Assembly: GCA_965279375.1 (NCBI GenBank)
Contig: OZ257156.1
Span: 192,001-256,000 of the forward strand
Direction: 5' to 3'
DNA from: Gemmatimonas sp.
GTDB taxonomy: Bacteria > Gemmatimonadota > Gemmatimonadetes > Gemmatimonadales > Gemmatimonadaceae
DNA length: 64,000 bases
Shown here: one piece after another, positions 1 to 64,000 of the stretch
How positions within the stretch are numbered: position 1 is the stretch's first letter
How the letters are laid out: each line of letters begins with the position of its first letter
Program-made: the position numbers and the translations under genes
Notes under the pieces: generated by a model
What the model was told of the DNA's origin: nothing
Databases searched by the model: none
The model's input: the letters and a program-made list of their open reading frames with translations, nothing else

Positions 1-929
1 GTGAAGGGGAGCCCGGTCTGCTTGAGATAGTTCAGAAAAATCTCTCGCTTCCCGGCGTAGAGCATCTTCATCTCCGTGTAGTAGCTGTCGGGGAGTTCGA
101 GCCCGGCGACGGCTGCTTCCTGCAGCGGCGCCGACGCGCCAACGGTGAGGAAGTCGTGCACTTTGCGCGCCTGCGCAATCACGTGCGGCGCAGCGTGCAC
201 GTAGCCCAAACGCCATCCGGTGATGGAGTACGTCTTGGAGAGCGAGTTGCAGGTGATCGTGCGTTCGAACGCGCCGGGGAGCGTGTTGAAGTACGTGTGC
301 ACGTGCGGCTCGTAGACGATGTGCTCGTACGGCTCGTCGGTGATGACGAAGCAGTCGTGCTCTTCGGCGAGGCGCAGGATGGTCAACAGTTCGTCGCGCG
401 TGAAGACCTTACCCGTGGGATTGCCCGGGTTGCAGATGACGATCGCCTTGGGCTTCTGCGCGAACGCACGCGCGAGTTCTTCTTCGTCGAAGTTGAACTC
501 GGGCGGACGCAGCGGGACGTAGATGGGCACGGCACCAGAGAGAATGGCGTCGGCCGCGTAGTTCTCGTAGAACGGCGAGAAGACGATGACCTTGTCGCCC
601 GGATTGCATGCGGTCATCATCGCGACCATCATCGCTTCGGTGCTGCCGCAGGTGACGACGAGGTGGCGTTCCGGATCGACGTCGAGTCCGGTGAAGCGCG
701 CAATCTTGCGCGCGAGTGCCTCGCGGAATCGCGGCGCGCCCCACGTCACAGCGTACTGGTGATGCGGGCCACGCGTGGCGCGTTCGAGCCCGACGAGCAT
801 CTCCTCCGGCGGATCGAAATCCGGGAAGCCCTGCGAGAGGTTGATGGCGCCGAATTGGTTCGCCATGCGCGTGGTGCCGCGGATGACGGATTCGCTGAAG
901 ACGGAGAGGCGGGAGGCGGTGGCTGGCAT
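1..929 (-). CDS. PLP-dependent aminotransferase class I/II (3' end outside window)
   Basis: Not in the ORF track because it runs off the left edge. Manual translation from ATG 929 gives MPATASRLSVFSESVIRGTTRMANQFGAINLSQGFPDFDP..., then CNPGNPTG, ITDEPYEH and ISSLSKT (PLP-lysine motif). Confidence 0.9.
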   Translation of the reverse strand, partial: MPATASRLSVFSESVIRGTTRMANQFGAINLSQGFPDFDPPEEMLVGLERATRGPHHQYAVTWGAPRFREALARKIARFTGLDVDPERHLVVTCGSTEAMMVAMMTACNPGDKVIVFSPFYENYAADAILSGAVPIYVPLRPPEFNFDEEELARAFAQKPKAIVICNPGNPTGKVFTRDELLTILRLAEEHDCFVITDEPYEHIVYEPHVHTYFNTLPGAFERTITCNSLSKTYSITGWRLGYVHAAPHVIAQARKVHDFLTVGASAPLQEAAVAGLELPDSYYTEMKMLYAGKREIFLNYLKQTGLPF

Positions 930-936
930 GGTCGAG

Positions 937-957
937 AAAATACGCGCCGGTTATACT
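937..957. promoter_or_regulatory. Back-to-back -10 boxes of two divergent, probably leaderless genes
   Basis: Minus-strand TATTTT (937-942) lies 7 nt before ATG 929. Plus-strand TATACT (952-957) lies 6 nt before ATG 964. The gap is only 34 bp and has no SD. Confidence 0.6.
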
Positions 958-963
958 CCGTGC

Positions 964-1437
964 ATGACCCCTGCCCCGATCGACGTCGGGCTCTCGAACG
1001 CCCAACCCGTCAGCGATGTGCGATCTGGCGCCGTGCTGCTCTACGACGGCGACTGCGGCTTCTGTGCGGGCAGCGTGCAGTTCGTGCTGGCGCACGAGCC
1101 CGAGGCGCGTCGTGATGCCCTGCGCTTCGCCCCGCTGCAGGGACGGTTCGGCGCCGAGGTGATGCGTCGCTTCCCGGAAATCGGTGGCGTGGACTCCGTC
1201 GTCTGGTTCGAATCCGGCGCCGATGCGCGTCCCAGGGTGCGCGTGAAGTCAGCCGCTGCACTGGCAGCGCTGGCGCACGTGGGTGGCCTCTGGCGTGTGC
1301 TGGCGGGGCTTGGGATGCTAGTGCCGTGCGTGGTGCGCGACCTCGTGTACGATGCGGTCGCCAAACGCCGCTTCGAGTTGGCCGCGCCCGCGTGCCTGAT
1401 TCCCACGCCGGAAACGCGCACGCGCTTTCTCGCGTAG
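964..1437 (+). CDS. DCC1-like thiol-disulfide oxidoreductase (DUF393)
   Basis: Motifs LLYDGDCGFC, FAPLQ and RDLVYDAVAKRR. Start moved to ATG 964. Confidence 0.85.
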   Translation: MTPAPIDVGLSNAQPVSDVRSGAVLLYDGDCGFCAGSVQFVLAHEPEARRDALRFAPLQGRFGAEVMRRFPEIGGVDSVVWFESGADARPRVRVKSAAALAALAHVGGLWRVLAGLGMLVPCVVRDLVYDAVAKRRFELAAPACLIPTPETRTRFLA

Positions 1438-1515
1438 CTTCGCGTCACGCCACTTCGGTTGGAGTACGTCCGCCTTCGCTCGAATTTCACGACCTTACTT
1501 GCCAACACACCGGGC

Positions 1516-2412
1516 ATGACTGCAGCCTCAAGCGAACCGTCGTTGTCTCCTGCGTTGCGCGATCGCGTTCTCGCGCGCATCGGAATCACCACGCCGATCG
1601 CGACCGACTACGACGGACTGGCGCGCGTGTTCAAGGCATGGTGCGACCACATTCCGTTCGACAACGTGCGCAAGCTGATCGCGCTCCGCACCAACGATGC
1701 GCGGCCGCTGCCGGGAACGACGGGCACGGACTTCTTCGAGGCGTTTCTCGAACACGGCAGTGGTGGCACCTGCTGGTCCACGAGTAACGCCATCTACGAA
1801 CTGCTGGCGAGCATGGGCTTCACTGTTCGTCGCGTGGCCGCATCGATGCGCGACCAGGGGTTCGTCACGCATGGCACGGTGAAGGCCACCATTGACGGTG
1901 CCGACTGGCTCGTGGACACCTCCATCCTGTCCAACATTCCGCTCCCCGTCACACATCAGCCGTTCATCAGCGACGACACGATTTTCACCGCGGAGATCGA
2001 ACCCACCGACGCGCTGCATCTCGTCTGGTACAGCATTCCGCCCAACGTCGGCTACACGCCGTGCCGCATGCTGGACGACAACATCAGCCACGCCTACCTC
2101 AGCGCGGCCTACGAGAAGTCACGCGGCTTTGGTGCATTCAATCAGCACATCTACGCGCGTCGCAACTTTCCAGGGCTGATGCTGCTCATGCGCGGACCGG
2201 TGCTCTATCGACGCACCAGCGCGGGCACGTCGCAGCAAGCGCTCGAGCGCGACGACGTCGTCTCGCTGCTGCGCAACGAATTCGGAATCAGCGACGCACT
2301 GGTCTCGCGCTGGATCGACGTCGGAGGGCTCGATGCGACGTTCGAGCCCTGGGCCGGACCGCCGCCGGTCGTTCCGCCAAGCACACCACCGTCGAGCCGC
2401 ATCGGGCGCTAA
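1516..2412 (+). CDS. Arylamine N-acetyltransferase family protein
   Basis: HIPFDN, GGTCW (catalytic Cys), then H and WLVD completing a Cys-His-Asp triad. Confidence 0.8.
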   Translation: MTAASSEPSLSPALRDRVLARIGITTPIATDYDGLARVFKAWCDHIPFDNVRKLIALRTNDARPLPGTTGTDFFEAFLEHGSGGTCWSTSNAIYELLASMGFTVRRVAASMRDQGFVTHGTVKATIDGADWLVDTSILSNIPLPVTHQPFISDDTIFTAEIEPTDALHLVWYSIPPNVGYTPCRMLDDNISHAYLSAAYEKSRGFGAFNQHIYARRNFPGLMLLMRGPVLYRRTSAGTSQQALERDDVVSLLRNEFGISDALVSRWIDVGGLDATFEPWAGPPPVVPPSTPPSSRIGR

Positions 2413-2436
2413 CCGTCCGTTGCGAACCGGTCGACG

Positions 2437-4119
2437 CTACCGGCCACCGGGCTTGGGCTCGACCTTGGTTTCGATGTAGTAGTCGCGGAGCGGAACAACG
2501 ATCGTCGTCGCGGAGCTTCCAGTCAGCGACTGCCACGTGGTCGTCGGCGTGATCGTACGCTCCTGTCCGTCCACCTGTACACGCATGGGCATCGCGAAAC
2601 CGGACACGACGTGGTTCCAGCGATACTCCAGCGTCGCACCGGACACTCGCGTCTCGAAGAGCGGGACCATCGTCGTCTCCAGATACTGTGCGAAGAACGC
2701 GGCGAGATCGAGGCCGGCGCGCTTGGCGAGGTAGTCACGCACTTGCTGCCCGCTCACAGTCTGATGACGAAACGTCTGCTGCAGGCCGCGCAGCATGCTG
2801 CGCCACTTCTCGTCGTCGTTGATGATCGTGCGCAGCGTGTGGAGCACGTTCGCGCCCTTCATGTACATGTCACCCGAGCCTTCTTCGTTCACGCCAAACG
2901 ACCCGACGATCGGCCTGTCGTTGGCGATGGTCATGCGCTGTCCGATCACGTAGGCGGCGCCCGCGGCTTTCCCCTGCTGACACTCCGTGTACAGGTTCTC
3001 AGCGTACGTGCCAAAGGCCTCGTGAATCCACATGTCGGCCGCGTCGCGATCGGTGAGGCTGTTGGCCCACCATTCGTGCGCGCTTTCGTGGATGATGATG
3101 TAGTCCCAGCGCAGCCCATTGCCGGTGCCAGAGAGATCCTGCCCGAGGTAGCCGTTCATGAACCGATTGCCGTACGCCACGGCGCTCTGATGCTCCATGC
3201 CGAGGTACGGTGTCTCCACCAGCTTGAAGCCATCGTCGTACCACGGGAACGGACCAAACCAGTGCTCGAAGCAGCCGAGCATCGGTCGCACCTGCGCCCA
3301 CTGCGCGCGCGCAGCGGTTTCGTGGTAGGCGAGCGGATAGAAGTCGAGCGTGAGCGGCCCCGTCTCGCCCTGATAGACCTCGGACCAATGGGCGTAGCGA
3401 CCGGCATTGACCGCGATGCCGTAGTTGTTGATCGGCGAGGTGACGAACCACTCCCACGTGGTCCAGCCATCGGCGCCACGAGTCACGCTGCGCAGCCGTC
3501 CATTGGACACATTCATCGACGAGTCGGGGAGCGAGATCGCGACGCGCTGGCTGTCCGGTTCATCGGCCGGGAAGTCTTTGGTGGGCCACCACGCGCTGGC
3601 GCCCATGCCTTCGATCGCGGTGGCGACCCATCGATTGCCGAGGCTGTCGCGCTGCCAGACAAAGCCACCGTCCCAGGGCGGCGTCTTGGCGACCGGTGGA
3701 CGACCGTGGTAGTAGACGCTGATTGTGCGTGACGCGCCGACGGGTTGCTGCGGCGGCGTACGCGCGAAAATCGCGTTCCCCTCGCGCCGCCACGGGACGG
3801 AGGACGCACCAAATCGGATGCTGTCCACGACCAGCGGCTCCTGCAGATCGATCTGCAGCTCGCCGGCGACCGCGCGGTTAGGCGCGAGCACGCGATACGT
3901 GAGCGCGTTGTACCCGGAGATCGTGCTGTCGCGGGGATCCACCCGCACATGCAGGTCGTAGAACTCGGCGTCCCACCACGCGCGCTGCGGCGTATTGCTG
4001 CCCCGCAACGTGTCCGCCCGCGTGAATCGCTTTTCTGGTGCCTGCGCGCCGCTGATGCGCGCCGAGGATACGGAAACGCCGGCCAGCAGCAAGGCCAGGG
4101 CGAGTGAGATTCGGCGCAT
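2437..4119 (-). CDS. Secreted M1 family metallopeptidase
   Basis: Signal peptide, GMEH and HESAHEWW followed by a downstream Glu (WIHE). Confidence 0.9.
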   Translation of the reverse strand: MRRISLALALLLAGVSVSSARISGAQAPEKRFTRADTLRGSNTPQRAWWDAEFYDLHVRVDPRDSTISGYNALTYRVLAPNRAVAGELQIDLQEPLVVDSIRFGASSVPWRREGNAIFARTPPQQPVGASRTISVYYHGRPPVAKTPPWDGGFVWQRDSLGNRWVATAIEGMGASAWWPTKDFPADEPDSQRVAISLPDSSMNVSNGRLRSVTRGADGWTTWEWFVTSPINNYGIAVNAGRYAHWSEVYQGETGPLTLDFYPLAYHETAARAQWAQVRPMLGCFEHWFGPFPWYDDGFKLVETPYLGMEHQSAVAYGNRFMNGYLGQDLSGTGNGLRWDYIIIHESAHEWWANSLTDRDAADMWIHEAFGTYAENLYTECQQGKAAGAAYVIGQRMTIANDRPIVGSFGVNEEGSGDMYMKGANVLHTLRTIINDDEKWRSMLRGLQQTFRHQTVSGQQVRDYLAKRAGLDLAAFFAQYLETTMVPLFETRVSGATLEYRWNHVVSGFAMPMRVQVDGQERTITPTTTWQSLTGSSATTIVVPLRDYYIETKVEPKPGGR

Positions 4120-4160
4120 GTCGCGATGAGAAGGGAATCAGCCTCCGAGCTATCCGCTCG

Positions 4161-4227
4161 AAACTAGGACGCCGCTGCGTCAGCGCAACGTCAGCGCTTC
4201 GTCAATCGCAGCGTCAGCGCAACGTCA
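4161..4227 (-). promoter_or_regulatory. Putative M1 peptidase promoter overlapped by five phased TGACG repeats
   Basis: Plus-strand CGTCA at 4178, 4189, 4200, 4212 and 4223. Minus-strand TTGCGC(4188-4183)-16nt-TAGTTT(4166-4161). Confidence 0.5.
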
Positions 4228-4666
4228 ACTGATCCGGGCCCGCGATGCGCCGCACGTGGCATCGACACACGGTGGCAGCGGTTGCTGGCGGCTTCTTGCC
4301 CGAAGTTGTCGCTGGCGACGGCTCCGCGGTCCCCACCGTTACTGTCACGCGTTGCGTGCGCGATCGCCAGCGCACGATGACCTCGAACGGCTCGCCCGCC
4401 GCACGCACGGAGTCTTTGAGCATGTCGTCGGCGATGGTGTAGATGCCCGGCAGGTCGGCGCTTGCTTCGCGTTCGACATTGGTCGAGACGCGTCGGACGC
4501 GCACCGTGGCATCGGGGATGGGCGCGCCCTTCGCATCGCGCAGCGTGAGCGTGACGAGCGCGAAGTTGGCGCTGCACATGCACGGTTCAGGCACCTGTCC
4601 CCCCATGCCCGAAAACAGACTGAGCGCGACCCTCGTGAGGAGTGCCGCGCTCAGCTGACATAGCAT
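4214..4666 (-). CDS. Hypothetical exported protein with carboxypeptidase-regulatory-like beta domain and CxC / CxCH motifs
   Basis: MLCQLSAALL...EPCMCSANFALVTLTLRDAKGAPIPDATVRV...CRCHV. Starts 17 bp after the protease stop. Confidence 0.6.
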   Translation of the reverse strand: MLCQLSAALLTRVALSLFSGMGGQVPEPCMCSANFALVTLTLRDAKGAPIPDATVRVRRVSTNVEREASADLPGIYTIADDMLKDSVRAAGEPFEVIVRWRSRTQRVTVTVGTAEPSPATTSGKKPPATAATVCRCHVRRIAGPDQLTLR

Positions 4667-4683
4667 GGCCGTCGGTGCTGGGG

Positions 4684-5805
4684 TCAGCGCGTGGTCCGAC
4701 GCCGAGCGCCTGCCGCCACCACCAGCAAGCCCACAGCGACGAGTGCCAACGAACTCGGCTCCGGCACCGCACTGAACTGACCGATCCACTGGGCGTTGTA
4801 GCTCGTGGACGCCCAACCACTGAATTCGCCGAAGGTCGAGTTCAGGTTGTTGTCGAGATCGCCGAACTGCGTGCCGAACGTGATGCCGTACGACGCGACA
4901 CCCGCGATCCGCCCGTTGATGAAGAGCGGACCGCCCGAGTCGCCACCGCCCAACCCAACCTCGCGCAATCCGCGACCGAGGTCGCAGAACTGCGTGGTGC
5001 CGAAGTACGCGCCGAGTTCGCAGGAGGCATCGTTGGCGCTCTTGCCGTTGTCGAAGTCTGCCACCAGACCATAAGGATCCGCGGTGCCGAACGACGCAGG
5101 GCCACCCGGCACAAAGAGGTCGAAGAACGCCGGGTCGGTCCAGCTGAAATCGACCAGATTCTGCCCCTGACGGCGGTTGGATAGGGCGAAGCCCGGAGCA
5201 AGTGTTTCCCCGGTGTCACCAGTCCCCGACGTGCCGGAGCCGACGACGTTAGCCGTCTGCCCGAAGGGATTCCCCATGAACAGGTCGTACGACTTGGACG
5301 CCATCGACGGCTTGTTTTCGAGCTTGATCACGGCGACGTCGTGCGCGTCGATGACTTCGCCGGTGTACAGCGGATTCACAAAGAACTGCGAACCCGTCAC
5401 GAATTCACGGGTACCGGCACCTGGTCCGGATGGGAAGAAGACCGAGGTGGTGGCGGTCGTGATGATCGAGCCGGTGCCGTCGGTGAGACAGTGGGCGGCC
5501 GTGAGCATGTACGCGCCGCCGGCAATGAGGGCGCCGGAACAGATGAAGGTGCCATCGGTGCGCTCGATGAAGATCGCGCCGACGCCGTCATAGTATGCGC
5601 CGGGGGGAGTCGTATAGAGCTGGGCGGCCGCGTCATCGCCAGCCACCACCAACAGCTTGCGAGCCTGAGCGGAAAGCGGGCCGTATCGAGCGGGCTGAGA
5701 GCCCACGATTGGACTCGGCAGCGACGGCGGCGTCCACTGCTGCGCGTTCGCTACTCCCGCGGTCAGGAGGGAGGCGGCGAGGATAGCTTTCTTCAGGTGG
5801 TCCAT
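4684..5805 (-). CDS. Trypsin-like (S1) serine protease with PEP-CTERM sorting signal
   Basis: Signal peptide; CSGALI, TAAHC, HDVAVI and GDSGGP; C-terminal VPEPSSLALVAVGLLVVAAGARRR. Confidence 0.9.
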   Translation of the reverse strand: MDHLKKAILAASLLTAGVANAQQWTPPSLPSPIVGSQPARYGPLSAQARKLLVVAGDDAAAQLYTTPPGAYYDGVGAIFIERTDGTFICSGALIAGGAYMLTAAHCLTDGTGSIITTATTSVFFPSGPGAGTREFVTGSQFFVNPLYTGEVIDAHDVAVIKLENKPSMASKSYDLFMGNPFGQTANVVGSGTSGTGDTGETLAPGFALSNRRQGQNLVDFSWTDPAFFDLFVPGGPASFGTADPYGLVADFDNGKSANDASCELGAYFGTTQFCDLGRGLREVGLGGGDSGGPLFINGRIAGVASYGITFGTQFGDLDNNLNSTFGEFSGWASTSYNAQWIGQFSAVPEPSSLALVAVGLLVVAAGARRRTTR

Positions 5806-6029
5806 AGCGAATCTCATTCCCGCGCAAGAGTATGAACGATCGCGTGTCAGCCATTGCGAACGGCACGTTGCGCCCTGCCGTGGCTCTAAGGCGCTACGCT
5901 AGTTCGCGTGCTCCAGTCCGTCAACATCTGTATTCGCAGGGGCCGCGACCTCGATCCGATCGTTTCGTGCGAGCCGTCACAGTCTGTCGCGATCGACGGC
6001 GCGCCGTTGTTGAACCACTGAGGAATTTC

Positions 6030-7658
6030 ATGCGCGTGCGCTCTTCCCTGCTCGCTCGCCTTCGTCAGGCGACCACCATCTCGCTGTCGGCGGTCTCGCT
6101 GTCGGCCGCCTCGCTCCTCATCGGCACGCTGAGTCTTTCACGCGAGCTCGACGCGCAGGTGCGGCGACCGATTCTGACGCCGCCCAAGCCGGTCGTGCCG
6201 CCAGCGTCCCCGACACCGACCAAGCCAACGCCGGCCGCGCCAGCAACAACTCCCGCAGCAGCCGCGCAGCCGAGTGCACGCGTCATCGGCGTGGTATTCG
6301 ACAGCACGGCGATGCGGCCGCTTGCTGGTGCGCTGGTGCAGCTGGTCGCGTCGGACGATCCGTCGCGCGTCCGCTCCTCGACATCGGACGCGCGCGGTGC
6401 ATACGCGCTCGATTCCGTGCGGGCGGGCTCCTACCTGCTCGGCTTCTTCCACGCGAAGCTGGACTCACTGGGTATCGAAGCGCCGCTGCTGCGCGTGGAC
6501 GTGCGCACCGATGGCGAGATCCGCGCCCCGGTCGCGATTCCCTCCGGACGAACGCTCGTCGCGCGGCTGTGCGGTCCGTCGGCTGCCGCTGAAGGTCAGG
6601 GGATGTTCATGGGCTTCGTGCGCTCGTCGCGCGCCGAAGGGTTGAGCGCACCCGCGCGCATTCGTGCGCAATGGAAGTCAGTGACGCTCGGGCCTCGCGG
6701 TGTCGAGCGACGCTCGCCGGCCCTGTACGCGACGACGTCGGCGTCAGGCGCATTCTCGATCTGCGGCATCCCGACGGACGGCACCTTCATGGCGCGTGCG
6801 TTCGTTGGCGCCGATTCGAGCGGGTTCGTGGAGCTCGAGGCGCCACGCAACGGATTCCTGTTCCGCGATGTGTACGTCGGCTCGGCGACCAAAGTGCCCG
6901 CGCCGGTAGTGGACGACCCCGAGGCCAAGCCGGGTACGCTCTCGTCGTCGGGCGCGACAGTCCTGCGTGGCAACGGCAAACTGCGTGGCATTGTACGCAA
7001 TGCCAACGGACAGCCCGTGCAAGGCGCGCGACTCGTGGTGTGGGGCAGCGGCGTGGAAGCCACGACCGGTGCGAGCGGACAGTTCGCCATGCAGACACTG
7101 CCGGCTGGCACCTACACGCTCGAGTCGCGCGCGCTGGGCTACATGCCGCGTCGCACCGCGGTCGATGTACTCGATGGCACCGAGGGATCGGCGGAGATTG
7201 CTCTCGATGCATTCGTCCCGACGGTGGACACGGTGCGCATCAAGGCGAATCGCGGACAGGGACTCGACCAGTTGGCCGACTTCGAGAAGCGTCGCAAGAG
7301 CGCCTTCGGGCACTTCATCGACGAGGATGCACTTTCGCGTCGCAACCCTACGTACATGTCGGATGTGTTTCGCACGACACCCGGGATGACGATCATGCCG
7401 GGACAGTCGTTCGGCGATCAGGTGTTGATGCGCGGGAGCGGCGGCAGCGGCACGTGCATTCCGGCGATCTTCCTGAACAACATGCGCGTGATGAACGACG
7501 ACGGAAATCTCGACAACCTGGTGAACCCGCAGGAGGTGCGCGCGGTCGAGATCTATTCTCGCACGGCTAGTGTGCCCATTCAGTTCCAGGCGACGAACGG
7601 CTGCGGGTCGATCGTGATTTGGACGGGTGGACGTCGCCCGCCGGCAGACCGTCGGTAG
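6030..7658 (+). CDS. Exported protein with repeated carboxypeptidase-regulatory-like domains and a C-terminal TonB plug-like domain, no beta-barrel
   Basis: GVVFDSTAMRPLAGALV and GIVRNANGQPVQGARL domains; ends ...VNPQEVRAVEIY...CGSIVIWT. GAGGA precedes ATG 6030. Confidence 0.8.
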   Translation: MRVRSSLLARLRQATTISLSAVSLSAASLLIGTLSLSRELDAQVRRPILTPPKPVVPPASPTPTKPTPAAPATTPAAAAQPSARVIGVVFDSTAMRPLAGALVQLVASDDPSRVRSSTSDARGAYALDSVRAGSYLLGFFHAKLDSLGIEAPLLRVDVRTDGEIRAPVAIPSGRTLVARLCGPSAAAEGQGMFMGFVRSSRAEGLSAPARIRAQWKSVTLGPRGVERRSPALYATTSASGAFSICGIPTDGTFMARAFVGADSSGFVELEAPRNGFLFRDVYVGSATKVPAPVVDDPEAKPGTLSSSGATVLRGNGKLRGIVRNANGQPVQGARLVVWGSGVEATTGASGQFAMQTLPAGTYTLESRALGYMPRRTAVDVLDGTEGSAEIALDAFVPTVDTVRIKANRGQGLDQLADFEKRRKSAFGHFIDEDALSRRNPTYMSDVFRTTPGMTIMPGQSFGDQVLMRGSGGSGTCIPAIFLNNMRVMNDDGNLDNLVNPQEVRAVEIYSRTASVPIQFQATNGCGSIVIWTGGRRPPADRR

Positions 7659-7939
7659 GGCGGGACGTCGCCGAGTGCGGTCCGCGTGATGCCCAGCGTC
7701 TCACCGATGCTGGGTCCGCGCGTCGATGCCGGCAGGGCTCGTCCGGCGTAGATTGCGCCGACCCGGCCCGCGGCGAGGCAGCAGCGCTGATGGTCGGATC
7801 GTGATTGCCGTGACCTAACGATTCCGCAGGTCGTCGGAACCGGCGTCAGGGTCGGGCTGCGAATCCTCGCTCGTGGGATCATGCTGTGCAGTCGGCCCGC
7901 GTTCGCGAACTCGCTCCGCACACACACCTACCTTTTTCA

Positions 7940-9550
7940 ATGCCCGAATCCGTTGATTCCTCGTCGCCCATGCGCGCTCCCCAGCGCATGTGGCCAATCG
8001 TGCTCTGGCACTTGTCCATCGTTGTCGCGATTGCTCTGGGACCGAGCGGAGTCGGTGTGCTGCGGGGACAAGGACCCGTGGCCAAAGAGGTGCAGCTTCA
8101 GCTGATCATCTGGAGCGCGTCGTTCCTCTTTGCTGCCTTGCTGCTCGCGTCACGCGTCGTGAGCGGGCGCCGCGTCACGGTGCCGCTGCCGTTGGGTGCG
8201 GTCGCGCTCAGCTGGGCTGCTGGCGGCGGCTATCTGTACATGGCGGCAGATGGCACGTTTGCGCGCAAAATGGCGATTGTGGCGGCAGTGCTGTCGATCT
8301 TCGCGGTCGCCGCGCCCTACTTTGTGCGCCGGCTGTTCACCCCGGTGGCGGTGCTATCGGGCGTTGCCGCGCTGGGTCTTGTCGCGATCATCGTCCGGGA
8401 TCAGCGTCGCCCACCGAGAGAGTCGATCGAGTACGCCGCGACGGTGCAGACCGCGAGCTATAACCTCGCGCTGACCACGGTGGCTGACCTGCGTGGACGC
8501 ATCGAGCCTCGCGGTGGAGGAGTGGTGGCGCTTTCTCGCGGCTATCTGGTCATCGGCGGAGAGGGGAAGATGGCTCGGCTCAACCAGCTCCCATCCGACA
8601 GCTTCGCCGTGACGATGCTCGCCGCGCGGGTGCCGATGAAAAGCGCCGGTTACGACTCCGCTGCCCGGAAGGTGAAGGATATGGAGCCGCACTTTCGTGT
8701 CACGAGCGCATTGCTCGATACGATGGCTTCTCCGGCCGTCCTGTACGTGGCGCATCATGCGTGGAACGAGCGGGATCGCTGTCAGACGTTGCGTGTGTCG
8801 AAGGCGGCGTTCCGCAGCGATGCGTCGCCTCGCGACACGCTCGAGTGGACGACCATTTTTGATTCGCGGCCGTGCATGGTGCTCACGGACAAGATGGACG
8901 GCAACGAATCGGGCGGGCGACTGGCGTGGGCGCCTGATGGTGGCCTGCTCCTGTCGATTGGAGACTACGGGTTCAACGGCATGGACATTCCCGTCTTCGC
9001 CCAGGACAGCTCCGTCGACTACGGCAAGGTGATGCACATCAGCAGGTCGGGGACATCGCAGGTCGTCAGCATCGGGCATCGCAACATGCAGGGGCTCCTC
9101 AGCGATGATGAGGGCAAGATCTGGAGCGTCGAACACGGTCCGCAGGGTGGCGACGAACTCAATCAGATTCAGAAGGGCGGCAACTATGGCTGGCCCTATC
9201 AGACCGATGGCACCGACTACGGCAAGAGATCGTGGCCCATGATCGAACGCGGCCCGGTCGACGCCCAGTATGTGCCGCCACAGCTGTCGTTCGTGCCATC
9301 GATTGCGCCCAGCAGCCTGATCGAGATGAAGGGGAATCACTTCCCTCGTTGGAAGGGTGATTTTCTCATCGGCACATTGCGGCTTCGATCGCTGTATCGG
9401 GTTCGCCGTCGCAACGACCGCGTGCGGTACGTGGAACCGATCGTGATCGGGACGCGAATTCGCGATCTGACCGAGGGCACGGACGGTACGTTGATGCTGT
9501 GGACGGACACGGGGCTGCTGATTCGTGTCGATTCGACCGGGGCGAAGTAG
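7940..9550 (+). CDS. Membrane-anchored PQQ-dependent glucose/sorbosone dehydrogenase-family protein
   Basis: N-terminal TM helices; GGRL, IGD, GHRNMQG, EHGPQGGDELN, NYGWP, SIAPS and RIRD. TACCTT lies 5 nt before ATG 7940. Confidence 0.85.
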   Translation: MPESVDSSSPMRAPQRMWPIVLWHLSIVVAIALGPSGVGVLRGQGPVAKEVQLQLIIWSASFLFAALLLASRVVSGRRVTVPLPLGAVALSWAAGGGYLYMAADGTFARKMAIVAAVLSIFAVAAPYFVRRLFTPVAVLSGVAALGLVAIIVRDQRRPPRESIEYAATVQTASYNLALTTVADLRGRIEPRGGGVVALSRGYLVIGGEGKMARLNQLPSDSFAVTMLAARVPMKSAGYDSAARKVKDMEPHFRVTSALLDTMASPAVLYVAHHAWNERDRCQTLRVSKAAFRSDASPRDTLEWTTIFDSRPCMVLTDKMDGNESGGRLAWAPDGGLLLSIGDYGFNGMDIPVFAQDSSVDYGKVMHISRSGTSQVVSIGHRNMQGLLSDDEGKIWSVEHGPQGGDELNQIQKGGNYGWPYQTDGTDYGKRSWPMIERGPVDAQYVPPQLSFVPSIAPSSLIEMKGNHFPRWKGDFLIGTLRLRSLYRVRRRNDRVRYVEPIVIGTRIRDLTEGTDGTLMLWTDTGLLIRVDSTGAK

Positions 9551-9575
9551 CCGCAGCTGGGCACGCGTCGCTTTC

Positions 9576-9635
9576 ACTGCGACTGCGACTGCGACGGCAA
9601 CGGCAACGGCAACTGCAACTGCAACTGCAACAGCC
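9576..9635. repeat. Patterned hexamer microsatellite (ACTGCG)3(ACGGCA)3(ACTGCA)3ACAGCC
   Basis: Read directly from sequence in a convergent intergenic gap. Confidence 0.9.
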
Positions 9636-9680
9636 GTGAAGCCGATAAGCGACGATTGAACTGGATTGCGCGGATACAGC

Positions 9681-9731
9681 GAGAACGGGGATACAGAAAG
9701 AGCAGTTGGCTCTGACTGTATCCCCGTTCTC
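9681..9731. repeat. Intergenic palindrome (REP-like or bidirectional terminator)
   Basis: Perfect 16-bp stem GAGAACGGGGATACAG/CTGTATCCCCGTTCTC plus an inner AGAGC/GCTCT stem. Confidence 0.8.
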
Positions 9732-9783
9732 CGTTTCACACTGCGTCAGGAACGAACGGCGCGTACCATGCTCGCAATGCCAA

Positions 9784-12700
9784 CTAAGGCTGCGTGCCCG
9801 CGTTCAGGTCGTTCCAGTTCATGATGGCGTTGAAGCCCATGATGAACGTGCCCTGCGTCTGCCAGCGCCAGAACGGACGGATGGTGAACATCACCAGGTG
9901 TCCCTTGCCGAGTGGCGAGTCGATGACGTTGGGGCGATTCGAGAGATTCTCTCCGCCCTGCAGCACGCCGGAGAGCAGCATGTCACGCGGGCTACCGGGC
10001 CACGCCATGACCACGCGCGGCTTCATGTCGCCGAGCGTACGAAGCGGAGGTGCGGCCGCCGCTCCACCAGCGCCACCGCGTCCGCCAAAGCCACCTTCGA
10101 ATGCAGGGGCAGCAGACGACGTTGTGGGCCACTTCTGCATCGGATCCCACACCGAGTGTTCAACCCACGTCGCCATCGGCTGCGTGTTCTGATACACGCC
10201 GGGCTGACCACCGAAACCACCGGGGCCACCGCCGCCGCCAAGCGCTGTACCCGCGAGCGCGCCGGAGCTGCCCGGACGCAACACGTCGGTCTTGCTGATC
10301 GGTGCGGCATTCGGCGTGACGGGTACGCCCGCATCGAGCAACGTGCCGCCGCTGTAGTAGACCGGCATCTGATTGACGTCGAAGCCGTAGGCGATCGGGC
10401 TGGTCATATCGGTGATGACACCGCGCAGGATCGTGCCGCGGTTAACCAACCCTTGCGCTGCCGTCGGGCGCAGGCCCGGCGTGAGGCTGTAGGTCGGGAA
10501 GATGCCCGACGTGCCGCCTTCGGTGATGAGCGTGCCGCCAGCCTGCACGAACTCGTGCAGCGCCTTGAGCCCATCTTCACCCAAGCCACCGCGCGTATCG
10601 GCGGTCGAGTCGGGATAGCCAAGCGCGGGATATTCAGCGGTACGCTGATACGGGATCGGCTTGCCATCGGTCGGCGGCGCCTGTCCAACTGCACCACCAT
10701 GCGGCCACAGGATCACGTCGAACTTCGTGCGCAGCGCGCCCAACTTGCGGACGTTGTTCTCGCCGAAGTAGCTGTACGGGATCTTGTAGTAGTCGAGCGC
10801 CGCACGCACCCAGCCTTCGTCTTGCGTGTTCGTCCAGCTGTGGATGTAGCCGATGCGCGGAATGTCGAGGTCGTGCGACTTGACCGTCGGCGCGACATCA
10901 ACCGCCCAGGCGGAGAGACCGAGCTCCTTGAGGGCCGGCTCGAGCTGCGCCTTGTTGGCCTTGGCGATGATGAACGAGCCCGCGCCGAACTTGTGGCCCG
11001 CGGCTTCGAACGGCGCTTCCGCGGCCGACATCTTCGTGGTGGCGAGGCGATAGCGCAGCGCGACCATATTGTTGTCGCCCGTGTGCTCAACGATCACCGT
11101 CGCACCCGAGCCCGCGATACCACCCGCGGCCGTCACGTGCCCCGAGACCGGCGTCATGCCAGCGGTGAGCAGTGCGGGATCCTTGATCTCGTGCAGGATG
11201 ATGTTGCGCATCATCTGGTACGTCCAACCGGTGTCGTCGTAGGGCGACGGGTTGGTGGTCGGGTAGTTCTGGATGCTGAAGTACATGTCGGCGATGGTGC
11301 GCAGCGGCTGATCGCCACGAATGATCCAATCGCCCTTCTTCACATCGACCGTGCCGAACTTGCCGTCGGCGTTGGCGACGTGGAACTCGAGACCCTGGTC
11401 GATGAGCTCATTCACCGCTTCGGCCGCGTTGGCCTTCGCATGCTGCGACGCGGGAACGACCCACCCCTTCACTGGGCCGAGCACACCCTTCTTGATCGCG
11501 TTCTTGTTCTTGATCCAGTAATTCTCGAGGAAGCGCTCGCGCTCCTTGCCCGTATTCCACAGTGCGTAAAGCACCGCAGACTCCTGGATGTTGGTGTTCG
11601 CGCGCGGGCCCCACTTGATGTCGTTCGGGGTGGGGTTCGGGCGGAACCACTCACGACTCTGGTTGTAGTTCGTGCCGCCGAGGATGCGCGTGAGCGACGA
11701 GTCGTTCACCGGCGCCGCTGCACCGGCTCCGCGTCCACCACGACCTGCGCCTGCACCCGCGCCCGCCGCCGGAGCCGCGCCGCCAGCCGCGGGCGCTGCC
11801 GCTGCCACCGGGCCGGGGCCACCGCCACGCGCGGCACCGCTGACGCCATCGCAGCCGGAGCCGTAGCTCTGCACTTCGTAGAAGCGACCGATGGCGTTGT
11901 GCGAGTGCACGAGGAAGAACATGTAGTTGGGCACCCAGCCGTCGTAGAACCCATAGGTCCACACGCCGGGCACGCCCTGCTTGGTCATCTCCATCACGTC
12001 ATTCTCGGCCATGTACCACCACTCATTGATGGTGATCGGGTCGAGCTGTTCGTTGTACGGACCGGTGCCCGTGGAGACGTAGAGCAACGTCTGCGCTTCG
12101 TGCAGGTCATGCATGATGGTGGGGTGCCACGTGTTGGCCACACCGCGCACGTTCTGCGTCAGCTTGAGGTACTGGCCCATGCCGTCGCGGTTGTTGTCGT
12201 GCGCGACGTACTTGCCCCAGTAGGGAGTGGGGAGGTTGAGCCCAGTGCGCTGACGGAAGCAGGCACCGTCCACGATCTTGTCGCGGCCGTCCGGCTCGAT
12301 GACCGGCGTGATGAGCGTGAGCACGTTCTTGCGGATGCCGGAGATCATCGCGCCGTCATCGACGACGAGACGATAGGCCAGCTCCATCAGCATTTCCGGT
12401 CCGCCGGTTTCGGTGGAGTGGATGCCGCTGGTGAGGTAGTAGACCGGCTTCGCGATGCCGAAGAGCTGCTTGGCGCGCTGCTCACTCGTCTTGCGCGGAT
12501 CGGCGAGCTCGTTGAGGTAGCCCTTGTAGGTGTCGAGGTTCTTGATCGTCTCTTCGTCGGCGATCGCGAGGACGACCATGTCGCGTCCTTCTTCCGACTT
12601 GCCGATCGTCCAGAACTTCGCGCGCGTCGGCGCCGCGTCAGCCACGGCCTTGAGATAGCGATGGATGTCGCCGGACTTGGTCAGGTAGCCCGGCGTTCCC

Positions 12701-12939
12701 ACGATGCGATTGATGCCGGGGAACTTGAGCGTCGTCGGGACTTTCTCCGACGCCGGCATGTAGTTCACCAGATCGGTGCTGATACGCGGGTCCGTGAGAT
12801 ACTGCTTGATGAGCTTGGTGTACTCATCGTCCTGTTTCTGCGTGGCCTGCGCGCCGGCACGCGGAGCGGTCGCCAGTGCAGCAGCGGCAACGCACGCGGA
12901 CCAGGCCAGCCGACGCATCGACGGTGTCGAGCGGAACAT
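9784..12939 (-). CDS. Secreted M14 family zinc carboxypeptidase
   Basis: GKSEEGR, GIHSTE (HxxE), PDGRD, DNNRD and DLHE; signal peptide; GGAGG before ATG 12939. Confidence 0.9.
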   Translation of the reverse strand: MFRSTPSMRRLAWSACVAAAALATAPRAGAQATQKQDDEYTKLIKQYLTDPRISTDLVNYMPASEKVPTTLKFPGINRIVGTPGYLTKSGDIHRYLKAVADAAPTRAKFWTIGKSEEGRDMVVLAIADEETIKNLDTYKGYLNELADPRKTSEQRAKQLFGIAKPVYYLTSGIHSTETGGPEMLMELAYRLVVDDGAMISGIRKNVLTLITPVIEPDGRDKIVDGACFRQRTGLNLPTPYWGKYVAHDNNRDGMGQYLKLTQNVRGVANTWHPTIMHDLHEAQTLLYVSTGTGPYNEQLDPITINEWWYMAENDVMEMTKQGVPGVWTYGFYDGWVPNYMFFLVHSHNAIGRFYEVQSYGSGCDGVSGAARGGGPGPVAAAAPAAGGAAPAAGAGAGAGRGGRGAGAAAPVNDSSLTRILGGTNYNQSREWFRPNPTPNDIKWGPRANTNIQESAVLYALWNTGKERERFLENYWIKNKNAIKKGVLGPVKGWVVPASQHAKANAAEAVNELIDQGLEFHVANADGKFGTVDVKKGDWIIRGDQPLRTIADMYFSIQNYPTTNPSPYDDTGWTYQMMRNIILHEIKDPALLTAGMTPVSGHVTAAGGIAGSGATVIVEHTGDNNMVALRYRLATTKMSAAEAPFEAAGHKFGAGSFIIAKANKAQLEPALKELGLSAWAVDVAPTVKSHDLDIPRIGYIHSWTNTQDEGWVRAALDYYKIPYSYFGENNVRKLGALRTKFDVILWPHGGAVGQAPPTDGKPIPYQRTAEYPALGYPDSTADTRGGLGEDGLKALHEFVQAGGTLITEGGTSGIFPTYSLTPGLRPTAAQGLVNRGTILRGVITDMTSPIAYGFDVNQMPVYYSGGTLLDAGVPVTPNAAPISKTDVLRPGSSGALAGTALGGGGGPGGFGGQPGVYQNTQPMATWVEHSVWDPMQKWPTTSSAAPAFEGGFGGRGGAGGAAAAPPLRTLGDMKPRVVMAWPGSPRDMLLSGVLQGGENLSNRPNVIDSPLGKGHLVMFTIRPFWRWQTQGTFIMGFNAIMNWNDLNAGTQP

Positions 12940-13047
12940 CCTGCCTCCTTCAAGGGAATGGGCCGCGGCGGAGGGCTGCGGTCGCATTGGGTGGTGTACT
13001 CAGTGTACGCGCAGCTCAAGGATTTCGCGGTAGTGATTTTCCCTCCA

Positions 13048-13284
13048 GTAACCGGTAACCGCAGACGTCGTTCGCTCCACTCAAGACCGACCACCCACCA
13101 CTCGTGACCCGAAACAGAGGAGTGTCAGAGCGGCGGCAGCGCGCAGTGGCCAGTGCCCAGTTCAGAGTCTTTCACTCAGATCAGGCGGGGTCGAGAACCG
13201 CCAACCCGACACAACCCTGTTGCGGGCTACGGGTGGTGAGTGGCGGGAGATCAGTAGAGCGAACGGCGTGACCGGTTACCGAAC
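13048..13284. mobile_element. 237-bp non-coding foldback element, copy 1 (MITE/REPIN-like or structured ncRNA)
   Basis: Ungapped ~90% identity to 52694-52930; terminal inverted repeats and long self-complementary arms. Confidence 0.7.
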
Positions 13285-13314
13285 TACCAACGCGGTGACC
13301 GATTCCCCCAGAAC

Positions 13315-13352
13315 GCACAACGGGCCGGAGATCAGTCTCCGGCCCGTTGCGC
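13315..13352 (-). terminator. Hairpin terminator after SusD-like gene 1
   Basis: CAACGGGCCGGAGA-tcag-TCTCCGGCCCGTTG, about 20 bp past the stop. Confidence 0.75.
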
Positions 13353-13370
13353 ATTCAGTAAATCCGTCGA

Positions 13371-14936
13371 TCAGGGAGGGGTCGGCGAGTTGGCCGGGCC
13401 CGTTCCGCCCCACGTGTAGAGCGCTTCGCCCTTCACGCCCAGCTCCTTGGCCGGCACCGGCATTTCACGCGGCGTGCCCTCGAGCAGGCCGTCGGTGCGA
13501 CGACGCCAGTAGTACGGCGCCGGGCCGAGGCCCAGCAGCTCCACTTCCATCTCGTAGCCCAGCTTGGTGGTGAGGCCTCCGACGCCGTCGCCGGCAAGGG
13601 CCGCCGACAAGCCACCGCGCGTGACGCGGGTCTTGTTGATCAGCGTCGCCGCGTTGGCCAGCGAGCCGCCCGTGCGGATCAGTGCTTCCGCCCAGACGAG
13701 ATCGTTCTGGGTGGCCGAGATGACCGGCGCGGGGCCGAAACCGCCGTAGATGCCGGACGGATCCTGCTTACCGGTGCGATCGTAGCGGATGTGGCCGATG
13801 TTCGACTGGTGATACGAGCCGCGGCTGGGGCGGAAGATTTCGTCGCGCGAGTAGACGAAGTCCGTGCCGCCGTTGGCCGTCTTGGGGTTGGTGCCGAAGC
13901 CCCCGACGGTCGACGCATCGCCGAAGGAGCCATCGCCCAAACGCTTGTCGGGCGAGTTCGGCTTCGGATTACCACCCGCCGGGTACGGCGTCTTCTGCGT
14001 CGCCGGATCGAGCATGTTGGCCACGCGGGTGTGGACGCGACCGCCGTCGAAGCCATCGAACCAGACGAGCATTTCATGGCACCACGAGACGCAGCCGTCG
14101 CCAACGAAGACGAAGTCGAACGGCGTGCCGCTCGACATGCCGGCGGAGGCGAAGTTCAGAATCTGCGTCCAGTTGGCCGCGGTGTTCTCGGCGCCGGTGC
14201 GCGGGTAGTACGCCAGCGTGATCGCCGCCATCGTGTTGGCAACCTGCGCGATCTGAGCGCTCGTGTACGACACGCCGTTGGTCCACGCTGCCGGCGTCGT
14301 GAACGACGTCGCCTTGGCGATGTTGGCCGCCGAGGTGAGCTTCGCGACGGCCGCATCGCGAATCTGCTTGCGATTGGAGTAGACCAGCGTCGCCGGGTCG
14401 GTCGTTTCGTCGACGATGTAGCCCTTGTCGTAGTTGAGCGCGATGTAGCTCAAGCCGGCGCCCAGCATCAACTCGGACACGGCTTCGGCACGCTTGGTGT
14501 CGGCCGCGTTGTTGATCACCGTCTTGTTCACACGGATGGCCTTGAGCACGTCCACCGCCGACGACATGGCGGCGTACATGCCCACCCACGGCACTTCCAT
14601 GCTGGTGCGACCGGCCGCGGCCGGATCGTTCTGCCACGGGCGCGTGAGGCGCTTGCCGTCGGCGTCATAGCTGGAATAGAAGTTCATGTTCCAGTTATTC
14701 CATGAGGCCGAGAAGGTCTGCGCCTGCGTGACGAGCACGCAGTTGCCTTCGCATCCGTCGTACGCGTTGAACCAGGTGCGCATCGTGCCGCCCGCGACGG
14801 CTTCGAGCGCCGCGGGGTCGGAGAGTGCGCGCTTGGCATCGGGCGCGTTCGGGTTGGTCACGTCGAGCGAGCCGCATCCGGCGACGGTAACCGTCGCCAT
14901 CACGCTGACTGCTCGCAAAAATCGCGTCATCTGCAT
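13371..14936 (-). CDS. RagB/SusD-like lipoprotein
   Basis: Lipobox VAGC, LDVTNPN, AEALIR, INKTR and C-terminal MPVPAKEL; directly follows the SusC gene. Confidence 0.85.
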   Translation of the reverse strand: MQMTRFLRAVSVMATVTVAGCGSLDVTNPNAPDAKRALSDPAALEAVAGGTMRTWFNAYDGCEGNCVLVTQAQTFSASWNNWNMNFYSSYDADGKRLTRPWQNDPAAAGRTSMEVPWVGMYAAMSSAVDVLKAIRVNKTVINNAADTKRAEAVSELMLGAGLSYIALNYDKGYIVDETTDPATLVYSNRKQIRDAAVAKLTSAANIAKATSFTTPAAWTNGVSYTSAQIAQVANTMAAITLAYYPRTGAENTAANWTQILNFASAGMSSGTPFDFVFVGDGCVSWCHEMLVWFDGFDGGRVHTRVANMLDPATQKTPYPAGGNPKPNSPDKRLGDGSFGDASTVGGFGTNPKTANGGTDFVYSRDEIFRPSRGSYHQSNIGHIRYDRTGKQDPSGIYGGFGPAPVISATQNDLVWAEALIRTGGSLANAATLINKTRVTRGGLSAALAGDGVGGLTTKLGYEMEVELLGLGPAPYYWRRRTDGLLEGTPREMPVPAKELGVKGEALYTWGGTGPANSPTPP

Positions 14937-14963
14937 CGAGTCAAATCCTGTGTTGGCGGGTGG

Positions 14964-17900
14964 TCAGTAGCCGAGTTCGAGCATCACGGTGAACGTGCGG
15001 TAGGCGGGATACGTGAAGTAGTCCACCTTGTAGCCGAACGGATTGCCACCGCCGGGTCCCGACACATCCGGGTCATAGCCGGAGTACTTCGTCTTCGTCC
15101 ACAGGTTGCGACCAACGATGCCCAGGCGCGCCGTCTCGAAGCCAGAGACCTTGGCCGCCTTCACGACAGCCTTGGGCAGCTGGTAGTTGAGCGACAGTTC
15201 GCGCAGGCGCACGTAGCCACCGTCTTCGACGAACTTGCTGTTCGGATCGAAGTTGTTGTAGAAGGCCTGGAAGAAGCCCTGCGGCTTCTGCTGACCCTTG
15301 GGTACGTTGCGCTGATCGAAGTCCGCATCGCGGAGCTCGTTGTACGGCCACTGACGCGTGTAGTTGTAGATGTTGCCGCCCTTCTGCCACGTCACCACGC
15401 CGGTGAGCGAGACACCCTTCCACTGGATGGTGTTGTTGAAGCCCATCGTGAAGTCGGGGTTCACGTCACCGATCGGACGCAGCGCCACGCCCTTGTCATC
15501 GAAATACTTGAGCGGACGCTCGTCCTTGGTGCCGTAGGCCGAGTTGGCGACGTAGTAGCCCAGTTCATTGAGCTTGTAGTCGGACGCGCTGCCGGAGAGC
15601 GTCTTGTTGGCGATGTTCGTCGCCAGCTGCTCTGCCGTGCGAATCCACGTGGATCCGTAGATCACACCGAACACCTGACCCGGCGCGACGCGGAAGATGC
15701 GCGTGTTACCGTCGCCGCCGTCCGGACCCGCGAGGTACGGACCAACGCTGAGCGAGGTGATGGTGGAGCGCGTGCGGTCACCCGTCACGTTCAGGCGCCA
15801 GAAGAAATCCTTGCTGGAGGCCAGCACCGCGCCGAACGCGACTTCATGCGTGTTGCCGTCGAGCGTCGCGGCGTTCACCCACGTGTTGCGATAGCCCGAG
15901 GCGGCCGACGTCGGCACCTGCAGGATCTGATCGCTCGTGGTCTTCTTGGAGTAGCTGTACTCGAGCGTGTAGTTCTTGAGGAAATTGATGTTGAAGCCCG
16001 CTTCGGTTTCCTTCGAGAAGGCCGGCTTCAGGTTCGGGTTGCCGAGCGTGACCTTGCTCGGGCTGCCACCCGCGACCGAGAAGACTTCGTACTGCGCTTC
16101 GAACGGCGGGCGCAGACCGGCGGTGCCGTACGACACGCGGATCTTGCCTTCGTCGATGCCGGGGACATGGAAGTCTTCGGAGAAGCGATACGCGGCCGAG
16201 GCGCGCGTGTACGTCGCCTTGCGTTCCTTCGCACCGAACAGCGACGACTCGTCCTGACGCACGAGACCGTCGATGATGTAGCGATCCTTGATGTCGAACG
16301 TCGTGATCGCAAACAGGTTGCGGTTGCGGATCGTGATGGTGTTCGAGTTCGGCAGCGTCGGCGCATCGGGATCCTGCGCGGCGGCTCCGAATTCCGTCAC
16401 GCCCGTGACGGTGAGCTTCTGCGCACGCACGCCGAGCACGTTGGCCGTCTGGTCTTCGTAGACGGTGGCGAGCTTGGTGGTGTTGGTGAGCCAGTCACCC
16501 AGCTTGCGGATGGCCGTCAGCGTGGCGCCCGTGTTGAACGACTTGTTGGACGCGAACTCCTGATTGATGGAGCCCTGACCCTTGCCGCCCGTGGAACCGA
16601 GGAAGCCGATCGGCGTGAACGTCTTGTTGTTGCCGGTGGACTGGTCGTAGTTGAAGTTGCCTTCCGCCGTGAGCCAATCGAACGGGCGATAGTTCATCTT
16701 GATCACGCCTGTGAAGCGGTCGCGATCGTTGGTGACCTTCTGGTTGTTCAGGCGATACAGCGGATTCGACACGTTGCCCGAGGAGGGCGGCTGGCGAATG
16801 ACGGCGTTGTACGGCGAGCCGTCGGTGTTGGGCGCCGTGATGTCGATGTTCGGCTCGAGGAAGCGGATGCCGAAGAAGAGCGAGCCTTCGTTCGTCTGGT
16901 CGGCGTGCGAGCGGCCGTAGAACATGCCGGTGTTCAACGTGATCTTGGAGGTGATCTCCTGGTCGACGTTGATGCGGAAGTTCTGGCGGTTGTAGCCCTG
17001 CAGCAGATCGAGTACGCCCGTTTCCTTGATGTTTTGGATCGAGGCGTTGAAGTTCGTCGCGCCCTTGCGATGACCGACCGAGATGTAGTTGCTCATCGTG
17101 GCGCCCGGCTTGAAGACGGCGCCGAGTGCGTCGAAGATCTTCGGATAGCTGTTGTCCGAGATGTCGTCCGCTTCCGAGATGCGCTGGCCGTTGGCGTCGA
17201 GCTTGAAGCCCGTGGCGCTGGTCGGGTCGAGCTGGAAGGCCGTGGAGGTGTTCAGGCCGACCTTCTTGGGGAGGTAGCTCTGCCCGTACTCGTTACGGAA
17301 GGTGAAGTTGGTCTGCCCTTCCGCGAGGTTGGCGCCACGCTTGGTGAAGATCTGGATGACGCCGTTGGCCGCATCCGATCCATAGAGCGAGCTGGCCGCC
17401 GCGCCCTTGATGACTTCGACGCGCTCGATGTCCTGCGAATTTATGTCAGCGAGACCCAGGCGCGTGATCGTGCCGTCCACGATCACGAGCGGATCCTGAC
17501 GACCCGCGAGCGACGTGGCGGAACGCAGGCGAATGGCCGGCTCCGAACCCGGCGAGCCCGACGTGGTGGTGACGCTGGCACCCGCGACCTTGCCCGCCAG
17601 ACCGCCGAGCGGCGAGATGGCCGGCGTTTCCTTCAGTGCGCTCGCGTCGACCACGCTGACCGCAAACGCCGTCTTCTTCTGCGACGTCGCGTCGGACACG
17701 CCCGTCACGACGACCTGCTCGAGGCTCAAGACGTCCTTGTCGAGATCGTAGTCCTTGTCCACACGACCCGCCGCGATCGTGATGGGGAGACGCTTGGGCT
17801 TGTAGCCGATGAAACGGACCACGAGGTTGACCGCGCGACCGCCGTACTTGGAGACGTCGACGGTGAAGCTGTACTTGCCGTCCACGGTCGTGATCGTGCC

Positions 17901-18068
17901 GGCTCCGATTTCCGGAATTCCGACGCTCGCGCCGCCAAGCGGCTGCCCCGCGGACGTGACCTTGCCGGAGAAGACCTCGGTTTGCGCTTGTGCCGTGCCG
18001 GCGCAGAGCGCGAGCGCTGCGACTGCGGTGGCCATACGCAGAGACCTTCGGATCAAGACACCATCCAT
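14964..18068 (-). CDS. SusC/RagA family TonB-dependent outer membrane transporter
   Basis: DINSQDIERVEVIKGAAASSLYGSDAANGVIQIFTK, GNPNLKP, YSGYDPD and terminal ELGY; GAGGT before ATG 18068. Confidence 0.95.
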   Translation of the reverse strand: MDGVLIRRSLRMATAVAALALCAGTAQAQTEVFSGKVTSAGQPLGGASVGIPEIGAGTITTVDGKYSFTVDVSKYGGRAVNLVVRFIGYKPKRLPITIAAGRVDKDYDLDKDVLSLEQVVVTGVSDATSQKKTAFAVSVVDASALKETPAISPLGGLAGKVAGASVTTTSGSPGSEPAIRLRSATSLAGRQDPLVIVDGTITRLGLADINSQDIERVEVIKGAAASSLYGSDAANGVIQIFTKRGANLAEGQTNFTFRNEYGQSYLPKKVGLNTSTAFQLDPTSATGFKLDANGQRISEADDISDNSYPKIFDALGAVFKPGATMSNYISVGHRKGATNFNASIQNIKETGVLDLLQGYNRQNFRINVDQEITSKITLNTGMFYGRSHADQTNEGSLFFGIRFLEPNIDITAPNTDGSPYNAVIRQPPSSGNVSNPLYRLNNQKVTNDRDRFTGVIKMNYRPFDWLTAEGNFNYDQSTGNNKTFTPIGFLGSTGGKGQGSINQEFASNKSFNTGATLTAIRKLGDWLTNTTKLATVYEDQTANVLGVRAQKLTVTGVTEFGAAAQDPDAPTLPNSNTITIRNRNLFAITTFDIKDRYIIDGLVRQDESSLFGAKERKATYTRASAAYRFSEDFHVPGIDEGKIRVSYGTAGLRPPFEAQYEVFSVAGGSPSKVTLGNPNLKPAFSKETEAGFNINFLKNYTLEYSYSKKTTSDQILQVPTSAASGYRNTWVNAATLDGNTHEVAFGAVLASSKDFFWRLNVTGDRTRSTITSLSVGPYLAGPDGGDGNTRIFRVAPGQVFGVIYGSTWIRTAEQLATNIANKTLSGSASDYKLNELGYYVANSAYGTKDERPLKYFDDKGVALRPIGDVNPDFTMGFNNTIQWKGVSLTGVVTWQKGGNIYNYTRQWPYNELRDADFDQRNVPKGQQKPQGFFQAFYNNFDPNSKFVEDGGYVRLRELSLNYQLPKAVVKAAKVSGFETARLGIVGRNLWTKTKYSGYDPDVSGPGGGNPFGYKVDYFTYPAYRTFTVMLELGY

Positions 18069-18222
18069 TGCGTTACCTCGTGCGGTGAAGGGAGGAGCGG
18101 GTACGACGAACAGAAATGGCGTCCTGTCCCTTGGTGGTCCCAAGAAACGCGGACGCGAATTGGCGACGTGCAGGTAGGCATCACAGAGTGCGACATGTAT
18201 CGGTCATGCAACGGCTGGCCAC

Positions 18223-18251
18223 ATTATGCGAATGCAACTTTGCCGACGCAA
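18223..18251 (-). promoter_or_regulatory. Sigma70-like promoter for SusC/SusD pair 1
   Basis: Minus-strand TTGCGT-17nt-CATAAT. Confidence 0.5.
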
Positions 18252-18309
18252 TGGTTCGTCGCTCCGTTCCGTCCCTCGCATCACCATCCTGTCCGTGTCA
18301 ACACGCGAC

Positions 18310-18337
18310 TTGACCCACGAGTCACTGCCCTTATCGT
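18310..18337 (+). promoter_or_regulatory. Sigma70-like promoter, probably leaderless
   Basis: TTGACC-16nt-TATCGT, then 7 nt to GTG 18345. Confidence 0.55.
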
Positions 18338-18344
18338 TGCCAAG

Positions 18345-19160
18345 GTGACCTCCCGCTCACGACTCGCCCTCCTCATCGCGCTGGCGATCCCGATCTTCGC
18401 CCGCACGATCCCGGCGCAGCGTCCCGACGGACGACTGTCAGGGACGGTGCTGGACAAGGCCAGCGGTATACCGGTCACCGAGGCCGTCGTGGTGTTCCTC
18501 TCCGACGGACGCCTGTTCACCACAGATTCCACGGGCAGCTACCGCTTTGACAAACTGCCGAGCGGCGTTCTGCGCTTTCTCGTCCGCGCCCGCGGGTATC
18601 CGTCGGTCGGCCTGATCATCGCGCTCGCCAAGGGCGAGAGCATGACACGCCAGGTCGAGCTGGATTCCACTGCCGCCGGCGCCGCCGCGAGCGCAGCCGC
18701 CACGGCACAGGCCGCTTCGAGAGGTCGCGACTCCGCGCAGGCGCTCCCCATGGTCGCCGTCGCGGCAGAGGCCAGCCTCGGCCCGCGCTTCGCAAACTTC
18801 GAGCGCCGACGGAAAACCGGCGCCGGCCACTACATCGTGCGCGAAGACATCGAGAAGGGCGGCTACTCCTCGCTGCAGGACGTCGCCCGCACCGTACGTG
18901 GTGTGAACGTGGAGTGCGGCGGCGGGCTGGGCTGCTACATCCGCATGGCCCGCGCGCCCATGCGCTGTCTCCCCGAGTACGTCGTCGACGACAACGTGGA
19001 CAACACCTTCGGCCCGACGATGCCGGTGCGCGACATCGAAGCGCTGGAGATTTATACCGGGCCATCGGACGTACCGGGCGAATACGCCGGACGCAATGCA
19101 GGGTGCGGCGTGATCGTCATCTGGACACGTTCAGGCCCCACGCGCAAGCGGAAGCTCTAA
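18345..19160 (+). CDS. Exported carboxypeptidase-regulatory-like + TonB plug-like protein, no barrel
   Basis: 3' part of track ORF 15846-19160. Signal peptide, GTVLDKASGIPV, FERRRKTGAGHY and DIEALEIY...CGVIVIWT. Confidence 0.8.
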   Translation: MTSRSRLALLIALAIPIFARTIPAQRPDGRLSGTVLDKASGIPVTEAVVVFLSDGRLFTTDSTGSYRFDKLPSGVLRFLVRARGYPSVGLIIALAKGESMTRQVELDSTAAGAAASAAATAQAASRGRDSAQALPMVAVAAEASLGPRFANFERRRKTGAGHYIVREDIEKGGYSSLQDVARTVRGVNVECGGGLGCYIRMARAPMRCLPEYVVDDNVDNTFGPTMPVRDIEALEIYTGPSDVPGEYAGRNAGCGVIVIWTRSGPTRKRKL

Positions 19161-19188
19161 CCCAACGCTGCAGGCGCGCGCGGGCGAC

Positions 19189-22100
19189 CTAACGCGGCGC
19201 CGTGACGACTACCTCGCGCTGACCCGCTGTCAGTGCCACAGTCTGCTCTGCCCCGCCCGGCCAGCGCACCCACACCGAGAGCGCGTCGCTGCCGGTCGCG
19301 GTGGGCATCGCCAACACTGGCGAGACCGCATCCACCGACCAGTAGCCAGCGCCCTGATGCACTTCGCGGAGCGGACCGCGCGCGCTGCCGTGGACGATAC
19401 GCAACTGCGCGCCCACGCCCGACGGATTGCTCGCCGATCCCACCAGACGTACACGCACGCCGGGCGTTCCGCGCACGTTGCGCCAGAGCGTCATCGGCGC
19501 GCCGTTCTGCGACACGGCAAGATCCACTCGGCCGTCACCATCAAAGTCCGCAGCGGCCGCGCCTCGTGAATCGCCCCTGACCGCAATACCGCTCTGCTGC
19601 ACCGTCTGCGATACGAAGCCACCCGAGCCGTCGCCGAGCAGCAGCAGACCAGCACCTGCGTCAAAACGCATCGTGTTGATCTCTGTGGGGAAGAAGTTTT
19701 GCGCGAGGAAGAGATCCTCGCGCCCATCACCATCGAAGTCAGCGACCACTACACCAAACGCGGGCGCGAGCTGGGCAACGGTGGGTAGCGCGTGTGCCTC
19801 AAAGTGGCCGTTGCGATTGAGGAATATCGTATGCAGGAAGGTCGTCGCGCCTACGCGCATCGCACGCGACGCGTCCGCGCCAAGGAGCGCATCGACGTCG
19901 GCCTTGGAGAATGCGGCGTACGTGGCAAATCGCTCCTTGACCGAGGGCAGCGCCGCATTGATGCGCGAGAACGGATCGAGCGGCATTTCGCGGCGCGTGA
20001 GGGAGTCTGCGCGCGCCGGAATCAGCGCCAGTCGATCGCCTGCCACCGCGCCGACCACCAACTCGTACGGCCGGCTGACCGACGTCTGCCACGGCACGTT
20101 GCGCCCCCAGCTCGTGGCGACGATGTCTAACCGCCCGTCGCCATCGAAGTCGCCGACGTTCACGCCGTTCCATCGGCTCAGCACATCACCCAGCCCCCAT
20201 GCGCGCGTAACGTCACGCAGCGCGCCGTTCTCGTTGTGCAGCACGCGAATGGGGCCAAACTCTGTGGCGATGAGCAGTTCGGGACGCGTATCACCATCGA
20301 GATCGGCAAAGACCGCGGACGACACGAGCCCCAGCGCCGAGAGCGCCCGCGCGTTGCCGTCGTCCGCAACGAACGACCCGTCTGCCGCCCCGAGCAGCAA
20401 TCGCGAGCGCGCCGGCAAAGGCCACGCGCCGGGTATCGCACGCGCACCGACAAACAGATCGAGACGGCCATCGCCGTTCACGTCGGCCATCGCGAGCGCA
20501 CCAACGCTGGCCGAATCGCCCGCCGCGACCACTGTGGCCGCGCCCGTACGTGCGCCAGCGGAGAAGCCGAGGACCGACGGAAGCGCCAAGGCGTCGCTCG
20601 TCGACGCGGCCTCGTAATTCGATTGACCGACGAGCAGATGCGTGCCTGTGCGGCCGTTGGGTGCGCCGAGCACTGTGGTGAGGTCCACCGCCTGCAGTGC
20701 ACCGGGGGTCGCAAGCGGAATGAATTGCGATCCCGTGTTGCGCAGCACGTTGAGCTTGCCGCCGCGCCCACTGCCGAAGACCAGATCATCGCGACCGTCA
20801 CCGTCGATATCGATCCAACTCACGCCCGGCCCCAGCTGGCTCAGTCGTGTGGGGAGCAACGGCTGTCGTTTGAAGTCGGCGTAGAGCGAGTCCACATGCG
20901 TTGCGCCGCGCAGCAGCGACGTCGCGTCAGCAAAGAGCGGCGCAGATGCGCGAGTGGAATCCGCCGCCGCATCAGTGGCCGCCGCTTCATCGATCTCGTA
21001 CAGCCGATTGGCGCGCGCCGTCGTGATGACACTGACCTTGCCGCTCCGCCAGCGCACCGTAAGCGAGGTGGCTGCGCTCGAGTCGGCGGCGAACGTCAAC
21101 TGCGCGTCGCTTCCCGAGAGGTAGTAGCCGCCGGAGGTCATTTCACGCGACTGCATGGGAAGCGCACCACTCCGCACCGTGACCAGCGCACCAACGCCTT
21201 GGGTGTTGGCACCGACGCCGCGCAAACGCACCGAGATGCGCGGTGCGTTCGACGTGCTCCGATACACCACAGACGGCGCGTTCAGCCGTGTGACCACGAC
21301 ATCGAGCGCACCATCGCCATCGAGATCGGCGACAGCAAGCCCCTGCGAGACGGCGCTGTCCACGCCGAATCCCCAGCGCTGACTCACGTCGGCAAACGAC
21401 AGGTCACCGCCATTGCGCAGCGCGACGCTGGGCGTGCGCAGCATCGGGAACTCTGCCGACTCACGATTCCAGGGCACGCGGGGAAAGCTGTTGCGAATGC
21501 GATCGTACGGATCGGCCTCGCGCACGTCGTAGCGATGCCCGTTCACCGCGAGCAGATCTTCGTAGCCATCGAGATCCACGTCGAGAAATGCCGAACCCCA
21601 CGTCCAGTCGGTGGCACTGACACCGGCCAGATCCGCGATCTGCGCGTACGTGCCATCACCGCGCGAGAGCTGCAGCATGTTGCGCATCCACTGCGTGCGT
21701 TCGGGCGAGAGGCCGACAGGCTTTTGCAGCGGCGTGTGCGTAGGAACTTGGCGCTGCCGAGCCTCGAGCGTGGGCGCGAGCATGTCCGTGGTGAAGATGT
21801 CCACGTTGCCATCGCGATTGATGTCACCGAAATCCACCGACATGCTGGTGTTGCTGGTGGCACGCAGCGCCGTCTGCGGAGCAAGCTGGAAGTTCCCCTG
21901 TCCGTCGTTGATCCAGAACTGGTCGGGGTCTTCGAGATCGTTGCACACGTACAGATCCGGCGCGCCATCCTGATTCACATCGTAGAACCGTGCAGCGAGA
22001 CTGAAATAATCGGGATCCACGGCGAGTTGCACGCCGCGCTCGTCACGAAAGCGGGGCCCAAGCACAGGTGTGCGCGTGAAGTGCCCCTTGCCGTCATTCA

Positions 22101-22875
22101 GAAAGAAGAGATCGCGTTCGGCTCGCTGTGACCGCATGAAGCCACCGAGATCGGGCCGAGCCTCCACGCGATACTCGGCGCGCCATTCGGGCAACACAAC
22201 GACCGAGTCCCCGACCTTCTTGAGCACCTGATCGAAGGCGCGCGCCTGCGGCGGGAACGCATCGAGTGCGTTTCTCGTCTTGTAGGTCGCGACGTAGAGA
22301 TCGAGCGAGCCGTTGCCGTCGACGTCGGCAAGGGTCATGGTGGTCGCGTTCACGCCGCCACTCAGTCCGCTGCCGGCCGTTGCGTCGGTGAAGTGCCCCT
22401 TGCCGTCGTTGAGATAGAGCTTGAGCGGTCCACCAAACGTTCCGGCAATGAGATCCAGGTGCCGATCGCCATTCACGTCCGCGAGCACGACGCTCGTCGT
22501 CGAGACGCCTGTGAAGTCGAGACCACTCGCCTTCGTGACGTCTGAGAAATGCATCTCGCCATCGTTGCGATACAACGCCGCCGGCTTCTCCTCCGAAGCC
22601 AGCACCACGTCGGGTCGGCCATCGCCATCGACATCGCCGAGTGCAACGCCCGCACCATCGAGCAGGCCGCGATTGTCGAGGCCATGTTCGACGTCGATGT
22701 CATTCTGATGTGTCAGACCGGTGGCGGCGGCGTTGAGCATCGTGAAGCCGACATGGTCGCTGCGCGGGATGGCTAGCTGTCGCCAGCGATACCCGCTCTC
22801 CTGATGCCAACTGGTATCGACAGGCGGCGCACTGCATGCAACGAGGAGCACGCAGAGTACCGTTAGACGCCTCAT
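19189..22875 (-). CDS. FG-GAP/VCBS-repeat lipoprotein with two ASPIC/UnbV-like domains (CRTAC1-like)
   Basis: Lipobox LVAC; many DxDGDGxxD repeats; two V/I-x-V-R-L-x-G...N..G.GA UnbV-like segments; ATGA overlap with the haloperoxidase stop. Confidence 0.9.
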   Translation of the reverse strand: MRRLTVLCVLLVACSAPPVDTSWHQESGYRWRQLAIPRSDHVGFTMLNAAATGLTHQNDIDVEHGLDNRGLLDGAGVALGDVDGDGRPDVVLASEEKPAALYRNDGEMHFSDVTKASGLDFTGVSTTSVVLADVNGDRHLDLIAGTFGGPLKLYLNDGKGHFTDATAGSGLSGGVNATTMTLADVDGNGSLDLYVATYKTRNALDAFPPQARAFDQVLKKVGDSVVVLPEWRAEYRVEARPDLGGFMRSQRAERDLFFLNDGKGHFTRTPVLGPRFRDERGVQLAVDPDYFSLAARFYDVNQDGAPDLYVCNDLEDPDQFWINDGQGNFQLAPQTALRATSNTSMSVDFGDINRDGNVDIFTTDMLAPTLEARQRQVPTHTPLQKPVGLSPERTQWMRNMLQLSRGDGTYAQIADLAGVSATDWTWGSAFLDVDLDGYEDLLAVNGHRYDVREADPYDRIRNSFPRVPWNRESAEFPMLRTPSVALRNGGDLSFADVSQRWGFGVDSAVSQGLAVADLDGDGALDVVVTRLNAPSVVYRSTSNAPRISVRLRGVGANTQGVGALVTVRSGALPMQSREMTSGGYYLSGSDAQLTFAADSSAATSLTVRWRSGKVSVITTARANRLYEIDEAAATDAAADSTRASAPLFADATSLLRGATHVDSLYADFKRQPLLPTRLSQLGPGVSWIDIDGDGRDDLVFGSGRGGKLNVLRNTGSQFIPLATPGALQAVDLTTVLGAPNGRTGTHLLVGQSNYEAASTSDALALPSVLGFSAGARTGAATVVAAGDSASVGALAMADVNGDGRLDLFVGARAIPGAWPLPARSRLLLGAADGSFVADDGNARALSALGLVSSAVFADLDGDTRPELLIATEFGPIRVLHNENGALRDVTRAWGLGDVLSRWNGVNVGDFDGDGRLDIVATSWGRNVPWQTSVSRPYELVVGAVAGDRLALIPARADSLTRREMPLDPFSRINAALPSVKERFATYAAFSKADVDALLGADASRAMRVGATTFLHTIFLNRNGHFEAHALPTVAQLAPAFGVVVADFDGDGREDLFLAQNFFPTEINTMRFDAGAGLLLLGDGSGGFVSQTVQQSGIAVRGDSRGAAAADFDGDGRVDLAVSQNGAPMTLWRNVRGTPGVRVRLVGSASNPSGVGAQLRIVHGSARGPLREVHQGAGYWSVDAVSPVLAMPTATGSDALSVWVRWPGGAEQTVALTAGQREVVVTAPR

Positions 22876-24362
22876 GCGCCGCGCCGGGTCTTGAGTGTGC
22901 GCATCACCTTGCGACCGATGCACTGCCCCTGCGTGAGACCATCGACCACTGCCGGGAAGTAGTGCACCCCCGCGTAGACGCGAGAGATCGCGACTTCGTC
23001 GCGCGCGGCGGTGAACGATTTGAAATTTCGCGGCGGTTGGCCGATATCCACCTGCGTGGAGTCGATGTACGCGATCGTGTCGCCGAGCAGCGCGGTGAGC
23101 GCCTCCACGGCCGCCGCCGATTGCACCGAGTGCCCTGAGGGATACTCGGGGAACGGTGGTGTAGGGATCACCGTCTGGAACTTCGGGTCGAAGACGCGCT
23201 GCGCATACGCAACCGGACGCACAACATTCGAGCGATACTTCTCGCGCCAGCATCCGATGAACGCATCGGCGATAGCGATCGACGTCATCGCATACAGCTC
23301 GACCGCCGCGTCGGCACTCAGGTTGCGGCGTGCGACCATCAAGTTCACGACGCTGATCCAGTGAAAGCCCGGCGTGCCGGTAGCGACGGGATTGTCAGCC
23401 CAGAACAGCGCGATCTGCCGCTGCTCGGGCGACATTGCGAGCACCGTGTCATAGAACTGCTTGCCCATCTTCCAGAAGGGCGAGTCGACCTGCTCGGAGT
23501 ACACGGGCGGTGGCGGTGGCGCGCACTCGTCGCCCGTGGCCAGCACAAACGGACGCAGATTGCCCCAGTACGGCTCGGTCGGTTTTGTGGGGTTGAACGC
23601 CGGCAACGTCGTTGGACCTTCGGCCTTGGGGCGATTGGTGAACGTGCCCTTGCTCGTGGCGTTCTCGACGTCTTCGTGAATGTTGGGATTCGCAAACTGA
23701 ACGAGATCGCTTTGCCCCGAGAGCGTTTGCGGCACGAACTGCGCGATGTTGGCCGTGTTGCTCCACTCTTCGCGCTTGCCGGATGGTGCCCACGGACGAC
23801 CGCGCGTCGCAAAGAAGCTGTCGGCGGCGGCCCATGCGAGAATGGCTCCCCCAATGGCACGACCGTGTGCCAGCGAGCGCGACTTCTCCTCGGCATTCAC
23901 GCCGGCGGCCACGCGCGCGTCGACCTGCGCGGCGGCGAGCGAGTCTACCGTGCGACGCGTGCCGACCATTCCGTCGCGAAAGAGCGAATCGAGCACGACG
24001 CGCTCCGCTTCAGCCGCGACGATGGCACCGTCGAGCGGATCGCTGCCTGCGGGCGCGGGGAGCGAGGAGAGGCCGTTGAGCTGACCACTGAGCGAGCGGA
24101 GCGATCCACGCGAATCGGCGGCATACCCTTCGTAGAGCGCGACGGCGCTGTAGGCAGAGATCCGTGCAGCGATCGGGGGCCCGAGTCGCTCGCTGCGCAC
24201 GAATGCCAGCGACGTGCGCAACCACTGCGACACGAGCTGCGGATCTGTAGGCGCCGGGGACTTATCGCAGGCGGCACTCCCGGCAACGAGCGCACTCACT
24301 AGGACAGAGGCGCAAAGGCCAAGGCGCCTGCTCGTGCGCGCGTGAATCAGTCGGTGGCGCAT
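22872..24362 (-). CDS. Vanadium-dependent haloperoxidase (PAP2 superfamily) lipoprotein
   Basis: WREKYRSNVVRP, PPFPEYPSGHS and SRVYAGVHY; lipobox-like SAAC. Confidence 0.9.
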   Translation of the reverse strand: MRHRLIHARTSRRLGLCASVLVSALVAGSAACDKSPAPTDPQLVSQWLRTSLAFVRSERLGPPIAARISAYSAVALYEGYAADSRGSLRSLSGQLNGLSSLPAPAGSDPLDGAIVAAEAERVVLDSLFRDGMVGTRRTVDSLAAAQVDARVAAGVNAEEKSRSLAHGRAIGGAILAWAAADSFFATRGRPWAPSGKREEWSNTANIAQFVPQTLSGQSDLVQFANPNIHEDVENATSKGTFTNRPKAEGPTTLPAFNPTKPTEPYWGNLRPFVLATGDECAPPPPPVYSEQVDSPFWKMGKQFYDTVLAMSPEQRQIALFWADNPVATGTPGFHWISVVNLMVARRNLSADAAVELYAMTSIAIADAFIGCWREKYRSNVVRPVAYAQRVFDPKFQTVIPTPPFPEYPSGHSVQSAAAVEALTALLGDTIAYIDSTQVDIGQPPRNFKSFTAARDEVAISRVYAGVHYFPAVVDGLTQGQCIGRKVMRTLKTRRGA

Positions 24363-24553
24363 TCGTGGTTCCATCGGGTGACTCGAGCGTGCGGGCGAGA
24401 GTGAGGCAGTGAGAACTCGCGTTGAGAGAGCGCGACTCGCGTAGGTTACGGCCCATTCCTCGGCCACGGTAGAGCGACAATGGTGCCGAGCGGTGCGCTC
24501 GCGGTGACGAACGGTGGATCGCTTGGCACGAGCACACGGCGTACCTTAGCAGC

Positions 24554-25327
24554 ATGCCGTCCCACTGCCTCCCCACGCTGCAGCCTTCCACGCACGGCGC
24601 AACAGTATCTCCGACATCGAGGTGCGTGTTCTCAGTGCTCGCCGCGCTGTTGGCGCTGCTGACTGTGTCGTGCGATAGTCGCGCGCCCAATACATCGGTC
24701 CGCAGTGCAGCGGCAGAGGTGTCGAGTGTGGACGTACGTCGCCTCTCGCCGGCACGAAAGGCGGCCATGCCGGACATCATCGTGCAGGCCGCGGATCGTT
24801 CTCGACAGATCGGGGACGAACGCGCACGTGTTCAACTGTACGTGATCAGTGACTACCAGTGCGCAGAGTGCCGTGCGTGGTACTCCGCCGTGTTGCCCGA
24901 GCTTCGTCGGTCGTACGTGGACTCGGGTATCGTCCGCCTGACCTGGGTGCACTACCCGTTGCGCGCGCACCCCAACGCCGTGCGCGCGGCCAGCGCCGCA
25001 CTCTGCGCGGGCTCGCAGGGGAACGACATGTTCTGGGCGGCGAGTGAGCGACTGTTCGCGGAGCAGCCGCGGTGGAGTGACGTAGCCGATCCCGCGCCGG
25101 TGTTGGACTCGCTGGTGACGAGTGTCGGCGTCGAGCCCTTCGCCTTGCGGAGCTGCACGTCGAGCGGGCGCCTGCTGCGGCAGATTCGGGCGGATATCGA
25201 CTGGACGGACAAGGCTGACGCTGGCGCGCCACTGCTGGTCCTCGTGGGCACTCGGCGGGTCGCTGGCGGCGCATCGATGTCGGTGCTGCGGCCCGTGCTC
25301 GACTCCGCCATCGCTGCGGCCCGGTAG
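24554..25327 (+). CDS. DsbA/thioredoxin-fold exported protein
   Basis: ISDYQCAEC and HYPLRAHPNA; TACCTT 6 nt before the ATG. Confidence 0.8.
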   Translation: MPSHCLPTLQPSTHGATVSPTSRCVFSVLAALLALLTVSCDSRAPNTSVRSAAAEVSSVDVRRLSPARKAAMPDIIVQAADRSRQIGDERARVQLYVISDYQCAECRAWYSAVLPELRRSYVDSGIVRLTWVHYPLRAHPNAVRAASAALCAGSQGNDMFWAASERLFAEQPRWSDVADPAPVLDSLVTSVGVEPFALRSCTSSGRLLRQIRADIDWTDKADAGAPLLVLVGTRRVAGGASMSVLRPVLDSAIAAAR

Positions 25328-25357
25328 TCGAGCGCGCTCGCGCGCGCGATCCGACTG

Positions 25358-25386
25358 TTGACCCCCGGCGCGGGGGGACGCACTGT
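25358..25386 (+). promoter_or_regulatory. Sigma70-like promoter of the VPS10-DLH-nitrilase run
   Basis: TTGACC-17nt-CACTGT. Confidence 0.4.
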
Positions 25387-25493
25387 AGCGGGGCTGAGAG
25401 CTTGCTTCATCGTCCCCGGGAGGGACGCACCGGACCGATGGTGCGTTTGTCCTCCTCGCGACATTCCGCCCCGTCAACCGCCCGAGACCGCGT

Positions 25494-28400
25494 ATGCTGC
25501 CGTATCGACCGTTGCTGTTGCTCGCGCTTCCCGCCGTCGTGGGGGGCACGCTCGGCGTGATCCACCGCGCGGACGTGGATGATCGCCTTCCGTCGCGCGC
25601 CGCAGCGCCCGCCGTGCTCGACTCGACGCTGCGTGCGTCGTATCGCTGGCGCAACATCGGCCCCGATCGTGGTGGCCGATCGATTGCGTCGAGTGGTGTG
25701 AAGGGGCGCCCGAAAGAGGCGTACTTCGGCGCCGTCGGCGGCGGCCTGTGGAAGACGTCGGACGGTGGCGAGACCTGGGCGCCGGTGACAGACGGACAGA
25801 TCAACAGCGCCTCGGTGGGCGCCGTCGCCGTGAGTGAGAGCAATCCGGACGTTATCTACATCGGTACCGGCGAAACGTGCATTCGCGGCAACATCATGCC
25901 GGGCGATGGCATCTACAAGAGCAGCGACGCCGGCAAGACGTGGACGCATGTCGGATTTGCGGGCGTCGATGCGATCAGCAAGATCCGCGTGCATCCGACG
26001 AACCCGGACGTGGTGTTCGCGGCGGTGTTTGGCCAATACAGCGTGCCGAGCGCGCAACGCGGCGTCTTCAAGAGCGTCGACGGCGGCAAGAACTGGCGCA
26101 AGGTGTTGTTCCGCGATGACAAGACCGGCGCGATCGACATCAGCATGGATCGCAACAATCCGAACGTGCTCTACGCGGCGATGTGGGAGGCATACCGCAA
26201 GGAGTACCAGATGTCGAGCGGCGGCACCGGCAGCGGCCTGTTCAAGAGCACCGACGGCGGCGAGACGTGGACCGAGATCACGCGCAACGCCGGTATGCCC
26301 ACCGGGCTCGTTGGGCGCATTGGCGTGGCCGTGAGCTCCGCGAATTCCAATCGCGTGTATGCCATCGTCGAAAATGACGAAGGCGGTCTGTTCAAGAGCG
26401 ATGACGCGGGCGCGACGTGGAGCGTTGTGAACGAGGACCGCAGCATCCGTCAGCGCGCGTTCTACTACACGCACGTCTTTGCCGATCACAAGAATGCGGA
26501 TGTCGTGTATCTGCAGAACACGTCGATGTTCCGTTCCACGGATGGCGGCAAGACGCTGCAGAACGCTGGCAACGGTACGCATGGCGACCATCATGATCTG
26601 TGGATCGACATGGACGATCCAACGCATCTGGTCAACGCCAACGACGGCGGCGGCGCCGTGTCGTTCAACACCGGGCGGGCGTGGAGCGAGCAGGACTTCC
26701 CCACGGAGCAGTTCTACCATGTGATCACGACGGCGCACGTGCCGTTTCATCTGTGCGGCTCGCAGCAGGACAACAGCACGCTGTGCACGCCGATGAATTG
26801 GAACGCGAACGCCGGCTTTGGTCGTGGCGGCGGTGCCGGTGCGGGCGCGCTCAACGCGGGCGCCGTTGCGCAGCCCGCGTCGGGCGGTATGGCCGTTTCG
26901 TATCAGGTGGGTGGCGGAGAGCCGGGTTACATCGGTGCCGACCCGAACGATCCGGACCTGTTCTACGCCGGCACGAACAACGGCGGCTATCTCGACAAGT
27001 TCAACCGTCGTACCGGCCTTGGCCGCGAAGTGAATCCGTATCCGTGGTTCTACTCGGGCGAGCCGTCGAAGGACATCAAGGAGCGGTGGCAGTGGACGTA
27101 TCCGATCGTCTTCTCGCCGCTCGACAAGAAGACGTTGTACGTATCGTCGCAGCGGTTGTGGGCCACGAAGGATGGCGGCAAGACGTGGGCGAATCTGAGC
27201 GGCGACCTCACGCGCCATGCGCCGGAAACGCAGGAGAAGTCGGGCGGTCCGATCACGGGCGACATGAACGGCCCCGAAGTGTACGGCGTGATTTTCTCCA
27301 TCGGACCGAGCAAGAAGAACATCAACACCATCTGGACCGGCTCGGATGATGGGCTCGTGCACGTCACGCGCGACAACGGCAAGACGTGGGCGAACGTGAC
27401 ACCCAAGGAGATGCCGGACTTCGGTCGCGTGAGCCAGATCGATGCGTCGGCGTTCAACGATGGCGCCGCGTACATCAGCGTGCGCAAGCCGCTGCTCAAC
27501 GATCGTGCGCCGTACATCTTCAAGACCACCGACTACGGCAAGACGTGGACGAAGATCGTCAACGGCATCGGTGCGGAAGCGTATGTGCACGCGGTGCGCG
27601 AAGATCCGTATCGCAAGGGTCTGCTGTATGCGGCCACCCAGCAGGGCGTCTACATCTCGTACGACGACGGCGCGAACTGGGAGAGCCTGATGCTCAACAT
27701 GCCGAACGTGCCGATTGCCGACCTGATCGTCGAGCAGAACGAGCTCGCCATCGCGTCGCACGGCCGCGGCTTCTGGGTCCTCGACAACATTTCTCCGTTG
27801 CGTCAAGCGTCGCCGGCGGTGAGTGCGGCGGACATTCATCTGTTCACGCCGGCGGCCGCGATTCGCGGCAACGGTGCAGCACCGATCAGCTACATCCTCA
27901 AGACTGTTCCCAAGCGGTTGTCGTTGCAGATCGTGGATTCGGTGGGTGGCGTGATGCGCAGCTTCGAGCCTGACACGAGCAGTGCACCGGCCGCGGCGCC
28001 GCAGGGTGGCCGGCGTGGTGGTGGGCCGAGCACGATCCCCAAGAACGTCGGGCTCAATCGCCTCAACTGGGACATGCGCATTGGCAGCATCGAGAGCTTC
28101 CCGGGAATGATCCTGTGGGGCGCGGGCACCAACGGTCCCGCCGTTCCGCCGGGGAAGTACACGGTTAAACTCATCGCCGACGGAAAGACGCTGACGGCGC
28201 CGCTGGTGGTCAAGCGCAATCCGCGCATTCCCGACGTGACCGATGCCGAGCTGCGCGCGCAGTACCTGTTCGGCAAGCGGGTGCGCGACAAGGCGACGGA
28301 AGCGAACCAGGCCGTGATCGCGATTCGCCGCGTGAAGCTGCAGCTCGAAGACCGCCTCAAGAAGGCGGCCGACGACGCGGCGCTCAAGTCGGCCGGTTCG

Positions 28401-28727
28401 ACGCTCAAGACCAACTCGTCGGCCGTGGAAGAGAACGTGTACCAGGTGCGCAATCAGAGCGGCCAGGACCCGCTCAACTTCCCGATCAAGGTGAACAACC
28501 GCATCGCCAACCTGCTGTCGATGTCGGAGCGTGGCGATGGCGCGCCGACGACGAACATGCCGGAGATCTTCGGCATCCTGACCAAGGAATTGAAAGTCTA
28601 CACGGACCGTCTGGATGTGGTGTGGAAGACCGATCTCGTGGCCGTGAACAAGGAACTGGCCCGTCTCAAGCTTCCGCTCATCGACCCCACGTGCGCCAAG
28701 GCTGAAGGCTGCACGGCCACGCCGTGA
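25494..28727 (+). CDS. VPS10/BNR (Asp-box) beta-propeller protein, commonly annotated glycosyl hydrolase
   Basis: WRNIGPDRGGR, many S/T-x-D-G/A-G-x-T-W Asp boxes, HGDHH, THGR-like SHGRG and a C-terminal coiled coil. Confidence 0.9.
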   Translation: MLPYRPLLLLALPAVVGGTLGVIHRADVDDRLPSRAAAPAVLDSTLRASYRWRNIGPDRGGRSIASSGVKGRPKEAYFGAVGGGLWKTSDGGETWAPVTDGQINSASVGAVAVSESNPDVIYIGTGETCIRGNIMPGDGIYKSSDAGKTWTHVGFAGVDAISKIRVHPTNPDVVFAAVFGQYSVPSAQRGVFKSVDGGKNWRKVLFRDDKTGAIDISMDRNNPNVLYAAMWEAYRKEYQMSSGGTGSGLFKSTDGGETWTEITRNAGMPTGLVGRIGVAVSSANSNRVYAIVENDEGGLFKSDDAGATWSVVNEDRSIRQRAFYYTHVFADHKNADVVYLQNTSMFRSTDGGKTLQNAGNGTHGDHHDLWIDMDDPTHLVNANDGGGAVSFNTGRAWSEQDFPTEQFYHVITTAHVPFHLCGSQQDNSTLCTPMNWNANAGFGRGGGAGAGALNAGAVAQPASGGMAVSYQVGGGEPGYIGADPNDPDLFYAGTNNGGYLDKFNRRTGLGREVNPYPWFYSGEPSKDIKERWQWTYPIVFSPLDKKTLYVSSQRLWATKDGGKTWANLSGDLTRHAPETQEKSGGPITGDMNGPEVYGVIFSIGPSKKNINTIWTGSDDGLVHVTRDNGKTWANVTPKEMPDFGRVSQIDASAFNDGAAYISVRKPLLNDRAPYIFKTTDYGKTWTKIVNGIGAEAYVHAVREDPYRKGLLYAATQQGVYISYDDGANWESLMLNMPNVPIADLIVEQNELAIASHGRGFWVLDNISPLRQASPAVSAADIHLFTPAAAIRGNGAAPISYILKTVPKRLSLQIVDSVGGVMRSFEPDTSSAPAAAPQGGRRGGGPSTIPKNVGLNRLNWDMRIGSIESFPGMILWGAGTNGPAVPPGKYTVKLIADGKTLTAPLVVKRNPRIPDVTDAELRAQYLFGKRVRDKATEANQAVIAIRRVKLQLEDRLKKAADDAALKSAGSTLKTNSSAVEENVYQVRNQSGQDPLNFPIKVNNRIANLLSMSERGDGAPTTNMPEIFGILTKELKVYTDRLDVVWKTDLVAVNKELARLKLPLIDPTCAKAEGCTATP

Positions 28728-28779
28728 TGCATTCCGCACAATGCGAAACGCCGCACATTCCCTCCTGAGGAGCATTCCG

Positions 28780-29880
28780 ATGTCCCGTTCACGTAGCGGA
28801 CTCGCCGCGCTGTCGCTCACCGCCGCCGCACTGGCGGGGTGCACGCTCCAGCGCGCGCAGCCGACCGCAGCCGCCTTCAAGTCGGCCGCGACGGATGATC
28901 ACATGAGCCACATGAGCGCCGCCGATATGGCGGCGCCCATGCGCTCGAGCAGTAACGGTTCCAACAGCACGTTTCAGGGCACGGCCGGCATTCCGGCCAG
29001 CAACGCGACGGCGGAGGCTCGCCTCAAGGCCAGCCCGCGTCACTCTGAATGGGTGAAGTTCCCCGCAACGCCGGGGTCGGCCGACTCGATCATGGCCTGG
29101 GTGGTGTATCCGGCCAGCCCGAACAGCCGCGCCAAGGCGCCCGTCGTCGTGGTAGTGCACGAGATCTTCGGGCTGTCGATGTGGGTGCGTGGTGTGGCCG
29201 ATCAAGTCGCGGCCGACGGCTTCATCGCCGTCGCGCCCGACTTCCTCTCGCGCGCGCGCGGTGGACCGAGCAACGTCGAACTCTCCGGCGACTCGGCGCG
29301 CAAGATCATCGGCGGCGTGAATGCCGCGGAAAAGAATGCCGTGATCAGCGCAGCAGCCAACTACGGCATGATGCTGCCGTCAGCGCAGCAGAAGTACGCC
29401 GTGATCGGCTACTGCTGGGGCGGCACGGCGTCGTTCGGCCACGCCGTCAACGGCGGCGTGAAGGGCTTTGCCGGTGCGGTGCCGTTTTACGGGGCGCCGT
29501 ACATGAGCAATGGCACACCGGCCACCGCGACCACGGCGGCCGTGCCGGGAGCCGTCAGCTCGGACTCACTCGCCAAGATCAAGGTGCCGGTGATGTTGCT
29601 CAGCGGCTCCAAGGACGCGCGCATCGGTGCGGCGATGCCGGCGATCGACTCGATCATGAAGTCGATGAAGAAGGAGTACTCGGGCACCAACTACGAGGGC
29701 GCCATCCACGGATTCCTGCGCGCGCAGGATGATCCAATCGCGCAGGGTCCGGTGCGTCCGGGCAGCACACCGCGCACGGCGGAGGACATGCAGGCCGAGC
29801 AGGCCGCGAATCTGGCGGCGGCGAAGGATGGTTGGGTGAAGACGGTGTCGTTTCTGAAGAAGAACCTCGGCGTCAAGTAA
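28780..29880 (+). CDS. Dienelactone hydrolase family lipoprotein
   Basis: HEIFG, GYCWGG, KD and IHGF; lipobox LAGC; GAGGAG before ATG 28780. Confidence 0.9.
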   Translation: MSRSRSGLAALSLTAAALAGCTLQRAQPTAAAFKSAATDDHMSHMSAADMAAPMRSSSNGSNSTFQGTAGIPASNATAEARLKASPRHSEWVKFPATPGSADSIMAWVVYPASPNSRAKAPVVVVVHEIFGLSMWVRGVADQVAADGFIAVAPDFLSRARGGPSNVELSGDSARKIIGGVNAAEKNAVISAAANYGMMLPSAQQKYAVIGYCWGGTASFGHAVNGGVKGFAGAVPFYGAPYMSNGTPATATTAAVPGAVSSDSLAKIKVPVMLLSGSKDARIGAAMPAIDSIMKSMKKEYSGTNYEGAIHGFLRAQDDPIAQGPVRPGSTPRTAEDMQAEQAANLAAAKDGWVKTVSFLKKNLGVK

Positions 29881-29887
29881 TCATCAG

Positions 29888-30811
29888 ATGAGCAACGTAC
29901 GAGTTGCGGTCGTGCAGGCCGCTGCAGTCCCGTTCGACCGCAACGCATGCGTGGACAAGGCGGTCCGCCTGATCGGAGAGGCGGCCGCCACGGGAGCGAA
30001 GGTCGTCGTCTTCCCCGAAGCGTTCATCGGCGGCTATCCGAAAGGGCTGGACTTCGGAACTGTCGTGGGGAAGCGCGACGTGGAAGGGCGCGAGGAATTC
30101 CGCCGTTACCACGAGGCCGCCATCGAGGTGCCGAGCGTCGAGACAGATGCACTCGGCGAAGCGGCGGCCACACACGATTGCTATGTGGTCATGGGCATCA
30201 TCGAGCGCGATGGCGGTACGTGCTACTGCACCGCGTTGTTCTTCGGCCCAACCGGCGTGCTGCTCGGCAAGCATCGCAAGTTGATGCCAACCGCGATGGA
30301 GCGGATCATCTGGGGCTTTGGCGATGGCTCCACGCTCACCACCGTCGACAGTCCATACGGCCCCATTGGATCGGTGATCTGCTGGGAGAACTACATGCCG
30401 ATGCTGCGCATGGCGATGTACGCCAAGGGCGTCACGCTCTACTGCGCACCCACGGCCGACGATCGCGACACGTGGTTAGCCACGATGCAGCACGTCGCGC
30501 TGGAAGGGCGGTGTTTCGTGCTCTCGTCGTGTCAGTTTCTGCGACGCGGCGATTTCCCCGACGACGTGCGTGTACGATTGGGCGACGCGCCGGATGACGT
30601 ACTGATGCGCGGCGGCAGCGTGATCGTGGGGCCGTTGGGACAGATCATCGCCGGCCCGGTGTTTGGAGAAGAAGCGATTCTCTCCGCCGAGATCGATCTG
30701 CAGGACATCCCGCGCGCGAAAATGGACTTCGATGTCGTGGGACACTACAGCCGGCCGGATGTGTTTCAGCTGGTGGTGAACGAGCAGGCGACGCGCGCGG
30801 TCAAGAGCTAA
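29888..30811 (+). CDS. Nitrilase (carbon-nitrogen hydrolase)
   Basis: FPEAFIGGYP, HRKLMPT, ICWENY (E-K-C triad) and GHYSRPD. Confidence 0.92.
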   Translation: MSNVRVAVVQAAAVPFDRNACVDKAVRLIGEAAATGAKVVVFPEAFIGGYPKGLDFGTVVGKRDVEGREEFRRYHEAAIEVPSVETDALGEAAATHDCYVVMGIIERDGGTCYCTALFFGPTGVLLGKHRKLMPTAMERIIWGFGDGSTLTTVDSPYGPIGSVICWENYMPMLRMAMYAKGVTLYCAPTADDRDTWLATMQHVALEGRCFVLSSCQFLRRGDFPDDVRVRLGDAPDDVLMRGGSVIVGPLGQIIAGPVFGEEAILSAEIDLQDIPRAKMDFDVVGHYSRPDVFQLVVNEQATRAVKS

Positions 30812-30814
30812 CAC

Positions 30815-33571
30815 CTACGGCTTCGCGGCCCGGAGCTGACGGGCCGCGAGCTGCTGCGCCAGCATCGCCTCGGTGCCAAAGCGCAGCGTCGCGGCGAGTG
30901 TGCGAGCGATCGAATCGGCGCGTGCAGCCTCGCCGGCTTGGCGCACCGCGTGAGCCAGCGACTCCTGCGGGACCGGCGTGCTGTCGAGTGCGACGCCACG
31001 CTCCATGAGCGGAATAGCGCTGCGAGCCTGACCGCGTGCCACCGCCACTTCGCCGCGCAGCAGCAGTGCGGCGCTCTCATGCCGAGCATTGCCTTTCACG
31101 GCCCGACGCCCGAGAGTGTCGAGCATCTCGCGCGCGGCGTCAGCCATGCCGACGCGCGCCATCGCCTTGCCGGCCCAGTACAGCACCGTCGGCTCGCTCA
31201 CGCCACTGCGCGAGACGGCGCGCACACGCTCCAGCTCTTTGCGGACACCAGCGCTGTCGCCGGCCAAGCCACGCGCCCACGCAAGCATCAGCCGCGCGCG
31301 CACCTCGCCGAGCGATTCCGTCTTCATCGCCTGGTGCGTCAAGGCAGCGCTGTCGAACATGGTGACTGCCGTGCGCGCATCGTCGCGCCACAGGGCCAGC
31401 AACCCTAACGAGCGATAGCCGCGCGCCGACTGCCCCGCCGAGCCACCGATCATGAGCCGGAAGACCGCAGCCGCAGAATCGGGGAAGCCCGCGCGAACGA
31501 GCGCCGACCCGTACTCGTTGTTCTGCACGACGTCGGTTCGCAGAGACGGATCGAGCGCAAAGGCGCGAGCGAACGCGCGACGGGCGGTCGTCCGATCGGC
31601 GTCGCTGTCGAGGGAATTCGCCGCCGCGGCGAGATTGATCCAGTCTCTCGCGTCAAGCGAGTCAGTCTTGAGCAGCTGGACATACAGATCGCGCGCCGCC
31701 GCACTGCGTCTGCCCTGCAGGAGGTCGAAGGCGAGCGATGATCTCGTGTCACGGTCGAGCGGATACGAGGCGAGCCAACGCTCCTGGATGGCGATGGCGC
31801 TGTCGGGCAGCCGTCGCCAGCGCGCCTGCAACGCCTCCGTTCTCATCGCTTCGCGGGCACTCAGTCGTGCGCGCAGCGACAGCGCACCCGCAATCGATGC
31901 CTCACCTTCTGCGGGCCGATTGAGCAGATACTGCAGCTGACCCAACGCCGAATGTGCCGTTGCGAAGCTCGAGTCGAGGGCGATGGCCCGACGATACTCG
32001 GTCATCGCGGAATCGTAGTTCCCCGCCCTGCTGTACCCATTGGCGCGTGTGTAGGCGCGCAGGGCACCCAGCGACGCCGTGGTGACCTCCGGCAGCGGCC
32101 GCACCGGTACGGACGATGTCAGCGATGCGCCGAGTCGGCGTTGCACGGCGCGCGAGAGCTTGTCGAGCGCAGGGAGCAGCGCTTCGTCGCTCTCCGCACT
32201 CGACTGCTCAACGGATATCGGGGTGCCGGTCGCGACGTCGAGCACGCGCGCCGAAAGCGATCGCTGTGGCCCCAGTCGCGCGATCGATGGCACGACCACG
32301 CGTCCAGCCCCGAGGCGCATGGCGATGTCGAGTGCCGTGCGCTCGTCGATGAACGTGCTGTCGGGAAGCCGCATGAGCTGCAACACTTCTCGTACCCGTT
32401 CGCGCGGTACGACGTTGATCTGTGCCCCCTGCGCGAGCGTGACCCCCAAAGCCATCGTCACGGACGCCGACGTGACAGCGTCGCGCGCTGGATCCTGCGT
32501 GTCGGCCACCAGCACCAGCGCGGGCGCCGATGACGCGCCGCGACGCGGACGAAGGACGACCCAGGCCGCGACGGCGACAAGAACGGCGGCGGCACCAACA
32601 ACGATCGTCCCGAAGCGCCGCGACGACGAAACTGCGGCTGCAGTTGGCGACTTCACTGATGCGTGCGCAGTCGGCGCCACGCCCGTATCGGCGCCTGCGT
32701 ACTCGCCCGCGCTCGCGCCTGTGCGCGCGACGGTGGCCACGACCTCCATCTCCGAGGCACGTCGGGCCGGCAGCGCCGCCATGGCCGCCGCGTGCTCGAC
32801 GGAGAGAGCGTCCACGCGTGCATCCGGTTCGCTTTCGAACTCCGCATGCAAACGCGCCTTGAGTCGGCGATACCGTTCGATGGCGTCGCGCAACGCCGTG
32901 CGGGTGCCGGGTGCGGCAATCGCCGCCAGCAGCGCAATTGCAGCGTCCGCATCCTCCACGTCCTCATCCAGCCACTGCTCACCCAGCGCCACGGCCTCAG
33001 TCGCGCGCCCCTCGGCCATCAATTGCGGCACCCGGGTTCGACACAGAGACACGAAGCAACCGGAAAGCCGCGCACGCTCGCGCGCCGTCCAGTCGTCGAA
33101 ACCGGGCGCGCGTTCCAGAAAGACGCCCGCGAGAAACGGCCCCGCGTAACACTCCACGGCACGCGCCGAGTCGCCGTTGGACAAGGCCGCTTCGAACTCG
33201 CGGACGTCGAAGCGAATCGGGCAGTGCGCCGCCAGCTCCACGTCCTGCACGCGCGAGGCGATGGCGTCTCGACCGAATGCCCGCCGGATGTGCGACAGCG
33301 CTTCGGCGAGATTGTGCCGCGCGCGTTCCGGCGGTTCCTCACTCCAGAAAAGCGTGGCCAGCAGCTCGCGAGAGACGGGTCTCGTCTGACCGGCGAGGTA
33401 GAGCAGCAGCGCGACCTTACGGCGTCGGCTGGCCAACTCCTGCAACGCACGCGCTTCGGTCTCGTTCGCATCGCTCCCGTCCAAGGGTTCGAGCGTGAGC
33501 CCGCCGAGCGCCCGCAGGAGCGCGCGCGGAGGAAGCGAGTTGGCTACTGCAGACGACAGCGGTTCGGTCAT
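30815..33571 (-). CDS. Membrane-anchored SARP/BTAD transcriptional regulator with C-terminal TPR region
   Basis: LRALGGL, ALLLYLA, SRELLATLFW, ARHNL and YAGPFL (wHTH+BTAD); one TM helix; TolB-N-like segment and TPRs. Confidence 0.85.
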   Translation of the reverse strand: MTEPLSSAVANSLPPRALLRALGGLTLEPLDGSDANETEARALQELASRRRKVALLLYLAGQTRPVSRELLATLFWSEEPPERARHNLAEALSHIRRAFGRDAIASRVQDVELAAHCPIRFDVREFEAALSNGDSARAVECYAGPFLAGVFLERAPGFDDWTARERARLSGCFVSLCRTRVPQLMAEGRATEAVALGEQWLDEDVEDADAAIALLAAIAAPGTRTALRDAIERYRRLKARLHAEFESEPDARVDALSVEHAAAMAALPARRASEMEVVATVARTGASAGEYAGADTGVAPTAHASVKSPTAAAVSSSRRFGTIVVGAAAVLVAVAAWVVLRPRRGASSAPALVLVADTQDPARDAVTSASVTMALGVTLAQGAQINVVPRERVREVLQLMRLPDSTFIDERTALDIAMRLGAGRVVVPSIARLGPQRSLSARVLDVATGTPISVEQSSAESDEALLPALDKLSRAVQRRLGASLTSSVPVRPLPEVTTASLGALRAYTRANGYSRAGNYDSAMTEYRRAIALDSSFATAHSALGQLQYLLNRPAEGEASIAGALSLRARLSAREAMRTEALQARWRRLPDSAIAIQERWLASYPLDRDTRSSLAFDLLQGRRSAAARDLYVQLLKTDSLDARDWINLAAAANSLDSDADRTTARRAFARAFALDPSLRTDVVQNNEYGSALVRAGFPDSAAAVFRLMIGGSAGQSARGYRSLGLLALWRDDARTAVTMFDSAALTHQAMKTESLGEVRARLMLAWARGLAGDSAGVRKELERVRAVSRSGVSEPTVLYWAGKAMARVGMADAAREMLDTLGRRAVKGNARHESAALLLRGEVAVARGQARSAIPLMERGVALDSTPVPQESLAHAVRQAGEAARADSIARTLAATLRFGTEAMLAQQLAARQLRAAKP

Positions 33572-33705
33572 GCAGCGACGGAGCCGAGGAGGGCGAGGCG
33601 AACGCGGGAGTGATCCGAAGCGACGACGGCGTCATGGATATCAACGGGCCTCGAACGACGCTGTTGAAGATGACGCAAATCGTTCACGTGCAATGGCTTG
33701 AACCT

Positions 33706-33737
33706 GTTGATCCGGCGTTGAGGCCCGGTCCCAGATT
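33706..33737 (+). promoter_or_regulatory. SARP-type direct-repeat operator and -10 box for the PEP-CTERM gene
   Basis: GTTGATC-4nt-GTTGAGG-8nt-CAGATT. Confidence 0.55.
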
Positions 33738-33811
33738 GGCCCTCGTTTCGCGACCACGCTGTCACCGCGTCACCTGTCTCCGGAGGAATGGTGTCTTCGT
33801 CCCTGTCCCAA

Positions 33812-34897
33812 ATGAAGCACGCGCGTCGTCTCACCCGCCAGTTAGTTCTGTGCGGCGTGACAGCCGTTCTTGGCAGTCTCGCGCCTACTGCGGCTCAGGC
33901 ACAGGCGTGTGCCGCGGGGCTGCTGTCCACCTACATCAATCCGACTGGGCCGGGCGGCTGCAGCATCGGTGGGGTCAATCTCAGCTGGGGGCAATTCGGC
34001 CTCTTCACCATCGATCCGACCTCGATCTACGCCACACCGCTATCCGGTACTAACACGCAGGGGAGCTATTTCGGGTTCCGCCTCCAGTCGGCCGTGCAGG
34101 GCAAGCCGATGCTGTCGAGCTCGATCACGGCCGCAGACGTTCGGGTCGCGAATCCCAACTACGACCCGAACGACCCGTCCTTTGGGCCCGAGTTTCTTCC
34201 GCAGATCCGGCCAGCAAACTTCAGCAACGGGTTCCTGAGTTGGCGTTTCAACCATTCGCTGACGGCTCCGAACGCGCTCACGCGGCTGGAACTCACGACG
34301 AAGGGCACCCAGTCCTCGTCGGTCAGTCAGGCGCCCATCATGCCGTCGTATTTGCCGAATGGGGAGCCCGATGTGGGCACGGGTTGTGGCTGGAGCATCA
34401 CCGACCCGCTGACGGGACAGACCTATTCCGCGCTGCAGACGTGCGGCTTCTTCCGCTCGGCCAGCAACAATGCGCTGTGGCGGGAGATCCAGGACAACAC
34501 GTATGCGCAAACGGTGTGGAATCGCACGGGGCAGTACAACTACCCCGACTACCTGACTGCGTACTGCCTCGAGAACGGGGCCAGCGCCAACCAGTCCACG
34601 AACGATTGCACGTCGTACCAGGATCTGGCCGGCGTGAACTTCGGGAGCTTTGTCTCGCTGAACTTGTCGCAGAGCGCGGGAGCGATGCCGCTGTTTGCGC
34701 CGTCCACGGATCTCGGGCTCATCGACCCGAACGATCCGAACTTCGCGAACTACGGCGCCTCTGCGTCACTCGATGAGGCCGAATTCCGCATCTACTACCA
34801 GCAGACGAACATCGTGCCCGAGCCGAGCACCTGGGCGTTGATGGCCGCAGGACTGGGAATGGTCGGCGTGCTCGCTCGCCGTCGCCGCACGAGCTGA
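33812..34897 (+). CDS. PEP-CTERM protein with unrecognised Cys-containing body
   Basis: Signal peptide ending AAQA; C-terminal VPEPSTWALMAAGLGMVGVLARRRR. Alternative start at 33788. Confidence 0.9.
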   Translation: MKHARRLTRQLVLCGVTAVLGSLAPTAAQAQACAAGLLSTYINPTGPGGCSIGGVNLSWGQFGLFTIDPTSIYATPLSGTNTQGSYFGFRLQSAVQGKPMLSSSITAADVRVANPNYDPNDPSFGPEFLPQIRPANFSNGFLSWRFNHSLTAPNALTRLELTTKGTQSSSVSQAPIMPSYLPNGEPDVGTGCGWSITDPLTGQTYSALQTCGFFRSASNNALWREIQDNTYAQTVWNRTGQYNYPDYLTAYCLENGASANQSTNDCTSYQDLAGVNFGSFVSLNLSQSAGAMPLFAPSTDLGLIDPNDPNFANYGASASLDEAEFRIYYQQTNIVPEPSTWALMAAGLGMVGVLARRRRTS

Positions 34898-34917
34898 TTC
34901 GCCGAGCGCTGTGGTCT

Positions 34918-36213
34918 CTAGGGCAGCTGCGCGTCCATCCACATCACACGGGCGCGCAGCCAGTCCTTGAGGGCGATCAGCTCGCCGTCGTAACTGCCGA
35001 AGACCGCACGATTGGGCCACACCCATGTGTTGAGGATGGGCCAGCGATAGAAGTTCTCGATCTGTTCGAGCCGCAGCTGATCGCCCCGCTCAAAGACGGA
35101 CGACAACAACGCGTCGACGGTGCCGTTCTGACGAAGCGTGCGCCTGCGCGCCGTCACCTGTGCCGCAAACGCGGGATCCTCGAAGAGGCGCTTGAACCAC
35201 GGCGCCCCGCGGATGTACCAGCCGGAGGTCTGCTCGGCGCCGAGGTAGTTGACGTTGCCCATGGCGATGTCGAAATCCCAGACCGGACCGAACGTGAGCT
35301 TGCCGCCACGCGGCTTGTAGAGATAGGTGCTTAACCGCAGGTTGCCGTCGACGTTTTTAAACAGCTCCTGCAGCAGGTAGTAGTCCACCGCTGACGGCAC
35401 ATCGATCATGCTGGCGTAGCCTGTCTGCGCGTCGCGGAACTGTGCGCCGAAAATGGCACTGTCGGTCTGTGCGATGTACCGCGAGATGTAGGCGCGCTGC
35501 TTCTCCCACCCGGGCTCGAGCAGGGTCTCGGGCTCCTTCACGCAGAAGATCATCGGCGTCATGGTCGAACGGGGGCAGAAGGCTTCGCCGCTGCGTTCGT
35601 CCACTTCGATCAGGTAGCCGCCGGAGACATTCGTCGCACTCGTGTCGCTGGCCTTGAGCGACGCGATGTTGACGCGCTCGTCGGCAATGCGGATGTGCTC
35701 CACCAGCTGATACACGCCTTGATACACGCCGTTGAGTCGCACACTGACGAACTGTGCGCGCGGTGTCCAGGCGAAGACGAGCTTGCGACTCAGATCGAAC
35801 GCAAGCTGGTTGCGCAGCAGCGTCTTGTCCGAGTAGTTGGCGAGCAGCACCCAATGGCGGCTGCTGGGCATGCCGAGCATGGGCGCCGTCGCGCCGAGCT
35901 TGAGCCGGTACGGCTTCTTGGGCATGGTCCACGTGCTGTTGCCACGCCCACGAATCTCGAGTGCCCCGCGCGCGCTGCTGTCGCCGGTGGTAGTGACGAT
36001 GGCCCAGCGGCCGGGCACATACGTTTCCGTGGAGACGATGCTCGCGCCAAAGTCGGTCGTGATCCGGAGCGTGGGCAGCTGGAGCGCCGCGATTTCCGGC
36101 GTCAGCGGAGGCGCGGGCGTGGGGTCGGTGATCGGCGCGGGTTGCTGATCGGCGCGACAGCCAAGCAGAGACGCCGCGAGAGCAGCGAGCAGGAGCGATG
36201 TGCGAGCGTGCAT
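34918..36213 (-). CDS. CotH kinase family lipoprotein
   Basis: Lipobox LLGC; RGRGNSTW, KKPY, WVLLAN, DKTLLRN, NVD and GPVWDFD; TATTCT 6 nt before ATG 36213. Confidence 0.9.
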   Translation of the reverse strand: MHARTSLLLAALAASLLGCRADQQPAPITDPTPAPPLTPEIAALQLPTLRITTDFGASIVSTETYVPGRWAIVTTTGDSSARGALEIRGRGNSTWTMPKKPYRLKLGATAPMLGMPSSRHWVLLANYSDKTLLRNQLAFDLSRKLVFAWTPRAQFVSVRLNGVYQGVYQLVEHIRIADERVNIASLKASDTSATNVSGGYLIEVDERSGEAFCPRSTMTPMIFCVKEPETLLEPGWEKQRAYISRYIAQTDSAIFGAQFRDAQTGYASMIDVPSAVDYYLLQELFKNVDGNLRLSTYLYKPRGGKLTFGPVWDFDIAMGNVNYLGAEQTSGWYIRGAPWFKRLFEDPAFAAQVTARRRTLRQNGTVDALLSSVFERGDQLRLEQIENFYRWPILNTWVWPNRAVFGSYDGELIALKDWLRARVMWMDAQLP

Positions 36214-36227
36214 GGGAAAAGAATACA

Positions 36228-36252
36228 GGGGAGACCATGGACTGGCCTCCCC
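36228..36252 (-). terminator. Hairpin after VPS10 gene 2
   Basis: GGGGAGACCA-tggac-TGGCCTCCCC followed on the minus strand by a T-rich tract. Confidence 0.5.
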
Positions 36253-36289
36253 CGTTTCGTGCTGCATGTCGCAGAGTGTTACGCCGAGA

Positions 36290-39200
36290 TCACATCTTCG
36301 GCGGGAACAGCTTGTCCAGCTCCTTCTTCACGGCGTCGAGTTCCGCCTTGAGTACCGTGTAGCGCGAGAGGGCGTCGCGGCCAACCTTCTGATCCACGCG
36401 CACCGTCATGCTGGACAGGTACTGAATGTGCGCCTGAATGCCCGGCTTTCCGTAGCGCACCGGCTGCGTGTTGAGCTTGCCGGAGAGTTCCTGCACCTTG
36501 GCCAGCGTGTCGGCCGCCGCGCCGGTCGCGCCCTTGAGTCGCGCTTCCTGCTGACGCGTGCGCGCCACCTGCGCGTTGGCATCGCTCACCAGCTCACGCA
36601 CCTTGCTGTTGTGCTGGTACTGCTCCTTGAGATCTGCAACCGTCACACCTTCGGCTTCGAGACGCGGATCCATCTTCACCGTGAACGCGACGGTCTGCGT
36701 GGTGCTACCGACGGTTAACCGCGCCTGATAGTTTCCCGGGGGCGCGCCGAGTCCGCTGGAGTGCTGCACGCCCCAGACGAAGCGATTCAGACCCGCAGCC
36801 TTAGTGACGACGTTGAGCGTCGGGCCGGCAGCACCGCCGCCAGGACGGCCGAACATCATCGCCGCTTCCGGGTCGTCCGGATCACCGCCACCACCACCGC
36901 CGCCACGACCACCACGACCTGCGGCCGGCGGCGGCGCATCGCTGCGATAGCTGTTCACTGGCGCGCCCTTCTCGTCGAGGATCTCGATCTTCACCGTGTC
37001 ACTCGGCGCGCTCGGGAGGAAGTACTCGAGCGTCGGGCTCAGGAACGCGGCACCCGCCTGCGTGCGATATCCGACGCGCGGCGAGTAGAGCGTGATCGCA
37101 CTGGCCGTCGTCTTGGGCGTGATCTGCTGCAGCGACGAGATGTTGTCGAGGATCCACATCGCGCGGCCCTGCGTCGCGACGACGAGGTCTCCGTTCTTGA
37201 TGCGGATGTCGTTGATCGGGACCTTGGGCATGTTCAGTTCGAACGGCTGCCAGTGTCCGCCGTTGTCGAACGAGATGTACAGGCCGAACTCCGTACCGGC
37301 GTACAGCAGCCCCGGACGCACGGGGTCTTCACGCACGACGCGCGTGGGCGCATCGGCAGGAATGCCGTTCTTGCCATCAGTGAGCTTGGTCCACGTCGCG
37401 CCGTAGTCGTCGGTGCGATAGAGGTACGGTGCGTAGTCGCCGAGCAGATAGCGGTACGCCGCGTAGTACGCCGTGCCCGCCTTGTGCGGCGATGCATCGA
37501 TCCACGCCACGCGTCCGCCGGTGGGCAGATCCTTCGGCGTGATGTTCTTCCACGTCTTGCCATTGTCGCGCGTGACATGGAACGGACCGTCGTTGGCACC
37601 GGTCCAGATGACACCGGCGGTCTTGGGAGACTCGCTGATCGCGTAGAGCGTGCTGTAGAACTCTTCGCCCGTCACGTCGCGCGTGATCGGCTCACCGCTC
37701 GCTCCCTGACAGCACTTGGGAAACGCCGTGAGATCCGGCGACATCTTCTCCCACGTCACGCCCTTGTCGCGTGAGCGATGCAGATACTGCGAGCCGTAGT
37801 AGATGATGCTCGGATCGTGCGGCGAGGTCGTCATCGGCGACACGCGCTGGAAGCGGAAGATCAGGTCCTGCCCCGCGTTGCCATAGAGCGACTGCCCACC
37901 AACCCAGTAGTTGCGCGACTGGCCTGTCTCGAAGCTCATGATGCTGAACTGACCTTTGCACGAGCCGTAGACGAGATCCTTGTTGCTCGGGTGCGGCAGG
38001 ATCGGCCCCGTTTCGCACCCCGGACCAACGCGCATCCCCTCGGTCACGAACGGGTCGCTCAGGCTGCTGAAGATGTACGTCGAGTTGTCCTGCTGCGCCG
38101 CGTAGATGCGATACGGGAACGCATTGTCCGTCGCGATGCCGTAGAACTCGGCCGTCGGCTGATTGCGCTGCGTGCTCCAGGTGCGACCGCCGTCGAACGA
38201 CACGTTGGCGCCGCCGTCATTCGACTGCACCATCGTGTTGCTGTTGTTCGGATTGACCCAGATGTCGTGGTTGTCGCCATGCGGCGTGCGCATGGTGACC
38301 ATCGTCTTGCCGCCGTCGGTGGACTTGAAGAACGACTCCGCGCCGGCGTAGACCACATCGGCGTTGCTCGGGTCGGTGCCCAGCGTGGTGTAGTAGAACG
38401 GGCGCTGCAGCAGCGCGCCGTTAGAGTTCATGAGCGTCCAGTTCGCGCCGGCGTCGTCGGAGCGATAGAGCCCGCCGCCCGGAAGCGCTTCAACCAGTGC
38501 GTAGATGCGCTGCGGATTGGCGGCAGTGACGCCAAGGTTCGCCTTGCCGATCAGATCCTTGGGCAGGCCGTTCATGCCGCGCGTCCACGTTTCGCCGCCG
38601 TCGGTGCTCTTGTAGAAGCCGCCTTCGCGCGAGCCGGAGATGATCGTCCACGGCTTGCGTTCGATGCGGTTCATCCAGGCGAAGAGGACGTTCGGATTGC
38701 CGGGCTGGATTTCAACATCCATGGCACCCGTGCTGTCGCTGACGAAGAGCGTCTTCTTCCACGACTTGCCGCCGTCGGTGGTCTTGTAGATGCCACGTTC
38801 GCTGCTGGGCTTGAAGATGTCGCCGTATGCCGCGACCCAGACGATGTCGGGGTTGGTGGGGTGAATACGGACCGCGCCGATCTGCCCGACGTTGTAGAGC
38901 CCCGCGAAATTCCACGTCGCACCGGCGTCAGTGCTCTTGTACACGCCGCGGCCGGTGGAGACGTTGCTGCGCACGCCGTCGGAGCCGGTGCCCAGATAGA
39001 CGACCTTTTCGTTGCTGGCCGCCACCGCGATAGAGCCGGAGGAGCCGAGTGGCACTTTGCCATCGGTGATGGGATTCCAGCTGACACCGCCGTCGGTGGT
39101 CTTGAAGACACCGCCGGAAGCGACGCCCATGTAGAACGTCTTGGGCTCGGAAGGAACGCCGGTGACGGTGGTGGCGCGACCGCCCACGGAGTGGCCGACC

Positions 39201-39379
39201 AGTCGGTACTTGAGGCCGCGGAAGAGCGTCGGGTCCACCGAGGCCATCATGGGGGCGGGGGCCGGCTTGGGCGCGGATGCGGCAGGCTTTGCGGGTGCCT
39301 GCGCGGCGAGGCCGGTGGGGCCGACCGCCGCGAAGGCCGCGGAGGTCAGAGAGAGCGTTCGGAGAAAGCGACTGGCCAT
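36290..39379 (-). CDS. VPS10/BNR beta-propeller protein, second paralogue
   Basis: Signal peptide from MASRFL; Asp boxes, HGDNH and TQGR; same architecture as 25494-28727. Confidence 0.9.
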   Translation of the reverse strand: MASRFLRTLSLTSAAFAAVGPTGLAAQAPAKPAASAPKPAPAPMMASVDPTLFRGLKYRLVGHSVGGRATTVTGVPSEPKTFYMGVASGGVFKTTDGGVSWNPITDGKVPLGSSGSIAVAASNEKVVYLGTGSDGVRSNVSTGRGVYKSTDAGATWNFAGLYNVGQIGAVRIHPTNPDIVWVAAYGDIFKPSSERGIYKTTDGGKSWKKTLFVSDSTGAMDVEIQPGNPNVLFAWMNRIERKPWTIISGSREGGFYKSTDGGETWTRGMNGLPKDLIGKANLGVTAANPQRIYALVEALPGGGLYRSDDAGANWTLMNSNGALLQRPFYYTTLGTDPSNADVVYAGAESFFKSTDGGKTMVTMRTPHGDNHDIWVNPNNSNTMVQSNDGGANVSFDGGRTWSTQRNQPTAEFYGIATDNAFPYRIYAAQQDNSTYIFSSLSDPFVTEGMRVGPGCETGPILPHPSNKDLVYGSCKGQFSIMSFETGQSRNYWVGGQSLYGNAGQDLIFRFQRVSPMTTSPHDPSIIYYGSQYLHRSRDKGVTWEKMSPDLTAFPKCCQGASGEPITRDVTGEEFYSTLYAISESPKTAGVIWTGANDGPFHVTRDNGKTWKNITPKDLPTGGRVAWIDASPHKAGTAYYAAYRYLLGDYAPYLYRTDDYGATWTKLTDGKNGIPADAPTRVVREDPVRPGLLYAGTEFGLYISFDNGGHWQPFELNMPKVPINDIRIKNGDLVVATQGRAMWILDNISSLQQITPKTTASAITLYSPRVGYRTQAGAAFLSPTLEYFLPSAPSDTVKIEILDEKGAPVNSYRSDAPPPAAGRGGRGGGGGGGDPDDPEAAMMFGRPGGGAAGPTLNVVTKAAGLNRFVWGVQHSSGLGAPPGNYQARLTVGSTTQTVAFTVKMDPRLEAEGVTVADLKEQYQHNSKVRELVSDANAQVARTRQQEARLKGATGAAADTLAKVQELSGKLNTQPVRYGKPGIQAHIQYLSSMTVRVDQKVGRDALSRYTVLKAELDAVKKELDKLFPPKM

Positions 39380-39570
39380 GGCTGGGACTCGGTGGCAGAG
39401 AGCGTCGGCGGTACAACGGATCCAGTCCCGGCGCGGGGCACGAGACCGACTTGAACACCCACCAAATGTGCAGAGAGAGAGGGCATTGCAGCCAGTACAT
39501 TGAGGGCGGAAGAACGAGGCAGCGAGATCCCACGGCGATTGCCACCCACTATCGCGCAACTGAACGAGCC

Positions 39571-40263
39571 ATGGATTCCCACCAACATCGCGGTCGTAGT
39601 CATCAGGGGAGAGGACAGGCAGACCCGCAGGTCGGCACCCGTGTGGCGGACGCGTTCGCGGCACTGCGCCGCCGACTCTCGCGTGGCGCGGTCCTGGGGC
39701 TTCTGTCGCTGTGCGTGGCGCGTCCCGCCGCCGCACAGCCCGCGGACGCCTCGATCCCGATCCGTATCACCACCTCGCTCGGCACCATCGAGGCCACGCT
39801 CGACTCGGCCCACGCTCCCGTCACGGTCACCAATTTTTTGCGCTACATCGATGGGGGCTTTTTTCGCGGCGGCCGCTTCCACCGCACGGTCACGCTCGAC
39901 AACCAGCCGAACAACGCGGTCAAGATCGAAGTCATTCAGGGCGCGCCGGCGCGGGACAGCACGCGCCGCAACTTCCCGCCCATTCCCATGGAGCCCACCT
40001 CGGTGACGGGGCTACAGCACCTCGACGGCACGCTCTCGATGGCCCGTGCGGGACCGAATTCGGCCACGGCGGAGTTTTTCGTGTGCATCGGGGCGCAGCC
40101 CGCGCTCGATTTCGGCGGCGCGCGCAACGCCGACGGCCAGGGCTTCGCCGCCTTCGGGCAGGTGACGGCGGGCATGGACGTCGTGCGAGCCATTCAGCAC
40201 GCCTCGGCCGCTGGGCAGAACCTGACGCCCCCGATCGTCATCCTCGATATCATTCGACGGTAA
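39571..40263 (+). CDS. Cyclophilin-type peptidyl-prolyl isomerase, exported
   Basis: APVTVTNFL, FHR, VIQG, GTLSMAR, SATAEFF and FGQV. Start uncertain (39571 or GTG 39643). Confidence 0.9.
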   Translation: MDSHQHRGRSHQGRGQADPQVGTRVADAFAALRRRLSRGAVLGLLSLCVARPAAAQPADASIPIRITTSLGTIEATLDSAHAPVTVTNFLRYIDGGFFRGGRFHRTVTLDNQPNNAVKIEVIQGAPARDSTRRNFPPIPMEPTSVTGLQHLDGTLSMARAGPNSATAEFFVCIGAQPALDFGGARNADGQGFAAFGQVTAGMDVVRAIQHASAAGQNLTPPIVILDIIRR

Positions 40264-40302
40264 GCGCCGACGATCACCGATCGGCGTCGTCTCCAGTACT
40301 CG

Positions 40303-41184
40303 ATGTCAACCACGCCTCTCGTGTCCATCGTCTCCGAACTGCTCACACTCCTCGAGCTGGAACCCCTCGAGGTCAACATCTACCGCGGTGTAAACCGCGA
40401 CCTGGGCACCGGCCGAGTGTTTGGCGGTCAGGTGTTTGCGCAAGCGCTCGTGGCCGCGCGCCGCACGGTCGATGCGCCGCGCGAAGCGCACTCCGTGCAC
40501 GGCTACTTCCTGCGTGCCGGCGACCTCAAGGCACCGATCGTCTACTTCGTCGATCGCCCGCGCGACGGTGGCAGTTTCACCTCACGCCGCGTCACGGCGA
40601 TTCAGCATGGCGAGGCGATCTTCCATCTCTCCGCCTCGTTCCACGTGCACGAGGACGGACTCGAGCATCAGGCCACGATGCCCGATGTCGCGCCACCTGA
40701 AGCGTTCACGTCGGAGCTGGATATTCTGCGCGCGCGCGTCGACGAACTCCCGGCGAGCTTGCGTGGTGTGCTCACGCAGGACCGACCGCTCGACTTTCGC
40801 GCCGTGGTGCCGCACGACCCGATCACGCACATCCCGGGCGAGCCTCTGCGTCAGGTCTGGTTTCGCTGCATTGATCGCCTGCCCGACGAGCCGATCGTGC
40901 ATCAGGCCATCCTCGCCTACGCCTCGGACTACGGCATGCTGCCGACCGCGCTGCTGCCGCACGAGGTGTCGTATCGCGATCCACGACTGATGCTCGCGTC
41001 GCTGGATCACACGCTCTGGATGCACCGCGACTTCCGCGCGGACGATTGGCTGCTCTACTGCATCGACAGTCCGGCCGCGTATGGCGCGCGCGGCTTCGTG
41101 CGCGGACAGGTATTCACGCGCGAAGGCAAGCTTGTCGCGTCGGTGGCGCAGGAAGGACTGATGCGCGTTAGAGACGCTGGATAG
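40303..41184 (+). CDS. tesB: Acyl-CoA thioesterase II
   Basis: VFGGQV, HSVHGYFLR, RDGGSF, YASD, SLDH and QEGL. Confidence 0.93.
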   Translation: MSTTPLVSIVSELLTLLELEPLEVNIYRGVNRDLGTGRVFGGQVFAQALVAARRTVDAPREAHSVHGYFLRAGDLKAPIVYFVDRPRDGGSFTSRRVTAIQHGEAIFHLSASFHVHEDGLEHQATMPDVAPPEAFTSELDILRARVDELPASLRGVLTQDRPLDFRAVVPHDPITHIPGEPLRQVWFRCIDRLPDEPIVHQAILAYASDYGMLPTALLPHEVSYRDPRLMLASLDHTLWMHRDFRADDWLLYCIDSPAAYGARGFVRGQVFTREGKLVASVAQEGLMRVRDAG

Positions 41185-41210
41185 GCGCGGGTTTTTCCAA
41201 GGGGATTGAA

Positions 41211-41366
41211 GCGGATAAGAACAGACGAACTGCTCGGCCACGGATACTGAACTGATAAAATACGGAAAAGCTCGCGGATACTACGAAACAACAATTGTTG
41301 TTTGCAGTATCCGCGAGCTTCCTCTGTTCCTATCTGCTTCTATCCGTGGCCGAGCAGTTCATCCGC
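41211..41366. repeat. Long nested intergenic palindrome
   Basis: Perfect 20-bp arms 41227-41246/41341-41360, perfect 15-bp arms 41268-41282/41306-41320, and a central perfect 18-bp palindrome 41286-41303. Confidence 0.9.
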
Positions 41367-41402
41367 GCGTTTCCGCGCCAGTCGCTCAGGCAACGCCAAT
41401 CC

Positions 41403-43850
41403 TTACGGCCACGGCAACACGATCACCGGATAACGCGACCGCGACTTCGGATCGTCGTCACCGTCGAAGTACTTGTCGATGTCGCGGACAGTCTTGGCGC
41501 GCAACGCGCGGTCGGCCGCACTGCCGCCGGTCATGCCAGCGACACGCGCACGCAATGCGCTGAGATGCAGCTCGCAGATCGAGCGCACTTCGGCCAGCGC
41601 CTCCGCATCACCCGCGCGATCGAGCAGCGTGTTCACCACGACTTGCTGCACCGTGCGACGCATCGCCTGCGCGTTGTTGTCGGACGACACGGGGGCGCCC
41701 CACGTGCGATTGACGATCGTGCGAATGACTTCGTCGAGCGTGGGATTGGCGGCATCGCGCGCGCTGAACAGCACCAGTCGGCCAGCACGATCACGTTCCA
41801 GCAAACCTTCAATCACTTCCGTCGCCAAACCACCGGCCAACGTCACCTGATCGAACGCCGTCCCGGCATAGCCCAACCACGCGAACGAAGCGTCGCCACC
41901 CGGTGGCACCGGCGGAATCATCGCGAGCACGCGCTCAGGGACAGCCAGGCCTGCGGGCTCCAGTGCGTCGAGCGCGACGCCCAGCGCCTTGCGCTGCGAC
42001 GCCGCCGGCAAGATCTGCGTCGGCGTTTGTCCGTCTCCGCGCATCGCGTACCGGAAATCCATGCCGCCGACAAACTTCACCACGCTCTCGAGCGAGTAGC
42101 GGTGATGCAAATAGACGTGTGCAAATCGCATGTTGAGCAGATACATCGGCTCACCCGGCTTGATCGCGCGATCGTCGAACTTCTCGATGAGGAGATTGCG
42201 CACCTTGCTCGTCCGCTCGACCGCTTCGAACGCCGTCGCGCCTTCCTGCCAACGCGTCGCATCCGGAATCGAACCTTCGGGGCCCGAGTGCTGGTCGGCG
42301 ATGAAGCGCACGTTTCGCGTCAGACCATCCTTGATGATCTTCTCGAGCCCCGCCTTCTCCGACGCCGCATCGGGGAACCAGGTGTAACCGTAGCGCACCG
42401 TCAGCGTGTCCCACGCACCGCCAGCGGGCGCATACGCCTTCGACAAATCGATCTCGCCCTTCGCATTCAGCGTGATGAGCGGGAACGGATAGTCCATCAC
42501 GCTCGTGCGGCCCTGCGCCGAGGCGATGTAGTTGTGCGGAAAGCCCAACGTATGCCCGATCTCATGCGCGGCGTGCTGACGACGACGCGACATCGCGAAC
42601 GCATCGGCGCTCACGCTCAACCCCTGCGGACCCGCGGCGGGCAGCAGTCCCGCGTAGATGTTGTAGTCGATCAGCGAGCGCCACGCGTCCATGCGCACAA
42701 CGGTGCGCACGATCTCACCCGTGCGCGGATCGGAGAACGAAGGTCCGACGCTGGGGCCCGGCCCGTTCCGATGAATCCAGTAGAGCATGCTGTAACGCGC
42801 GTCCATCGGATCGGCGCCTGCCGGTAGATCGCGCACGCTGAACGCGTTCTTGAAGCCCGCCGCCTCGAACGTCTTGTTCCACCACATGCCACCTTCGCGC
42901 AGCGCTTCGCGATACTCGGCGGGAATGCCCGGATCGAGATAGTAGATGATCGGTGTGACCGGCTCCGTCAGCTCGCCGCGCTGATACGCTGCGGGATCCT
43001 TCGGCACCAAACGCCAGCGACCGGCGATCGCATTGCGATACGTGCCGTCAAAGCTCTGCGAGAAATCGAAGAACTGCGGACCACTCACACCAGAGCGCCC
43101 GTCGCCCTGTCGCGCACGAAAGCCCGCGCTATCAGGAAGTGCGACCAGCGAGTGATGCACTTCCATCGTGACCGAGCCTGCGTCCGGCGCCACGCGACGC
43201 AGCTGCGCGCCCGGATTGTCGACAGCGAAGGTGAGTACCGCGTGAATCTCGGTGTTCTTGGGGAATGCCTTCGAACGATCGCCATCCACGAAGCTGCGAC
43301 CCGCGTCGACCCGCGCGTTGCCTTGCTGCCCGCGCCGCACCGACTCCGCGATGCCATACGTGTCCGACAGGAAGAACGACGTCGCGTCGACGACGAGCGT
43401 GCCGTTCGCTTCCGATTCGATCGGCATGTTCGCGATCACCGACGTTGGGAATCCTTCTGCGGCCGCGCGCTGCTCCGCGGCATTCTCTCCCGGCGCGCGC
43501 ACACTCCAGTTGTCGCGCACCAACAGCACGCGCTTGCCTCGGCGTTCGAAGCGAACCACAACGCTCGAGCCGAGCTGACCGCGATCGAGTCCCAACGCAC
43601 CCATGCCGGTGGCCAGCGTGCTCTGATGCAGGAAGTCCTTGTTCAAGCGCTCGGCGGGGATCTCCAGCAACACCTTGTTGCGATCCGCATCGACCTTCAC
43701 ACCAACGAAGGCGGGCTGCTGGCGAGCCGCAGGCGTCGTGCGATGTGTTGTACGGGTCCGCGCTGACAGCGGAGACGCCGCGAGCACAAGCAAAGACGCG
43801 CCCGCCAGCAGCGGACGCGCGAGAGAGGCAACAGAAGAGACTCGGGACAT
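41403..43850 (-). CDS. Secreted zinc-dependent metalloprotease (DUF5117/DUF4953, EcxA-like)
   Basis: HEIGHTLGFPHNY and SVMDY (Met-turn), DPRTGEI; signal peptide. Start 43850 or 43862. Confidence 0.9.
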   Translation of the reverse strand: MSRVSSVASLARPLLAGASLLVLAASPLSARTRTTHRTTPAARQQPAFVGVKVDADRNKVLLEIPAERLNKDFLHQSTLATGMGALGLDRGQLGSSVVVRFERRGKRVLLVRDNWSVRAPGENAAEQRAAAEGFPTSVIANMPIESEANGTLVVDATSFFLSDTYGIAESVRRGQQGNARVDAGRSFVDGDRSKAFPKNTEIHAVLTFAVDNPGAQLRRVAPDAGSVTMEVHHSLVALPDSAGFRARQGDGRSGVSGPQFFDFSQSFDGTYRNAIAGRWRLVPKDPAAYQRGELTEPVTPIIYYLDPGIPAEYREALREGGMWWNKTFEAAGFKNAFSVRDLPAGADPMDARYSMLYWIHRNGPGPSVGPSFSDPRTGEIVRTVVRMDAWRSLIDYNIYAGLLPAAGPQGLSVSADAFAMSRRRQHAAHEIGHTLGFPHNYIASAQGRTSVMDYPFPLITLNAKGEIDLSKAYAPAGGAWDTLTVRYGYTWFPDAASEKAGLEKIIKDGLTRNVRFIADQHSGPEGSIPDATRWQEGATAFEAVERTSKVRNLLIEKFDDRAIKPGEPMYLLNMRFAHVYLHHRYSLESVVKFVGGMDFRYAMRGDGQTPTQILPAASQRKALGVALDALEPAGLAVPERVLAMIPPVPPGGDASFAWLGYAGTAFDQVTLAGGLATEVIEGLLERDRAGRLVLFSARDAANPTLDEVIRTIVNRTWGAPVSSDNNAQAMRRTVQQVVVNTLLDRAGDAEALAEVRSICELHLSALRARVAGMTGGSAADRALRAKTVRDIDKYFDGDDDPKSRSRYPVIVLPWP

Positions 43851-43906
43851 GCGCTGCACCATGAAGAATGATTTCGTACGGGGAAACACTGGTTTGGTGG
43901 CGTGGG

Positions 43907-44362
43907 CTACGGCTGAACGGTCCCCGGCTGGCCCGTTCCACTCGTGCTCGCACCATTGGCTACGCCTACGAGTGCAAGAACGATGGCAGTCGCGATCGAG
44001 AGCACGACAAGCGTGCTCTTCTTTCGCGAATATTCGCGCACGGCGACCGATTCGGTGAGACGCACGGGGACCGCCACCGTATCGCCCTTGGAGACAAAGC
44101 GCTCGCGAGTGCTCGTTGTCGTCTGCTCGACCGCGAGCACGATCGTGTCAGCCGTCGAACGAGTGACGGTGCCCTCGATCTCGCGCACATTGTTGCCGAG
44201 CGACTTGGTCAGGAACTCGCTTCCAGCCGAATTGAGCGTGACGCGCACCGCCTGTGCAGGCTCTGCAGGGCGCGCGGGCGCCACGGGGACGTACGCGTAG
44301 CAGCCAACCAGCGACCATGCTGTGAGCAACAGCAGGGACGCAGAGCCGAAACGACCGGCCAC
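43907..44362 (-). CDS. Hypothetical lipoprotein with a C-terminal hydrophobic helix
   Basis: Lipobox LVGC-YAYVP; C-terminal TLVVLSIATAIVLALVG. GTG start inferred. Confidence 0.65.
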   Translation of the reverse strand: MAGRFGSASLLLLTAWSLVGCYAYVPVAPARPAEPAQAVRVTLNSAGSEFLTKSLGNNVREIEGTVTRSTADTIVLAVEQTTTSTRERFVSKGDTVAVPVRLTESVAVREYSRKKSTLVVLSIATAIVLALVGVANGASTSGTGQPGTVQP

Positions 44363-44409
44363 GGGAATCCGTGACCGGTCGTTGCGGTGCTGCAGTGCGT
44401 TAGCGCGCG

Positions 44410-45807
44410 TTACTGGCACGACGCGGGCCGAGTGTTCCCGACGTTCGCCGGCTTCGGCACCTTCGGGTTCTGCAGTACTTCGTCGGCCGAGACCGGGAAG
44501 AAGCAAGGCTTCGTTCCGCGCGTGGCCACCCACCGATCCGCACGGATCTGGAAGCGGTAGTGGTCGTTCAGGCGACGTCCCTGCAGGAAGAGCGAGACGG
44601 CACGCTCATGAACGAGGATGTCGCGCGCGGCCGGCGTACCGGTCCACGCCGGCAGTCCATCCACGGCACGCACCGCGTTGATGCGCGTCGCGAATTCCGC
44701 GTTGTTGCCAGCGGCGAGTGCGGCTTCGGCGAGGATGAGCAGCATGTCCTTGGCCGACACCGCCGTCCAGCCCACGTTGACCGTGGACGAGAGACGGCAG
44801 CACTCGTCGATGTTCTTGAGCGTCACCGGATCAGACTGACCCGAAACCGGATCCTTCATCGAGATGCCAGCGACGCCGTCGAGCGGACGCGTACCGGCAC
44901 CGTTGGGCACGATGTAGTTGTTACCGGCGCGGATTTCGAGACGGGAGTTCATCTCGCTGCCCGTCGAGAAGTAGCCGCCGTTGTTCTGCGCGACCACGTC
45001 GAACCGATAGCGATAACCGTTGTTGCCCATCACCGCGAGCGCGGCGAGCGCGTCAGCCGTCGCACCCGCGTCGTTGATGAGCGGGTTGGCCGGGAAGCCG
45101 CGCGGCGCGCGGAGCGACGTCCACACCGCCTTCGAGAACTTCGCCCGGGCGCGGAGTCCGAGAATGCGCTGCTGCAACGCCACGTTATTGGTGGCCTGCG
45201 CCACCGCCAAACCCTTGTTGAGGTAGACCACGGCCGAGTCGAACATGATGCGCATGTTCGCGTCACCCACCGGTACACCGTTGTCGATGCGATCGGAGGA
45301 GATGACGAAATCCTCGTACGTCTCGCCGATCATCGTGTAGACCGTTGCCGTCAGGAAATACGCCTGGGCGAGGTCGGCGCGATTGCGCAGCGAGTTGGTC
45401 TTGTCGTATCCCTCGAGCTTCGGGATCACGTAGTCACCCATCCAGCGCGCCTGTGCGGCGTAGCTGAACTGGCCGTTCGTGTACTCGTTGTTCGGATCGC
45501 CGATGTCACCGACATCGAGCAGGTTCCAGTACTCACGCGAGCCGACCCACGTGAGTTCGTCCGACGACGCACCGACGGTGCCGACGATCTGGTTACCGGC
45601 CGCGTTGACGGCGCCATAGAGGCCGTTCACCAGCGAGCCTGCGGCGGCGGACGCCGTGGCGATGGCGTCCTCCGTCACGGCGTTGGGGTTCTTCACGTCG
45701 GTCGAGAAGATCTGACACGACGACAGCGTGATCGCGCCGAGCGCCACGGCGCCCAGCATCAGTTTGCGGCGCGGAGCCGCACCCACGATCGAGTTTCCGA
45801 TAGTCAT
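44410..45807 (-). CDS. RagB/SusD-like lipoprotein
   Basis: Lipobox LSSC; LILAEA, INAVR, ERAVSLFLQGRRLND and FPV. Confidence 0.9.
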   Translation of the reverse strand: MTIGNSIVGAAPRRKLMLGAVALGAITLSSCQIFSTDVKNPNAVTEDAIATASAAAGSLVNGLYGAVNAAGNQIVGTVGASSDELTWVGSREYWNLLDVGDIGDPNNEYTNGQFSYAAQARWMGDYVIPKLEGYDKTNSLRNRADLAQAYFLTATVYTMIGETYEDFVISSDRIDNGVPVGDANMRIMFDSAVVYLNKGLAVAQATNNVALQQRILGLRARAKFSKAVWTSLRAPRGFPANPLINDAGATADALAALAVMGNNGYRYRFDVVAQNNGGYFSTGSEMNSRLEIRAGNNYIVPNGAGTRPLDGVAGISMKDPVSGQSDPVTLKNIDECCRLSSTVNVGWTAVSAKDMLLILAEAALAAGNNAEFATRINAVRAVDGLPAWTGTPAARDILVHERAVSLFLQGRRLNDHYRFQIRADRWVATRGTKPCFFPVSADEVLQNPKVPKPANVGNTRPASCQ

Positions 45808-45822
45808 AGGGCAGTGGTCCGG

Positions 45823-48800
45823 TTAGAAGCCAAGATTGAACGCGAGCGAAACACGGCGCGGGATCGGCAGACCGAAGCCGTCCGTGGCGTTCTGGAAGTT
45901 GTCGGCGAGCGTGCCGGTCGAGCCGCGACCGTTCTCGTTCGACTCCGGATCCTGACCGGGGTACTTGGTCCACAGCAGCAGGTTACGTCCCGCGAGCGTG
46001 ATCGCCGCGTTGCGGAAGCCGAGCTTGGTGGCAACGGTCTGGCCGAGGTTGTACGTGACCGCCAATTCGCGCCAGCGCAGGAAGGAACCGTTCTGCGCCT
46101 GATAGAGTCCCGGCTCGAGCAGACGACGGTACTTGGTGATGTACTCCGTGGCCGCGGCGACACGCTGTTCCGGCGTGCTGGCCGGATTCTGCATGATCGA
46201 CTGGATGTCGGAGAATTCCTTGCGGTTCGAGCCAATCGACGGGTGCTGCGAGAGACGGAAACCGTCGGTCAGGTTGGAGACCATGTAGCCCGTGCGATAC
46301 TCGAGCGTGGACTGGATCTTCCAGTGCTTGGCGAAGTTGAACGTGCCACCAAACGCGCCCGTCCACTTGGGGATCGAGCTACCGACGCGCTGTTCGAAGA
46401 GCACGCCGCTGCCGTCATAGTCGGCAAGCAATGGCTGCAACGCGCTCTGCACGCCGGAGTTCTGGATGTCACGCGGCTGCGCGAAGTAGGCGAGCAGTTC
46501 GGCCTTCGTCGGCGCGGTGCCGCGACCGTTGAAGTTGAACGGGAGCTGATCCGCGGTGAAGCAGGTGACGTTGTTGCCGAGCTTGTTCTTGGTCGGGCCA
46601 CCGGCCGGGCACGGCTGCGCGAGGCGCGGCTCGTAGATGGAGCCCAGGGGATCGCCTTCCTTGAGGTAGATGCGATAGCGCGCATAGCCGCCCGAGACAC
46701 GGATCGGCGGCGCGCCGCCCAAGCTCGTGAGCGTCTGCTTGAGATACGCCGCGTTCGCGAACAGTTCGAGCGTCGTGGTGCCCTTCTGGATCGGGCTGCC
46801 GCGCAGACCAACTTCCATACCGTTGGCGTCGATCTGGCCGATGTTCGTCAGCTGCGAGTTGCGGAAGCCACCGGACTGCGCGAACACGCGCGGCACGAGT
46901 GCGTCCTTGACTGAGCGATCCCAGTACGTGAACTCGAGCGCGACCTTGTTGTTGAACAGACCCGCTTCGAAGCCAACTTCCGCTTCCGTGGAGATTTCCG
47001 GCTTGAGGTCGCTGTTGCCGAGCTGCGACGGCAGCAGGCCAGAGCCAAGCGACGTCACCAGCGGCGAGAACGTCGTGAACTGGTCGAAGGCACCGGGCTG
47101 ACGACCCGACTGACCGAGGGCAGCGCGGAGACGCAGCGTCGGCAGGATGCTCGAGTTCCACGACTTGCGATCCGACGGCACGACGGAGATGGACGCCTTC
47201 GGATAGAAGACACCACCGGCGCTCTTGCCGAACGCGCTGGAAAAGTCGTAGCGACCGCCGGCCGTGGTGAAGATCCAATCGCGCCAGCCGATCTGCGTCT
47301 GACCGAAGTAGCCGCCGTTGACCGTCGTGGAGAACGCTTCGCCCACGGAGATGTTCAGACCACCGGCACCGACCACTTCAATGCCCGGGCCCGGGAAGTT
47401 CGTCGAGTTGCCCGACTGCGTGGCCGTGCGGTTGTTGAAGACCTGCAGACCCACGACCGAGGACGTGGTCCACGAGGAACCGAAGTCGCGGTTGTAGGCG
47501 ACCTTGCCATCCACCGTGAGGACGCGCGTGCCGCTCGAGAACGTGGAGCGGGCTCCGTCCGGATTGTTGGACGTGAACAGGTCGACGTTGTAGCCGAACG
47601 GCGAGAGGCCGAAGTCGCGCTGCGCCGTGTAGTCGAAGCCGATCGTGCCGCTGTACGTCAGGTTGGTCGTCTGGTTGTACGAGCCATCGAGCACGCCGAC
47701 GTAACGCTGCGAGCTCGTTTCGTTGGTCACCTGCATCGCTTCACGCGCCGTGGCGAACGCCTGATTGCCGAACGGGTTGCCGGCGCCCGAGCAACGGCCC
47801 GGCGCGACGTACGTGGAGAGGTTGCAGTTGGCGAGTTCCGGACGCGCCATGTACGACAACGAGTTCACGCCGTAGATGTTGTTGTTGTTCTCGGGCGACG
47901 CGTTGTACGTGTTGTAGTAGTTGTTGTTGAACTTGATGCGCGTGTTCTTGAACGGCGTCAGCGACAGATTCGCCGACGTCTGGATGCGGCGCACCTTGTC
48001 GCGCGCGGGGCCCAAATCGGCGCCGCCGAACGGACCGTCTTCGTTGTAGTAGCGGCCGCTGGCGAAGTACGTCAGCGCACCACCGCCACCCTGCACGGAC
48101 GTGGACAGCGTGTTGCCGAGGCCCGTCTCCGTGAAGTAGTCCTTGAAGATGGGCACTTCGAACACCTGGAAGGCCTTGAGCCCCGGAATGTTCCAGTAGG
48201 TCGCCAGCGAGTCAGCGCGGGCCTGCGTGCGGGCGAAGCCCGAGTTGGCCGCCACGCGATTGCCAAAATCCACCGCGTCCTGCTGCAGCTGCATGTTCCA
48301 GCGCGGCGTGCCGGTGGAGCCGGTCTTGGTGAAGAACTGGATCACACCATTCGACGCTTCGGTGCCATACAGCGTGGCCGCGGCCGCGCCCTTGAGCACT
48401 TCGACGCGCTCGATCGTGCTGGGGTCGATGTCGTCGATACGCGACGGCGAACCGCCGCCACCGTTGCCGATGCCGTAGCCGCCGCCCGAGTTCATACGAA
48501 CGCCGTCAACAAAGATGATCGGCTCGTTCGACTGCGAGAGCGACGCGTTGCCGCGGATGCGGATCTTGGCGCCTTCGCCGGACAAACCACCCGAGACGAG
48601 GCCGGACACGCCGGGCTCGCGCGCGGTGAGCAAATTCGACATGTCGTTGATCGGCGCGTTGGCCGGCGGCGTGATCACGGCCACGGTGTTGCCGAGGCGC
48701 TTCACTTCCGTCTTCTGGCCGCTACCGGTGACGACAACCTGATTGAGCTGAATCGCGGAGACCGTGACGGCGAAGTCCGCCTTCGTCGTCTGTCCCGGCG

Positions 48801-49110
48801 TGATGGTCAGCGTGCGCGTCTCGCGCGAATAGCCGATCGCGCGCACGCGCAATACGACCGTCTGCGACGCGCCCGCCACCGGAATACCGGTGATGCGGAA
48901 ACCACCCTGCGCGTTCGTCATACCACCCAGCGTCGTGCCGTCGATCGATACCTGCACATTCTCGAGACCACGCGTTGTCGCTGCGTCAGTCACTCGCCCT
49001 TCGATGATCGCGGTGTTCCCTTGTGCAAACCCGCTCGACATCGGCAACGATAGCGCGAGCGCTATTGCCGCGATGAAGCGCGACCAACGTGTGCAAGCAG
49101 GATTCGACAT
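45823..49110 (-). CDS. SusC/RagA family TonB-dependent transporter
   Basis: DIDPSTIERVEVLKGAAAATLYGTEASNGVI, GNSDLKPE, YPGQDPE and terminal NLGF; GGAGG before ATG 49110. Confidence 0.95.
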   Translation of the reverse strand: MSNPACTRWSRFIAAIALALSLPMSSGFAQGNTAIIEGRVTDAATTRGLENVQVSIDGTTLGGMTNAQGGFRITGIPVAGASQTVVLRVRAIGYSRETRTLTITPGQTTKADFAVTVSAIQLNQVVVTGSGQKTEVKRLGNTVAVITPPANAPINDMSNLLTAREPGVSGLVSGGLSGEGAKIRIRGNASLSQSNEPIIFVDGVRMNSGGGYGIGNGGGGSPSRIDDIDPSTIERVEVLKGAAAATLYGTEASNGVIQFFTKTGSTGTPRWNMQLQQDAVDFGNRVAANSGFARTQARADSLATYWNIPGLKAFQVFEVPIFKDYFTETGLGNTLSTSVQGGGGALTYFASGRYYNEDGPFGGADLGPARDKVRRIQTSANLSLTPFKNTRIKFNNNYYNTYNASPENNNNIYGVNSLSYMARPELANCNLSTYVAPGRCSGAGNPFGNQAFATAREAMQVTNETSSQRYVGVLDGSYNQTTNLTYSGTIGFDYTAQRDFGLSPFGYNVDLFTSNNPDGARSTFSSGTRVLTVDGKVAYNRDFGSSWTTSSVVGLQVFNNRTATQSGNSTNFPGPGIEVVGAGGLNISVGEAFSTTVNGGYFGQTQIGWRDWIFTTAGGRYDFSSAFGKSAGGVFYPKASISVVPSDRKSWNSSILPTLRLRAALGQSGRQPGAFDQFTTFSPLVTSLGSGLLPSQLGNSDLKPEISTEAEVGFEAGLFNNKVALEFTYWDRSVKDALVPRVFAQSGGFRNSQLTNIGQIDANGMEVGLRGSPIQKGTTTLELFANAAYLKQTLTSLGGAPPIRVSGGYARYRIYLKEGDPLGSIYEPRLAQPCPAGGPTKNKLGNNVTCFTADQLPFNFNGRGTAPTKAELLAYFAQPRDIQNSGVQSALQPLLADYDGSGVLFEQRVGSSIPKWTGAFGGTFNFAKHWKIQSTLEYRTGYMVSNLTDGFRLSQHPSIGSNRKEFSDIQSIMQNPASTPEQRVAAATEYITKYRRLLEPGLYQAQNGSFLRWRELAVTYNLGQTVATKLGFRNAAITLAGRNLLLWTKYPGQDPESNENGRGSTGTLADNFQNATDGFGLPIPRRVSLAFNLGF

Positions 49111-49299
49111 CCTGGCCTCCTTCGGGTCTGGGTGTTCGCCGGCGACGCGCCGGTCACGGTCTGGTAAAGCCGGTCGAATATGTGGCCAGCCGATCCCATC
49201 GGCAACCAAATGGTCCCGAATTCTCCAGCATGGCCCATTTCTTAACCACGACCCGTTGCGGCGCGTCACGCACCGGGCCGTCTGCCGGTCCCAGCACGG

Positions 49300-51678
49300 C
49301 TATCGACCAGACGAATTCCTGGTGCGATTCTCGCTCTTCGCCTGCTGCAGTGCCGCCGCCAGTTTTGCCGCTTCTGCATTCGACGAATCGAGGGCGAGCG
49401 ACCGTCGCACCGAGCGCTCCGCCCCGGCGAGATCCCCCTGCTTGAGCCTCGCCAGCGCGAGCTGGAAATGCCCCAACGCCAAGCCGGGATCGCGCGCCAG
49501 CGCTCTCTCAAACGCCGGGATCGCCTCGGCCGCATCGCCCTCGCGCAGCAGGCTGGTGCCGAGGTTGAGGTACCCAAGCGCCGCAGTCGGGTCGAGCGAC
49601 GTCGCACGCCGATAGGCCGCCATCGCTCCCGCCACATCGCCCCCCTGCTCGAGCGCGATCCCCAGATTCACCTCGGCCATCGGCTGCCGCTGATCACTGC
49701 GCAGCGACTGCTGATACGCCTCGATGGCGGAGCGTGTGTCACCGGACCCCGAGTAGGCCAAGCCGAGATTGAGCAGGAGCGCCGCGTCGCCGGGCGCGAC
49801 CTCCAGTCCCTTGCGATACGCCGCCACCGCTCGCGTCGCGTCGCCCGCATTGCGCGCCGCATCACCAAGGCCGCCCAGCACGATCACCCACCGACGCCGA
49901 ACCGGTCCGTCCACGCTGCCCAACGCCGCGATCTGTTCCCGCAGGAAGCTGCGCGTCGACCGATCGTGGCCGTGCGCGAAGTGCAGCGTCGCCAGCGCCA
50001 GCGCGCGCACGTCGAGATCCGCGCTTTCGGCCAGCGAGCGCAACGATGTCAGCGCTGTCGACGGCACCGACGCCATGTCCGGCGCGGCAAAGCGCTCGAG
50101 CCACTGCGCCATCCCCGCCACCTGCGCCGTCGCATTGCGCGACGCCGGCTGCAACAGCAACGGCGAGGCCGACGCAAGATCAGCCGTCGCACGTGCCGCC
50201 AACGCGCCAGCCACCGCCGCCTCATGCGGCTTGAGCTCTCCCCACCACGCCTTCACCTGCTCAGTGTGCTTCGCCTCGCTCGTGCTGGCATGACACGACG
50301 CGCACGCACTCGTGATCCCCAACGACGAATCCAGCGACGGACGCGGAATGGCGATCGAGTGATCCGACCGCGCGTAGCGAATCGCGCGCCCCAACTCATG
50401 CTCCTGCTGGTACGGCATGTGGCAGGACGTGCATCGGCTGCCCGCCGAGCTGGGCGCGTGCCTGGTGTGCGCCTGCACGTTCACTGCTTTGCTGGCGTGA
50501 CAGCTCGTGCACTGCCGATCGTCGGTGCGGCCGGGAATCGGCTCGCCGTCGGCGGTGCGATAGCCTTGGCTGTGCGGATCATGACACGACGTGCACGTCA
50601 TCCCGCCGTTGCGATAGCAGTCGCTGGCGTAGTGCCCTTCCTGATAGGCAAAGCTGCGCGTGCGTCCATCCGCCGTCAGCGGTTCATCACCCAACTGCGA
50701 CAAGCGCACGGCATAGTACTCGGCCAGCGGCACCCCCGGCTTCCAGCGCGGCGCGAGACGGTCTTTCAGCGCATGACAGGCCATGCAGGTGGTGAGCGAC
50801 TGCTCCTTGTCCTGCGTGACCAACGACGTGAGACCGATGTCCGCCGTCGGCGCCGCCCCCGAACGCATGAGCGTGACGTGACGCGCGGCGGGACCATGAC
50901 ATGACTCGCAGTTGATCGCGAAGCCGTTGCGTGACGTGTTCCAGCGCGACTGCGTGCTGTCGTACGCGAGATCGATCTGACTGCCATGACACGACTGGCA
51001 GTTGCTGAAGCGCGCATCGTCGCCGAGTACGCGCGTGGGCGGCCAGTCGCCGCAGTCGGCCAGGCGCAGCGAAGCGGTGATGGGAAGCCAGCCCTTGTCG
51101 GCGCGCGTGCCGGTGTTGCAGAACCAGACGCGCCCTTGCCGACTCCAGTCGAACGGGAGAAAACGCAGCGTGCCATCCGCATGCTTACTGGCGAATCCCT
51201 GCGTGCCACCGCCTTCCATGTGTCCGCCGCCAATGACGGCATCGACGATCAGTGAGGTGTCGCGTTCACCGGCGCGCTGCACCACGAACGAGAATACGCC
51301 GCCCTGCTGTCGCGGAATCACAGTCGCGTCGCGGAAGCGCAGCGGTGCGCCGTTAAACGCCGCGATGACAGGCACACTTCCCGGCGTGCCTCCCGCCTTG
51401 CCGTGCGTCGAGCGACGCCACGCCGTGAACTGCTCGGCGTGACACGATTCGCAGGTGGCAGATCCGGCGAACGCGGCAGCCGCGGGCGCTGCAGGGACGG
51501 GTGGCAACGCCGCCTCTGTCAGCGGCACGATCGCTCCATTCGATGACGCCGCGCTCTCTGTCGACTTGAACTTGAACACCGCCAGCAGCGCGACCACACC
51601 CAGCAACGCTACGCCAAGAATCAGTGGCGCACGGCGGCCGCGCGGAACCTTCTCCGAAGGCTTCTTGTCGCGACTCAT
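49300..51678 (-). CDS. Multiheme (8 CxxCH) c-type cytochrome with C-terminal TPR repeats
   Basis: CESCH, CQSCH, CESCH, CMACH, CTSCH x3 and CASCH; N-terminal TM; TPRs; ATGA overlap with the upstream gene. Confidence 0.9.
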   Translation of the reverse strand: MSRDKKPSEKVPRGRRAPLILGVALLGVVALLAVFKFKSTESAASSNGAIVPLTEAALPPVPAAPAAAAFAGSATCESCHAEQFTAWRRSTHGKAGGTPGSVPVIAAFNGAPLRFRDATVIPRQQGGVFSFVVQRAGERDTSLIVDAVIGGGHMEGGGTQGFASKHADGTLRFLPFDWSRQGRVWFCNTGTRADKGWLPITASLRLADCGDWPPTRVLGDDARFSNCQSCHGSQIDLAYDSTQSRWNTSRNGFAINCESCHGPAARHVTLMRSGAAPTADIGLTSLVTQDKEQSLTTCMACHALKDRLAPRWKPGVPLAEYYAVRLSQLGDEPLTADGRTRSFAYQEGHYASDCYRNGGMTCTSCHDPHSQGYRTADGEPIPGRTDDRQCTSCHASKAVNVQAHTRHAPSSAGSRCTSCHMPYQQEHELGRAIRYARSDHSIAIPRPSLDSSLGITSACASCHASTSEAKHTEQVKAWWGELKPHEAAVAGALAARATADLASASPLLLQPASRNATAQVAGMAQWLERFAAPDMASVPSTALTSLRSLAESADLDVRALALATLHFAHGHDRSTRSFLREQIAALGSVDGPVRRRWVIVLGGLGDAARNAGDATRAVAAYRKGLEVAPGDAALLLNLGLAYSGSGDTRSAIEAYQQSLRSDQRQPMAEVNLGIALEQGGDVAGAMAAYRRATSLDPTAALGYLNLGTSLLREGDAAEAIPAFERALARDPGLALGHFQLALARLKQGDLAGAERSVRRSLALDSSNAEAAKLAAALQQAKSENRTRNSSGR

Positions 51679-52382
51679 GCGCCCCCCACGCTGCGTGACC
51701 ACGCAGGCCCCTCGCACTTGCACAGCGTGCGGATATAGCGCACGAGTCGCGTGATCTCGGCGGCGGAGAGCGTACCACCGAACGCGGGCATGCGCGCGCT
51801 CCGGTTCATGATCGCACCACCGCCGTGAATCGTGTCGAAGAGCGCATCATCGCTGCGCAACGACGTCATCGCCGCATCGGAATGCTTGGCCGGCGCCACG
51901 GGCAGGTTTGCGGCATTGGGACCGTCCCCCTTCCCCGCCGCGCCATGACAGCCGGCACACCAACGGACATAGAGCGCGGCGGCACTGGTGTCCGTGTTGG
52001 TTGCTGCGGCCATGGTGGGCGTAAAGGAGGCCGACGGATCGCCGCCCAGATAGCGAATGAGCAGCGTCCGCTCGCTCTCGCGCATCCGCTCGCGCGGCAT
52101 CGCGGCACCCGGCACGACCCGCTGCGGATCGGAGATGATGGCCGCGATGTAGGCGGGTGATCGTCTTGCCCGCACATCGTCGAGCGCCGGGGCGAGCTTG
52201 CCCCCCTTTCCGCCCATCGCGTGACACCCGAGGCAGCCGCGCTTGTCCTGCAACAGCTGCTCGGCCTTGGCCCTGGCAAATGGTGAGAGCGCCGACGGTC
52301 CCGCGGCAGACTGTGCCTCAAGCGACAGGGGCTGCGCAAACAGCAGCGAGGAGAGGAGCAGAACGGATGAGAACGCGCGCAT
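51675..52382 (-). CDS. Diheme c-type cytochrome
   Basis: Signal peptide; CLGCH...AMP and CAGCHG..GKGDG...RMPAF; TATGCT 7 nt before the ATG. Confidence 0.9.
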   Translation of the reverse strand: MRAFSSVLLLSSLLFAQPLSLEAQSAAGPSALSPFARAKAEQLLQDKRGCLGCHAMGGKGGKLAPALDDVRARRSPAYIAAIISDPQRVVPGAAMPRERMRESERTLLIRYLGGDPSASFTPTMAAATNTDTSAAALYVRWCAGCHGAAGKGDGPNAANLPVAPAKHSDAAMTSLRSDDALFDTIHGGGAIMNRSARMPAFGGTLSAAEITRLVRYIRTLCKCEGPAWSRSVGGA

Positions 52383-52417
52383 TGCGCACAGCATACGCGC
52401 TGCGTAATTCATTGGCC

Positions 52418-52663
52418 ATGCCAATCTACGAGTACGTCTGCACTGCCTGCCAGCACGAGTTCGAGACGCTGGTGCTCGGTGGCCGGGTTCCCGCCTGTCC
52501 CGCGTGCAACAGCGAGGCGCTGGAGCGACTACTGTCGCTGCCGAACGTGAAGTCTGAAACGACGCACGGACTGGCGATGCGCGCGGCGAAGCGACGAGAT
52601 CAGAAGTCGGGGAATGAGCGCATGCAGGAGCAACGGATTTACGAGCAGAGCCACGACGATTGA
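52418..52663 (+). CDS. FmdB-family zinc-ribbon protein
   Basis: MPIYEYVCTACQHEFE...CPAC. Confidence 0.9.
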   Translation: MPIYEYVCTACQHEFETLVLGGRVPACPACNSEALERLLSLPNVKSETTHGLAMRAAKRRDQKSGNERMQEQRIYEQSHDD

Positions 52664-52667
52664 AACT

Positions 52668-52697
52668 GCGGATGTAAGCGGATGTAAGCGGGCGTAA
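52668..52697. repeat. Tandem 10-mer (GCGGATGTAA)2 GCGGGCGTAA
   Basis: Directly visible; abuts the foldback element. Confidence 0.8.
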
Positions 52698-52957
52698 CCG
52701 GTGACCGGTCACGCCGTTCGCTCCACTCAAGACTGCCCACTCACCACTCGCGACTCGAAACAGAGGAGTGTCAGCGCGGCGGCAGGGCGCAGTGGCCAGT
52801 CCCCGGTTCAGAGTCTTTCACTCAGATCAGGCGGGGTCGAGGACCGCCAACCCGACACCACCCTGTCGCGGGTCTCGGGTGGTGAGTGGCGGGAGATCAG
52901 TGGAGCGAACGGCGTGTCCAGTGACCGAACAACGAACGGCGTGACCGGTCACCGAAC
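52694..52957. mobile_element. 237-bp foldback element, copy 2, with duplicated right end
   Basis: ~90% identical to 13048-13284; the right-end unit is repeated at 52907-52930 and 52934-52957. Confidence 0.7.
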
Positions 52958-53001
52958 AGCAAACATCGTCACCGGCGACCCGTTACGCTTGGCTCAAACG
53001 A

Positions 53002-53033
53002 AACGCGCCACGCTGCGAGCAGCGTGGCGCGTT
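53002..53033 (-). terminator. Hairpin terminator after the ankyrin gene
   Basis: AACGCGCCACGCTG-cgag-CAGCGTGGCGCGTT followed on the minus strand by a T-rich tract. Confidence 0.75.
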
Positions 53034-53058
53034 CCTCGTTCACCAACCGACGACTACC

Positions 53059-55095
53059 TCAGCACGACTTGCACTTGTTGCTGTTCACCGCACCAAGTCG
53101 CACGAGGAAATCCACCGTTTCCACGAAAGGCGGAATGCGCTGCACCGGCCCGTTCGCCATGTCGGCCGTCGTCTGCCCCTTGCGGCTGATCGCCTTCACG
53201 TCGGCGCCCTTGCTCACCAGATACGCGATGAGCACCGTGTCGCCGCGCGCGGCCGCGTGGTGCACCGCGTTGTAGCCGTTGAAGTCCCGCGCGTTCACGT
53301 CCATGTGCAGCTCTTCCACCAGGTACTTCACGGCGGGGAGCCAGCTATCCGGCGCGTGGCGGTGCGAGTTGGCAGCAAAGCCTTCGCCGTAGCCCACGCC
53401 AGACGCCGCGTGAATCGCCAGGACACCGGGGCCGCCCGCAGGAACCGGCGCCAACCCCGACGGATCCTTGTTGGGGTCTCCGGCGGCGTCATCCGGCGAC
53501 GCATCGGCGTTGAAGCTGCGACCGGCCGGCTTAAGCGTCGGGAGATTCACATCGGCGCCGTACTTCACAAGTAGCTTCATCGCTTCGACGTCCGTGCCGT
53601 ACGCAGCGCGCCAGAACGGCGTCGCGCCCGTGGTATTCACGCCGAGCAGGTCGAAGTTGTACGACATGTACCAGAGGTGCTTGTTGAGGCGCGCGTTGAC
53701 GTCGGCACCGGCCTTGATCAGCGCTTCCATCAGCTCTAGGTACGTCGTCTGCTGCTGCAGCTGCGCCGTCGGCTGCGGGTAGAGCGACTTGGCCGCCCAC
53801 TGCACGTTGATGACCGTATAGAGCGGCGTCGCGCCCGCGTCGCTGGCCAGCTTGGGGTTCGCACCCTTCTCCAGCAGCGTCTTGGCCAGATCGAAGCGGC
53901 CATTGATCGTCGCCATCAGGAGAGGGCTCGTATGATCGCCCGCGCTCACCTGATTGATGTCCGCGCCGGCCTTGAGCAGTGCGTTCACCGACTCCGCGCT
54001 GCCCTGACGCACCGCGAACAGGAGCGGCGTCAGGCCGCCCTTGTTGCCCACCAGATCGCCGTAGCTCCCGGAGCCGTTGATACGACCGCCCGTCGAGTCG
54101 CCACCGGCCGCTGCCGGCCCTGCGCCACGACCACCGGCGGCAGGTCCAGCCGCCACGCGCGGCGCCGCACTATCACCACGCATCGCACGCGCGGGACCAC
54201 CGGCCGTTGCTGACGGCGCTGCCGCTGACGGCGCTGCCGCTGCGGGCTTTGCCGCTGCGGGCTTTTCCGCGGACGGCGCCGACGGAGCGGATGGCGTCGG
54301 CGCAGGCGCTGCCGCCGCGACGGCAACAGGTGCGGGCGCCGGTGTCGCTACTGCGCCCGGCGCGCCGGCAGGACCGCCCGCTGGATTGCCCGGCGTGCCA
54401 GCGCCGCGCGGGGGGGCCTCGGCCGATTTCATCGCGGCCACGCGCCGTGCGCGAAGCCCCAGTGCCAAGCGGTCCGCACGCTCGCGCGCGGCCACGTCTT
54501 CGATCTTGGACGCCGCCTTGATGTCGGCACCCTTGGCGATCAACAGCTCCACCGCGCCCGCGCGATTCGCTGCCGCCGCCCACATGAGTGGCGTCTGTCC
54601 GAACGCGGTCTCCTTGGCATCGATCTTGGCACCCGCCGCGATCAGCGCTGCGACCGCCTCCACATTCCCCTGCTCTGCCGCGAAGTGCAGCGGCGTGGCA
54701 CCGCCAGACGTCGTGACGACGTTGGCGTTCGCGCCCGCAGCCAGCAGCGCCTTGACCGTGGCAGCCTTGCCCGCTTTGGCAGCCAGATGCAGCGGCGTGT
54801 AGTTGCCGTTGCGCGTGGCCACTTCGAGACGCGCACCCGCCGTGATGAGCATGCTGGTTAACCGTGCATCACCGCGCGCGGCCGCCCAGTGCAGCGCCGT
54901 CATGCCGTCCGGCTGCGCGGCATTCGCATCGATGCCCTGCTTGAGCAGGATGCGCACGGACATCGAGTCCCCGCGCATCACCGCATCGGCCACCGGCGAT
55001 TCGGTGCGATCGTAGGTCCGCGTCGGCGTCGCCGCCGACAGCAGCACGATGGCGCCGATCGACGCGGCGCCGAGGAGGAAGCGGTTGTTACGCAT
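53059..55095 (-). CDS. Exported ankyrin-repeat protein
   Basis: GMTALHWAA, TPLHLAA, TPLHFAA and TPLMWAA repeats; Ala/Pro/Gly linker; overlaps the DUF1552 stop. Confidence 0.92.
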   Translation of the reverse strand: MRNNRFLLGAASIGAIVLLSAATPTRTYDRTESPVADAVMRGDSMSVRILLKQGIDANAAQPDGMTALHWAAARGDARLTSMLITAGARLEVATRNGNYTPLHLAAKAGKAATVKALLAAGANANVVTTSGGATPLHFAAEQGNVEAVAALIAAGAKIDAKETAFGQTPLMWAAAANRAGAVELLIAKGADIKAASKIEDVAARERADRLALGLRARRVAAMKSAEAPPRGAGTPGNPAGGPAGAPGAVATPAPAPVAVAAAAPAPTPSAPSAPSAEKPAAAKPAAAAPSAAAPSATAGGPARAMRGDSAAPRVAAGPAAGGRGAGPAAAGGDSTGGRINGSGSYGDLVGNKGGLTPLLFAVRQGSAESVNALLKAGADINQVSAGDHTSPLLMATINGRFDLAKTLLEKGANPKLASDAGATPLYTVINVQWAAKSLYPQPTAQLQQQTTYLELMEALIKAGADVNARLNKHLWYMSYNFDLLGVNTTGATPFWRAAYGTDVEAMKLLVKYGADVNLPTLKPAGRSFNADASPDDAAGDPNKDPSGLAPVPAGGPGVLAIHAASGVGYGEGFAANSHRHAPDSWLPAVKYLVEELHMDVNARDFNGYNAVHHAAARGDTVLIAYLVSKGADVKAISRKGQTTADMANGPVQRIPPFVETVDFLVRLGAVNSNKCKSC
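54209..54283. repeat. In-frame 15-bp tandem repeats in the ankyrin linker
   Basis: (GCTGACGGCGCTGCC)2 (GCTGCGGGCTTTKCC)2, encoding KPAAA/APSAA units. Confidence 0.75.
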
Positions 55096-56476
55096 TGGCG
55101 CGGAGAGTGAGCGGTCCCGTGCTGTCGCCCAGGCTCTTCTGGTCGTTCATGCCCAGGCTGTGCATCACGCTCAACATCGCGTTCGCCATCGGCGTGCCGT
55201 CCGGCGCCTTGATGTGCGTGTTGCCTTCGATCGTGCCACCGGCGTGCCCGAGGAGAATGAGCGGGCAGCGGCGGTGATTGTGCAAGTTCGAATCGCTCAT
55301 CGGCGAGCCGTACATGACGAGCGTCTTGTCGAGCATCGTCTGATCGCCTTCGGTGATCGCCTTGAGCTTGTCGAGGAAGTACGGGAGCATCGCGACATGA
55401 TACTTGTTGATCATGTTGAACTCCTTGACGCCCTTTTCCGTGCCGCCGTGGTGCGACGCCGGATGGAACGGCTTGTCCGAGCCGCTTTCCGCGTACACAC
55501 GGCTCGAGCCGTCGCGACCCATCTTGAACGAGAAGACGCGCGTGATGTCGGCCGCGAAGGCCAAGGCCTGCAGGTCGAACATCAACTCGACGTGCTCCTT
55601 GAACGAGTCAGGCACGCCGGCCGGCGCTTCCGGCAACTCACGCACTTCACCGCTCTTGTTGCGCGCTTCGATGCGCTGAATGCGACGCTCGACTTCGCGG
55701 ATGTCTTCGAGATACTTGTCGAGACGATTGCGGTCGTCCGCCGCCAGCGACGACTTGAGCGACTTCATTTCGCCCGCGACGAAATCGAGAATGCTGCGAC
55801 GCGTCATGCGGCGTTCGGCGCGCTCCGCACTCGAACCACCGACGCCGAACAGCTTTTCGAACGCCACGCGCGGATCACGAATGACCGGCAGCGGCTCCGT
55901 CGGAGACGACCAGGAAATCGAGTCGGTGTAGACGCAGGCGTAGCCGTAGGCGCAACCACCGGCCTGGTCCACGTTCTCGATGCACAGCTGCATCGAGGGG
56001 ATCGGGGTGTCCTGTCCGAAGCGCTGCGCGTAGAGCTGATCGAGCGACGTGCCGACGCGTACGTCGGAGCCTTCGGTCTGGCGCGCATGCGCCTGCGTGA
56101 GATACGTCGCGCTGGAGCGGAAATGGTCACCGCCCACTTCATTCGGAGAAAACGGCTCCGCCGAGCGCACGTCGGTGTTGCTGATGATCGTGAGGTGCTT
56201 GCGATACGCTTCCAGCGAATTGAGCGCCGTCGGGCTCAGGTCGTAGTTGCGTCCCGTCGCGGCAGGCGACCACAGGTTGAGCTTCGCGCCCAACTCGTTG
56301 CAGCCGGCCGCGCCGTGCACCATTTCGATCGCCACGAGACGCGGCGCGTCATTGACCTTGCGCCAGCCTCCGCGACCCGCGGGCATCATCGCATCGAGAT
56401 ACGGGAGCGCGATGGTCGCGCTGAGTCCCTGAACAAAGCTCCGTCGCGGGAGCGGCTTTCCACTCAGGTATTGCAT
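55088..56476 (-). CDS. DUF1552 protein with Tat signal
   Basis: LPRRSFVQG...LPYLDAM; SLDQ, CVYTDSISW, DITRV, HPASHH and SNLH. Confidence 0.9.
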   Translation of the reverse strand: MQYLSGKPLPRRSFVQGLSATIALPYLDAMMPAGRGGWRKVNDAPRLVAIEMVHGAAGCNELGAKLNLWSPAATGRNYDLSPTALNSLEAYRKHLTIISNTDVRSAEPFSPNEVGGDHFRSSATYLTQAHARQTEGSDVRVGTSLDQLYAQRFGQDTPIPSMQLCIENVDQAGGCAYGYACVYTDSISWSSPTEPLPVIRDPRVAFEKLFGVGGSSAERAERRMTRRSILDFVAGEMKSLKSSLAADDRNRLDKYLEDIREVERRIQRIEARNKSGEVRELPEAPAGVPDSFKEHVELMFDLQALAFAADITRVFSFKMGRDGSSRVYAESGSDKPFHPASHHGGTEKGVKEFNMINKYHVAMLPYFLDKLKAITEGDQTMLDKTLVMYGSPMSDSNLHNHRRCPLILLGHAGGTIEGNTHIKAPDGTPMANAMLSVMHSLGMNDQKSLGDSTGPLTLRANA

Positions 56477-56507
56477 GATCTCTGCGTCTCCGTGTGCGTT
56501 GGTAGGA

Positions 56508-59015
56508 TCAGCGGCTGCTGCCAGCCGCGTCCTGCGAGCCCGCGTCTGCGTTTACGACGGTTGCCTTCTTCATGCGGAACGCATCGCTCTTCACGACGCC
56601 CCACACCAGGTCCTGCATCCGATAGTTGCCCGCCTGTGCATCGGACACGATGCGGCGAATCGCGGGACCATCGTAGTACTCGACGCGGCGACCGACCGCG
56701 TACGCCATCAGGTTCTGCGTGAACGAGCGAATCATCGGGACGGGACGCTTGAGCAACGCCTTCTGCAGATCGGTCAGGCTGTTGATCTTCGTGCCGTCGT
56801 AGAAATCGCCACTCGCATCCACCGGTACGCCATTCTCACGGACGCGCCACTGACCGGTCACGTCAAAGTTGTCGAGCGCGAGACCGATCGGATCCATCAT
56901 GCGATGACACGAGCGGCACGACGGATTGTCGCGGTGCATCTCCATGCGCTCGCGTGTCGTGAGCATGCGGCCTTCCTTCGCTTCGGCCGTCTTCTCGAGA
57001 TCGGGTACATTTGGCGGCGGAGCCGGCGGCGGCGAGCCGATGAGCACTTCCATCACCCACTTGCCGCGCAACACCGGTGACGTGCGATTGGCGTGCGAGG
57101 TGAGCGTGAGAATGCTGCCATGCCCCATCAGACCGCTGCGCTTGTCGTCGACGTACTTCACCTTCCGGAACTCAGGGCCCGTCACGCCCGGGATACCGTA
57201 GTGTTCGGCCAACCGCTCGTTCACGAAAGTGTAGTTGGCGTTGTAGAGCTCGAGCGCGCTCTTGTTCTCGCGTACGATGCTGTTGAAGAACAGCTCCGTC
57301 TCGCGCTTCATGTCGTCGGCGAGCTGCTCGTGGAAGTTCGGAAACTGCAGCGCGTCCGGCGCCACCTTCTCGATATCCGACAGGCGCAACCACTGTGATG
57401 CGAAGCGCGTGGCCAGCGCCTCGGAGCGCGGATCGGCGAGCATGCGCTTGACCTGACCACGCAACACCGTCGTGTCCATCAGAGCGTTGCGACGTGCCAG
57501 CGACAGCAGCGCTGAGTCCGGGGCCGCGCCCCAGAGGAAGAACGACAACCGCGACGCGAGATCGGTGCTGCCGAGCGCGTACCGCTCGCCCGCCTTCACC
57601 GTCGTCGGCCGTGACTCGACGCGGAAGATGAAGTGCGGGCTGGCCAGCAACGCTTCGATCGCGGTGCGGATGCCGACTTCAAAGCCGCCCATCTTCGATC
57701 CAGTGTCGTAGAACGTCATCAGCGACTTCGTGTCCGTCAGCGACAGCGGGCGACGATACGCGTTCGCGCCGAGCCGGTTGATGATCTGCTCTGCGCACGG
57801 ACGCGCTTCGGCGGGGGACAACGGGCGGCAGCTGAAGATGCGCTTGCGGCTCACGGTCTCCGAGACGCCCGTCGGGTTGTACGGGCCGGAGATGCTGAAG
57901 TGCTGCAGATGCGCGCCGATCGTGATGCCCGACTGCGAGCCGATCTGCGTGTCCGCAATGCTGTGTCCGATCGGCGCGATGTTGTCGTTGACGGGACCTT
58001 CGAACGTGCGCACGAATGCCGCCGTCACCCGATGCGCACCGGCTCGCACCTGAATGGGCTTGGTGCGCATTTCCATGCCGTTCGGATCGGCCTGCGACAT
58101 GCCCCGATCGATCTCGAGCACGGCCGCGCGCTCACCATCGATGGATACTTCGACCTTCTCGTCGAACGGCGCCGTGGAGCCGTACAGCTGGCCCGTCGGA
58201 ATCGCGTGCAGCGAGACGGTGAAGATGTATTCGCCGTCGGCCGGGAAGTTGTGCACCGCCGACTCACCGCCGCGCGTGCCCTGCGGCGCACCGATTGCGG
58301 TTTCGGTCTGCGAGGCGAGACGTGCGAGCTTGTACGTGGTCGTCGACACACTCGCCGTCGGATCACCCACGGCGAGACGGCTGATCGCGCTGGCGGCATC
58401 GAGATACGCATCGAGCAGCGTCGCCGACGGCATCTGCGAGTCGGCGATGTTGTCGAAGTTCGCGCTCTTGGTGTCGAGCGGCAGCCACGAGCCCGCGTTG
58501 ACATCGATCGAGAGCAGGTCACGCACCGACCGCTCGTACTCGGCGCGATTCAACCGCTGAAAGGTGCGGCTCCCCGGATTCGGATTGGTCGCGGCCTTGG
58601 TGTCGATCAGGCGCTCGATCGTTTCGGTGAGCTGCTGCAAGGTGTCACCACCCGGACGCTCGCGACCGGCGGGCGGCATCATCCCCGTGCGCAGCTTGAC
58701 GATCACCTTCTCCGCGACTTCAGCAGAGTTCGCCGAGTTGGCGACGCTGAAATTCGCGAGGGAGAGATTGCCCAGGTGACGATTCTCGCTGTGGCACGAC
58801 TCGGCGCAGGTGCCGGCGACCACGTTGTTGAGCACGTCAACCGGAATCGCCTTGCCGCGCGTCTTGGGCGCGTGAGAGGTGACCGCACGCCGAACCGGCG
58901 TGGGTGTCGAGGGAGGAAGCGGACGTACGCGCGCCTTCTCTTTGGGTCCATCGTGGGCCGCCGAACCGGCGGCAACCAGCAGCACTCCTGCTGCGGCTAC
59001 TACGAGCGCCTTCAT
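56508..59015 (-). CDS. DUF1592-family (DUF1587/1595/1592/1588/1585) protein with cytochrome c motifs
   Basis: RLNRAEY..SVRDLL, LASRLSFFLW..PD, TSPVLRGKWV, CRSCH..MDPIG and N-terminal CAESCH...MPP. Confidence 0.9.
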   Translation of the reverse strand: MKALVVAAAGVLLVAAGSAAHDGPKEKARVRPLPPSTPTPVRRAVTSHAPKTRGKAIPVDVLNNVVAGTCAESCHSENRHLGNLSLANFSVANSANSAEVAEKVIVKLRTGMMPPAGRERPGGDTLQQLTETIERLIDTKAATNPNPGSRTFQRLNRAEYERSVRDLLSIDVNAGSWLPLDTKSANFDNIADSQMPSATLLDAYLDAASAISRLAVGDPTASVSTTTYKLARLASQTETAIGAPQGTRGGESAVHNFPADGEYIFTVSLHAIPTGQLYGSTAPFDEKVEVSIDGERAAVLEIDRGMSQADPNGMEMRTKPIQVRAGAHRVTAAFVRTFEGPVNDNIAPIGHSIADTQIGSQSGITIGAHLQHFSISGPYNPTGVSETVSRKRIFSCRPLSPAEARPCAEQIINRLGANAYRRPLSLTDTKSLMTFYDTGSKMGGFEVGIRTAIEALLASPHFIFRVESRPTTVKAGERYALGSTDLASRLSFFLWGAAPDSALLSLARRNALMDTTVLRGQVKRMLADPRSEALATRFASQWLRLSDIEKVAPDALQFPNFHEQLADDMKRETELFFNSIVRENKSALELYNANYTFVNERLAEHYGIPGVTGPEFRKVKYVDDKRSGLMGHGSILTLTSHANRTSPVLRGKWVMEVLIGSPPPAPPPNVPDLEKTAEAKEGRMLTTRERMEMHRDNPSCRSCHRMMDPIGLALDNFDVTGQWRVRENGVPVDASGDFYDGTKINSLTDLQKALLKRPVPMIRSFTQNLMAYAVGRRVEYYDGPAIRRIVSDAQAGNYRMQDLVWGVVKSDAFRMKKATVVNADAGSQDAAGSSR

Positions 59016-59231
59016 AACCCGGACCTCGAGGTCTTTGCGGCAAATAGGTGGGAGACAACGCTTTAAGCTGCCGTGCCGTTACCCTCTTGAGCAAGGGCAT
59101 CCGTCCCGTGCGGCTCACAAGGCGGCGGGGATCCGCTCTTGCCGGAGGGCCGACGGTGGCGCATTCTCTGCCCACCACCCTCCCCCCTGGTGTGAGTACG
59201 CAGTTCCTACCGAAAACGTGGAGCATCTCCC

Positions 59232-60203
59232 GTGCGAGTACGCTGGCTTGCGACCGCCGCCGTCGCGGCATCGACCCTTGGCTCCCCTGTAACGGCCCAA
59301 GGCGGTGCTCATCTGAACCCAACCGTCGACCTGCTGGCCAAGAAGCAGCCGGTCTTTGGCCTCTATGCCCCGGCCAATCGCCGCGCCGGTCGCGGCGCTC
59401 CGGCGCTCCCGCCTGATTCAGTCAAGTCGCCGGCCCAGCTTGCCCAGGAGGCGATGGCCAACAAGACGGCCGACTACATCTTCGACGGCACGATGGAAGG
59501 CAACTTCGACGCCGGGTACACCTTCTTCTCCGAGTTCGCCAAGGGCATGGCCGCGGCCGGTCCCAGCTCGAAGGACCGTTTCCGTCAACCGCTCGTGGTG
59601 AAGACGCCGGAGATCGCGCCGGATACGGTCCTCGCGGCAACGCGTATCGCCAAGCAGCTCAATCTGGGTGTCAGCACGATCGTCTTCGTGGGCGTCGAGA
59701 GCGCCAAGGAAGTCGAGCAGGGTCTCCGCATGATGCGCTTCAAGTCACATGGCGGCATTCGCCCGGATGACGTGGGCGGCGCACCCGCGCAGTGGGGGAT
59801 GAGCGAGAAGGACTACAAGGCCAAGGCTGATCTGTGGCCGCTCAACCCCAAGGGCGAGATCACCAACTGGACGATCGTCGAGAGCAAGGAAGGGCTCGCG
59901 CACATTCGCGAGATCGCGGCCGTGAAGGGCATTGGTGCGCTCTTCCCTGGTGCCGGCACGCTGCGCGGCGTTTTCAGCACGACCGACGCTGCCGGCAAGC
60001 GCACCTTCGACGAAGCTGCGTGGGAAGCGGCGATCCAGTCAGTGCTCGCCGCCTGCAAGGAGTTCAATGTGCCCTGCGGCTACCCGGCCACCGCCACCGA
60101 CATCGAGATGCGCATGAAGCAGGGCTTCAGCGTCTTCGTCATCGGATGGGGTGAACCGGGATTCAAGGCCGTCGACATCGGCCGCAAGGCGGCCGGTCGT
60201 TAA
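59232..60203 (+). CDS. HpcH/HpaI aldolase-fold protein with signal peptide
   Basis: QLNLGV, VES, TIVESKEGL...EIAAV.GI..LFPG and ACKEFNVPCG; GGAG before GTG. Confidence 0.75.
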   Translation: MRVRWLATAAVAASTLGSPVTAQGGAHLNPTVDLLAKKQPVFGLYAPANRRAGRGAPALPPDSVKSPAQLAQEAMANKTADYIFDGTMEGNFDAGYTFFSEFAKGMAAAGPSSKDRFRQPLVVKTPEIAPDTVLAATRIAKQLNLGVSTIVFVGVESAKEVEQGLRMMRFKSHGGIRPDDVGGAPAQWGMSEKDYKAKADLWPLNPKGEITNWTIVESKEGLAHIREIAAVKGIGALFPGAGTLRGVFSTTDAAGKRTFDEAAWEAAIQSVLAACKEFNVPCGYPATATDIEMRMKQGFSVFVIGWGEPGFKAVDIGRKAAGR

Positions 60204-60226
60204 GCAAGTGCAGTTAGACCGCTGAG

Positions 60227-61168
60227 TTAGTTTCCTGCCGTCATGCCCATGAAGCCGCGGATCTGCTTGACGGCGTAGGACACTTTCAGCTCGAATGCCT
60301 TCTTGCCCAGCTCCTTGCTGGCACGACGCGCATCACCAGTAATGCCATTGTTCACGCGCGGCGCGTTCGGATCGCGCCGCGTGCCCGGCGGCAACACGGG
60401 ATCGCCGAGCGCGGTCTTGATCAGCTCCTTGCGCACCCACACATCACCACCGAGGAACAGCATGGTGGACGTATCGGGAATGCCCGCGTGTGAGCTGCTG
60501 GGATAGCCCTGCGACTGCAGCCACTTGTCGAAGTCGCCCTGTGCCTTGGCGTACACTTCGTCGCAGTAGTACACGTGAATGTTCTGCGGCGCGTACTTCT
60601 CGTCGAGCTTCTTGGCGACCGCTGCGTACACGTTGGGCTGTCCGCCGCCGTGATCGCCCATCAGCACCACGCTCGTGAATCCGGTGACGATGGCCTGCTC
60701 AGCCAAGCGCTCGAGAATCGCACCCAACAGCTCCGGCGTGAGTCCGATCGTTCCCGGCAGCGTCGCACTCGCATTGTTGGGCGTGTACGGCAGCACCGGC
60801 ATCGCGATCGCGTTTCCCAGTTCCAGCGCGATCTGCTTGACGATCGCCTTGCCCATCAGGTTGTGGCCACCGTTGGCGTTCTGCGGACCACGCTGTTCAG
60901 TGCCGCCCGTGTAGAACAGCGCCGTCTTCTTCCCTGCTTCCATCGCGGCCTTCACTTCGGGCCACGTCATGATCTCGAACTCGACCAACGGATCCTTGGC
61001 CGGGCGATGCTTGGTGACCGTCGCATCCGGTCGCGCATAGGTGCTGGTATACGCAGCGGCCGGCGACGCGGCGATCAGCGTGCTTGCCAGCGCGAGTCCG
61101 ACGGCGCGTACGGCGTGTCGCGGCCGTGCGCTGCGAGTCAACAACGACATGCGTGATCTGGTCGACAT
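60227..61168 (-). CDS. Creatininase-family protein with signal peptide
   Basis: MTWPEV, GGTEQ, PGTI, GDHGG, HAG..DTS and GITGD. Confidence 0.85.
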   Translation of the reverse strand: MSTRSRMSLLTRSARPRHAVRAVGLALASTLIAASPAAAYTSTYARPDATVTKHRPAKDPLVEFEIMTWPEVKAAMEAGKKTALFYTGGTEQRGPQNANGGHNLMGKAIVKQIALELGNAIAMPVLPYTPNNASATLPGTIGLTPELLGAILERLAEQAIVTGFTSVVLMGDHGGGQPNVYAAVAKKLDEKYAPQNIHVYYCDEVYAKAQGDFDKWLQSQGYPSSSHAGIPDTSTMLFLGGDVWVRKELIKTALGDPVLPPGTRRDPNAPRVNNGITGDARRASKELGKKAFELKVSYAVKQIRGFMGMTAGN

Positions 61169-61185
61169 GGGAAATTCTCCGTGAG

Positions 61186-61227
61186 AAAAAGGGAAGCCGG
61201 CCGACGATCTCTCGCCGCCCGGCTCCT
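61186..61227 (-). terminator. Hairpin terminator after SusD-like gene 3
   Basis: GGAAGCCGG...CCGGCTCC stem followed on the minus strand by TTTTT. Confidence 0.55.
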
Positions 61228-61247
61228 CGTGGATCGACTACCGCAGG

Positions 61248-62609
61248 TTACGCCTTGCGATCGATGCAGCCCTTGAAGTCCGGGTTGTTGCGTTCCGTGA
61301 AGGGGATCGGGAAGTTGACGTCAGTCCCGAAGGTCTCACCACGGCGAAGCGGCATCGCGCCGATCGGGAAGACGGTGTCTTCGGTACGCCCGTACTGGCG
61401 GATCAGGCGACGCATGTCACCCAGACGGTGGCCCGTGAGCCACAGCCAGAACGCGCGCTCCTTGAACAGCAGGTCCACGGCCGCCGGCTGCGTCGTGGGC
61501 GATGCCGGCAGCGCCGCCATCGGCGCGGCGAGGCCGGTCGCACGAAGCGTGTTGAGCGCGGCAAACACCGCATCGCGATCGGCCTGCGTGCCGCCCTGCA
61601 AACGGGCTTCGGCCTCGATCAGTCGCGCTTCGATACCATCGGCCAGCACCACGTTCGAATTCTGCGCCGGGTACTTCATTTCGAGGGGCAGGTTCGGATC
61701 GGCGTTGAAGCCCGTGCGGTTGGACGGCTGCCACGGCACACGCGGATCGGCCGGCGTGACGAGGTAGTCAAGTCCATTGACGCCTTCCTTCGTGCCGGCG
61801 GTATAGCGCGAGTTGGCCTGATACGCCCCGTTCCACACGCCGTTCTGCTGGCGTCCAGTCGCCACCGAGTGGTAGACGAAATATTTGTAGCTGGTCGCCA
61901 CACCGGACACTGCCGCGGCGGCCTGAGCAAACTGGCCGAGGTTGAGCAGCGTGCGGGCCTTGCCGATGGCGGCGAGGCTGCGGTAGTTCGTGCCCGTCGC
62001 CAACGTCAGCGCGCTGTCGAATGACGCAGTGGAACGCGCGAGAATCTGTGCCGTCGTCAGCTGCGCGCCGAAGACGGGAGATCCATCCGCCGACGTGGAG
62101 CTGAACGGGACGCCGGAGCAGTACGCCTCGGCGAAGAACCCTTCGCTGAAGCCGCGCAGCGAGTACAGCTCGCTGAGTGAGTCTTTCGCCGCCGCGTTCG
62201 TAGCCGACTTGGCCTTGCTCCACGAACTGATGGCCGACGTCAGACCCGTGCGCGCCAGCTGGAGGTTGTTGTACAACGTGTTGACGGCACCGCCAAGGAT
62301 TTCGTCCTGCCTACGGGCGTCGGTCCGATAGCGATCGGCGAACGTATCCGACGTCTGGATCTCATCGGACATGTTTCCCGTCGACATCAGGAAACCGTCC
62401 TGCGTGCCGGAGAACGACACGACGAAGTCCTGCAGCGCGCCGTTGCGCAGCGTGGTCGCTCCGAGACTGCCGCCGAGGACATCGGCGGCGAGCACGTCCG
62501 GCGTCCCCACGTCGAGAATGTCGTTGGAGCAACCGGCCAACGCGAAAGCGGCGGCGGCCAGAGTGCCGGCCGGGCGAATCACCCGGCGGGCCGTGGAAAT
62601 GAAGCTCAT
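61248..62609 (-). CDS. RagB/SusD-like lipoprotein
   Basis: Lipobox LAGC; DPRV, EARLIEAEA, ERAFWLWLTGHRLGDMRR and FPIP..E.NNP. Confidence 0.9.
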   Translation of the reverse strand: MSFISTARRVIRPAGTLAAAAFALAGCSNDILDVGTPDVLAADVLGGSLGATTLRNGALQDFVVSFSGTQDGFLMSTGNMSDEIQTSDTFADRYRTDARRQDEILGGAVNTLYNNLQLARTGLTSAISSWSKAKSATNAAAKDSLSELYSLRGFSEGFFAEAYCSGVPFSSTSADGSPVFGAQLTTAQILARSTASFDSALTLATGTNYRSLAAIGKARTLLNLGQFAQAAAAVSGVATSYKYFVYHSVATGRQQNGVWNGAYQANSRYTAGTKEGVNGLDYLVTPADPRVPWQPSNRTGFNADPNLPLEMKYPAQNSNVVLADGIEARLIEAEARLQGGTQADRDAVFAALNTLRATGLAAPMAALPASPTTQPAAVDLLFKERAFWLWLTGHRLGDMRRLIRQYGRTEDTVFPIGAMPLRRGETFGTDVNFPIPFTERNNPDFKGCIDRKA

Positions 62610-62622
62610 GTAGTCGCGCGCC

Positions 62623-64000
62623 TCAGAAGGAGAAGTTCATACGAAGCGTGAACGTGCGCAGCGGCGGCGTGGAGAAGTACTCCTCGTTGCCACGCGCGTC
62701 GTTGTTGCTCTGCGCTGCTTCAGGATCGACACCGCTGTACTTGGTGTTCACGCCGAGGTTGCGGCCCGTGAAGATCACGTTCCAGCGGCTGGCGCGCACC
62801 GCGTTCGCCCACTTGGTCGGCAGCTCGTACGAGACCGACGCTTCACGCCAGCGCGTGAAGGAGCCGTCTTCGAACATGCCCGTATACACGGTCTGCGACG
62901 TCGCCAGCGCGGCAGCCTGCATCGCCAGCGGCGCGCTCTTGTCATAGCGGCCACGGCAGGAGATGCCGTTCATGCACATGTGGCGCAGCGTGTTGTTGAA
63001 CTTGAGGAAGTTCCACTTGCGATCGATCTGCGACGAGATACGGAGCTTGTGGTTGAGCAGTTCGATCGACGGCGAGAAGGCCAGTTCGCGCGTCGGGAAC
63101 GTCGCGCCCTGGAACACCGTCGTATCGGTGAACTTCATTTCGCTCAACACGATGATGCCGTCGGCATTCGCGTCGGCGAAGGTGTAGTCCTTGTCCCACA
63201 AGCCGTAGAGCGGGTAGCCCGGCAGGTTGCGCTGCGTGTTGCGATTGCCCGTGGCGATCGGCGACACGCCGTCACCAAGCTTGAGCATCCGGTTCTTGTT
63301 CGTCGAGCCGGTCAACGCGAAGTCGATCGCGATGGCGCTACGGTCGATGACCTTTTGGTTGTAGGTCATCTCGATGCCGGTGTTCTGGATGTTGCCGATG
63401 TTCGCGAACTGGCTGGTCAGGCCGGAGAGCGACGGCGCGATGCCGCGGCTGATCAGCGCATCCGTCGTCTTCTTGTTGTACGACGTCAGTTCGATGTTGC
63501 TGCGACCGGAGAACATGGTGAGGTCGAAGCCCATTTCCGTTTCGGCGGAGAACTCGGGCTTGAGCTGCGTGTTTCCGAGCGAGCCGAGCGAGGCACCCGG
63601 CGTGTCACCACCGTTCGACAACGTGGTCGGGCCGGCGTTGTAGAAGCGCACGGCGTCCGTCGCGCCCGGGATCTGACCCGACGCGCCATACGTGGCGCGC
63701 AAACGCAGCGTGTTGATGAAGTCGGCCTTCGGGAAGAACGACTGGTCGGAGACGACCCACGACGCGCCCAACTTGGGGTAGTACACGGCGTTGAAGTTCT
63801 TACCGAACGCGTTGGCCGCGTCACGACGCACACCCGCGGTCAGGAAGAGCTTCTCGTTGACGTTGATGACTTCTTCGACGTAGTAGCCGAGGGTGCGCTT
63901 TTCCGAGTACGTCTGCGTGCTGGAGCGCGTCGCGGCGGCGGAGACCGTCACGCCACCCGGCGGCAAGCCGATGCCCGTGCCCGTCGTGTTGCCGAACGCC
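62623..64000 (-). CDS. SusC/RagA TonB-dependent transporter (5' part outside window)
   Basis: YYPKLGASW, GNTQLKPE, EDGSF.RWRE, YSGVDPE and terminal NFSF; frame open to the right edge. Confidence 0.93.
   Translation of the reverse strand, partial: AFGNTTGTGIGLPPGGVTVSAAATRSSTQTYSEKRTLGYYVEEVINVNEKLFLTAGVRRDAANAFGKNFNAVYYPKLGASWVVSDQSFFPKADFINTLRLRATYGASGQIPGATDAVRFYNAGPTTLSNGGDTPGASLGSLGNTQLKPEFSAETEMGFDLTMFSGRSNIELTSYNKKTTDALISRGIAPSLSGLTSQFANIGNIQNTGIEMTYNQKVIDRSAIAIDFALTGSTNKNRMLKLGDGVSPIATGNRNTQRNLPGYPLYGLWDKDYTFADANADGIIVLSEMKFTDTTVFQGATFPTRELAFSPSIELLNHKLRISSQIDRKWNFLKFNNTLRHMCMNGISCRGRYDKSAPLAMQAAALATSQTVYTGMFEDGSFTRWREASVSYELPTKWANAVRASRWNVIFTGRNLGVNTKYSGVDPEAAQSNNDARGNEEYFSTPPLRTFTLRMNFSF

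Follow-up and report, generated by a model that had tools for sequence, protein, structure and literature searches.

Two non-coding stretches of the window (the whole 64,000-nucleotide piece of DNA analysed here, G000:C1:192001-256000) belong to a genome-specific family of DNA palindromes. The sole gene of the PF05635 four-helix-bundle family in the same genome lies between two further members, and the palindrome is likely the binding site of the protein that this gene encodes; we infer both this binding and the mobility of the unit. The genome, G000, is a 5.31-Mb single contig, 99.95% complete.

An earlier note on this DNA described 13048-13284 and 52694-52930 as copies of a 237-bp foldback element, ungapped, with about 24 mismatches. 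Alignment gives exactly 24. Both copies are indeed intergenic and in the same orientation: copy 2 lies between convergent FmdB-like and ankyrin genes, and copy 1 between a 521-aa gene and an M14 peptidase gene (Table 1). Neither contains a credible ORF, and no transposase domain appears in the 36 + 4 ORFs of the window scanned against Pfam (198 ORFs are listed), both as the note had said. The foldback, too, is confirmed, with z values of -8.4 and -8.5 and none of 200 shuffles as stable. What did not hold was the count of two. Here, BLASTN and nhmmer find 11 full copies in G000, at 205048 (copy 1), 244694 (copy 2), 335507, 2703500, 2704187, 4237285, 4699258, 4838398, 5100846, 5104040 and 5109412.

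Table 1. Features of the two window copies and their surroundings (positions in the window).
Feature	Position	Strand	Remarks
Copy 1, conserved body (family columns 5-234)	13052..13281	+	left arm 13053-13126, middle 13127-13207, right arm 13208-13281
Copy 1, left-arm ladder, six 7-mers each ending AC	13074..13115	+	register same in G086 and G025 arms
Copy 1, left 10-bp self-complementary end motif CCGGTNACCG; direct repeat of right end	13052..13061	.	9/10 identical
Copy 1, right 10-bp end motif	13272..13281	.	
Degenerate extra 27-bp right-end unit after copy 1	13282..13305	+	from sequence; limits by eye
Terminator-like hairpin of upstream 521-aa gene, not part of repeat	13320..13348	-	conserved in relatives; putative terminator
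Copy 2, conserved body	52698..52927	+	left arm 52699-52772, middle 52773-52853, right arm 52854-52927
Copy 2, left-arm ladder, six 7-mers	52720..52761	+	
Two decaying extra 27-bp right-end units after copy 2	52928..52988	+	outer limit by eye
FmdB-family zinc-ribbon gene, left neighbour of copy 2	52418..52663	+	host gene
Ankyrin-repeat gene, right neighbour of copy 2	53059..55095	-	host gene
M14 peptidase gene, neighbour of copy 1	9784..12987	-	host gene
521-aa gene after TonB-dependent receptor, neighbour of copy 1	13371..14936	-	SusD-like by position only; no Pfam/NCBIfam match

The 11 full copies align without gaps over 237 columns and are 87-95% identical over columns 15-222. Columns 6-79 pair with columns 161-234, and inverted homology takes up about two thirds of the unit. 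The terminal inverted repeats of about 28 bp in the earlier description are present, but they are imperfect, the left arm of copy 1 having five and the right arm of copy 2 three mismatches to the motif given there. At six mismatches or fewer, this 28-nt end motif has 33 matches in 13 clusters in G000 and none in the reversed genome. A 36-nt core said to be identical is so in the two window copies, but the other nine copies differ from it at one or more positions. Beyond the full copies, two variants (1715920, 2217021) keep the arms but have another middle, and two short remnants (1948657, 1580357) lack the core; the middle of the unit matches only the 11 full copies. All 13 large units adjoin the 3' end of a gene, according to a noisy ORF heuristic with neighbours read by eye.

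The arms are built of 7-mers. At lags of 7 and 14 their autocorrelation reaches 0.40 and 0.38, respectively (p<=0.001 by 2000 mononucleotide shuffles), and each arm ladder consists of six consecutive 7-mers ending in AC, 42 nt in all. The self-complementary 10-mer CCGGTNACCG stands at both ends of the unit, 6-9 of its 10 positions being identical between the ends. This means that the hairpin body also lies between direct repeats. Palindromes can, of course, be lost between short direct repeats, and when the flanks of copy 4699258 are joined at the 10-mers, the resulting sequence agrees with remnant 1948657 at 57 of 62 positions. The core-less remnants are read here as deletions. The converse, that they are empty targets, is disfavoured by G086 and G025, which carry full doublets behind what appears, matched by eye, to be the same gene as that of remnant 1580357. 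The ends of the family are ragged, several copies having extra partial units of 27 bp (right) or 38 bp (left).

Outside G000, the unit as a whole is not seen. BLASTN did not find it in 60 relatives (two 35-nt matches with E~5e-4 were dismissed), and with the whole unit at E<=1 it returned nothing above noise in five close relatives. Exact 25-26-nt patterns gave no match in metagenome and genome collections. Plasmids gave no match to the unit, and phages a single 38-nt match in coding sequence.

The sole PF05635 gene of G000, at 2703694-2704086, lies 2.45 Mb from the window between copies 2704187 and 2703500, with a full doublet on each side. Its product (130 aa, TIGR02436) is an Avd-like four-helix bundle with a homologue of solved structure, 2GSC (E=1e-13), which has five chains. 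It keeps the residues that are invariant in the family and, in a comparison of 43 sequences, shows neither HxH nor any tyrosine; no catalytic or nuclease motif can be recognised in it. To our knowledge, this widespread family has a solved structure and no known function. On the assumption of roughly 4,500 genes (our own estimate, made from the size of the genome), the probability that two copies bracket this particular gene by chance is of the order of 1e-5.

Bracketing alone is, however, not unique to the PF05635 gene, because a two-gene BlaI/BlaR1-like module (5101713-5103934, L155; weak matches, below cut-off) is likewise bracketed, in G000, G086 and G025. G078 and G107 lack this pair at the orthologous junction, and it is possibly cargo that has been gained or lost between direct repeats. 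Apart from these two, the arms surround no long ORF in G000. In three relatives (G087, G026 and G084; loci L043, L048 and L050), a PF05635 cassette stands before a BlaI-like gene, apparently at the site of the gene-less G000 copy 4237285.

The wider genus was searched for the same pairing of gene and repeat. PF05635 is present in 80 of its 87 genomes, and most of the 30 PF05635 loci listed carry inverted short-repeat arms, as judged by eye. G086 has an intact orthologue, 60% identical, with the same neighbours and related arms. The arm of G086 has 24 matches in G086, 11 in its sister G025, and none in G078, G096 or G099; the arm beside the PF05635 homologue of G096 has 24 matches in G096 and none in four other genomes. 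These pairings come from three genomes (G000, G086, G096), all of them kin. An arm model finds 26 matches in G000, 25 in G086, 16 in G025 and 6 in G088, with 1-4 weak ones in six others and none in 77 of the 87 genomes; because it was trained on G000, G086 and G025, its counts there are not independent. Across these three training genomes the 7-mer register is kept, and most other letters vary. Doublets occur in both orientations in G086 and G025, for which reason the idea that an inside-out orientation marks a circle junction was rejected.

The sister genome of G000 is G078 (support 0.98 in a three-protein FastTree of 20 genomes, whose inner nodes are weak). At 89% completeness, it has no PF05635 match, no arm match, and an empty junction at the site of the gene. 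Other relatives count against a strict dependence of the repeat on the gene, in that arms persist in them without an intact cognate. The orthologous gene in G025 (L152) appears decayed by an internal deletion, and its repeat family remains. G088 (86% complete) has no PF05635 match, yet has its arm matches, and the doublets of G107 do not match the one PF05635 locus of that genome.

The junctions of relatives bear on how the family came to its sites. The earlier note had suggested a search for empty sites in relatives, and three of the 11 copies lie where relatives have no such repeat. Copy 2 is a lineage-specific gain: none of five relatives (G078, G086, G099, G025, G107) has the repeat at that junction, which measures 395 bp in G000, about 40-50 bp in the first four and about 95 bp in G107. 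Copies 335507 and 4838398 likewise have no such repeat in five of five and six of six relatives with a readable junction. The right-arm haplotype of copies 244694 and 335507 is shared with 5100846, which is likely their source.

The FmdB-ankyrin junction (52664-53058) is a hot spot in its own right, with unrelated repeat-built hairpins in other relatives (loci L084, L087, L088, L090, L091, L094, L095, L097, L099, L100 and L105). Just before copy 2, at 52668-52687, stands a tandem pair of 10-mers that resembles, by eye, repeats behind a GxxExxY gene at G000 1666898, and it is possibly the remnant of a second repeat family at this site. Elsewhere in the window, intergenic positions 4173-4227 hold a 21-nt repeat four times over with an 11-nt rhythm.

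The remaining eight of the 11 copies occupy old sites that hold diverged versions in relatives. The copy 1 site is empty in G078 and G099 and holds a diverged doublet in G107. The two flanks of the gene and the sites of 4237285, 4699258, 5100846, 5104040 and 5109412 have doublets or single arms in G086, G025 or both, with some of the orthology judged by eye from flanks. With eight of 11 at old sites, a recent burst of all copies is rejected. The copies of G000 nevertheless resemble each other far more than they resemble the occupants of the same sites in relatives. They are also mosaic, 266 of 496 informative site pairs being incompatible, fewer among near sites (p=0.015). The family thus spreads to new sites and is also rewritten at those it already occupies. 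Possibly, of course, the occupancy of old sites in relatives reflects independent reuse of hot spots. Logan contigs from four runs of the organism contained no excision joint or circle; such contigs drop rare variants, and this result has no bearing on excision.

The promoters of PF05635 genes offer a further guide. Those of relatives have in common a motif about 70 nt before the start and a -10-like box just before ATG, a spacing that suggests a leaderless mRNA omitting the upstream arm. A promoter profile was built from 38 relatives' leaders out of 44 leaders of PF05635 genes, leaving out that of G000 itself, one that is truncated and four with doubtful starts. In 20 genomes, comEA leaders have a median score of 21.7 with this profile; 13 of 19 score at least 20, and in 18 of 19 the best site lies at the same distance from the start codon. 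Scores of at least 20 are reached by 7 of 19 comEC leaders and by none of 19 dprA leaders; dprA follows an obg-like gene and may therefore be internal to an operon. The fmdB control leaders (0 of 19) and the reversed-sequence controls gave none. The link with DNA-uptake genes is firm for the PF05635 family in this genus.

For G000 itself, seven sites lie above the best reversed-genome control (22.0). They belong to two Uma2 genes, a ComEA-like gene, a gene for a DnaB C-terminal domain, a toxin-antitoxin-like pair, a GspH/FimT-like pilin and one unassigned gene, with the ComEA-like and pilin-like genes among the top six. Since the other four of the top six (the two Uma2 genes, the DnaB C-terminal gene and the toxin-antitoxin-like pair) are not uptake genes, the motif may mark a wider stress regulon. 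The spacing is also the same in the leader of the PF05635 gene of G000, but its score, 13.4, is lower than that of the best control, and the comEC leader of this genome reaches 4.8. For this particular gene, the link with uptake is weak.

Several of these genes deserve a record of their own. The putative Uma2 endonuclease genes (L114, 840300-840908; L119, 2025574-2026128) have promoter scores of 31.9 and 23.7, and their proteins are candidate partner nucleases. L116 (3827110-3827646), which has the same promoter pattern, is a short gene that encodes the DnaB C-terminal domain and no other. At L117:439-1162, a two-gene toxin-antitoxin-like pair (VapBC-like by eye) stands behind the uptake-gene pattern.

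The explanation that we regard as somewhat probable is that the unit is a REPIN-like DNA repeat and that a four-helix-bundle ring linked with competence recognises it; the ring would protect the single-stranded hairpin or deliver it to host recombination. Here, the PF05635 protein would be made when the cell takes up DNA, and its ring would bind single-stranded DNA at the 7-mer ladder of the hairpin. The bound protein might then shield the hairpin, or hand it to the recombination machinery of the host. The current version of the repeat would overwrite old copies through their common arms, and illegitimate recombination would occasionally patch new copies in behind stop codons. Loss of the hairpin between the 10-bp end repeats would leave the core-less remnants. 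A ring that reads periodic repeats is known in TRAP, and the picture of a ring on a ladder is drawn by analogy with it.

A more general form of this proposal is offered tentatively, as something we think rather doubtful. PF05635 proteins may form rings that are induced with competence; by reading the 7-mer ladders of single-stranded hairpins, they would propagate and refresh their own repeat in the course of natural transformation. Repeat and protein would then make up a transposase-free replicator that writes over old copies, plants new ones behind stop codons and flanks cargo, the BlaI/BlaR1-like module being an example.

We think it unlikely that the unit is a classical MITE or REPIN whose transposase or nuclease is encoded elsewhere in the genome or has been lost, the PF05635 gene being only a passenger or a favoured landing site. 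Terminal inverted repeats, a fixed ungapped length and three gains are what such an element would show; the bracketed two-gene module that is missing in G078 and G107, and the promoter common to the two Uma2 nuclease genes, also speak for it. Further, the right arm carries, at columns 207-210, GTGG in 10 of 11 copies and GTAG in one, although about 10 nt separate it from the start of the nearest short palindrome. The 10-bp direct repeat at both ends could be read as a target duplication; it is the only motif that a search for target-site duplications found, and the relatives are too diverged to supply a base-exact empty site. The motif is, however, the same at all sites, and is therefore probably part of the element rather than a duplication specific to each site. 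The enzyme itself is also missing from the families searched genome-wide in G000, which were PF01797, GIY-YIG and GxxExxY: PF01797 (Y1/RAYT) has no match, and four GIY-YIG matches and one GxxExxY match all lie far from any copy. The ends noted earlier flank no transposase, RAYT or nuclease gene in this search, nor does an arm pair surround a transposase-sized ORF of unassigned kind. The arms frame just the PF05635 gene and the BlaI/BlaR1-like module, and the pairing of gene and repeat recurs with different repeats in relatives. The earlier suggestion of a non-autonomous REPIN-like unit is therefore kept in part. In its favour are the doublets dispersed between genes, the repeat on both sides of a single-copy gene, and the three gains specific to this lineage; the lack of any Y1/RAYT match in the genome, a bracketed protein lacking HxH and tyrosine, and the eight old sites speak against it.

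We consider it rather unlikely that the family is a neutral by-product, in which slippage makes 7-mer hairpins beside the gene and host recombination scatters and homogenises them, with no recognition of repeat by protein. Mosaic copies, ragged tandem extensions and core-less remnants would all be expected of such a process, as would repeats that survive without an intact gene in three relatives, and the unrelated hairpins that fill the FmdB-ankyrin junction in other lineages fit it as well. Against this, genomes that differ in the letters between still keep one 7-mer register, and 97-99% of arm pairs remain intact in copies whose identity is 87-95%. Moreover, at the unrelated sites of the gains there is no homology for recombination to target, and the sister G078 lacks both gene and repeat.

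The hairpin might instead act as RNA in mRNA 3' ends, as a stabiliser, terminator or RNase III site like those of 23S rRNA intervening sequences, possibly bound by the Avd-like protein. The fold is very stable, the copies adjoin 3' ends of genes, and passages of PMC4990558 and PMC10053308, respectively, have RNase III cutting out the intervening sequences of the PF05635 family and Avd working with RNA in retroelements. The percentage of paired positions is reached by 7 of 500 shuffles and the covariation score by only 6 of 500, values that relatedness alone can give. Two-sided changes are seen at 2 of 77 consensus pairs, which 278 of 500 shuffles reach, so that the covariation proposed as a check proved weak. 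The pair of columns (93/108) once read as compensatory is G-C in five copies, C-G in two, G-U in two and broken in two. Rfam, at gathering and E-value thresholds, gave no credible match (best E=0.22, at half the gathering score). G.T and A.C mismatches are balanced (9:6 and 35:51), and the antisense strand folds better in 8 of 11 copies with RNA parameters and in 5 of 11 with DNA parameters, with no consistent strand bias; balanced mismatches and mixed folding fit a DNA palindrome better than a stranded RNA, although the unit may still affect mRNA ends. With both orientations relative to neighbouring genes, a promoter spacing that suggests a leaderless mRNA without the upstream arm, and no RVT_1 (PF00078) reverse transcriptase match in G000, an RNA element, and with it the earlier alternative of a multicopy structured ncRNA, is quite improbable.

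A single 152-nt contig of a freshwater metatranscriptome, with a depth of 2.5, corresponds to the right half of the unit (window 52804-52926). Its closest copy is 5109412, at four differences; its source could be DNA, and we give it no weight as evidence.

Known systems resemble the unit in part. Passages on REPINs or BIMEs with RAYT (TnpA-REP) in PMC3116915, PMC3333891 and PMC3733652 describe extragenic doublets whose inverted arms fold into hairpins, which lie behind genes and can have further units in tandem; the families are specific to a genome, and the repeat stands on both sides of a single-copy gene, all as here. The partner here is, however, a four-helix-bundle protein, the arms are 7-mer ladders of about 75 bp where REPINs, in those passages, have stem-loops of 20-40 bp directly behind GTAG, and there are only 11-13 copies. 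The Ssn/NTS system, a GIY-YIG single-stranded-DNA nuclease, SsnA, with its hairpin repeats, is similar according to passages of PMC11893778 in that a small gene of one domain lies between copies of its own hairpin repeat, that this repeat is dispersed in the genome, and that there is a link with natural transformation. The PF05635 fold is unrelated to that nuclease and has no known nuclease activity, the arms here are longer and 7-periodic, and the link with transformation is a promoter pattern rather than an experiment. Because the defining nuclease was not found in G000, where no GIY-YIG match is flanked by the repeat, the unit belongs to neither system.

Intervening sequences of 23S rRNA that bear an ORF (S23p, PF05635) place the same protein family inside complementary arms, and the pages of PMC4990558 on them note direct heptamer repeats in the 5' region. 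In G000, a PF05635 ORF within complementary arms occurs at the 2.70-Mb locus only. Unlike those sequences, the present units lie outside rRNA, among protein genes (the window has no Rfam match), include dispersed gene-less copies, and flank the gene with complete doublets on both sides. The Avd protein of diversity-generating retroelements is of the same four-helix-bundle family, its homology to PF05635 being stated in a passage of PMC10053308, but no reverse transcriptase was found in G000, and no template/variable repeat pair was seen beside the gene. Bacterial MITEs (ERIC, NEMIS, RUP), in passages of PMC3733652, are likewise non-coding, of 70-300 bp, multicopy, with terminal inverted repeats and next to genes; the present family differs in its ragged ends, in the extent of its inverted homology, and in that no matching IS ends or transposase were found.

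In the open-access literature, no paper was found that links PF05635 genes to dispersed palindromes or to competence; the passages of PMC4679880 on heptamer repeats draw no such link. What this analysis adds is a count of which sites are old and which new, the remnants that lack a core, the 7-mer register seen across genomes, and a promoter test with controls.

The locus supplies a candidate substrate for the PF05635 family, a 42-nt ladder within a 230-bp hairpin. It also comes with non-cognate arms from relatives to serve as controls, with a prediction of when the gene is expressed, and with a sister genome in which neither gene nor repeat was found. If the proposal is true, the systems that join a gene with its cognate palindrome, REPIN/RAYT and Ssn/NTS, would be joined by one in whose protein no nuclease motif can be recognised, and there would be a source for intergenic heptamer hairpins.
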